Shown here: positions 1-19,405 of the stretch, one piece after another | Layout of the letters: each line of letters begins with the position of its first letter | How positions within the stretch are numbered: position 1 is the stretch's first letter | UHGV virus genome: UHGV-0147800 | DNA from: a virus | Length of the DNA: 19,405 nt | Direction: 5' to 3' (one strand) | Position numbers and translations under genes: made by a program | Notes under the pieces: generated by a model | The model's input: only the letters and a program-made list of their open reading frames with translations | The model's database searches: none | Told to the model about the DNA's origin: nothing

Positions 1-8686: not shown

Positions 8687-8819
8687 TCTTTGGGACTCCT
8701 GGCTGATTAAGTATGTCGATAAGGCGTTTCCATCCGTCACGTAATTTACGGGTGATTCGTTCAAGTAAAGATTCGGAAGGGCAGCCAGCAACAGGCCACC
8801 CTGCAATGGCATATTGCAT
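8679..8819 (-). CDS. cIII: CIII (FtsH inhibitor stabilising cII)
   Basis: ATG at 8817-8819 with SD AAGGAG. Product MQYAIAGWPVAGCPSESLLERITRKLRDGWKRLIDILNQPGVPKNG matches recalled lambda CIII over its whole length, though 46 aa versus about 54. Confidence 0.85.
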   Translation of the reverse strand: MQYAIAGWPVAGCPSESLLERITRKLRDGWKRLIDILNQPGVPKNG

Positions 8820-8880
8820 GGTGTGCTCCTTATTTATACATAACGAAAAACGCCTCGAGTGAAGCGTTATTGGTATGCAT

Positions 8881-8906
8881 ATAAAAAGGCCCTCACACTG
8901 GAGGGC
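8881..8906 (-). terminator. Putative intrinsic terminator (tL-like) between the 207-aa gene and cIII
   Basis: Minus strand reads GCCCTC-CAGTGT-GAGGGC followed by CTTTTTAT. Confidence 0.5.
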
Positions 8907-9040
8907 AAAGAAGATTTCCAATAATCAGAACAAGTCGGCTCCTGTTTGGTTACGAGCGACATTGCTCCGTGTATTCACTCGTTGGAATGAATACACAGTG
9001 CAGTGTTTATTCTGTTGTTTATGCCAAAAATAAAGGACGA

Positions 9041-9664
9041 TTATGCGACCTCGGAAGGAAGTCCAATCATCTTATTCAAATCTTCTACCCGTAAAGCAGG
9101 AAGTGCTGTACTTGCTTTATCTGCTTCTTTTGGTAGCAACTCTTTGCTTTCAGGCCAAACTTCAATAAGTCGCTTAACTGTTGTGACTGAGTTCAAAGCA
9201 GCCCATACATTTGATTCGATATCCTTTTTCTTGGCTTCAAGTTTTTGTTGCAATGCGCAGATTTCATCAAACCTTTTTGTTATTTCGTGTTCTGCGCTAA
9301 ACATGCATTTATCTTTGGTCGGAGTAGGGAGCAATATATCTTCGCCGTTGCCGTCTTTCCCATATGAATACCAGCCAACCCTTCTGCCAGATACAGTCAG
9401 ATAAATTGAAGTTGAACGGGCATCGCATGAGTAAAATGAACATCCCAGCTTTTCAAGTTCTTCGCTTATAGCCATTAACTTGGATGATAACTGATCCACT
9501 TCCTCAGTTTTCTTTTTACCGCCAAACGCAACAACTCTGGCGTCAAGTGCAAGCTGGTTCTTTAACTTTGTTACTTCTTCAAGCTCAGTGAAAACCCCAG
9601 ATTTAATTAAAGCGTTACGAGCGATTTTCTCTTTCATTCTCGTAGTTAAGCGGATTGATGACAT
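9041..9664 (-). CDS. Hypothetical protein (207 aa) in the ral/sieB-equivalent slot just downstream of N
   Basis: ATG at 9662-9664 preceded by GAGAGGAA. Product MSSIRLTTRMKEKIARNALIKSGVF... is soluble with no recognisable motif. The track ORF extends 20 codons further upstream without an RBS. Confidence 0.7.
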   Translation of the reverse strand: MSSIRLTTRMKEKIARNALIKSGVFTELEEVTKLKNQLALDARVVAFGGKKKTEEVDQLSSKLMAISEELEKLGCSFYSCDARSTSIYLTVSGRRVGWYSYGKDGNGEDILLPTPTKDKCMFSAEHEITKRFDEICALQQKLEAKKKDIESNVWAALNSVTTVKRLIEVWPESKELLPKEADKASTALPALRVEDLNKMIGLPSEVA

Positions 9665-9675
9665 ATTAATTCCTC

Positions 9676-9998
9676 TCAAATAAGTGGTTTGCTGCCTAAT
9701 TTCATTTTCTGGCGACCAACACAAGTCATCTTGCTGTCAGTTGTTTGGATTTCCGGTAGCCTGCCGCGTAAAGAGCTACATTTGGAAGACAAGTTGAGCC
9801 TTCATATTTTCTGGTCAACGTTGTCAGTGTTATTACTTCTGCTCTCATTGCTGGTTTGCGCTTGCATTGCAAGACCACTCGAGAGGGGGTTGGTCTGTGT
9901 AGCTTGTCGGAGCTAATCGCCTCCTGACTTTGCAGGTTTGCGCGACGAGCTCTACGACGAGAAGCTGAGGTGCCTTTAAATTCTGTTTTTCTGGACAT
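9676..9998 (-). pseudogene. N: N-like transcription antiterminator, apparently frameshifted
   Basis: ATG at 9996-9998 with SD GGGAGGAA. N-terminus MSRKTEFKGTSASRRRARRANLQSQ carries an arginine-rich motif like lambda N. The in-frame ORF stops at 9726, but the conserved N C-terminus (MTCVGRQKMKLGSKPLI, compare lambda GITCSGRQKIKGKSIPLI) is encoded in the -1 frame ending at TGA 9676-9678, just before the RBS of the next gene. Confidence 0.55.
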
Positions 9999-10096
9999 AG
10001 ATTCCTCCCGAATAAACTTTGGTGATGCAATCTCGAAGCTCCTCCTGAGACGGTTGCTTCGGCATTGCATCCCACAGCTTATGTGGTTGGGTGATC

Positions 10097-10142
10097 TGGC
10101 TTTTCAGCCACGTAGTCGAGAGTCGACGTTGTTTAAAGAGCC
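10097..10142 (-). promoter_or_regulatory. nutL (boxA plus boxB-like hairpin)
   Basis: Minus strand has boxA-like GGCTCTTTAAAC (plus 10131-10142), an intervening hairpin GTCGA-CTC-TCGAC, and a boxB-like hairpin TGGCT-GAAA-AGCCA (plus 10097-10110). Same three-part layout as downstream of cro. Confidence 0.5.
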
Positions 10143-10189
10143 TGCCAATCTTTTCCGTTTGGCTACCAGCGTCCTGCTGATGGAAATAA

Positions 10190-10250
10190 TAGTCACATAT
10201 TGTGATTTAATGGTCAATCACAAAATGTGTAAAATAAGGGTGTGACACGT
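10190..10250 (-). promoter_or_regulatory. oL/pL operator-promoter region
   Basis: 22-bp palindrome TGTGATTtaatggtcAATCACA at 10201-10222 and motif AATCACAAAATGTGT, both shared with the cI-cro intergenic region. Candidate leftward promoter TTGACC-17-GACTAT (compare lambda pL TTGACA/GATACT). Confidence 0.5.
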
Positions 10251-10470
10251 TATGTGTATGATTTTTTTGTGTAAATAGTTTTCCCCGCGATGGGTTTGCT
10301 TACTTAAGGCGGGGGAAACAGCAGGATGGTGTGCTGAAAAGTTCGAAAAACGAGCGAAGTAGGTGGTGACGAGATGGCGGGATATGGGAGTTGTATTAAG
10401 AATTATAGTAATTTAATCAGAGGCTTGGGCTGGCTGGCAGGTGCTGTCCTGATAGTTATGTGCAGGCAAC

Positions 10471-10497
10471 AAAAAACCCGGCGCGGAAGCCGGGTTA
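10471..10497 (-). terminator. Intrinsic terminator ending the cI-orf144-orf206 transcription unit
   Basis: Minus strand reads CCCGGC-TTCC-GCGCCGGG followed by TTTTTTGTTG, 5 nt after the orf206 stop. Confidence 0.65.
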
Positions 10498-10502
10498 ATG
10501 CG

Positions 10503-11123
10503 TTAATGCTGGGGAGTGATTTTTTTGTTGTCTGTTGGCTGGGTATTTTGTGGCGGCGCTTGCAAAGTGGAAGGCTGTTGCAAAGGTGCGTGGTCTGACT
10601 TTAAAGCTGATACCAGCCCGGGAATCGCAACTATTACAGCGATAATGACACTAAAAATGGCTAATCGTATAGAAATACCCGACTGAACACCACTAATTGC
10701 GGTATTAACCCCTGTTATTTGTCCTTGAATTCCTTCGAATCTCCCATTAATTGCTTTTATATCGCCAGCAGCGCTATCCATCTTTCCATCGATCTTGGAC
10801 GATAGAGAGCTTATGGCTGCATTAAGTGATGCAAATTGGACATTAACGCTTTCACGAGATAGAGCCATGTCAGCCCTAATGGAGGAAGCAATAGACTCCA
10901 TCTCTGCTTTATTAGCAGCTAAGCGAGCATCAAGTTCCTCTCTGCTGATCGTTCCCACTTCTTCCTCCGTTTGTGGCGGTTTTATGTAATTATTTTGCAC
11001 CTTGGTGGGAGAATTATCAAATTCAGCCTCAAAATCAGAACCGCCAACAACCTTCAACCTCCGGCTTTCAGATATGTTGGTGTCTTGCTTTCCATGATTA
11101 TTTAAATTACTGTCGTCACTCAT
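10503..11123 (-). CDS. Hypothetical coiled-coil protein with a single C-proximal transmembrane helix (206 aa)
   Basis: ATG at 11121-11123 overlapping the stop of the upstream gene (ATGA). Polar N-terminus, long heptad-like region, hydrophobic helix LAIFSVIIAVIVAIPGLVSAL, then a Pro/Gln-rich tail. AT-rich compared with cI. Confidence 0.75.
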   Translation of the reverse strand: MSDDSNLNNHGKQDTNISESRRLKVVGGSDFEAEFDNSPTKVQNNYIKPPQTEEEVGTISREELDARLAANKAEMESIASSIRADMALSRESVNVQFASLNAAISSLSSKIDGKMDSAAGDIKAINGRFEGIQGQITGVNTAISGVQSGISIRLAIFSVIIAVIVAIPGLVSALKSDHAPLQQPSTLQAPPQNTQPTDNKKITPQH

Positions 11124-11554
11124 AATAGCTCTACGGTGAAAAATGATTCATTTTTATGAAGTTCATTTTTAGGGTCTTCATTATCTTGCAATATCCCTAT
11201 AACACTATACAGCCCTTTAGCTGGGACCCTAATTTCTTTCAATGTTACTATTACCTGTCCGCCAACCCCTGTTTCAAAATGGCTATCTTTCGTATCGATG
11301 AAAAGTGAAACTGATTCCGAAGAGCCGTCAGGGAATTGAATTTCCTCACCTTTTTTTATAATTAGGTGCGCGGGGATTACCATAATACCCAAATTATATC
11401 TTGAATTTGGTTTCAACCCGATCATACCAACCCTGAAATCAATCGATAGCCGCGCAGGAAATTCATTGCATGTAAAATTAAGCGTCGGTTGGTTGGGTTC
11501 TTCGCTGCTATCAAATGGGGTTATAAAAGATATTCTTTCTAAATTAAGTGCCAT
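11120..11554 (-). CDS. Hypothetical soluble protein (144 aa), first gene after cI
   Basis: ATG at 11552-11554 with strong SD (GCAGGAGAATTT-ATG). An alternative in-frame ATG at 11606-11608 overlaps the cI stop and would give 162 aa. No recognisable motif. Confidence 0.7.
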   Translation of the reverse strand: MALNLERISFITPFDSSEEPNQPTLNFTCNEFPARLSIDFRVGMIGLKPNSRYNLGIMVIPAHLIIKKGEEIQFPDGSSESVSLFIDTKDSHFETGVGGQVIVTLKEIRVPAKGLYSVIGILQDNEDPKNELHKNESFFTVELL

Positions 11555-11604
11555 AAATTCTCCTGCATCGCTGTATGCTCTACGAGCATCTCTGCGACCA
11601 TCCA

Positions 11605-12252
11605 TCATCCAAACGTCTCTTCAGGCCACTGAGCCTTAACTACCTTGCCTATGATGCGGCATGTGTGATCGCAGTCCAGGGTTCTGTATGCCGGATTCAA
11701 TGGAACCAAGTAACTAACCCCTGCATCCTTCTCATACTTCTTGAACGTTGCCTCTGAATCACCATTTGCAGAAGCCACGCAGAAATCCCCAGACTCTACC
11801 GGCTCGGCCGGATCAACGAGTATCAGCATACCCTCAGGAAAACTCGGCCTTACGCCCTGTGGCGCAGTCATAGAATGGCCTTTCACCTCAAGCCAGAAAG
11901 CTTTTTCGCTGGCTTTTGTGGTCGTTGGGACCCATGCCTTTGCATCGCTTGCTGTGTAGCTTCCAACCTCCGAAAACGGCCCGGCCTGCACTGAAGAAAA
12001 TAACGGGTACTCATATTGGCGAAATACAGCGTCTGAATCCTCGCCAAACATTATTTTTGCCGGAGATACGCCGAGTGCCGCCCCAAGAACCAGCGCGTCA
12101 TCCGCGCTAACCTTTCTTGTTCCTAACTCGTAGTTCCCCAGGCGTGAAGGCGCAGCCCAGCCGCAAAGCTTGGCCAATTGAGCCTGGCTAAGTCCTTTAG
12201 CTTCTCTAAGGGACTTGATCCTTTCCCCGATAATTTCATGCATCGTTTTCAT
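11605..12252 (-). CDS. cI: CI-type prophage repressor (HTH plus LexA-like S24 autocleavage domain)
   Basis: 215-aa ORF with N-terminal HTH ([22 protein letters not shown]) and C-terminal S24 peptidase features (Ala-Gly site in VQAGPF, GHSM serine motif, conserved lysine in IGKVVKAQW). Divergent from cro across an operator region. Confidence 0.9.
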
Positions 12253-12360
12253 CCTTTAAATGTAACACGCAACGTGATTGAACTCTGTACACGAATTGAG
12301 GTTGACTGTTAATCACAAATTGTGTGTAATGGGTGTGTGATTAATACTAGGGAGACCGCA
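12253..12360. promoter_or_regulatory. oR operator region with PR (rightward) and presumed PRM (leftward)
   Basis: PR candidate TTGACT (12302-12307), 17-bp spacer, TGTAAT (12325-12330), then SD GGGAGA before cro. Operator-like half-sites AATCACA/TGTGATT and AATCACAAATTGTGTG recur here and in oL. Confidence 0.6.
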
Positions 12361-12579
12361 ATGAACAAAATTGCCCAGCAGCGAAAAAAAATCGGAGTTT
12401 CGCAAGCTGTACTGGCTTCGGCAATTGGTTGGGGGCAATCCCGCATCGCCAACTATGAGCTGAATATCCGTACTCCTAGACTTAACGATTGCCGAAAGAT
12501 CGTAGAAGGCCTCAGGAAGTTAGGGTGCCAATGTTCTTTGGATGATGTTTTCCCTCCATCCAGTAACAAAGCCGCCTAA
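12361..12579 (+). CDS. cro: Cro-like HTH repressor
   Basis: ATG at 12361 with SD GGGAGA. 72-aa product MNKIAQQRKKIGVSQAVLASAIGWGQSRIANYE... carries an HTH. The track ORF extends upstream through the promoter from a GTG without an RBS. Confidence 0.8.
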   Translation: MNKIAQQRKKIGVSQAVLASAIGWGQSRIANYELNIRTPRLNDCRKIVEGLRKLGCQCSLDDVFPPSSNKAA

Positions 12580-12587
12580 GCAGTACC

Positions 12588-12633
12588 CGCTCTTTGTAAC
12601 AACGGACATTCGTCCTACGTCGCTGAAAAGCGA
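12588..12633 (+). promoter_or_regulatory. nutR (boxA plus boxB-like hairpin)
   Basis: boxA CGCTCTTTG (12588-12596), small hairpin GGAC-ATTC-GTCC (12604-12615), boxB-like hairpin TCGCT-GAAA-AGCGA (12620-12633). A further hairpin ATGCGT-TTCC-ACGCAT follows (tR1 region). Confidence 0.5.
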
Positions 12634-12689
12634 GTCCCAAGATATCTGACCAACTAAGGCCATATGCGTTTCCACGCATACCTTTCAAC

Positions 12690-12745
12690 TAACTATTCAC
12701 TATTGGAAATATTAAGAAATGACACAAACAAGTTACAGCAAACTA
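12690..12745 (-). promoter_or_regulatory. Possible pRE-like cII-activated promoter
   Basis: Minus strand inside the cII 5' end reads TTGC-TGTAAC-TTGT, similar to the recalled lambda cII site TTGC-N6-TTGC. No clear -10 was identified. Confidence 0.25.
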
Positions 12746-13018
12746 TCCCAGCGCGACGTTGATCGCGCAGAAACGGATTTACTCATCAACCTGTCAACGC
12801 TTACCCAGCGCGGTCTGGCAAAGATGATTGGCTGTCATGAATCGAAGATAAGCAGAACGGACTGGAGATTTATTGCTTCGGTCTTGTGTGCTTTCGGAAT
12901 GGCATCAGACATCAGTCCGATTAGCAGGGCTTTTAAGTATGCGCTTGATGGACTCACCAATAAAAAACGCCCGGTGTGCAAGACCGAGCGTTCTGAACAA
13001 ATCCAGATGGAATTCTGA
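12719..13018 (+). CDS. cII: CII transcriptional activator
   Basis: 99-aa ORF whose C-terminus ...LDGLTNKKRPVCKTERSEQIQMEF matches recalled lambda CII (...TNKKRPAATERSEQIQMEF). Confidence 0.9.
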   Translation: MTQTSYSKLSQRDVDRAETDLLINLSTLTQRGLAKMIGCHESKISRTDWRFIASVLCAFGMASDISPISRAFKYALDGLTNKKRPVCKTERSEQIQMEF

Positions 13019-13041
13019 GGTCATTACTGGATCAATCCACA
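12962..13041 (-). ncRNA. OOP-like antisense RNA overlapping the cII 3' end
   Basis: Minus-strand promoter candidate TTGAGT-17-CATAAT near the O start and a minus-strand terminator in the cII 3' end (CGCTCGGT-CTTGCAC-ACCGGGCG then TTTTTTATT). Predicted transcript about 78 nt, as for lambda OOP. Confidence 0.45.
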
Positions 13042-13050
13042 GGAGTCATT

Positions 13051-13905
13051 ATGACAAATACAGCAAAAATACTCAACTTCTGCAGAGGTAACTTTGCCAA
13101 ACAGGAGCGTAATGTGGCAGATCTCGATGATGGTTACGCCAGACTATCAAATATGCTGCTTGAGGCTTATTCAGGCGCAGATCTGACCAAGCGACAGTTT
13201 AAAGTGCTGCTTGCCATTCTGCGTAAAACCTATGGGTGGAATAAACCAATGGACAGAATCACCGATTCTCAACTTAGCGAGATTACAAAGTTACCCGTCA
13301 AACGGTGCAATGAAGCCAAGTTAGAACTCGTCAGAATGAATATTATCAAGCAGCAAGGCGGCATGTTTGGACCAAACAAAAACATCTCAGAATGGTGCAT
13401 CCCTCAAAACGAGGGAAAATCCCCTAAAACGAGGGATAAAACATCCCTCAAATTGGGGGATTGCTATCCCTCAAAACAGGGGGACACAAAAGACACTATT
13501 ACAAAAGAAAAAAGAAATAATAAAAACACTATGTCCGAAAGTGTCCGGACGGAGTGTGAAAAATCATCTGACCGTCACGAAGAAACCGACAAGGCATTCG
13601 AGGAAATATTCTGGTGTGCAGGCATGCGGAAAGCCGGGAAAAAAAACGCAGCTTCGGCATTCAGAACACAGTTCAGGGAATGGCGTAAAACTACCAGGGG
13701 TACGGCAAGCGAGTTTGCCACGATGCTGGCAGAAGACATCGCATGCAGGAATGGTAAGCAGTTCGGATTCGACAGGTTGTTACCATCGAGCTACCTGAAC
13801 GGTCAGCGCTGGAACGACGAGAAGCCAGAAACTATTCAACCACAATCCAAACCATCATCCGCAATCACCGTATCGAAAACTGGCTACGTGTTTTTCGACA
13901 GGTGA
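13051..13905 (+). CDS. O: Replication initiator O (lambda O family, iteron-binding)
   Basis: 284-aa ORF with lambda O-like N-terminal domain, and the ori iterons lie inside the gene as in lambda. Confidence 0.9.
   Translation: MTNTAKILNFCRGNFAKQERNVADLDDGYARLSNMLLEAYSGADLTKRQFKVLLAILRKTYGWNKPMDRITDSQLSEITKLPVKRCNEAKLELVRMNIIKQQGGMFGPNKNISEWCIPQNEGKSPKTRDKTSLKLGDCYPSKQGDTKDTITKEKRNNKNTMSESVRTECEKSSDRHEETDKAFEEIFWCAGMRKAGKKNAASAFRTQFREWRKTTRGTASEFATMLAEDIACRNGKQFGFDRLLPSSYLNGQRWNDEKPETIQPQSKPSSAITVSKTGYVFFDR
13399..13530. repeat. Replication origin: four iterons plus AT-rich region
   Basis: Four about 19-bp palindromic iterons (ATCCCTCAAAACGAGGGA, TCCCCTAAAACGAGGGA, ATCCCTCAAATTGGGGGA, ATCCCTCAAAACAGGGGGA) at 13399-13485, then an A/T-rich stretch ACAAAAGAAAAAAGAAATAATAAAAACAC. 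Confidence 0.85.
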
Positions 13906-13908
13906 ACC

Positions 13909-14016
13909 ATGAAATCAAAAATCAAATCGTTACTGGTCGCTGGTTATAACCACGGCTGGTTAAGTATTTCGTTTGTCGATTTCTGGTTTAAAAATCTCAA
14001 TCTGAGGGAATCATGA
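13909..14016 (+). CDS. Small ORF (35 aa) between O and the primase-helicase
   Basis: ATG at 13909 preceded by AGGTGA (AGGTGAACC-ATG). Product MKSKIKSLLVAGYNHGWLSISFVDFWFKNLNLRES. Its stop overlaps the primase-helicase start (ATGA). Could instead be non-coding leader. Confidence 0.3.
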   Translation: MKSKIKSLLVAGYNHGWLSISFVDFWFKNLNLRES

Positions 14017-15893
14017 CTCCAAGTGAACTTAGCTACCTGCTTTGGGCGCAGGTTGACAGGGTGGCTCCACACCTGTTGCCAAACGGCAAGAAAGAGGGGC
14101 ATGAGTGGGTTGCCGGTAACGTCAACGGTGACAAGGGAAACAGCCTTAAGGTCAACCTTAGCGGCAAGAAAAAATGGGCTGATTTCGCTGAGGGAGACGG
14201 CGGTGACATGCTTGATTTATGGATGGCATGTCGTGGAATTAACCTGCATCAGGCTATGCAGGAAGCGAAAGCATTTCTCGGTATCAAGGATGACGATCAT
14301 CATTTCGATGCCAGACGTGAGAAGAAATTCTCCAGACCTGATCGCAAGAAAATAGCCCGCTACGTTACCAGAACAGAATCCCATCTTGAGTACCTGCAAT
14401 CGCGTGGCATATCGCCAGAAGTCGTAAAGCGCTACGAGGTTGTCAGCGGCAAGGTGTGGAATGGAGAACGAGAACTTGATGCACTGGTGCTTCCGTACAA
14501 ACGCGATGGTGAGTTGTTGCAGGTCAAGCGAATCAGCACTGAGCGCCCGGACGGGAAGAAAGTCATTATGGCAGAAGGTGATTGCGAACCTTGCCTGTTC
14601 GGATGGCAGGCTCTGGACGCTGGCGTGAGGGCGGTTGTGCTTTGTGAAGGCGAAATTGATTGTATGAGCTATGCGCAATACGGCATCTCGGCGTTATCCG
14701 TGCCGTTTGGTGGCGGGAAAGGCGCTAAGCAACAGTGGATTGAGTTTGAGTATCACAACCTCGACAGGTTTGAGGAAATATTCATCTCGATGGACGTTGA
14801 TGATGTTGGTCGTGAAGCCGCAAGGGAAATCGCAAGCCGACTCGGTGAACATCGTTGCCGTCTTGTTACTCTGCCGTACAAAGACATCAACGAATGCCTG
14901 ATGAACGGTGTTACCGAGGATGAAATCTGGCAGTACATCGGCACGGCATCCTACTTCGATCCTGAAGAACTCTACAGCGCGCGAGAGTTTTACCAGGACA
15001 CTATCAACGCTTTCTACGGCAAGCAGCAGTATCTGTTTAATCCACCGTGGGAATCTCTGGCAGATAAATTCCAGTTCCGTGAGGCAGAGTTGACGCTGGT
15101 CAATGGTGTGAACGGTCACGGAAAAACGGAGGTTGTCGGGCATATGGCACTTGAGGCAATGCGTCAGGGTGTGAAGACGTGCATCGCGTCACTTGAGCTG
15201 AAGCCTGGTATTCTCCTTAAGCGCCTTACCCGTCAGGCGACGTGCTGCAAGATGCCGCCAGTGCTGGAAATTGACTCTGCATTTAAATTTTATGACGAAA
15301 GACTTTGGGTGTTTGGCCTGACCGGAACGGCGAAAGCCGACAGGCTGATCGAAATATTCGACTACGCTCGCCGCCGATACGGGATCCAGTTATTCATCAT
15401 CGACAGCCTGATGAAATGTGGCATAGGCGACGATGACTATAACGGGCAGAAGGCGTTTGTTGACTCGATTTGCGACTTCAAAAACAAAACAAACTCCCAC
15501 GTCATTCTCGTTACTCACTCGCGAAAAGGAGACAGCGAAGAAAAACCAACCGGGAAAATGGACGTAAAAGGCTCTGGAGCGATAACAGACCTGACAGACA
15601 ACCTTTTCATCATCTGGCGTAACAAGGCTCGCGAGAGAGCGTTACAGAGAGTTCAGAGTGGTGAAAAGATGTCAGAGAAGGACGAACAGCTACTGGCGTC
15701 TCCTGCATCTGTTTTGATGCTTGAAAAACAACGTAACGGCGAAGGTTGGGAAGGTGGTGTCCCGTTGTTCCTTGACGAGCAATCGCACCAGTTCCTGCAA
15801 CTTGAATCAGGATCGCCATATAGCTACATCGCCAATATGCCGAAATCGGAATATGACGAGGCGTGGCGACAGGAAAACGTGACGGAGTATTAA
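14013..15893 (+). CDS. Bifunctional DNA primase/helicase (Toprim domain plus DnaB/RecA-like helicase domain)
   Basis: 626-aa ORF with SD GAGGGAA. N-terminal half has Toprim-like acidic motifs (LCEGEIDCMS, ISMDVDDVGRE). C-terminal half has Walker A (NGVNGHGKTE), Walker B-like (LFIIDSL) and an arginine-finger region. Occupies the position of lambda P. Confidence 0.8.
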   Translation: MTPSELSYLLWAQVDRVAPHLLPNGKKEGHEWVAGNVNGDKGNSLKVNLSGKKKWADFAEGDGGDMLDLWMACRGINLHQAMQEAKAFLGIKDDDHHFDARREKKFSRPDRKKIARYVTRTESHLEYLQSRGISPEVVKRYEVVSGKVWNGERELDALVLPYKRDGELLQVKRISTERPDGKKVIMAEGDCEPCLFGWQALDAGVRAVVLCEGEIDCMSYAQYGISALSVPFGGGKGAKQQWIEFEYHNLDRFEEIFISMDVDDVGREAAREIASRLGEHRCRLVTLPYKDINECLMNGVTEDEIWQYIGTASYFDPEELYSAREFYQDTINAFYGKQQYLFNPPWESLADKFQFREAELTLVNGVNGHGKTEVVGHMALEAMRQGVKTCIASLELKPGILLKRLTRQATCCKMPPVLEIDSAFKFYDERLWVFGLTGTAKADRLIEIFDYARRRYGIQLFIIDSLMKCGIGDDDYNGQKAFVDSICDFKNKTNSHVILVTHSRKGDSEEKPTGKMDVKGSGAITDLTDNLFIIWRNKARERALQRVQSGEKMSEKDEQLLASPASVLMLEKQRNGEGWEGGVPLFLDEQSHQFLQLESGSPYSYIANMPKSEYDEAWRQENVTEY

Positions 15894-15922
15894 ATGGCCA
15901 TCTACATCACTGAGCTAATAAC

Positions 15923-15955
15923 AGGCCTGCTGGTAATCGCAGGCCTTTTTATTTG
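15923..15955 (+). terminator. Intrinsic terminator (tR2-equivalent) after the replication genes
   Basis: Perfect 8-bp stem AGGCCTGC-TGGTAATC-GCAGGCCT followed by TTTTTATTT. Confidence 0.65.
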
Positions 15956-15982
15956 GGGGAGAGTAATTGGAGGATTTAAGAA

Positions 15983-16198
15983 ATGAGTACGATAGCTGAG
16001 CTTGTCAGGGCTAATGTTCGTGAAGAGTTGGCGCGTTGGTATCGGTATCGTTCATCGTCCAGTTTGCCGCTTGATGAGTTGTATGAGCATTCACCTGCCG
16101 CACGACGCTATCCGCGTGACCGTGTTCTTCGGCGGTTGTTCAGACTCAACAATGAGTTTCAGCGCAACAGAATAATCCGGAGTCTGGATTTAAAGTGA
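15983..16198 (+). CDS. Hypothetical protein (71 aa), Arg-rich
   Basis: ATG with SD GGAGGA 8 nt upstream. No recognisable motif. Confidence 0.55.
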   Translation: MSTIAELVRANVREELARWYRYRSSSSLPLDELYEHSPAARRYPRDRVLRRLFRLNNEFQRNRIIRSLDLK

Positions 16199-16208
16199 AG
16201 GAGTGAGC

Positions 16209-16391
16209 ATGAGCGAGCAAATATTCAGAGAGATTAAGCCACGGTTTTATCGCAAGGTAAGGGTAGTTTATCAGGACGAAAACAAGACCTGTGCATACGC
16301 CATTCATAATGGTCGGTGGTCAGTGTTCGACACCAAAAACTTCGAGAAGAACTTCGAGAGGATTAAGGGTGATGAGGAAACTAACATTTGA
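16209..16391 (+). CDS. Hypothetical protein (60 aa)
   Basis: ATG at 16209 preceded by AAGGAG. The track ORF starts 6 nt earlier at a GTG. Its 3' end overlaps the ninB start. Confidence 0.5.
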   Translation: MSEQIFREIKPRFYRKVRVVYQDENKTCAYAIHNGRWSVFDTKNFEKNFERIKGDEETNI

Positions 16392-16812
16392 ACTAAGAAG
16401 CCCCATCCATCAGCAGAACGCCATTCAAGCTATCCAGCAAATCCTTCCAGACCCAACCAAACCAATCGTAGTAAGCATTCAGGAACGCAACCGCAGCTTA
16501 GACCAGAATCGAAAGCTTTGGGCTTGCCTTGGTGACGTCTCTCGTCAGGTTGAATGGCATGGGCGCTGGCTGGATGCAGAAAGCTGGAAGTGTGTGTTTA
16601 CCGCAGCATTAAAGCAGCAGGACGTTGTTCCTAACCTTGCCGGGAATGGCTTTGTGGTAATAGGCCAGTCAACCAGCAGGATGCGTGTAAGCGAATTTGC
16701 GGAGCTATTAGAGCTTATACAGGCATTCGGTACAGAGCGTGGCGTTAAGTGGTCAGACGAAGCGCGACTGGCTCTCGAATGGAAAGCGCGATGGGGAGAC
16801 AGGGCGGCATGA
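16372..16812 (+). CDS. ninB: NinB (Orf-family recombination mediator)
   Basis: Internal ATG of the track ORF gives 146 aa [74 protein letters not shown]..., near-identical to recalled lambda NinB. Confidence 0.9.
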
Positions 16813-16991
16813 GACGACAGCGACGAAGTTTCACCGACATAATCTGCGAAAACTGCAAATACCTTCCAACGAAACGCTCCAGAAATAAACCCAAGCCAAT
16901 CCCAAAAGAATCTGACGTAAAAACCTTCAACTACACGGCTCACCTGTGGGATATCCGGTGGCTAAGACATCGTGCGAGGAAAACAAGGTGA
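16809..16991 (+). CDS. ninE: NinE
   Basis: 60-aa product [60 protein letters not shown] matches recalled lambda NinE. ATG overlaps the ninB stop. Confidence 0.8.
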
Positions 16992-17158
16992 TTGACCAAA
17001 ATCGAAGTTACGAACAAGAAAGCGTCGAGCGGGCTTTAACGTGCGCTAATTGCGGTCAGAAGCTGCATGTGCTGGAAGTTCACGTGTGTGAGCACTGCTG
17101 TGCAGAACTGATGAGCGATCCGAATAGCTCAATGTACGAGGAAGAAGACGATGAATGA
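16988..17158 (+). CDS. ninF: NinF
   Basis: Probable GTG start at 16988 giving (M)[55 protein letters not shown], which matches recalled lambda NinF. The track ORF starts at an upstream ATG (16946) inside ninE. Confidence 0.7.
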
Positions 17159-17873
17159 GTTAATAAATGGCAATGCCATCAAAATGACAAGCATTGAAAT
17201 CGCTGAGTTGGTGGGAAGTCGTCCAGATAACGTAAAAATATCAATAGAGCGCCTGGCTAAATCTGGAGTTATTCAACTTCCTGCATTGCAGGTTTTCGAA
17301 AGAATCAATAACTTAGGACTGCGCCGTAGTGTCGAGGCTTACGTCTTCGAAGGCGAACAAGGTAAGCGCGACAGCATTATTGTCGTCGCTCAGTTGTCGC
17401 CGGAATTCACCGCTCGTCTTGTTGACCGTTGGCGAGAGCTTGAAGACGCTGCGGTTAATATCCCCAAAACGCTACCAGAAGCGTTGCGCCTTGCTGCTGA
17501 TCTTGCTGAGCAGAAAATGCAACTGGAAAACCAGCTCGCAATTGCCGCACCTAAAGTTGAGTTTGCCGATCGCGTTGGCGAGGCCAGCGGAATTTTGATT
17601 GGAAACTTTGCAAAGGTTGTTGGAATTGGTCCAAACAAACTGTTTGCGTGGATGCGCGATCACAAAATCCTTATTGCTTCAGGTTCCCGGCGCAATGTGC
17701 CAATGCAGGAATATATGGATCGCGGCTATTTCACAGTGAAAGAAACAGCGGTCAACACAAATCACGGAATACAGATATCGTTCACCACAAAAATCACCGG
17801 GCGTGGTCAACAGTGGCTGACCAGAAAGCTGCTCGATAACGGAATGCTGAAAGTAACAGGGGAGGCTGCTTAA
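17151..17873 (+). CDS. Phage antirepressor-like protein (Rha/Ant N-terminal region with KilA-C-like C-terminus); possible Roi analogue
   Basis: 240-aa ORF overlapping the ninF stop. The N-terminal [35 protein letters not shown] resembles phage Rha/antirepressor DNA-binding regions. Position matches roi of HK022-type nin regions. Family call is from memory. Confidence 0.6.
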   Translation: MNELINGNAIKMTSIEIAELVGSRPDNVKISIERLAKSGVIQLPALQVFERINNLGLRRSVEAYVFEGEQGKRDSIIVVAQLSPEFTARLVDRWRELEDAAVNIPKTLPEALRLAADLAEQKMQLENQLAIAAPKVEFADRVGEASGILIGNFAKVVGIGPNKLFAWMRDHKILIASGSRRNVPMQEYMDRGYFTVKETAVNTNHGIQISFTTKITGRGQQWLTRKLLDNGMLKVTGEAA

Positions 17874-18163
17874 TGGCTAACCTACGCAAAGAAGCGCGCG
17901 GCAGAGAATGTCAGGTACGTATTTACGGCGTATGCAATGGCAATCCTGAAACTACAGTTCTGGCACATTACCGGATGGCTGGAATTTGCGGAACGGGAAT
18001 GAAACCTGACGACCTGATCGGCGCATGGGCTTGTAGTGACTGCCACGCGGAGATCGACCGACGCACAAGGATTCTCGACAACAAAGACGCCAGACTTTAC
18101 CACCTCGAAGGCGTGATCAGGACGCAGGCGATACTGCTGAAGGAGGGGAAGATTAAGTCATGA
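17873..18163 (+). CDS. YbcO-like DUF1364 protein (putative zinc-binding nuclease)
   Basis: 96-aa ORF with Cys/His pattern (C13, C21, C39, C54, C57, H58) and the ARGRECQVR...VLAHYR signature recalled for DLP12 YbcO-type proteins. Sits immediately upstream of rusA as in DLP12. Confidence 0.6.
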   Translation: MANLRKEARGRECQVRIYGVCNGNPETTVLAHYRMAGICGTGMKPDDLIGAWACSDCHAEIDRRTRILDNKDARLYHLEGVIRTQAILLKEGKIKS

Positions 18164-18537
18164 ACGAATATCAGTTTGTGCTTCCATACCCGCCGTCGGT
18201 GAACACCTACTGGCGAAGACGGGGAAGCACATATTTTGTATCAAAAGCCGGGGAGCGTTATCGCCGGGCAGTGGCGCTTATTGTTCGCCAGCAGCGGCTG
18301 AAATTAAGCCTGTCCGGAAGGTTGGCAATAAAAATTATTGCAGAACCACCGGATAAGCGCCGCCGTGACCTGGACAATATTCTGAAAGCGCCGCTGGATG
18401 CGCTGACGCATGCGGGGTTGCTAATGGACGATGAGCAGTTTGATGAAATCAATATCGTTCGTGCTCAGCCAGTATCTGGTGGACGTCTGGGGGTGAAGAT
18501 TTACCCCATAATGCTTGAAGGGCAGGTCAAAAAATGA
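18160..18537 (+). CDS. rusA: Holliday junction resolvase RusA
   Basis: 125-aa ORF containing the RusA signature region (PPDKRRRDLDNILKAPLDALTHAGLLMDDEQ). Start overlaps the upstream stop (ATGA). Confidence 0.85.
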   Translation: MNEYQFVLPYPPSVNTYWRRRGSTYFVSKAGERYRRAVALIVRQQRLKLSLSGRLAIKIIAEPPDKRRRDLDNILKAPLDALTHAGLLMDDEQFDEINIVRAQPVSGGRLGVKIYPIMLEGQVKK

Positions 18538-19355
18538 AACTGGAAGATTTACCGAAATACTACTCCCCAAAATCCCCCGGCCTGACTGATGCATCGGCCT
18601 CAACGTCGAAAGATGCGCTGAGTATCACTGATGTGATGGCCGCGCAGGGCATGACACAGAATCGGGCTGAGATGGGGTTTTCTGCGTTCCTTGGGAAAAT
18701 GGGCATTAGTATGAATGACAGAGAGCGGGCAACAGAATTGCTGACAGAATATGCACTCAGTCGGTGTGATCGCGTGGCGGCGTTAAGAAAACTCCCGGCA
18801 GAAATAAAACCGGTAGTGATGCGCATTATGGCTTCGTACGCTTTTGAGGATTATGCCCGCAGCGCAGCGAGTAAAAAGCAGTGCCCTTGTTGCTATGGGG
18901 AAAAATTTATTGAAAGCGTAGTTTTTACAAACAAGGTCCAGTATCCGGATGGTAAGCCGCCGGTATGGGCAAAGTGTACGAAAGGTGTGTATCCGTCTTA
19001 CTGGGAAGAATGGAAAAAAGTCAGGGAGGTGGTAAAAGTTGCCTGTCCGGAGTGTGGCGGAAAGGGTGAGGTTTCCACCGCCTGTAAGGATTGCCGTGGG
19101 CGTGGTGTCGCCATTCATCGTGAAGAGTCGGTAAAACGTGGTATGCCTGTTATCAGAGACTGCCAGCGTTGTGGTGGTCGTGGCTGTGAAAGACTACCAT
19201 CAACGGAGGCATTTAATGCCATATGCAAAGTGACGAGTGCTATCACGCTTGATACGTGGAAAAAATCAGTGAAACGCTTTTACGATACGTTGGTGGTTCG
19301 GTTTGACATTGAAGAGGCATGGGCGGAGCGGCAGTTAAAGAGGGTAACGCGATAG
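18534..19355 (+). CDS. Putative late-gene antiterminator (Q-like) with DnaJ-type CxxCxGxG zinc-finger repeats
   Basis: 273-aa ORF in the Q position (last gene after rusA, before a promoter-like sequence). Contains CPCCYGEK, CPECGGKG, CKDCRGRG and CQRCGGRG motifs. Family assignment is positional and not confirmed by homology. Confidence 0.5.
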   Translation: MKLEDLPKYYSPKSPGLTDASASTSKDALSITDVMAAQGMTQNRAEMGFSAFLGKMGISMNDRERATELLTEYALSRCDRVAALRKLPAEIKPVVMRIMASYAFEDYARSAASKKQCPCCYGEKFIESVVFTNKVQYPDGKPPVWAKCTKGVYPSYWEEWKKVREVVKVACPECGGKGEVSTACKDCRGRGVAIHREESVKRGMPVIRDCQRCGGRGCERLPSTEAFNAICKVTSAITLDTWKKSVKRFYDTLVVRFDIEEAWAERQLKRVTR

Positions 19356-19405
19356 TGTTGTTGATTTTTCCCGAATCTGTGGTAAATTTGCTCTAACGAT
19401 GGGCG
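19356..19405 (+). promoter_or_regulatory. Possible late promoter PR' region
   Basis: TTGATT (19361-19366), 16-bp spacer, TAAATT (19383-19388) immediately after the Q-like gene. The window ends before any qut site or terminator could be seen. Confidence 0.25.

Follow-up and report, generated by a model that had tools for sequence, protein, structure and literature searches.

Which gene does this lambdoid prophage carry immediately downstream of N, where phage lambda has sieB and ral, and what might its product do? The window, a 19,405-nt stretch of DNA, contains E. coli torS and, next to it, a lambdoid prophage that extends from int/xis to Q. The gene in question lies on the minus strand (9041..9664) and encodes 207 amino acids plus a stop codon, running from an ATG (9664-9662) to a TAA (9043-9041). 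A Shine-Dalgarno sequence, GAGAGGA (9671-9677), is located 6 nt 5' of this ATG and within the 61-nt spacer that we read between the gene and N on the same strand (9665..9725). Coordinates, ribosome binding site and gap thus agree with the original prediction of a 207-aa ORF directly downstream of N with a strong ribosome binding site. The record of phage Kapi1 differs in that translation is annotated from a TTG, yielding 227 aa. We rejected this start (at 9724 in the window, 60 nt upstream of the ATG), because homologues start at the ATG that carries the Shine-Dalgarno sequence: among those from Cronobacter, Klebsiella, Pantoea, Erwinia, Providencia and Serratia, every one starts at the equivalent ATG and none at the upstream TTG. 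The ORF is a real gene and not a chance reading frame; 66 of 67 distinct nucleotide alleles, drawn from 81 loci, are intact, and the mean dN/dS across them is ∼0.28. The protein has a GRAVY value of -0.34, a pI of 8.2, 31 acidic (Asp and Glu) versus 33 basic (Lys and Arg) residues, and no transmembrane or hydrophobic segment was detected along its 207 residues, in line with the soluble protein that had been predicted.

A homology search had been suggested for this protein, which was thought to resemble neither Ral and SieB nor any recognizable family. The first part of this description stands, but the second does not. The sequence matches Pfam family PF18757 (Nmad5; E = 4.2e-71, 239.7 bits with a cut-off of 27) over residues 4-203 and model positions 1-206 of 206, and phrog_1965 (1.1e-81) over positions 2-207 of 208, whereas the profiles of Ral and SieB are recovered by hhalign with probabilities of only 0.1 and 0.3%, respectively. 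A search of NCBIfam with the protein returned no match. The family is listed in InterPro as IPR040835, its name stands for "nucleotide modification associated domain 5," and copies with 100% identity bear the RefSeq title "Nmad5 family putative nucleotide modification protein." Judged by its sequence, the protein is a full-length, stand-alone Nmad5 member that is already catalogued, and hence no new discovery.

The gene is found in 211 of 5,426 complete E. coli genomes, with identical copies in CE10, AR_0017 and further strains. Copies with at least 95% identity are present in 77 phage records, which include Kapi1, mEp235, HK542, HK244, the PhiR12 phages and many Stx1a/Stx2a prophages. The lambdoid orthologues (Kapi1_018 of vB_EcoP_Kapi1 and those of mEp235, HK542, HK244, PhiR12 and the Stx1a/Stx2a prophages) are 95-100% identical at the nucleotide level and likewise follow N at the start of the pL operon; apart from the start codon annotated in Kapi1 and the IS-split copies described below, they show no substantial difference. 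A profile search (E ≤ 1e-3) recovered 2,293 Nmad5 cluster representatives at 50% identity, and the best 150 of these are nearly all stand-alone proteins of 190-220 aa; a profile scan of genome contigs with our alignment A1 located four loci only. We found no domain fusions, neither among 122 matches, all of which contain PF18757 only, nor among the best 150 of the 2,293 representatives.

Comparison with lambda defines the insertion site. Window positions 8584-8878 align to lambda 33228-33522 (97.6% identity) and positions 8879-9036 to lambda 33923-34080, starting 7 nt past the ral stop codon (in lambda coordinates, ral ends at 34087 and N at 35037). The Nmad5 cassette, which is delimited by the N stop codon and by a point 7 nt beyond the position of the lambda ral stop, therefore substitutes lambda 34081-35036, that is sieB, orf28 and ral, and occupies the same interval as these genes, bounded on one side by the N stop codon and on the other by the tL2-region sequence located upstream of ea10/cIII. 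An Nmad5-family gene is thus almost certainly what fills the ral/sieB slot, and the slot that had been proposed from gene order turns out to be exact to the base. The ea10 gene is also absent from the window at the lambda-equivalent site.

Phages that share the N allele (95-97% nucleotide identity) hold different genes at this position, namely orf20/orf19/ea10 in VT2-Sakai and sieB/ral/ea10 in PhiR11_1, which identifies the slot as a variable accessory site. Among 82 loci, homology upstream of the cassette most often breaks at ∼9730, corresponding to the N stop codon (48 of the 82), and downstream breaks fall at ∼9005, ∼8880 or ∼8800-8840, with 26 of the 82 stopping at ∼8880. The cassette is partnered with cI alleles that vary from 33 to 100% in identity, with N alleles that vary from 36 to 100%, and with differing recombination modules, and its G+C content is 40.7% compared with 47.2% for the prophage. 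Many Stx2a prophages carry the gene interrupted near codon 35 by an IS3-family element of 1.3 kb. We verified this in one prophage (L105), where the element is bounded by 25-bp inverted repeats and contains HTH_Tnp_1 and rve ORFs; the 123 match places in the 77 phage records imply ∼46 IS-split records, of which this is the one verified. An nmad5 deletion phage has been built in a Dhillonvirus and is viable enough for a spot test (PMC11846954). Together with the IS-split copies, this phage argues that Nmad5 is dispensable. The accessory nature of the gene is further indicated by the replacement of a lambda segment, the alternative cargo, the mixed cI and N alleles, the sharp boundaries and the low G+C content.

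The surrounding pL region contains the elements expected of a lambdoid antitermination operon. A boxA-like nutL element, GCTCTTTAAACAA (10129..10141, minus strand), is a unique exact match with 0 expected by chance, and we take it to be boxA from its resemblance to the rrn/lambdoid consensus. It is followed by the unique boxB hairpin GGCUGAAAAGCC (10098..10109, minus strand) with a GAAAA loop, which in the minimum-free-energy structure forms a 5-bp stem and a 4-nt loop, and by the gene for the 90-aa N antiterminator (9726..9998, minus strand; Pfam PF25694 N_peptide, 1e-31; phrog_271, 1e-24). In the 61-nt spacer between N and the Nmad5 gene, our terminator scan detected no terminator-like site, and the spacer folds no better than its shuffles (z = 0.17). 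Because this gap contains no intrinsic terminator, the Nmad5 gene would be co-transcribed with N, upstream of the first terminators, and the earlier description of it as the first gene expressed after N antitermination would need correction. Rho-dependent termination could also take place between the two genes. No internal promoter was flagged for the Nmad5 gene by a promoter scan that is insensitive, since pL also escaped it. Nmad5 would then be produced alongside N within the first minutes of infection or of induction, and a repressed prophage would not express it.

Downstream of the gene, a strong RNA hairpin with a 14-bp core stem but without a U tract (8963..9002, minus strand) is found 39 nt past the Nmad5 stop codon, in the stretch homologous to lambda 33923-34080. 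It has a minimum free energy of -25.3 kcal/mol (z = -5.0), and none of 200 shuffles is equally stable. The intrinsic terminator that had been predicted at 8881-8906 is recovered in our scan as a hairpin followed by a T run (8879..8906, minus strand), with a G+C-rich 6-bp stem (8906-8889, five G-C pairs) and the tail CTTTTTATAT; it is homologous to lambda sequence between ea10 and ral. A second terminator-like hairpin (8841..8868, minus strand; stem 8868-8849 with 8 pairs, tail TTTCGTTATG) is located just upstream of cIII. The cIII gene itself (8679..8819, minus strand) translates into 46 codons, with a premature stop compared with the 54 codons in lambda, and overlaps the cIII thermoregulator RNA (8774-8832, minus strand; Rfam RF01804, 88.5 bits). 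The order after cIII is kil, a 66-aa phrog_1723 protein, a Sak4-like ATPase, an SSB-like protein and Abc2.

With its placement in the exact sieB-ral interval, a variable slot, and its probable early expression from pL, Nmad5 could be an anti-restriction protein resembling Ral or Ocr/ArdA, or a SieB-like superinfection-exclusion protein. The hhalign comparisons with Ral and SieB given above speak against this, as does the lack of any match to Ral or other anti-restriction Pfam families at E ≤ 1, and none of the defence HMMs in PADLOC-DB matches the protein at E ≤ 1. Lambda Ral comprises 66 aa, compared with 207 aa for the soluble Nmad5 protein encoded on the pL strand. Since the protein is not acidic, as judged from its pI and its balance of acidic and basic residues, we rejected the notion that it is a DNA mimic such as Ocr or ArdA. 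Anti-restriction genes of the ArdA/KlcA type are common on conjugative plasmids. An analogy with the anti-restriction genes of plasmid leading regions was likewise discarded, given that Nmad5 is carried by just 6 of 72,556 plasmid records, all of them non-mobilizable. SieB is a membrane protein, and lambda sieB lies on the opposite strand, whereas the Nmad5 product has no membrane segment and its gene is found on the pL strand with no promoter of its own detected in the insensitive scan; unlike sieB, the gene should thus be silent in lysogens. We regard a function of the Ral, Ocr/ArdA or SieB type as highly unlikely.

To what extent do sequence conservation and structure define a function? In an alignment of 120 diverse members, Ile-14, Ala-18, Arg-43, Gly-48, Gly-93, Thr-162, Leu-166, Trp-170, Pro-171, Glu-172, Glu-175, Leu-176, Pro-178, Leu-196, Asn-197 and Gly-201 are nearly invariant. 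The C-terminal residues of this set, from Thr-162 to Gly-201, are at least 90% conserved and are all present in the window protein. They belong to a C-terminal module, T-x-K-[KR]-L-x3-W-P-E-x2-E-L-L-P ... L-P-A..V..L-N..I-G-L-P, and a second conserved segment, R-L-T...I..NA..K.G, is found at the N terminus; the window protein contains both. Information content averages 2.1 bits over residues 1-25, 2.7 bits over residues 159-180 and 2.2 bits over residues 193-207, compared with 1.1-1.5 bits in the middle of the protein. Among the conserved residues of the 120 members we could not recognize a catalytic constellation or a cofactor-binding motif.

An AF2 model calculated from the single sequence was poor (pLDDT 56.8) and was replaced by a model based on the 120-sequence alignment (pLDDT 92.4, pTM 0.83). 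The model begins with a short N-terminal strand and helices 8-22, 24-46 and 50-72, continues with a β-hairpin region (residues 83-121) and a long helix (127-158), and ends with two short helices (163-176) that a disordered linker (∼180-192) connects to a final helix (193-200). The variable part forms a helical and β-hairpin "stalk," and the conserved segments are N- and C-terminal. DSSP assigns positions 5 and 162 of the model as isolated bridge residues, and the two conserved ends could thus meet in the predicted structure. A comparison with solved structures returned no significant neighbor and no recognizable enzyme-like or DNA-binding fold, and structural matches in BFVD are confined to other uncharacterized Nmad5 proteins. 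Profile matches to PDB sequences, obtained with alignments A1 and A2, were dismissed as de novo or coiled-coil noise. The remote-homology and structure prediction that had been proposed for this protein thus yielded a family and a confident model, but no relative of solved fold. The lack of a catalytic constellation among the conserved residues and the lack of domain fusions lead us to infer that Nmad5 is not an enzyme.

This bears on the function implied by the family name, by which Nmad5 would be an enzyme or a scaffold in a nucleotide or DNA base-modification pathway. The name was reportedly given in 2013, by Iyer et al., for a contextual association with base-modification genes. In YuA and MW2, Nmad5 is found between gp14 and a dU hydroxymethylase, near DNA polymerase; gp14 is reportedly aGPT-Pplase1 (Iyer et al. 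2013 and the SN1 announcement). YuA gp15 contains the same Nmad5 domain (4.2e-56) in a stand-alone protein of ∼190 aa, of which tblastn with the window protein picks up the C-terminal 42% only. Its gene is surrounded by those for gp14, a kinase, a radical-SAM enzyme and the dU hydroxymethylase, and genes of this kind were not found in the window. Of further note for a modification pathway, two temperate phages have methyltransferase genes near Nmad5: Dam in L094, where the order is repressor - Nmad5 - PDDEXK nuclease - Enc34 ssDNA-binding protein - Dam, and MT-A70 in L103 (Nmad5 - MT-A70 ... SSB). Against such a pathway, none of the 31 window ORFs scanned with Pfam is a base-modification, methyltransferase or nucleotide-metabolism gene, in a 19.4-kb window that covers the prophage up to its late half. 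Lambdoid, N4-like, Dhillonvirus, eiAU and Jersey-like carriers contain no such cluster in the regions inspected, and most Nmad5 carriers are not known to have hypermodified DNA. The missing catalytic residue set and cofactor motif, and a helical fold with no enzyme-like neighbor, also argue against modification chemistry. In SN1/M6/YuA-like phages, Nmad5 has been listed as part of the thymidine-hypermodification cassette (PMC9476957). For the family member studied here, we consider a role in base modification very improbable.

Several neighborhoods instead point to phage DNA metabolism, and the main rival of the binding-type host-interaction function that we discuss below is an accessory role in replication, recombination or replication-coupled processing, in which Nmad5 would bind DNA or a component of the replisome or recombination machinery. 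In lytic phages, the gene order is thyA - Nmad5 - N4 gp42-like - primase - SSB in Pollock and Nmad5 - Rv2179c-like exonuclease - PolA in L102; the gene immediately precedes an O-like initiator in Athena1 and lies beside helicase/primase genes in eiAU, ECO1230-10 and SenTO17. The arrangements in YuA, MW2, L094 and L103 described above can be read in the same way. In the temperate phages L094 and L103 and in a Tardiphaga prophage, the early operon that lies downstream of the repressor has the gene in first place or close to it. In the window it is followed, after cIII and kil, by the Sak4-like ATPase, the SSB-like protein and Abc2, and Nmad5 could accordingly head the pL operon because pL encodes the recombination module. 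A motif that is nearly invariant across distant hosts would suit a universal target. This role is at odds with the dispensability of the gene, which follows from the IS-split copies and the deletion phage, and with the lack of a fixed partner: Sak4, RecT, Abc2/Erf-type and varied replication modules all co-occur with Nmad5. The lone copies that Dhillonvirus, L104 and Vibrio 1.093.O carry amid head or tail genes do not fit either, nor does a near-neutral protein in which no DNA-binding fold is recognized. We judge a role in DNA metabolism to be somewhat unlikely.

The only functional study mentioning Nmad5 that we found in the literature searched, by Yamashita et al. (2025), concerns Dhillonviruses, in which escape of SMS22/SMA8 from Tmn mapped to Nmad5 K296E/K216E and reversion brought back sensitivity (PMC11846954). 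Wild-type Dhillonvirus nmad5 could not be cloned, with apparent toxicity, and deletion of nmad5 gave no escape from Tmn (PMC11846954). The relation between Nmad5 and Tmn is thus indirect. The term "DNA modification enzyme" that these authors use for Nmad5 rests on the 2013 contextual prediction alone (PMC11846954). Searches of the literature for PF18757, IPR040835, phrog_1965, mEp235 and PhiR12 returned no further functional result.

The Dhillonvirus protein (SM_S22 CDS0006) shares with the window protein the full-length Pfam domain (1.2e-55) and the C-terminal motif. It differs in being 334 aa long, with the domain match starting at residue 81, compared with 207 aa in the window, and tblastn detects ∼31% identity in the C-terminal half only. 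Its gene belongs to a lytic siphovirus, where it is flanked by the head-morphogenesis and scaffold genes and encoded on the opposite strand. Escape from Tmn and cloning toxicity are phenotypes reported for the Dhillonviruses SMS22/SMA8. In an hhalign alignment, Trp-301 of SM_S22 is paired with Trp-170 of the window protein, by which Lys-296 of SM_S22 corresponds to Arg-165. This residue belongs to the T-x-K-[KR]-L-x3-WPE motif, the most conserved stretch of the family, and is Lys or Arg in at least 90% of close homologues. Arg-165 in the C-terminal module would thus be the counterpart of the residue whose charge reversal lets Dhillonviruses escape Tmn.

We tentatively read the lambdoid Nmad5 as a dispensable, non-enzymatic early accessory protein that acts by binding and possibly serves in host interaction or counter-defence. 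The link to host interaction comes from the cloning toxicity in Dhillonvirus and from the K296E escape mutation that aligns with Arg-165. The conserved terminal segments of Nmad5 would bind a conserved target, either of the host or associated with nucleic acid, and the protein would act early in host interaction or counter-defence rather than modulate type I restriction as Ral does or modify nucleotides as an enzyme. Some observations count against a role in host interaction. Several lytic phages embed Nmad5 among replication and nucleotide-metabolism genes, where a role in DNA metabolism fits equally well or better. The motifs are nearly invariant across phages of γ-, β- and α-proteobacteria, which suggests a very conserved target, unlike those of most inhibitors of fast-evolving defence proteins. 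Finally, the Dhillonvirus deletion, as noted, did not confer escape from Tmn. A counter-defence role against a phage-specific system is possible; that Nmad5 is an early family of new fold that blunts or evades phage-specific immunity, of the Tmn type or another form of abortive infection, with its conserved terminal segments engaging a conserved host component appears unlikely.

Should this be true, the lambdoid Nmad5 would stand in functionally for Ral/SieB at the first position of the pL operon, and the family would represent a new and very large counter-defence family across phages of Proteobacteria. Nmad5 is in any case a large family (∼2,300 clusters at 50% identity) with a confidently predicted fold that lacks a solved relative, and it is borne by medically relevant Stx prophages. 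Its "nucleotide modification" name probably misleads annotators, with most of the carriers that we inspected having no modification genes nearby. Lambdoid genetics being easy, the copy described here offers a convenient handle on the function of the family.

The Nmad5 gene of phage Kapi1 (Kapi1_018, L001 9941-10624) is annotated in its GenBank record as a 227-aa protein starting from a TTG codon. This codon is located 60 nt upstream of the ATG that defines the 207-aa protein (window 9724 versus 9664), and the longer reading frame overlaps the 3′ end of N. Both the alignment of homologues and the position of the Shine-Dalgarno sequence favor the ATG as the start of Nmad5.

In the Stx2a-converting phage Stx2_716 (L105; LC616058.1), the Nmad5 gene is broken at about codon 35 by an IS3-family element of 1,310 bp (L105 1196-2505), which is bordered by 25-bp terminal inverted repeats and whose ORFs correspond to HTH_Tnp_1 and rve. 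The insertion looks IS629-like, and match statistics suggest that ∼46 Stx2a phage records carry the same split gene. In certain siphoviruses and myoviruses, Nmad5 is a lone insert amid head or tail genes (L088 4296-5300, L104 6001-6582, and L107 3399-4118), in contrast to the early or replication contexts found in other phages. In Dhillonvirus, it is encoded on the opposite strand, and its coordinates appear to overlap those annotated for the scaffold gene.

A very stable RNA hairpin (window 8963-9002, minus strand), with a core stem of 14 bp and a folding energy of -25 kcal/mol (z = -5), is found 39 nt 3′ of the Nmad5 stop codon, within sequence homologous to the lambda region between ral and ea10. 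The hairpin lacks a U tract and matched no Rfam family; it may serve in RNA processing or stability, or belong to the tL2 terminator cluster. Lambda ea10 itself (lambda 33523-33922) is precisely missing at the window 8878/8879 junction: lambda 33228-33522 aligns with window 8584-8878, and lambda 33923-34080 with window 8879-9036. The neighboring cIII gene (window 8655-8819, minus strand) contains an in-frame stop at codon 47 (reading …QPGVPKNG*NTYGYPD*), and its predicted product is therefore 46 aa long, compared with 54 in lambda. The cIII thermoregulator RNA annotated by Rfam is intact.

The recombination module (window 6795-8588, minus strand) is not of the Red type. Its genes encode a 66-aa member of phrog_1723, a Sak4-like ATPase of phrog_2872, an SSB-like protein of phrog_743, and Abc2, a P22-type anti-RecBCD protein. 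The prophage integration site adjoins the host sensor kinase gene torS (window 50-2794, minus strand), with the lambda-type integrase and excisionase genes directly alongside (window 2889-4158, minus strand).

Immediately 3′ of cI, the position of lambda rexA/rexB is held by two overlapping genes (window 10503-11608, minus strand). They encode p162, a 162-aa phrog_5893 protein (window 11120-11608), and p206, a 206-aa coiled-coil protein of phrog_5820 with a C-terminal transmembrane segment (window 10503-11123). Neither protein returned a meaningful Pfam match or any PADLOC match. The pair is also present in HK542 (L078) and in locus L063, and represents a candidate exclusion or defense module expressed from the prophage.

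Follow-up and report, generated by a model that had tools for sequence, protein, structure and literature searches.

The window, by which we mean the whole analysed stretch of 19,405 nucleotides from the virus genome UHGV-0147800, carries an early region of lambdoid order: a Nmad5-family gene, N, nutL, a pL-like promoter, a terminator with two ORFs, cI, cro, nutR and cII follow one another, and the cIII thermoregulator lies further left than the Nmad5-family gene. The features relevant for this study are the following.

9726..9998, minus strand: N antiterminator gene, 90 aa (Pfam PF25694 N_peptide, E = 1e-31), with the arginine-rich motif TSASRRRARRANLQSQ at approximately residues 10-25 of N
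10097..10142, minus strand: nutL, predicted whole site (boxA, structured spacer, boxB), read from 10142 to 10097 as GGCTCTTTAAACAACGTCGACTCTCGACTACGTGGCTGAAAAGCCA
10133..10141, minus strand: boxA-L, GCUCUUUAA, with 0 mismatches against GCTCTTTAA
10132-10127, minus strand: conserved ACAACG 3' of boxA-L
10115..10127, minus strand: nutL spacer hairpin GUCGA-CUC-UCGAC, given by the predicted fold and by compensatory stem families in relatives
10097..10110, minus strand: boxB-L, UGGCU-GAAA-AGCCA, a 5-bp stem with a GNRA tetraloop and a U-A closing pair
10181..10217, minus strand: putative pL promoter, read by eye (-35 TTGACC at 10217-10212, 17-nt spacer, -10 GACTAT at 10194-10189)
10181, minus strand: putative start of the pL transcript, A
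11605-12252, minus strand: cI (HTH and peptidase S24)
12361..12579, plus strand: cro (HTH_3)
12588..12633, plus strand: nutR, predicted whole site, CGCTCTTTGTAACAACGGACATTCGTCCTACGTCGCTGAAAAGCGA
12588..12596, plus strand: boxA-R, CGCUCUUUG
12599-12604, plus strand: conserved ACAACG 3' of boxA-R
12604..12615, plus strand: nutR spacer hairpin GGAC-AUUC-GUCC, the same as the nutR spacer of H-19B, 933W and mEp234
12620..12633, plus strand: boxB-R, UCGCU-GAAA-AGCGA
12719-13018, plus strand: cII

Both sites are composed of the same elements in the same order, namely boxA, ACAACG, a short perfect hairpin, CUACG and a 5-bp boxB with GAAA loop, boxA being present 5' of boxB in a CGCUCUUUAACAA-like form (GCTCTTTAAACAAC at nutL and CGCTCTTTGTAACAAC at nutR). 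Direct reading of the sequence agrees here, in layout and in coordinates, with an earlier note on this DNA, which had described boxA, a small hairpin and boxB in succession. The pattern ACAACG-N8-14-CTACGTNGCTGAAAAGCNA matches nutL and nutR only within the window, with 0.00 matches expected from 200 shuffles, and GCTGAAAAGC occurs twice against 0.09 expected; in the boxB stem, the second pair is changed on both sides, from G-C in nutL to C-G in nutR. According to the ORF map and Pfam assignments, the placement is that of early transcripts: nutL lies between pL and N, with the putative pL start about 40 nt upstream of it and the start codon of N 98 nt downstream, and nutR, located between cro and cII, begins 9 nt past the cro stop codon. 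The previous identification of the two stretches as nutL and nutR is sustained by gene order, by the Pfam assignment of N and by GenBank annotation of homologous spans, where nutR of 933W is annotated over exactly the homologous 46 nt, boxA and boxB of nutR are annotated in mEp234, and a 'putative N-utilization leftward' of VT2-Sakai is 96% identical to nutL of the window. The stretches are nutL and nutR, the predicted RNA landing sites for the N antitermination protein of the prophage, and they are most likely working nut sites. We consider it highly probable that they represent lambdoid-prophage N-utilisation sites of the VT2-Sakai/Stx-phage kind, having NUT architecture of the H-19B/933W/HK97 type and operating in the way proposed below. 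The module is widespread: among 5,426 complete E. coli genomes, 1,167 contain a match to the stretch from N to nutL (window 9700–10300, comprising the N gene, nutL and the pL region), and in 641 the match covers 80% or more of the stretch.

The N gene starts from an ATG at 9998 preceded by the Shine-Dalgarno sequence GGAGGA. The earlier note hinted that N might need repair, which the comparison contradicts: N is an intact ORF of 90 aa, the length of VT2-Sakai N, with 100% identity to many IMG/VR copies and 98.9% identity to N of the Stx phages YYZ-2008, 2851, 1717 and Stx1-converting phage (VT2-Sakai type). An in-frame ATG at 10070, 72 nt upstream of the N start, opens an ORF of 114 aa; the longer form of N is annotated in some GenBank records (AP005153, 345 nt) and would start only 27 nt past boxB-L. 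A PDB sequence search with N gave no match even at E = 10. Immediately to the left, 1 nt past the N stop, begins the Nmad5-family gene (9041-9724, minus strand, 227 aa, E = 6e-71), named for nucleotide modification associated domain 5 and constituting unusual cargo at the position of the ea/ral genes of lambda. Scanning of the window at Rfam gathering thresholds yielded as its sole match the cIII thermoregulator (Lambda_thermo, window 8774-8832, minus strand, 88.5 bits), there being no nut-site family in Rfam. Two ORFs without Pfam match (10503-11123 and 11120-11608, minus strand) occupy, between cI and pL, the position of lambda rexAB and are followed by a strong hairpin resembling an intrinsic terminator (10496-10475).

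The consensus promoter scan of the window does not call pL, and we infer both the promoter and its start from the match of the leader to the annotated pL of phage 21: the stretch from the putative start to boxA, ATCAGCAGGACGCTGG...GGCTCTTTAA (window 10143-10181), is 87% identical to the annotated phage 21 leader. The likeness to phage 21 (compared in L087:3480-3530) ends right after boxA, at what looks like a mosaic junction between a common part with boxA and a specificity part comprising the spacer hairpin, boxB and the N motif. On the other side of nutL, 10 nt past boxB-L, a third small hairpin CCACA-UAAGC-UGUGG followed by GAUG is found (window 10072-10086, minus strand); its counterpart in other N leaders (933W-, lambda- and P22-like) is CCAAAG...CUUUGG followed by GGUGUG, so that this element looks like a covarying stem beside a boxC-like G/U-rich motif.

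For the comparative analysis of the spacer, approximately 290 loci were gathered around diverse N genes, mostly by IMG/VR scans with five different N proteins; a search of genome contigs with the profile of the N alignment gave only 20 loci, and the diversity comes from IMG/VR instead. Every module of the form ACAAYG...CTACG plus boxB was extracted with no pairing filter imposed on the spacer. All 26 distinct spacers (26/26) pair at three or more positions beyond the flanking G-C, and at least six stem families are represented (UCGA/UCGA, GAC/GUC, AUUC/GAAU, GUGA/UCAC, GCGA/UUGC and GGC/GCC), an additional stem AGC/GCU being found in a class whose boxB is of another kind. The hairpin loop drifts freely in length and in sequence among relatives: in the close relatives of nutL the stem is constant and the loop varies between CTC, ACTC, ACAC, GCAC and ATC, and among relatives of the nutR spacer a compensated variant GGGC-ACUC-GCCC is encountered together with wobble variants. 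In the alignment of 60 unique sites, the ACAAYG flank shows little or no variation. Pairing in the spacer helix amounts to 91.7%, with two-sided changes in 4 of 5 pairs; the helix scores 0.715 for covariation, shuffles score 0.147 and none of 500 reaches the observed value, and controls with slid partners stay at or below 0.098. The same two hairpins were returned independently by RNAalifold. Pairs 1 and 2 of the boxB stem covary as well (UA/GC/AU/CG and CG/GC, respectively), although the boxB entries were pre-filtered for five pairs, which makes their covariation partly circular. The folding energy of the two sites is unremarkable in comparison with shuffles (z = -1.1 and -0.9), so that it is the comparison of relatives, and not thermodynamics, that speaks for structure. 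The earlier note regarded the compensatory stem changes between nutL and nutR as an argument for selection on structure and proposed to look for the middle hairpin and for stem covariation in relatives; across the 60 unique related sites this argument holds, the middle hairpin being retained within the family and both stems covarying. Since the spacers pair and covary across related sites, the three-part layout is, on comparative grounds, under selection on RNA structure, and the spacer hairpin appears as the defining mark of a family of sites and not as an oddity of this window.

The middle inverted repeat might be suspected to act as DNA, either as a protein-binding palindrome (GTCGAC is SalI-like) or as an accidental dyad: it is a short palindrome, the folding z-scores are unremarkable, and a consensus scan calls the complement of the nutL spacer hairpin a weak terminator-like site (10115-10127, plus strand). 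Such a function is hardly credible, for a DNA site would conserve sequence and not pairing, whereas the stems of nutL and nutR, and likewise those of various phages, are completely different (UCGA, GAC, AUUC, GUGA, GCGA, AGC), with complementarity and the ACAAYG/CUACG flanks being kept and the loop drifting freely in length and sequence. The G·U pairs observed (GGC/GUC, GCGA/UUGC and AGUGA in boxB) fit the RNA of the transcribed strand only and would become A·C mismatches on the opposite one, which points to pairing at the RNA level, and RNase probing of the H-19B site detected the hairpin in RNA (PMC3526286). As for the terminator-like call on the plus strand, it is trailed by the boxA complement GTTGTTTAAA and in all likelihood arises spuriously from the rules of the scan.

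Another explanation would ascribe the conservation of the spacer hairpin to termination, the hairpin belonging mainly to the site at which Rho is loaded (rut) for tR1/tL1 and not to the N complex. In H-19B, Rho alone does protect the nutR spacer, and the sites of Rho and NusA overlap there (PMC3526286). Yet Rho favours unstructured C-rich RNA, and a rut site would not be expected to conserve a helix; nutL and nutR have this module in common, it recurs in three classes of boxB/N specificity and always at a fixed distance from boxB, and N together with NusA/NusG likewise protects the spacer of H-19B (PMC3526286). We regard a predominantly Rho-related role as quite improbable.

Somewhat more room has to be given to an extended fold of the NUT RNA, in which boxA (GGCUCUUU) would pair with the boxB loop and 3' strand (GAAAAGCC) under the spacer hairpin as a cap, and which would serve as a switch hiding boxA and boxB until they are captured by N or Nus factors. 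Minimum free energies computed by ViennaRNA are in its favour at both sites, -14.3 kcal/mol for the extended fold versus -11.4 for two hairpins at nutL, and -11.5 versus -11.1 at nutR; moreover, the base that precedes GCU in boxA corresponds to the second pair of boxB at both sites of the window (G/C at nutL, C/G at nutR), and the title of Neely and Friedman (2000) contains the words 'alternative NUT RNA structures'. In the family, however, the minimum energy fold keeps boxB in 57 of 71 unique members and the spacer hairpin in 69 of 71, the 14 cases with disrupted boxB being all of the GAAA type. The additional pair between boxA and boxB is not maintained in other nutL lineages, which have CGCU, AGCU or ACGCU before boxB of the UGGCU/AGGCU kind, and nutL of 933W is devoid of any canonical boxA. 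RNAalifold finds only the two local hairpins and not the extended fold, and the order of events during transcription favours local hairpins too, as the spacer hairpin is the sole helix in folded prefixes of 31 and 36 nt. A functional switch of this kind seems unlikely to us, and the modelled extended fold is possibly a local feature of the sites in this window and not a conserved structure. The reading retained below is that of two local hairpins formed in the nascent RNA.

The ACAACG-hairpin-CUACG module is also encountered next to a very different boxB, in L211, L262 and their relatives (e.g., L211:4523-4590, plus strand), where the boxB loop is the 7-nt CGAGAAC, the N motif is different as well (NAKSRRNARRAEEAIKAR) and the boxB stems covary, nutL having GGUGC/GCACC and nutR beginning with GCCAC and being paired as far as read. 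By these sequences, the spacer module looks portable between specificity classes.

The second distinctive trait is the loop of boxB, which is GAAA at both sites of the window and GACAA in H-19B, 933W and HK97-like phages, as in P22. The earlier note contrasted the 4-nt GAAA loop with that of lambda, and the difference stands against all the types compared: GAAAA of lambda, GACAA of P22/H-19B and the hexaloop of phage 21. The loop goes along with the class of the arginine-rich motif. When N has a motif of the class RRRxRRAxLQ, to which this window and Cronobacter-, Pantoea-, Enterobacter- and epsilon34-like phages belong, the loop is GAAA in 102 cases and GCAA in 5 at nutL, GAAA in 83 and GCAA in 4 at nutR, and never GACAA; when the motif is of the class RRRERLKAKALA (933W/H-19B), it is GACAA in 86 cases at nutL and 81 at nutR and never GAAA. 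Near-identical prophages inflate these counts, and a handful of lineages and two hybrids make up the independent events; an attempt to count independent lineages by clustering of N bodies merged everything and provided no number. All loops of the RRRxRRAxLQ class, further tetraloop cases recovered included, are solely GAAA or GCAA and therefore GNRA, and the loci L281-L286 combine GAAA at nutL with GCAA at nutR in one phage.

Both hybrids switch the loop together with the motif and in this respect provide independent tests of the pairing between them. N of the epsilon34 type has a 933W-like body and is accompanied by a 933W-like spacer stem in nutL; its motif is RRRxRRAxLQ and the loop is GAAA. 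The reciprocal hybrid, P0027, carries the N body and the nutL spacer of the RRRxRRAxLQ class with an H-19B-like motif RRRERLKSAAISRG, for which GACAA was predicted beforehand, and its boxB is UGGCC-GACAA-GGCCA at nutL and UCGCC-GACAA-GGCGA at nutR. Inspected by eye, the motif of the window N (S-RRR-A-RR-A-N-L-Q-S-Q-E) resembles the lambda-like T-RRR-E-RR-A-E-K-Q-A-Q-W but is without Trp; in the fetched loci, lambda-like N motifs are associated with GAAAA pentaloops and no spacer hairpin. One IMG/VR prophage (L060) speaks against this matching, as it combines N of the window's type with a lambda-type nutR, CGCTCTTACACATTCCAGCCCTGAAAAAGGGC, located near position 1100 on the strand opposite to N and having a pentaloop and no spacer hairpin. 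This gives a hint of either a mismatched mosaic or a lambda-like motif, in N of the window's type, that tolerates lambda boxB.

Known complexes suggest how such loops may be read: the fold recognised by lambda N is of the GNRA kind and extrudes its fourth base, the U-A closing pair is required and Glu9 may be substituted (PMC12027372), and in P22 the flipped-out C of GACAA contacts the peptide (PMC12550061). We tentatively propose, with more doubt than conviction, that a widespread class of N proteins (RRRxRRAxLQ, no Trp) reads a true GNRA tetraloop without a flipped-out base, that GACAA is read by sister proteins whose differences lie chiefly in the second motif half, and that, by the natural hybrids, this short segment alone sets the specificity for 4 or 5 nt. 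In lambda, the extruded boxB base probably matters for assembly of the NusA-dependent complex. If so, and if the proposal is right, tetraloop phages would assemble the complex without an extruded base, the missing contact being given, perhaps, by the spacer hairpin. Reviews of boxB variants describe pentaloop and hexaloop types only, a search for comparisons of nut sites in Stx phages found nothing relevant, and no description of a native tetraloop boxB was found in the searchable literature, to which the older papers on Stx phages and H-19B do not belong; of the present picture, it is solely the occurrence of a tetraloop in native boxB, strictly coupled to one motif class, for which no prior description was found.

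Taken as a mechanism, the layout would work as follows. Each of the nascent pL and pR RNAs would present a single-stranded boxA running on into ACAAC, then a spacer hairpin of 4-6 bp, for which the invariant G in ACAAYG and the C in CUACG form the clamp, and finally a 5-bp boxB in which a U-A pair closes a true GNRA tetraloop. The boxB loop would be bound by the 90-aa N through its arginine-rich N-terminus, the spacer region by NusA and boxA by NusB/NusE, and the complex tethered by RNA would render RNA polymerase resistant to downstream terminators (tL, tR1). The footprints of N, NusA and Rho come from published work on H-19B and lambda, the spacer being bound by NusA in H-19B (PMC3526286). 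The spacer hairpin most likely plays the part of a rigid insert, or of a portion of the NusA-binding surface, or both; the former role is suggested by the approximately nine nucleotides which remain single-stranded (ACAAC and UACG), near the 8-9 nt of the lambda spacer. The 4-nt loop would be matched to the lambda-like motif of the window N (SRRRARRANLQSQ, with Trp missing where lambda has Trp18) and recognised in a GNRA fold that extrudes no base. Sequence, position, conservation, covariation and the joint variation of motif and loop are results of the comparison; the geometry attributed to the hairpin and the way in which the tetraloop is bound are our deductions.

For annotation, these are ordinary, functional-looking nut sites belonging to a very common prophage module of E. 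coli with intact N. For the study of RNA-protein recognition, the family constitutes a natural specificity series (GAAA/GCAA tetraloop, GACAA, GAAAA and the 7-nt CGAGAAC), which comes with matched arginine-rich motifs and natural hybrids. The comparison lends strong support to the structured spacer first seen in H-19B and offers leads for engineering of N-peptide/boxB pairs and for NusA recruitment, leaving the overall picture of N antitermination unchanged.

Set against known systems, the sites of the window share with lambda nut the boxA, a 5-bp boxB with U-A closing pair and, as predicted for the window, a GNRA-type fold and a spacer bound by NusA; the lambda-like motifs RRRxxRAEKQ of the fetched loci align with the motif of the window N but carry Trp, which the latter lacks. 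They differ in that lambda has a short unstructured spacer and a pentaloop, GAAAA or GAAGA, with flipped-out fourth base, the loop of the window being of 4 and not of 5 nt; the contrast with lambda drawn in the earlier note (GAAAA pentaloop, short unstructured spacer) is in accord with the lambda-type sites found here. The sites of P22 and phage 21 likewise have boxA and, after it, a boxB hairpin recognised through an arginine-rich motif, but no spacer hairpin, with the GACAA loop in P22 and a longer boxB stem with hexaloop in phage 21. The spacer hairpin is absent from lambda-, P22- and phage 21-type sites of the same locus set.

Closer is the correspondence to H-19B and 933W (also to the HK97-like mEp234 and HK106), which have the very order of the window: boxA, ACAAYG, spacer hairpin, CUACG and 5-bp boxB. 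The three-part layout is already described for the Shiga-toxin phage H-19B, whose nutR was seen by RNase probing in RNA as a site of two hairpins (PMC3526286), so that it is not a new architecture, and the view of the earlier note that it is unusual has to be given up in favour of the H-19B/933W NUT type, with the same spans annotated in GenBank (933W, VT2-Sakai). The supplement of the same work lists oligonucleotides antisense to boxA, spacer and boxB of H-19B nutR (PMC3526286); their reverse complements, CACCGCTATTTTCAC, CACAATGGACATTCGTCCTACG and TACGTCGCTGACAAAGCGAGTCCC (RS663 being that for the spacer), include the identical GGAC-ATTC-GTCC hairpin. In H-19B/933W nutR, the spacer hairpin GGAC-AUUC-GUCC and the boxB stem UCGCU/AGCGA are identical to those of the window, the gene context is the same, and the N proteins share their Pfam family and the RNAP-binding C-terminal end CLPNVALYAAGYRKSKQLTAR. 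The H-19B-type NUT is reportedly, by the title of Neely and Friedman from 2000, marked by a smaller need for host factors. The differences concern the loop, GACAA of 5 nt at the place of the 4-nt GAAA, and N itself, which in H-19B/933W has 127 aa and the motif RSRRRERLKAKALANG, in the window 90 aa and SRRRARRANLQSQ, with 41% identity between them; compared with the H-19B-type motif RSRRRERLKAKALA, the second half of the motif is different in the window N. Positions of the mutations R3H, S11F, R15C/P and R18P, which abolish antitermination by H-19B N, are conserved in the window N. NutL of 933W further differs by the lack of canonical boxA and by another spacer stem, AUUC/GAAU. Finally, VT2-Sakai and the Stx1- and Stx2-converting phages (AP000422, AP005153 and others) have essentially the same element with point differences only, nutL of VT2-Sakai being 96% identical over 81 nt and its N 98.9% identical, whereas the immunity region of the window (cI/cro) comes from a lineage other than VT2-Sakai and is mEpX1/HK542-like.

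Follow-up and report, generated by a model that had tools for sequence, protein, structure and literature searches.

In the 19,405-nucleotide stretch of viral DNA analyzed here (UHGV virus genome UHGV-0147800, henceforth the window), the gene for a cI-type prophage repressor is followed by a mobile two-gene unit. What is new is that this unit is linked to prophage repressors across Enterobacterales, and that its first gene, which encodes a small partner protein, is swapped together with the N-terminal segment of the protein encoded by the second. We regard the pair as a good candidate for a new phage-exclusion system. The reading that we prefer, drawn from position and architecture, is a two-component exclusion module located at the inner membrane, and we judge its chances to be a little short of even.

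The proposed operon, consisting of the repressor gene, two genes that we call ORF-A and ORF-B, and a terminator, was recovered on the minus strand exactly where it had been predicted (Table 1). The repressor matches the Pfam families Peptidase_S24 (E=3.9e-26) and HTH_31/HTH_3, and it shares 95% identity with the cI proteins of mEpX1 and VT1-Sakai. The start codon of ORF-B overlaps the stop codon of ORF-A in an ATGA at 11123-11120. The hairpin that closes the unit has a stem of AACCCGGC/GCCGGGTT at 10496-10475 followed by TTTTTTG. Its RNA fold of -20.3 kcal/mol (z = -3.3) was equaled in 0 of 200 shuffles, in agreement with the strong terminator that had been postulated. From the cI start to this hairpin, the minus strand has no other terminator-like site. 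Likewise, a sequence scan revealed neither a promoter-like site belonging to the pair nor one intervening between it and cI. A single promoter-like site inside ORF-B, at 11020-10992, was dismissed because 4.2 such sites are expected by chance. Because no terminator or promoter-like site intervenes, the sequence is consistent with the predicted co-transcription of cI and the pair, and both genes would then be expressed from PRM in the lysogen.

Operator-like TCACAnnnnTGTG sites occur at ~10190-10235 (OL) and at 12311 (OR), and the N gene is located at 10070..9726. The cassette therefore fills the interval between cI and PL. As had been noted earlier, the pair is AT-richer than the repressor gene, with GC contents of 0.377 for ORF-A and 0.433 for ORF-B compared to 0.519 for cI; the value for the prophage part is 0.472.

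Table 1. Positions of the repressor-linked unit, its parts, and adjoining features in the window.
Feature	Position	Strand	Description
cI-type prophage repressor	11605..12252	-	215 aa, HTH and S24 autopeptidase; heads the lysogenic operon
Mobile unit	10460..11632	-	98.6-99.7% identity with HK542, HK244, and E. coli prophages with other repressors
38-nt junction	11586..11623	-	TGAAGAGACGTTTGGATGATGGATGGTCGCAGAGATGC on the coding strand; true cI 3' end (..PEETFG*) plus 19 nt
ORF-A, the "partner" gene of the unit	11120..11554	-	144 aa, soluble, predicted seven-strand Ig-like beta-sandwich, without signal peptide
ORF-B, the conserved core gene	10503..11123	-	206 aa, predicted tail-anchored inner-membrane coiled-coil protein; phrog_5820
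ORF-B residues 1-60	10944..11123	-	variable, disordered N-terminal segment (MSDD..RRLKVVGGSDFEAEFDNS..); co-varies with partner family
ORF-B residues 61-153	10665..10943	-	conserved heptad coiled coil, second half Gly-rich, in register into the TM helix
ORF-B residues 154-174	10602..10664	-	single TM helix LAIFSVIIAVIVAIPGLVSAL, small residues forming a stripe; conserved across the family
ORF-B residues 175-206	10506..10601	-	Pro/Gln-rich C-terminal tail, predicted periplasmic
Intrinsic terminator ending the unit (lambda Timm equivalent)	10467..10496	-	hairpin and T-run, from RNA fold
OL operator-like sites	10190..10235	.	AGTCACATATTGTGA, AATCACAAAATGTGT; match the OR site at 12311; mark PL/OL past the terminator

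The original prediction allowed two starts for ORF-A. The 144-aa version with its Shine-Dalgarno sequence stands, given that ATG 11554 has AGGAG six nucleotides upstream and that all eight homologues in the ORF-A alignment start at the equivalent methionine. The 162-aa version (start at 11608), which would overlap the cI stop codon, was rejected because its extra 54 nt belong to a junction sequence that does not code for protein in 933W and other prophages. Both proteins match PHROGs of unknown function over their full length (ORF-A phrog_5893, E=3.3e-50; ORF-B phrog_5820, E=1e-76). Among divergent copies of ORF-A and of the ORF-B core, synonymous sites are saturated and dN is 0.12-0.30 in most pairs, a pattern that points to purifying selection on both, and the N-terminus and tail of ORF-B evolve faster. 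Because of the PHROG matches, the homologues in many genera, and the saturated dS combined with low dN, we take both to be real genes rather than chance open reading frames.

The lambda-immunity phages HK542 and HK244 bear out the assignment of the pair to the slot equivalent to rexAB. They carry the 1.17-kb unit at the place of lambda rexA-rexB, between a lambda-type cI and the Timm terminator (annotated "Timm" in HK542). The extent of the mobile unit comes from megablast, in which matches cover positions 61-1233 of a query consisting of window positions 10400-12350. The genes of these phages (HK542c105/HK542c104 and the HK244 equivalents; GenBank EF120458/EF120457; PHROG 5893/5820) are the same as ours, with 98.6% identity in DNA and 99% in protein, and they are annotated as hypothetical. 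They differ in context only, which is a lambda-type cI there and a mEpX1/VT1-Sakai-type cI here. The idea that the module is undescribed thus fails for its sequence, which is present in the GenBank immunity-region records of HK542 and HK244, in PHROGs, and in 51 E. coli genomes, but it holds for its function.

A 38-nt junction (Table 1) lies where the cassette meets cI. Stx phages of the 933W type have it, with 100% identity, between L0084 (DUF3024) and L0083-stk. It also precedes the cassette in places where the gene before it is lambda cI, another repressor, or DUF3024. In these other settings, the junction is a non-coding relic that marks the exchange point of cargo cassettes. Neighborhood comparison also confirmed that the content of the slot varies among phages with the cI of the window: mEpX1 has two unrelated genes in this place and VT1-Sakai has one gene. 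In 933W, the slot holds L0083-stk-L0081. The slot behind a prophage repressor is a recognized defense site. Nevertheless, slot position provides only a prior, and not every resident gene is defensive.

The pair is found in 51 of 5,426 complete E. coli genomes (~1%), always annotated "hypothetical." At least 80% of it is kept in 49 of the 51, and at least three copies look damaged, owing to an inserted IS1, a split ORF, or the loss of part of the pair. The E. coli copies stand behind at least four different repressors and beside different replication and N modules. More broadly, prophages from twelve or more enterobacterial genera contain the unit, and the ORF-B family comprises 67 clusters, all from Enterobacterales and all hypothetical. 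A contig profile search of species-representative genomes returned only two loci because such genomes rarely carry the prophage.

The ORF-B homologue takes second place in a two-gene unit in each of the other genera examined, and it does so at the 40 complete IMG/VR loci too. At almost all loci that could be read, the unit of small partner gene, ORF-B, and terminator comes immediately after a prophage repressor gene and has the same orientation; the repressors themselves vary in type. In 14 of 18 lineages, ORF-B is followed by a hairpin with a T-run no more than 20 nt away. The two genes overlap by 4 nt in all ORF-A-type loci, which suggests that ORF-A and ORF-B are translationally coupled. 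In one Yersinia prophage (L005), the pair is a moron beside tail genes and away from any repressor. Apparent partner-less units at two further loci (L050 and L052) were rejected as artifacts of ORF calling.

Partner genes fall into five unrelated families, each paired with its own class or classes of ORF-B N-terminus; other partner types besides ORF-A include a 120-aa protein in Enterobacter and a 97-aa protein in Yersinia. When the window is compared to Enterobacter, identities are 17% for the partner, 17% for the ORF-B N-terminus, and 78% for the ORF-B core, whereas the corresponding values for Citrobacter are 65%, 37%, and 36%. The N-terminal RRLKVVGGSDFEAEFDNS motif goes with ORF-A-type partners in Citrobacter and Phytobacter as well. 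The partner and the first ~60 residues of ORF-B are therefore exchanged jointly and independently of the conserved coiled coil and TM helix. This joint swapping suggests that the partner docks on the ORF-B N-terminus, with residues 1-60 as the proposed site for ORF-A, and the co-variation supports a functional coupling of the two proteins. Direct binding would explain the co-inheritance, and tight linkage of adjacent DNA could give the same pattern. Searches of Pfam and PHROGs with the five alternative partner proteins matched only PHROGs of unknown function.

Strict linkage to repressors of very different types is also what a pair that serves the lysogen in a manner unrelated to foreign phages might display. 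Such a pair could adjust the switch of the prophage that carries it, its induction, or the timing of lysis, a role that RexA/RexB also have, or it could act in host envelope or stress physiology, as do tail-anchored coiled-coil proteins such as ElaB/YqjD. The pair carries no defense domain, and a preprint describes RexA as biasing the lambda switch, so that it modulates the choice between lysis and lysogeny besides its role in exclusion (bioRxiv 10.1101/2021.04.19.439022). However, the cassette is found behind at least four unrelated repressors with varied replication and N modules, and therefore it would not depend on a specific switch partner. Furthermore, the Yersinia pair has no repressor nearby, and the way in which the partner and N-terminus have diversified resembles an arms-race interface more than housekeeping. 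We consider a function of this kind unlikely.

The structures predicted for the two proteins are compatible with a soluble component and a membrane component. ORF-A models as a small cytoplasmic Ig-like beta-sandwich with seven strands that can be superposed on Ig/FN3-type domains, although confidence in the model is moderate (pLDDT 67, with three of five models poor) and the fold is generic. Its profile gave only spurious TRPM7 matches against solved structures, and no DNA-binding domain that might serve autoregulation was found in it. ORF-B is modeled as one long helix spanning residues 61-142 (pLDDT up to 91) and a further helix at 150-174. Its heptads (IDGKMDS/AAGDIKA/INGRFEG/IQGQITG/VNTAISG/VQSGIS) include 8 Gly in 43 residues, and indels in the coiled-coil alignment of the family are 7 residues long. 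Because this heptad coiled coil of ~90 residues runs directly into one TM helix, ORF-B probably oligomerizes into a stalk with a TM bundle. Judging from the lack of a signal peptide and from the charges that flank the TM helix, the tail would be periplasmic.

ORF-B also shows sub-threshold similarity to alpha-pore-forming toxins (MakE, E=0.006; MakA, E=0.18; SmhB, E=0.014 over 58 residues). Its Gly-rich amphipathic helix beside a hydrophobic helix aligns weakly with the membrane-inserting head of ClyA, MakA, and SmhB, whereas size and architecture differ. The scores fall far short of the family cut-offs, as illustrated by a MakE score of 15.7 bits against a cut-off of 360, and borderline profile matches to solved structures (coiled-coil proteins and SmhB) were rejected as evidence for membership. 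The similarity is a weak hint of membrane activity and could reflect coiled-coil composition.

An inner-membrane protein of this type might instead confer superinfection exclusion that is not abortive, in which ORF-B blocks the entry of incoming phage DNA, for instance by disturbing the injection channel or the host co-factor of this channel, as do HK97 gp15, P22 SieA, and T4 Imm, and the cell survives. ORF-B is predicted to be a single-pass protein expressed in the lysogen. Its tail has a short conserved motif, QP(I/V)IIQVP, in most other lineages, which suggests a specific periplasmic contact, and the placement of the Yersinia pair by tail genes would fit such a role. In known entry blockers, the bulk of the protein is exposed to the periplasm or the membrane, whereas ~150 of the 206 ORF-B residues are predicted to be cytoplasmic. 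Moreover, the motif is lost in the E. coli variant of the window, in Citrobacter, and in Phytobacter, there is no obvious role for a variable cytoplasmic partner, and no Sie/Imm family match was obtained. Entry block is thus rather improbable in our estimation.

Searches for known families agree with the earlier observation that neither protein has a recognizable motif. Nothing exceeded the cut-offs of Pfam and NCBIfam for ORF-A or ORF-B, and neither database yielded toxin or antitoxin domains of type II systems. PADLOC-DB v2.0.0 (2023) gave no matches for ORF-A and only LmuB (E=0.016, 11.9 bits) for ORF-B, and SieB, holins, XhlA, and spanins were absent from the Pfam matches even at E<=1. An addiction pair, in which a membrane toxin (ORF-B) is restrained by the upstream, translationally coupled ORF-A and stabilizes the prophage, is very improbable: the small gene preceding a larger one with a 4-nt overlap and the co-variation of the partner with a region of ORF-B resemble antitoxin/toxin mix-and-match, but neither protein matches a toxin or antitoxin family, ORF-A has no DNA-binding domain and the pair no promoter-like site of its own, plasmid-style addiction is unnecessary for a prophage that is integrated, and the model overlaps with abortive infection rather than excluding it.

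No published function for the pair was found in the literature covered, which did not extend to Brenes & Laub 2025 (a screen of E. coli prophage defense) or Degnan et al. 2007. Six RefSeq accessions used as queries are mentioned neither in main texts nor in the DefensePredictor supplements, and HK542 appears in one defense paper as a test phage only. The coiled-coil membrane system of Vassallo 2022 is a different protein that contains DUF4041, and of the Gifsy systems, GiPD474 consists of one gene and remAIN of a cluster of three; these candidates for identity with the pair were rejected.

A close known counterpart is lambda RexA/RexB, a system characterized by exclusion of T4 rII and further phages with a loss of membrane potential. 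Both pairs reside in the slot between cI and PL/OL in the orientation of cI, end at a terminator (Timm), are read from the repressor promoter (as predicted here), comprise a gene for a soluble protein followed by one for a membrane protein, and are AT-richer than cI. The proteins, however, are not members of the same families. Profile comparison of ORF-A with RexA gave an hhalign probability of 0.11% (E=0.51), and that of ORF-B with RexB gave 0.22%; ORF-B has one TM helix and is not multi-pass. According to published accounts, RexA (279 aa) binds DNA and RexB (144 aa) is multi-pass, unlike the 144-aa Ig-like sandwich and 206-aa single-pass, tail-anchored coiled coil described here. In addition, no pLit-like internal promoter was detected in the cassette.

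The L0083-stk-L0081 cargo of 933W is positionally allelic to the pair, with the identical junction, divergence straight after it, and a terminator before PL. Its proteins are unrelated (L0083 versus the ORF-A profile, probability 0.06%); Stk, which is reported to exclude HK97, belongs to the eukaryotic-like Ser/Thr kinases, whereas our pair has no enzymatic domain. Direct comparisons likewise revealed no relationship of ORF-A to 933W L0083, to a 149-aa Salmonella partner, or to RexA. BstA and HigBAC are also defense cargo in the transcription unit of a repressor, in lambdoid and P22-like prophages. BstA, however, is a single protein that localizes to sites of phage DNA replication, HigBAC is a toxin-antitoxin-chaperone system, and neither is membrane-anchored or homologous to the pair (PADLOC negative). 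The concept of a cytoplasmic protein and a membrane protein expressed together in the lysogen has a parallel in gp30/31 of the actinobacteriophages Sbash and Butters, although hosts and protein families differ and homology is not expected. Sbash gp30/31 and Butters gp30/31 are two-component prophage defenses against heterotypic phages.

In the exclusion module that we favor, ORF-A, ORF-B, and the terminator would form self-contained, horizontally exchanged cargo of the cI-to-PL slot in lambdoid prophages, with the repressor promoter reading through into both genes in the lysogen. The constant core of ORF-B would be a tail-anchored inner-membrane stalk with its short Pro/Gln tail in the periplasm, and ORF-A would bind the variable, disordered first ~60 residues. 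The partner gene and this N-terminal segment might thus serve as a swappable specificity or regulatory module. An infecting phage would be sensed by, or would release, this module, whereupon the coiled-coil/TM part would act on the membrane, most likely by permeabilizing it. We infer from this scheme both a defense phenotype and an abortive outcome. A bolder proposal, which we find doubtful, is that the ORF-B family constitutes a set of repressor-linked immune modules throughout Enterobacterales, in which one membrane effector is combined with at least five swappable sensor cartridges (partner plus N-terminal docking peptide) and can be retargeted to different phage cues.

The unit is a recurrent occupant of its slot that lacks a recognizable domain and that about 1% of the complete E. 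coli genomes carry. The cultivable lambda-immunity phage HK542, which carries the cassette in place of rexAB, makes the pair directly testable. If the function is defense, then the combination of a tail-anchored coiled coil with an Ig-like partner would be new as a protein architecture, and the recombination joint inside ORF-B would constitute a natural experiment on which parts sense and which parts act. If it is not, then the unit would run counter to the assumption that genes carried in this slot are defensive.

The soluble and membrane protein genes behind cI, here termed ORF-A and ORF-B, form a compact unit with their terminator in the interval between cI and PL. The two genes, their ATGA overlap, and the closing hairpin all lie where the original prediction had placed them. 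A minus-strand scan from the start of cI to the hairpin likewise found no second terminator-like site, as had been claimed, and no convincing promoter-like site. The cassette is indeed AT-richer than cI, with GC fractions of 0.377 for ORF-A and 0.433 for ORF-B versus 0.519. The suggested longer start of ORF-A (162 aa) had to be abandoned: all aligned homologs share the start Met of the 144-aa form, AGGAG stands 6 nt ahead of this Met, and the 54 extra nucleotides fall in a junction sequence that does not code for protein in other phages.

Coordinates of the unit, its surroundings, and features of related loci
Feature	Sequence	Position	Strand	Description
Nmad5 protein gene	window	9041-9724	minus	227 aa; PF18757 (E=6e-71); phrog_1965; directly downstream of N
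N	window	10070-9726		past operator-like sites
Operator-like sites	window	about 10190-10235		past hairpin; match OR site at 12311
Small ORF	window	10374-10598	plus	74 aa; across terminator and ORF-B 3′ end
Terminator hairpin	window	10496-10475	minus	GC-rich, with T-run; 6 nt past ORF-B; fold -20.3 kcal/mol, z = -3.3
ORF-B	window	11123-10503	minus	206 aa; own ATG and ORF-A stop overlap as ATGA
ORF-B N-terminus	window	about 60 residues		disordered, hypervariable
ORF-B heptad coiled coil	window	residues 61-153		conserved
ORF-B transmembrane (TM) helix	window	residues 154-174		coiled-coil register continued; stripe of small residues
ORF-B tail	window	10506-10601		30-45 residues; Pro/Gln-rich, predicted periplasmic
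ORF-A	window	11554-11120	minus	144 aa
Spacer, cI to ORF-A	window		minus	50 nt
Junction	window	11586-11623	minus	38 nt; last cI codons (PEETFG*) plus 19 nt; upstream edge of unit
cI	window	12252-11605	minus	215 aa; HTH and Peptidase_S24
O	window	13051-13905		replication module
Primase-helicase	window	14013-15893	plus	626 aa; Toprim and DnaB-like fusion
KilAC/ANT antirepressor-domain protein	window	17151-17873	plus	240 aa; nin region, between NinB and YbcO-RusA-Q
Partner and ORF-B	L005 (Yersinia enterocolitica)	5695-6699		97-aa partner
DUF3024 gene	L007	3623-3964
DUF3024 gene	L062 (933W)	2540-2881		113 aa; L0084
Slot gene pair	L069 (mEpX1)	644-2052		159 aa and 310 aa
Slot gene H0053	L070 (VT1-Sakai)	1240-1791		183 aa; own terminator

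On the opposite side of cI lie cro, cII, O, a primase-helicase gene, NinB, an Ant-like gene, YbcO, RusA, and Q, and the far left of the window holds an integrase gene and torS. The integrase, torS, and lambdoid gene order place the unit in a lambdoid prophage adjoining torS, as originally proposed. The Nmad5 gene (for “nucleotide modification associated domain 5”) lies within the early-left (PL) operon, and HK542 has the same gene likewise after N, annotated as hypothetical. In the replication module, O is paired with the primase-helicase fusion rather than with a lambda P-type loader. The 74-aa ORF is without support and probably spurious.

Window positions 10460-11632 share 98.6% identity with the immunity regions in HK542 and HK244, phages with lambda-type cI, OR, and OL. 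GenBank lists the HK542 genes as hypothetical proteins HK542c105 (144 aa) and HK542c104 (206 aa), followed by “Timm,” and the HK244 genes are also hypothetical. The corresponding interval of lambda holds rexA, rexB, and Timm, which bears out the proposed rexAB-equivalent slot. Searching with the two coding sequences alone located the pair in 51 of 5,426 complete E. coli genomes, always as one chromosomal copy, with at least 80% of the pair in 49 of the 51. At least four different repressors flank the cassette (the window's type, lambda-type, WP_021572762, and WP_000250473), and a DUF3024 gene intervenes between repressor and cassette with WP_000250473 and in many IMG/VR loci. The window's own combination of cI and cassette occurs in three IMG/VR contigs and in no complete E. 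coli genome. Slot variability across relatives, raised as a check, is evident: mEpX1 and VT1-Sakai share the window's cI type yet carry other cargo, an unrelated gene pair and a single gene, respectively, which are themselves uncharacterized further candidates. The unit is self-terminated, horizontally exchanged, and located in the repressor operon.

At least three E. coli copies are apparently damaged (IS1 interruption, split ORF, and partial copy). Natural variants, labeled H73 (NZ_CP031134.1), H74 (NZ_CP148426.1), and H75-H79, include an IS1-interrupted copy, another that seems to be split into three ORFs, and a lineage whose ORF-B is 18 bp shorter (200 aa); these could act as natural loss-of-function or variant controls. 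The DUF3024 gene, absent from the window, is a second lysogen-operon gene that often stands between the repressor and the cargo junction (L020-L027 and many other IMG/VR loci); the cargo that follows may be the A/B pair or the stk cassette.

The junction at the upstream edge of the unit is 100% identical in 933W-like Stx phages, where it lies between L0084 and the L0083-stk-L0081 cassette, and the 933W and window sequences part directly past it. Downstream of another repressor, and likewise downstream of DUF3024, it persists as a relic that encodes nothing; matching sites occur in comparison loci L001, L007, L008, L009, and L062. This sequence is what remains of the 3′ end of a lambda-like cI; it is located exactly where cargo cassettes diverge and is probably a recombination “boundary sequence.” Given the common junction and the slot of HK542 and lambda, a single exchange site is occupied alternatively by the A/B pair, by rexAB, or by the stk cassette. 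PMC8585504, citing Degnan et al. 2007, describes the cI-to-PL interval as a hotspot and defense locus, as does the HigBAC preprint.

When 1.84 billion representatives were searched exhaustively with an ORF-A profile, only 23 proteins matched, mostly stand-alone and 140-153 aa long. Side matches to He_PIG, PKD, Big, and InlK Ig-repeat proteins are consistent with an Ig-like fold, which would be cytoplasmic because ORF-A carries no signal peptide, and the protein is most plausibly a protein-binding module. ORF-B matches phrog_5820, and its family comprises 67 clusters at 90% identity, exclusively from Enterobacterales (Escherichia, Klebsiella, Enterobacter, Citrobacter, Salmonella, Cedecea, Leclercia, Pantoea, Pectobacterium, Yersinia, Xenorhabdus, and Morganella), with every member unnamed or auto-named. 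Glycine is unusually frequent in the second half of its coiled coil (8 of 43 residues), and coiled-coil length differs among homologs by 7-residue indels. With 150 residues before the sole TM helix and no signal peptide, ORF-B is predicted to be tail-anchored with an N-in/C-out topology, and its TM flank charges are weakly consistent with this orientation. When the tail was compared with those of L003, L012, L014, L016, L019, and others, most lineages carried the motif QP(I/V)IIQVP, which is replaced by QPSTLQAPP in the window's E. coli version and is missing in the Citrobacter and Phytobacter versions. Similarities far below any threshold to the membrane-inserting heads of alpha-pore-forming toxins (MakE, MakA, and SmhB) and to trimeric viral coiled coils are hints at most. 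Among divergent loci, synonymous sites are saturated, and dN for most pairs is 0.12-0.30 (ORF-A) and 0.14-0.27 (ORF-B core). Both proteins are under purifying selection, and the N-terminus and tail of ORF-B evolve faster than its core.

Contexts of ORF-B relatives were looked up in Cedecea, Yersinia, Pectobacterium, Salmonella, Leclercia, Enterobacter, Citrobacter, and Phytobacter, in two species-representative genomes, and in 42 IMG/VR contigs. At every locus complete enough to read, one small same-strand gene (the partner) precedes ORF-B, usually overlapping it or within 20 nt. Nearly all pairs lie directly downstream of a prophage repressor, of the long S24 or short HTH type, and divergent from a cro-like gene; of 18 representative lineages, 14 have a hairpin with a T-run that starts no more than 20 nt from the ORF-B stop. 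The one clear exception to repressor linkage is the Yersinia copy L005, adjoining dinI and Mu-like baseplate and tail-fiber genes, so the unit is able to move on its own, as a moron. Locus L006 has the same 97-aa partner and ORF-B, but behind a repressor.

The partner is not conserved. BLAST clustering yielded five families (ORF-A type, 143-144 aa; two families of 92-99 aa each; a CxxC...CxxC type, 120 aa; and a Salmonella type, 149 aa), none with a Pfam domain, and each is paired with one or more ORF-B N-terminus classes specific to it. ORF-A-type partners, for example, always accompany an ORF-B that starts MSDx...L(K/R)V(V/I)xGSxF(E/D)A. Compared with Enterobacter (120-aa partner), the window is 17% identical in the partner, 17% in the ORF-B N-terminus, and 78% in the ORF-B core, whereas the values for Citrobacter (ORF-A-type partner) are 65%, 37%, and 36%. 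Because partner and N-terminus identities are discordant with those of the core, a recombination joint lies inside ORF-B near residue 60. The partner and N-terminal segment are one evolutionary module, and the coiled coil, TM helix, and tail are another. The simplest reading of this co-inheritance is that the partner would bind the N-terminal segment.

The unit resembles RexAB in position, transcription logic, and soluble plus membrane composition, but lies outside that family, with comparisons to RexA and RexB negative. Stk is another characterized occupant of the slot, and the proteins of the 933W stk cassette are unrelated to those of the unit. Neither is the unit among the systems of PADLOC v2 or the same as the DUF4041 coiled-coil membrane system of Vassallo et al. 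Its accessions are not mentioned in the papers and supplements searched, and a published phenotype may exist. The original prediction is partly supported: it was right about slot and logic, and “undescribed” suits the function but not the sequence, which is in the HK542 and HK244 records and in E. coli genomes. The unit belongs to the known kind of repressor-linked prophage cargo, here with a protein architecture previously uncharacterized.

The unit combines a conserved membrane-anchored coiled-coil core with a swappable cartridge of partner and N-terminus. We propose that the pair would be expressed from PRM in lysogens, that ORF-B would oligomerize through its coiled coil and TM helix, that ORF-A would dock onto the ORF-B N-terminus, and that the unit may help exclude other phages. 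Characterized slot occupants in the cited papers are RexAB, BstA, and HigBAC (PMC8585504; HigBAC preprint), and because of this record we tentatively favor a two-component exclusion system that would act at the inner membrane and use the cartridge to sense or regulate. A non-defense function in the lysogen, such as switch tuning or envelope alteration, seems rather unlikely. If the unit is an exclusion system, it would more likely act abortively, by permeabilizing the membrane, since most of ORF-B would be cytoplasmic and its Gly-rich amphipathic heptads abut the TM helix. A non-abortive block of entry appears quite unlikely. A toxin-antitoxin-like addiction pair, which would overlap with the abortive model, is improbable. 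As a putative exclusion system, the unit is a well-defined and easily tested candidate, and its modular design is informative.

Follow-up and report, generated by a model that had tools for sequence, protein, structure and literature searches.

The cassette at positions 13,051–15,893 of the window (the whole 19,405-nt stretch of DNA that was analyzed) is very probably an ES18-type replication-initiation module of a lambdoid prophage, adjoining torS in an E. coli chromosome and working by the mechanism proposed below. Its gene order is that of ES18, with an initiator gene, a 35-aa gene, and a 626-aa primase-helicase gene whose stops and starts overlap or abut. The analysis establishes directly how the cassette is built, which homologies it has, that O is a recombinant, and, for the small gene, that it is coding and where it occurs. 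The arrangement itself is already known, having long been annotated in ES18 and many relatives, and is not a discovery; fresh interest is confined to the small 35-aa protein. The three reading frames run exactly as given in the earlier note, which had described a hybrid replication module at this place:

13051..13905, + strand: O-type replication initiator gene, 284 aa, a two-domain recombinant (ORF; Pfam, TIGR01610)
13909..14016, + strand: gene for a 35-aa protein, homolog of ES18 gp60 (phrog_21848), translationally coupled to both neighbors
14013..15893, + strand: predicted bifunctional primase-helicase gene, 626 aa, T7 gp4/Twinkle type (phrog_239, 3e-171)

Reading of the sequence places AGGTGA at 13900–13905, 3 nt ahead of the small-ORF ATG and including the O stop codon, and GAGGGA at 14004–14009, 3 nt ahead of the ATG of the 626-aa gene. 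The small frame overlaps the 626-aa gene in an ATGA at 14013–14016, so that its description as an ORF with a good Shine-Dalgarno sequence, coupled to the fusion gene, was accurate. The cassette would be translated as a coupled chain from O through the 35-aa protein to the helicase. None of the three proteins has a Pfam, NCBIfam, or PHROG match to the loader families (lambda P, DnaC), tblastn finds no homolog of lambda P or of the lambda O C-terminal domain in the whole window (best E 0.5), and an Rfam search of the module returned no match.

The initiator gene and its origin

Pfam places Phage_rep_O (PF04492) at aa 22–115 of O (E 3e-36, score 124.3 against a cut-off of 28.7 bits), TIGR01610 matches at 5e-39, and in BLASTP aa 1–155 match lambda O at 99% identity, all likeness ending at aa 155. 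DNA alignment with lambda and ES18 puts a recombination junction, from lambda-type to ES18-type sequence, at about 13518. Read from these alignments, O is a recombinant that joins the lambda N-terminal part and origin to an ES18-type C-terminal domain that bears no relation to the lambda O domain which binds P; with P absent as well, the hybrid nature claimed for the module stands. The features concerned are the following:

13051..13517, + strand: lambda-derived segment, coding for the O N-terminal winged-helix (origin-binding) domain and containing the origin repeats (BLASTP against lambda O; DNA alignment with lambda and ES18)
13400..13483, + strand: four iterons (13400–13416, 13420–13436, 13444–13460, 13467–13483), identical to lambda ITN1-4
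about 13486–13535, + strand: A-rich low-GC stretch beside the iterons (GC 0.22–0.30; alignment)
13533..13550, no strand: short palindrome GTCCGAAAGTGTCCGGAC flanking the A-rich stretch (hairpin scan; conserved in ES18)
13516..13905, + strand: O C-terminal domain, aa 156–284, ES18-type (phrog_33384, 8e-89; phrog_270)
13864..13902, + strand: conserved initiator C-terminal tail ITVSKTGYVFFDR, aa 272–284, kept where the rest of the C-terminal domain differs (L015, L024, L029)

The iterons and the A/T-rich stretch lie within the initiator's own gene, as in lambda O and as the earlier note had seen. Four iteron matches are observed against a mean of 0.06 in shuffled sequence, and none of 200 shuffles reaches four; they are presumably where the O N-terminal domain binds. 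Together with most of the A-rich stretch (its first ~32 nt), the iterons are base-for-base identical to ori-lambda. The A-rich stretch, presumed to be the DNA-unwinding element, is itself a mosaic in the alignment, its left ~32 nt being lambda and its right part ES18-type. An oop-like antisense unit, as found in lambda, is also present in the window.

The C-terminal domain of O has no Pfam, NCBIfam, or PDB sequence match, a homolog search with it returned mostly partial, near-identical proteins, and the AF2 model of O is of low confidence (pLDDT 47.5), too poor for a fold search. Domain and tail recur upstream of the same helicase behind differing N-terminal domains (Phage_rep_O, HTH_36, and others), and the domain is presumed to be the recruiter of the phage helicase. 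The conserved tail is a candidate docking peptide; divergence of the last 20 aa of the initiator tracks that of the small ORF and the helicase (rho 0.73), compared with only 0.27 for the rest of the C-terminal domain, though physical adjacency confounds such a signal.

In lambda, the C-terminal domain of O binds P, and P brings host DnaB. Here P is replaced by the 35-aa gene and the phage primase-helicase and the O C-terminal domain is unrelated, so DnaB recruitment through P cannot operate. We propose that the lambda-derived N-terminal domain would bind the four iterons in its own gene, given its 99% identity to lambda O and the identity of the iterons, and that the resulting nucleoprotein complex would, by analogy with lambda, destabilize the adjacent A-rich stretch. 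The ES18-type C-terminal domain with its conserved tail would then recruit the phage hexameric gp4/Twinkle-type primase-helicase, as gene order, co-inheritance, and the lack of a P homolog suggest, and the helicase would unwind the DNA and probably also prime for host DNA polymerase III, an arrangement in which initiation would need neither host DnaB nor DnaC and perhaps not DnaG either. The protein-protein contacts and the independence from host factors are throughout what we infer; no experimental or biochemical study of an ES18-type module was found in the literature searched.

The primase-helicase and host priming

The 626-aa protein is, by homology, a Toprim primase fused to an SF4 helicase, which bears out the fusion that the earlier note had proposed and that had been set beforehand as a test. 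Among solved structures, T7 gp4 and Twinkle come nearest to it in both sequence and fold: the closest PDB sequence matches are 5ikn and 6n7i (T7 gp4, E about 1e-23) and Twinkle 8e2l (6.5e-14), and the top Foldseek matches of the AF2 model (pLDDT 67.8) are again T7 gp4 and Twinkle (E 1e-19 to 1e-14), with whole-chain TM-scores of only about 0.3, presumably owing to a different placement of the domains relative to one another. At only about 25% identity, the protein shares with both the domain order of a zinc-ribbon-like N-terminal domain, Toprim primase, linker, and RecA-type SF4 helicase:

14013..14297, + strand: N-terminal domain, aa 1 to about 95, relative of the DnaG zinc ribbon lacking all four zinc-binding cysteines (TIGR01391; cysteine census)
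14637..14900, + strand: Toprim catalytic core, aa 209–296, with EGEID 212–216, DVDD 261–264, and KDINE 290–294 (Toprim_2, E 3e-12)
15075..15794, + strand: SF4 (DnaB/gp4-like) helicase domain, aa 355–594 (AAA_25/DnaB_C; T7 gp4 alignment)
SF4 motifs, by residue: Walker A 365–372, SLELK 393–397, Walker B 461–466, VTHSRK 500–505, VKGSGAI 518–524

A ring hexamer, 5'-3' unwinding, and primer synthesis are the activities predicted for such a protein. In the helicase half, AAA_25 passes its Pfam threshold and DnaB_C, at 23.8 bits, falls under the cut-off of 27; motifs H1, H1a, H2, H3, and H4 are present, and the alignment with T7 gp4 spans aa 192–539. Opposite the T7 arginine finger R522 the alignment has a lysine, K519, that does not vary across the family; R504 or K515 may stand in for the finger. 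The Toprim metal-binding residues E212, E214, D216, D261, D263, and D291 are invariant in 32 relatives, as are the SF4 motifs.

The N-terminal domain is matched by TIGR01391 (dnaG) at aa 26–143 and weakly by Zn_ribbon_DnaG at aa 26–92 (E 0.13). No cysteine stands at the four aligned zinc-ribbon positions, and there is one unrelated cysteine in the first 110 aa. The four cysteines are likewise missing from relatives down to about 40% identity, CxxC...CxxC being kept only in relatives at about 32% identity (L081, L083). T7 gp4 needs its zinc-ribbon domain for template-directed priming, and the loss of the ribbon here makes primase activity uncertain; animal Twinkle also lacks the zinc-binding cysteines. 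The protein could thus be a helicase only, its Toprim half no longer priming, as in animal Twinkle, and serving in structure or in binding the initiator, so that replication would be independent of DnaB and still need host DnaG. The missing cysteines and the poor zinc-ribbon score speak for such a loss, the invariant Toprim metal-binding residues and the strong conservation of the cysteine-less N-terminal domain itself argue for a kept function, and on balance we consider the loss of priming unlikely. Independence from host DnaB is a reasonable inference; independence from DnaG is less sure, because all four primase zinc-ribbon cysteines are missing.

The 35-residue protein

The 35-aa ORF is a real gene under purifying selection, and the expectation that its frame would be conserved in related modules was confirmed. 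The frame is open in all 27 distinct sequences from such modules, whose remaining forward frames are interrupted by stops in 26 and 27 cases. No sequence down to 42% identity departs from 35 codons, the median dN/dS is 0.23, and variation by codon position (29.8/19.4/44.0) is highest at the third. The protein matches phrog_21848 over aa 1–34 of 35 (E 4.4e-26) and is 94–97% identical to ES18 gp60, depending on alignment length. That the frame is a coupling spacer or chance ORF with a functionless peptide is extremely unlikely and is largely refuted by these data; its great shortness, its lack of annotation by the NCBI pipeline in Sf101 and E. coli genomes, and the double use of its last codons as the helicase ribosome-binding site would all suit a spacer, but neither the open frame nor its codon-position bias would.

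Searches of Pfam, PHROG, NCBIfam, and phmmer gave no homolog of assigned function. Against 1.84 billion representatives, phmmer returned five matches. One is a 131-aa protein that joins the initiator C-terminal end to the small ORF, probably from a frameshifted Arsenophonus-type prophage; two others are repeat proteins with a GWxDxxKVDFWL motif in common, and we regard both as chance matches. The gene is confined to Enterobacterales and absent from all distant modules examined, and an HMM of 21 small proteins, run against the six-frame translations of all 86 loci, found no fused copy outside the Enterobacterales clade. Five close relatives also lack it (L019, L033, L021, L023, L025), L019 and L033 by what appears to be clean loss. 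The 35-aa protein cannot, on account of these absences, be an obligatory loader, and the gene looks accessory.

As a conserved accessory factor that goes with this lineage of helicases, the 35-aa protein would, as our best guess, be a small adaptor in helicase loading or a modulator of that step. It might instead act outside the loading machinery, on the host or in regulation, for instance by inhibiting or redirecting a host replication protein or by tuning helicase activity or abundance. The dispensability of the gene in nature (distant modules never had it) and the lack of a homolog with assigned function would fit such a role, which we hold to be somewhat improbable. An invariable place with the initiator on one side and the helicase on the other, coupling to each of them, and divergence in step with the helicase (rho 0.73–0.76, a signal confounded by physical adjacency) are more typical of a physical partner. 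Very unlikely, too, is that the whole cassette is a dead remnant in a decaying prophage. It does sit in a chromosomal prophage, and some endosymbiont relatives have decayed (a stop in L038, a frameshift in L075), but here nothing is broken in the three reading frames, the two ribosome-binding sites, or the four iterons, and the module is 89–98% identical to those of plaque-forming phages such as ES18, Sf101, and mEp043.

Within the preferred reading of a loading adaptor or modulator, a more specific version is a doubtful one: that the 35-aa protein is a minimal adaptor bridging the initiator tail (ITVSKSGYVFFDR-type) to the cysteine-less N-terminal domain of the gp4-like primase-helicase, a miniature functional counterpart of lambda P or SPP1 G39P. 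Were it true, it would define the loading of T7/Twinkle-type ring helicases at initiator-bound origins in temperate phages. In P22 (genes 18/12) and the Bacillus phage SPP1 (G38P-G39P-G40P), an origin-binding initiator is paired with a phage replicative helicase, and in SPP1 a small loader gene lies between the two, in the same position as the 35-aa gene here. The P22 and SPP1 helicases are DnaB-type without a fused primase, and G39P is about 126 aa long; the likeness of G39P to the 35-aa protein would be one of gene position.

Relatives and distribution

ES18 genes 59-60-61 have the same order, sizes, and overlaps as the window module. In the GenBank annotation, from which we took the ES18 features, gp59 is an O-like initiator whose gene contains a feature marked 'similar to lambda ori', gp60 has 35 aa, and gp61, with 626 aa, is called a 'putative primase/helicase similar to T7 gene 4'. 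The literature lists the ES18-type arrangement as a third type of lambdoid replication module (PMC10307801). The same cassette is present in epsilon34, g341c, Sf101, mEp043, and many enterobacterial prophages. At the DNA level the module is 89.6% identical to ES18 and 98% identical to Sf101 over the shared part. Compared with the ES18 group, the first ~18 aa of O differ, the O N-terminal domain and origin being closer to lambda itself, and the 3' half of the helicase gene is only about 75% identical to ES18. In its DNA the small ORF matches ES18 at 98%, above the module-wide 89.6%. We considered and rejected a conservation signal peculiar to the ORF at the DNA level: the high-identity zone runs from about 13730 to 14280 and is followed by a steady fall along the helicase gene, as for a mosaic block and not a local signal.

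Compared with T7 gp4 and Twinkle, the window protein stands in a temperate, origin- and initiator-dependent setting, with no phage DNA polymerase in the window. The cassette would offer a compact natural system for studying the delivery of a T7/Twinkle-type primase-helicase to an origin with bound initiator, and its exact lambda origin and O N-terminal domain would allow the developed lambda in vitro tools to be reused.

The module type is widespread in the prophages of enteric bacteria and has relatives in Shiga-toxin phages. Stx2a_F403, Min27, and phi24B carry the same helicase lineage, the same 35-aa gene (71% aa identity), and the same initiator C-terminal end, in a replication region classed as 'Eru5' (PMC8951638). 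The initiator N-terminal domain of these Eru5 phages is HTH_36, in contrast to Phage_rep_O in the window, and the Min27 helicase gene has a Hint+LAGLIDADG intein in the Walker A loop, whereas the window gene has no intein. The authors of the Eru surveys argue that the stability of lysogeny, and with it the output of toxin, is influenced by the replication region. The Stx-phage survey states that nothing is known about the replication proteins of 'Eru' phages (PMC8951638). Scans with the helicase family gave 2,353 protein clusters at E <= 1e-20. At least 80% of the module stretch is found in 130 of 5,426 complete E. coli genomes, and the exact junction between lambda origin and ES18-type C-terminal domain in only two of the 5,426.

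The initiator gene and its origin

The three reading frames that the earlier note had proposed for the replication cassette, namely O (13051-13905, 284 aa), a 35-aa gene (13909-14016) and a primase-helicase gene (14013-15893, 626 aa), were borne out at exactly these coordinates. As claimed for a lambda-like initiator and origin, residues 1-155 of O share 99% identity with lambda O, beyond which the similarity ends. The four predicted in-gene iterons are present at 13400-13483 (shuffled sequence gives a mean of 0.06 matches and never four), followed by the anticipated AT-rich region, a 50-nt A-rich stretch with a GC content of 0.22-0.30. Aligned with lambda and ES18, the window DNA equals lambda across the four iterons and as far as ~32 nt into the A-rich stretch, and from about 13518 it follows ES18 and no longer lambda, thus placing the crossover within the linker that joins the two O domains; by this alignment, O is a recombinant initiator. 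ES18 has the same architecture, with an O N-domain 95% identical, and the exact lambda-origin/ES18-C junction, which only 2 of 5,426 complete E. coli genomes have, is the only locally unusual point.

The C-terminal domain of O (aa 156-284) matches phrog_33384 and phrog_270, and has no relatives by sequence in Pfam, NCBIfam or the PDB. With a pLDDT of 47.5, the AF2 model of O is of low quality and does no more than suggest a disordered linker followed by a small helical C-domain. Within Enterobacterales, the ES18-type C-domain is common to initiators with different N-domains; at three related loci (L015, L024 and L029), the last ~13-20 initiator residues (ITVSKSGYVFFDR-like) are kept despite a different remainder of the C-domain.

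A primase-helicase in place of P

No homologue of lambda P or of the lambda O C-domain is encoded anywhere in the window, in accordance with the claim that P has been replaced. The proposed Toprim/DnaB-like fusion is recovered by Pfam as Toprim_2 (3e-12) plus AAA_25/DnaB_C, and by PHROGs as phrog_239, "DNA primase/helicase" (3e-171). Sequence comparison with proteins of known structure puts T7 gp4 (E about 1e-23, aa 192-539) and Twinkle first; a fold search with the AF2 model (moderate confidence, pLDDT 67.8) also ranks these two at the top (E 1e-19 to 1e-14), followed by the DnaG primase 2au3. The protein has the acidic residues of Toprim and motifs H1-H4 of the helicase, all of them invariant among 32 relatives of 69-95% identity.

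The N-domain (aa 1-95; 14013-14297) is recognisably related to the DnaG/gp4 zinc ribbon and strongly conserved in family members of about 40% identity or more, a range over which none of the four zinc-ribbon cysteines is found; the cysteines (CxxC...CxxC) are kept only by the ~32%-identity relatives L081 and L083. In addition, the arginine finger R522 of T7 gp4 aligns with an invariant lysine, K519 (15567-15569), whereas K467 of gp4 aligns with the invariant R504 (15522-15524), an apparent swap of two basic residues in the alignment. Replication may therefore fairly be taken to be independent of host DnaB and, less securely, of host DnaG. At its C-terminus the protein has a conserved acidic tail whose last residue is aromatic (15840-15890, ...SEYDEAWRQENVTEY), a feature not conserved in distant relatives. 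This tail resembles the acidic ones through which T7 gp4 and SSB bind polymerases and which end in Phe.

The window carries the intein-free allele of the helicase gene. In the "P" protein of Min27 and the Cronobacter relative P0012, a ~341-aa Hint plus LAGLIDADG intein interrupts the Walker A loop directly after GHGK (equivalent to 15123-15128, K371/T372, in the window), explaining the odd annotation of Min27 as an 860-aa "P" plus a 111-aa "DNA primase".

L002 2368-4947: Min27 intein-bearing helicase gene

The 35-aa gene and coupling of the cassette

The 35-aa gene is a real protein-coding gene. It corresponds to ES18 gp60 (annotated "function unknown"), its product matches phrog_21848 (4e-26), and it is left unannotated by NCBI's pipeline. 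When 79 loci encoding helicase relatives were fetched, the small gene was found in 29, all with a helicase at least 53% identical, from Enterobacteriaceae, Erwiniaceae, Morganellaceae and others. The frame proved conserved, always with 35 codons and with amino acid identity down to 42%; it lies constantly a few bases past, or overlapping, the initiator stop, and at its other end it either overlaps the start of the helicase gene or lies directly against it. Among 27 distinct sequences, none has this frame interrupted, while stops break the other two forward frames in 26 and 27 of them, respectively; variation by codon position is 29.8/19.4/44.0, highest at the third, and the median pairwise dN/dS is 0.23. 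Homology searches with the protein returned no relative that would assign a function.

The small gene is not universal, being absent from five close relatives (L019, L033, L021, L023 and L025). The last three have other sequence in its place, and in the first two, from Xenorhabdus and Providencia, an apparent clean deletion leaves initiator and helicase adjacent:

L019, about 2979-3000: apparent small-gene deletion
L033, about 2990-3001: apparent small-gene deletion

The L033 deletion may have occurred between two short CTGAGG repeats, which flank the small gene in the Providencia relative L058. In every more distant module examined (Vibrio phage 1.239.O, Legionella, alphaproteobacteria and others), the initiator gene runs up to or into the helicase gene, and no small-gene homologue lies between them. 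Initiators of distant helicase relatives without the small gene (L007, L039-L078) have a conserved tail of another kind (...LMAGVI, ...WAGVL or ...SEGAI), which directly abuts the helicase start and may be an alternative docking motif.

Both the good Shine-Dalgarno sequence (AGGTGA, 13900-13905) and the ATGA overlap (14013-14016) described in the earlier note are present. The small-gene ribosome-binding site contains the O stop codon, and that of the helicase (GAGGGA, 14004-14009) is carried within the last codons of the small gene; translation is therefore coupled along all three genes.

The initiators that precede members of this helicase family have at least five different N-terminal domains (Phage_rep_O, HTH_36, DnaD_N, DUF1376 and Lin1244_N). 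In pairwise comparisons, the small protein diverges in step with the helicase (rho 0.73-0.76) and with the last 20 residues of the initiator (rho 0.73), and follows the rest of the C-domain poorly (rho 0.27). This suggests, as a lead only because physical adjacency could yield the same pattern, that the tail is co-inherited with the small gene and the helicase as one unit and is a candidate docking element.

From the observed anatomy and homologies of the cassette, we infer all contacts between its parts, as well as its independence from host factors. O would bind the iterons and open the A-rich stretch in lambda fashion; its non-lambda C-domain and tail would recruit the phage primase-helicase in place of P-DnaB, and the 35-aa protein would assist or modulate this recruitment. 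Because the window encodes no DNA polymerase gene, synthesis would fall to host DNA polymerase III.

Known relatives and genomic setting

The hybrid-module interpretation as a whole is supported, and the cassette is already known: in the ES18 record, gp59 carries the feature "similar to lambda ori" and is followed by gp60 and by gp61, a "putative primase/helicase; similar to phage T7 gene 4", and epsilon34, g341c, Oslo, Sf101, mEp043 and others carry the same module. In a survey of Salmonella typing phages published in 2023, it is described as a third lambdoid type of replication module, in which a "nonhomologous primase-helicase" replaces the DnaB-like helicase (PMC10307801). In Stx phages, an HTH_36-initiator variant is classed as "Eru5", in a study stating that the working of Eru replication proteins is not known at all (PMC8951638). 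The remaining interest lies in the conserved 35-aa protein and in gp4/Twinkle-type helicase loading at an initiator-bound origin.

The window is E. coli chromosome, its left end lying inside torS (50-2794, minus strand) and continuing into a lambdoid prophage with the gene order integrase, recombination genes, kil, cIII, N, cI, cro, cII, replication genes, nin region. The closest complete genome, E. coli E10, is 99.3% identical across the full 3.5-kb stretch around the cassette. Neighbouring elements are:

8774-8832, minus strand: Lambda_thermo (Rfam; cIII thermoregulator element), 88.5 bits
12964-13076, minus strand: oop-like antisense unit
15894-15986: 30-aa hydrophobic ORF starting at the helicase stop (TAAATG), homologous to Sf101/P22 NinA

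Apart from Lambda_thermo, the window gave no Rfam match. The antisense unit has the pO-oop-tO layout of lambda, with a minus-strand promoter (TTGAGT-17-CATAAT with upstream TG, 13076-13048) at the 5' end of O and a strong minus-strand terminator (12994-12964) overlapping the 3' end of cII. Inside the NinA-like ORF, a terminator-like hairpin at 15923-15946 (AGGCCTGC...GCAGGCCT, then TTTTATTT) is possibly a tR2-like terminator ending the replication operon. In some otherwise near-identical E. coli prophages, including that of AR_0017 (L005 3919-4530), an HNH endonuclease gene or an IS element is inserted just 3' of the helicase gene.

Follow-up and report, generated by a model that had tools for sequence, protein, structure and literature searches.

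A very probable lambda-family antiterminator Q with four zinc knuckles, adjacent to the late promoter of a lambdoid prophage

The Q-binding element of phage lambda lies between the -35 and -10 hexamers of the late promoter PR', and the lambda 6S transcript is about 194 nt long. This element is a 13-bp site (PMC9388147), and the helix-turn-helix of lambda Q is located in the second half of the protein body. The arm of lambda Q (residues 114-152) is a type I shuffled zinc ribbon with zinc bound by both of its knuckles, and residues 110-126 at the arm base touch the beta' zinc-binding domain and DNA (PMC9388147). [quoted passage not shown] The Q21 and Q82 proteins share the regulatory role and genome position of lambda Q; Q21 is described as having a structure unrelated to that of lambda Q, and none of the three Q families is reported to resemble another in sequence (PMC9388147).

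The DNA analysed here, referred to below as the window, is a stretch of 19,405 nt from the virus genome UHGV-0147800. Its last gene is an open reading frame of 273 codons and a stop at 18534-19355 on the plus strand, to which all coordinates below refer. An earlier note, made from the sequence alone, had placed this gene at the position of Q and had drawn attention to its length of 273 aa and to four CxxC motifs. These observations are confirmed: the gene follows those for a KilAC antirepressor, YbcO and RusA, and the motifs CPCCYGEK, CPECGGKG, CKDCRGRG and CQRCGGRG are found at residues 117, 171, 184 and 210. Also upstream in the window are cI, cII, O, a Toprim/DnaB-like primase-helicase and NinB, while two ORFs adjoining cI gave no PADLOC or Pfam matches. 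The ATG of the gene overlaps the rusA stop codon (ATGA), which suggests translational coupling to rusA.

Comparison with the Q families, as the note had proposed, yielded a match to the lambda type and none to the other two. The protein matches PF03589, the lambda Q family, at 171.2 bits (cut-off 26.7; E 5e-51) and phrog_127, 'anti-termination protein Q-like', at E 8e-111, and its best match among PDB sequences is lambda Q (7UBM/7UBN, 4MO1, 7UBJ-L; phmmer E 3.8e-39), whereas the Pfam scan gave no match to Q21 (PF06530) or Q82 (PF06323) at E <= 1. The fold of lambda Q, a four-helix body with a zinc-ribbon arm, is matched as well. A Foldseek search of the model against BFVD viral models returned nothing at E <= 0.001 and only small zinc proteins. 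Since position, sequence and fold are all of the lambda Q type, we consider it highly probable that this gene encodes Q, the antiterminator of the late genes, in a lambdoid prophage inserted next to torS, and that the protein is a regular member of the lambda Q family. By homology, it would be expected to antiterminate as lambda Q does.

End to end, the sole difference between the two proteins is one insert of 66-68 aa, with the N-terminal torus segment, body, arm and C-terminal helix collinear; phmmer against 7UBM_Q pairs residues 1-113 with lambda 1-113 and residues 182-273 with lambda 116-207. The N-terminal segment (codons 1-60, 18534..18713) aligns residue for residue with lambda Q 1-60. 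Residues 1-44 of Q are well conserved in the window protein, G39 included, and residues 1-30 have an AF2 pLDDT of only 52-58. The first half of the helical body (codons 61-113, 18714..18872) aligns with lambda Q 61-113 and is modelled as helices with pLDDT 87-95. The insert follows (codons 114-181, 18873..19076), opposite a gap in lambda Q in both the phmmer and MAFFT alignments, and contains knuckle 1 (C117/C120, 18882-18905) and knuckle 2 (C171/C174, 19044-19067). The lambda-type zinc-ribbon arm (codons 182-218, 19077..19187), which aligns with lambda Q 116-152, holds knuckle 3 (C184/C187, 19083-19106) and knuckle 4 (C210/C213, 19161-19184). The second half of the body (codons 219-273, 19188..19352) aligns with lambda Q 153-207 at pLDDT 85-92, and across loci its sequence covaries with the class of promoter spacer. 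All family-invariant residues in the homologue alignment are present in the window protein.

Shuffling the protein produced four or more CxxC motifs in only 26 of 20000 trials, and among 110 homologues the eight knuckle cysteines vary rarely or not at all. Knuckles 3 and 4 correspond to those of lambda Q, CRDCHGTG and CGRCKGVG: C184, C187, C210 and C213, invariant in the 110 homologues, align with the lambda zinc ligands C118, C121, C144 and C147 at an identical Cys-to-Cys spacing of 26 residues, and the arm is modelled by AF2 as strand-helix-strand, like that of lambda Q (PMC9388147). The earlier note had taken the DnaJ-like signature to be foreign to lambda Q. This view does not stand, as two CxxCxGxG knuckles form the zinc ribbon of lambda Q itself (PMC9388147) and four are the common architecture of the family; the signature seemed foreign because lambda is the exception in its family.

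In the AF2 model of the insert, knuckle 1 leads into a first strand (125-136) and a second strand (159-170) leads into knuckle 2; the loop that joins the strands is of low confidence and includes a short helix. Because two 12-residue strands are placed between these knuckles, we favor a tandem pairing (1+2, 3+4), which is supported by the natural variants, in which the loop between knuckles 1 and 2 ranges from ~55 down to ~6 aa and shrinks as one unit. The segment between knuckles 3 and 4 keeps the length and sequence of lambda Q, so its ends should meet as they do in lambda. Knuckles 1 and 2 would most likely form a second zinc site that clasps a long beta-hairpin beside the lambda-type ribbon formed by knuckles 3 and 4. 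In DnaJ the zinc topology is nested, with motifs 1+4 and 2+3 paired. Such a pairing was considered here because lambda Q has lost the stretch from knuckle 1 to knuckle 3 in register, with both alignments equivalent, but in view of the modelled strands and the lambda-like segment between knuckles 3 and 4 it appears less likely. It should be noted that we infer both zinc occupancy and pairing in the window protein, the latter from secondary structure and logic rather than from coordinates. On the other hand, knuckles 2 and 3 are 13 residues apart, and there is a weak match to RtpA (anti-TRAP) at E 1e-3. The zinc-binding pairs of anti-TRAP are spaced by 14 residues, close to this distance. Both the length and the sequence of the hairpin tip are hypervariable, and some natural Qs almost lack it. 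F125, I126, V130, F131, K134, V163 and E165 of the hairpin are invariant or nearly so in homologues.

The four-knuckle form is widespread. A public assembly collection holds the identical 273-aa protein in 4689 indexed blocks, and clusters of thousands of proteins that are 94-95% identical carry the name 'antitermination protein'; the protein is already known and abundantly annotated, and nothing exotic stands in the place of Q. Four knuckles are present in 79 of 80 Q homologues from loci in different species genomes, in 106 of 113 close matches and in at least 28 of the 52 full-length family representatives obtained by clustering at 50%. Knuckle 3 of these representatives frequently reads CxC; two knuckles as in lambda occur in just a handful, and one (P0190) retains knuckles 2 and 4 only. 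Judged from these sequences, the four-knuckle form is the norm of the family and the extra hairpin its ancestral or typical state. Literature searches turned up no account of this architecture, but their incomplete coverage makes this weak evidence of absence. The exact Q protein also occurs in several prophage backbones, including Rac/Qin-like ones with dicB.

An informative comparison is provided by the Q of a Pectobacterium polonicum prophage (locus L055), which is 80.7% identical to lambda Q across the full 207 lambda residues and bears a 64-aa four-knuckle insert. Downstream of it stand a PR' and a spacer of the lambda type (TTGACAAGTTGAATAACATTGGGTAAATTTGAC). Because a protein this close to lambda Q still has the insert, lambda Q looks like a reduced exception that arose when the stretch from knuckle 1 to knuckle 3 was deleted in register. 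Across homologous loci, neither the pause element nor its spacing changes with the insert, and the class of promoter and Q-binding element, as far as these sequences indicate, is unchanged by the presence or absence of the hairpin. The pair formed by lambda Q and the L055 Q also argues that the site can be recognised without the hairpin. The position of the insert is at the arm base, between lambda residues 113 and 116, and the most reasonable guess is that the extra hairpin touches DNA or polymerase in an accessory role and has no part in the choice of Q-binding element.

Directly past the Q gene lies a late promoter of the PR' type, as the earlier note had proposed for the window edge, with TTGATT, TAAATT and AACGATGGG at 19361-19403. 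The -35 hexamer TTGATT (19361-19366), assigned by its position and its spacing to the -10, is conserved in relatives with the same Q, and the -10 hexamer TAAATT (19383-19388) is identical to that of lambda PR'. The 16-nt spacer TTTCCCGAATCTGTGG (19367..19382) ends in TG-G before TAAATT, so that its TG (19380-19381) forms an extended -10. A sigma-dependent pause element, AACGAT followed by GGG (AACGATGGG, 19395-19403), has the sequence and the 6-nt distance from the -10 that are found in lambda. The combination TAAATT-N6-AACGATGGG, which equals the lambda PR' -10 hexamer and pause element letter for letter, occurs once in the window, with 0 occurrences expected from 200 shuffles. A generic promoter and terminator scan of 18400-19405 returned no promoter: with matches at 8 of 12 consensus positions, PR' falls short of the cut-off of 9. 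It was instead assigned by direct comparison with lambda PR'. We take transcription to start at ~19395, by analogy with lambda. The -35-like site bound by sigma region 4 in lambda reads TTGCTC in the window and TTGACT in lambda, and this degeneracy means that details of loading may differ from lambda.

At 51 of 80 homologous loci an exact AACGATGG is found 39-77 nt past the Q stop codon; at most of the remaining loci it differs by one base. Where Q shares 55-97% identity with the window protein, the spacer that follows, TTTTCC[C/G]GAA[T/A]CTGTG, is nearly invariant; downstream of more distant Q classes the spacer differs, and the helix-turn-helix region of these Qs differs too. This near-invariance with close Qs and replacement with distant classes make TTTCCCGAATCTGTGG the candidate Q-binding element. 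The qut site, which the note had placed beyond the window, is for the most part inside it: the interval from -35 to -10, which in lambda contains the Q-binding element, and the pause element are both included, and only the pause position and the terminator are outside.

The region past the window edge was read from two contigs (L093 and L094) that are 100% identical to window positions 8160-19405. Positions 1-4200 of the window are 100% identical to E. coli CE10; CE10, however, has different genes between rusA and holin and is therefore unsuitable for the downstream region. In both contigs the window end is followed by TTTTATGCCTGACGTTAGAAGATTTTTTACAC and then by the hairpin CCCGCCGCCTGGCGGG with a run of six T, a terminator situated 33-65 nt past the window end. 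The hairpin folds with a dG of -21.9 kcal/mol (z -2.8) and shows compensatory changes in relatives. Given a start at ~19395, this position implies a terminated leader of ~60-65 nt without Q. Past the terminator is an ORF of 65 or 89 aa, at the 3' end of which the two contigs diverge. One version continues with an N6/N4 DNA methyltransferase, after which the contig ends; other contigs with the same Q have, past the methyltransferase, three tRNAs (CAU, UCG, UCU), two STnc100 sRNA copies, a NanS-p-type esterase, holin, lysozyme and Rz. The other version has a YdeO/GadX-like AraC-family regulator, the same three tRNAs, lysis genes and HK97-type head genes.

The note had suggested inspecting this region for tRNAs, toxin genes and lysis genes. 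Its tRNAs and lysis genes are there, while neither stx genes nor a second Q were seen downstream in contigs identical to the window or in others encoding the same Q. In relatives of the window module, Q lies upstream of a tRNA / NanS-p / lysis region. Shiga-toxin phages carry stx in such a region downstream of Q.

By analogy with lambda, RNA polymerase would start at the adjacent PR' (~19395) and pause a few bases past the window edge, where sigma70 would rebind the -10-like AACGAT. Q would then bind the element between -35 and -10 through the helix-turn-helix of its body and its zinc-ribbon arm, with the arm base and body docking on the paused polymerase. With NusA, the N-terminal 40-60 residues would take up a ring-shaped fold that constricts the RNA exit channel and stops terminator hairpins from forming. 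The polymerase could in this way read through the terminator into the tRNA and lysis genes and on to terminase or head genes.

Other explanations of this locus have to be weighed against its reading as a regular Q. That a DnaJ-like chaperone or another zinc protein occupies the Q position, with the real Q elsewhere, is something we find scarcely credible. It draws on sub-threshold matches to the DnaJ central domain (Pfam 26.3 bits; TIGR02349 E 1e-4), but the Pfam match is below the gathering score and covers the knuckles only, the J and C-terminal DnaJ domains are absent, and the homology and fold match to lambda Q are strong from end to end. The note had named as grounds against Q a non-antiterminator homology combined with a canonical Q gene beyond this one; here the homology is to lambda Q, the identical contigs have no other Q downstream, and matches to the Q21 and Q82 families are lacking. 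Membership of DnaJ/Hsp40 was rejected on scores of 26.3 bits against a cut-off of 32.7 for PF00684 and 21.9 against 377 for TIGR02349, with no J or C-terminal substrate-binding domain at E <= 1. Membership of anti-TRAP was likewise rejected, the matches being sub-threshold and at the level of knuckles only. It is somewhat less implausible, though still very improbable, that the gene is of the right family and no longer works, a decayed or silent Q of a defective prophage. Many lambdoid prophages of E. coli are defective, and the exact protein is found in several backbones, the Rac/Qin-like ones with dicB among them. Yet the ORF is intact and apparently coupled in translation to rusA, the family-invariant residues are all kept, the immunity and replication modules of the window prophage are complete, and the exact sequence recurs in the 4689 blocks with intact PR', terminator and lysis genes.

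The explanation closest to our own, which we think unlikely but the most serious of the three, is a Q with an altered mechanism, in which the zinc hairpin reads DNA upstream of the Q-binding element, contacts nascent RNA or replaces the sigma region 4 contact, so that four-knuckle Qs would be a mechanistic variant. The insert exits exactly where the base of the lambda arm is in contact with DNA and with the beta' zinc-binding domain (PMC9388147), the hairpin residues F125, I126, V130, F131, K134, V163 and E165 are (nearly) invariant, the -35-like site for sigma region 4 is degenerate (TTGCTC vs TTGACT) and the promoter spacer is 16 nt instead of 17, all of which would suit such a variant. Against it, the bodies of the L055 and lambda Qs are ~81% identical and their PR' and spacer near-identical although one alone has the insert, the tip of the hairpin is hypervariable and in some natural Qs is all but missing, and the pause element and its spacing are unaffected by the insert. 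For a regular Q of the lambda family, a milder proposal may be considered, which we put forward only tentatively: most of the family, including the window protein, would have a second zinc-clasped beta-hairpin at the arm base, perhaps with an undescribed contact in the Q-loading or Q-loaded complex, and lambda Q would be the outlier.

We regard the annotation question as settled: the gene is to be read as Q, with its late promoter and pause element both inside the window. What is mildly new is only the absence from lambda Q, the model protein, of a module carried by most of its relatives. As the textbook protein lacks a zinc hairpin of 64-68 aa common to most of the family, structural conclusions based on lambda may overlook one contact made by the prophage Qs that are common in E. 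coli and other Enterobacterales.

Among known systems, the DnaJ/Hsp40 CR domain and B. subtilis anti-TRAP share repeated CxxCxGxG knuckles with the window protein, a likeness of motif and not of family. The J domain, G/F region and C-terminal substrate-binding domain of DnaJ/Hsp40 are absent from the window protein, and the nested zinc pairing of DnaJ differs from the probably tandem pairing (1+2, 3+4) proposed here. Lambda Q (PF03589; PDB 4MO1, 7UBJ-7UBN) resembles the window protein in its N-terminal torus segment, helical body and C-terminus, in a zinc-ribbon arm with identical Cys spacing, and in a gene directly upstream of a PR' with the same -10, AACGATGGG and spacing. It differs in lacking the 66-68 aa insert (114-181) with its two knuckles and long beta-hairpin. 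The lambda PR' spacer TATTGAATAAAATTGGG has 17 nt, whereas TTTCCCGAATCTGTGG in the window has 16 nt and an extended -10; the -35-like site before the pause element is stronger in lambda; and the terminator of the window lies ~45-65 nt from the start, unlike that of the longer 6S leader of lambda. The closest counterparts are found in the E. coli phages mEp460, Evi and vB_EcoS-640R1, which have the same four-knuckle Q architecture, PR' and terminator at ~91-93% DNA identity over rusA-Q-PR'. The four-knuckle Qs of E. coli lambdoid phages and prophages are named 'antitermination protein' in RefSeq and, in one phage record, 'quuQ'. They show no difference of substance from the window protein, and what varies among them is the prophage backbone and the cargo past the first small ORF.

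The torS gene (window 50-2794, minus strand) and the adjoining integrase gene (2889-3962, minus strand) are both 100% identical to those of E. coli O7:K1 CE10, whose prophage occupies the same site. Window 1-4200 was set against CE10 (NC_017646.1 1085795-1089994 and 1104825-1106673), and in the CE10 prophage the stretch from rusA to the holin gene carries, in place of the Q of the window, a pair of hypothetical genes with products of 47 and 204 aa. Prophages that are otherwise related have exchanged the Q/PR' module.

The contigs L093 and L094, each with 100% identity to window 8160-19405, part at locus position 11613, about 367 nt beyond the window end, where the small ORF that comes first after PR' has its 3' end. 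In one of them a DNA methyltransferase gene follows, at which the contig ends; the other has in its place a YdeO/GadX-like AraC regulator, then three tRNAs, lysis genes and HK97-type head genes. This divergence is a sharp mosaic junction within the late operon. Also outside the window, L094 (11600-11660) and locus L002 (8605-8650) hold a stretch that partly echoes the PR' core (TTTGTGGTAAATGGGCGG versus CTGTGGTAAATTTGCTCTAACGATGGGCG), in both cases 3' of the small ORF that follows PR' and of its terminator; it could be a chance resemblance, what is left of a second PR', or a scar that recombination left at the mosaic junction. The same Q/PR' as in the window also drives late regions with members of the sRNA family STnc100, of which locus L086 has two copies (11821-12011 and 12289-12498; Rfam RF02076, 136 and 165 bits) between a tRNA cluster and a NanS-p esterase gene.

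Within the Q family, six representatives (P0197, P0200, P0203, P0204, P0209 and P0219) have only knuckles 2-4 and the C-terminal body half in common, with unrelated N-termini and homology that begins near residue 164 of the window Q, and another, P0190, retains only knuckles 2 and 4. These chimeric representatives and P0190 might help in telling which knuckles pair. The Q of a Pectobacterium polonicum prophage (L055:5001-5960), which has a lambda-type PR' on its 3' side, is 80.7% identical to lambda Q across all 207 lambda residues, but differs in an additional 64-aa insert with four knuckles. Because so close a relative keeps the insert, lambda Q looks like the common architecture with an in-register deletion between knuckles 1 and 3.

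Directly downstream of cI, two minus-strand ORFs of 162 aa (11120-11608) and 206 aa (10503-11123) occupy the position of rexAB/sieB-type exclusion genes. Neither has a match in Pfam or PADLOC, and they match only PHROGs of unknown function (phrog_5893 and phrog_5820); the C-terminal segment of the 206-aa product is hydrophobic. Since an N-like early antiterminator gene is present too (9726-10070, minus strand; phrog_271, E 1e-24), the prophage has both lambda-style antitermination systems. Its replication module, in contrast to that of lambda, combines an O-like initiator (13051-13905, plus strand) with a 626-aa Toprim and DnaB-like primase-helicase (14013-15893, plus strand) rather than a P-type helicase loader.
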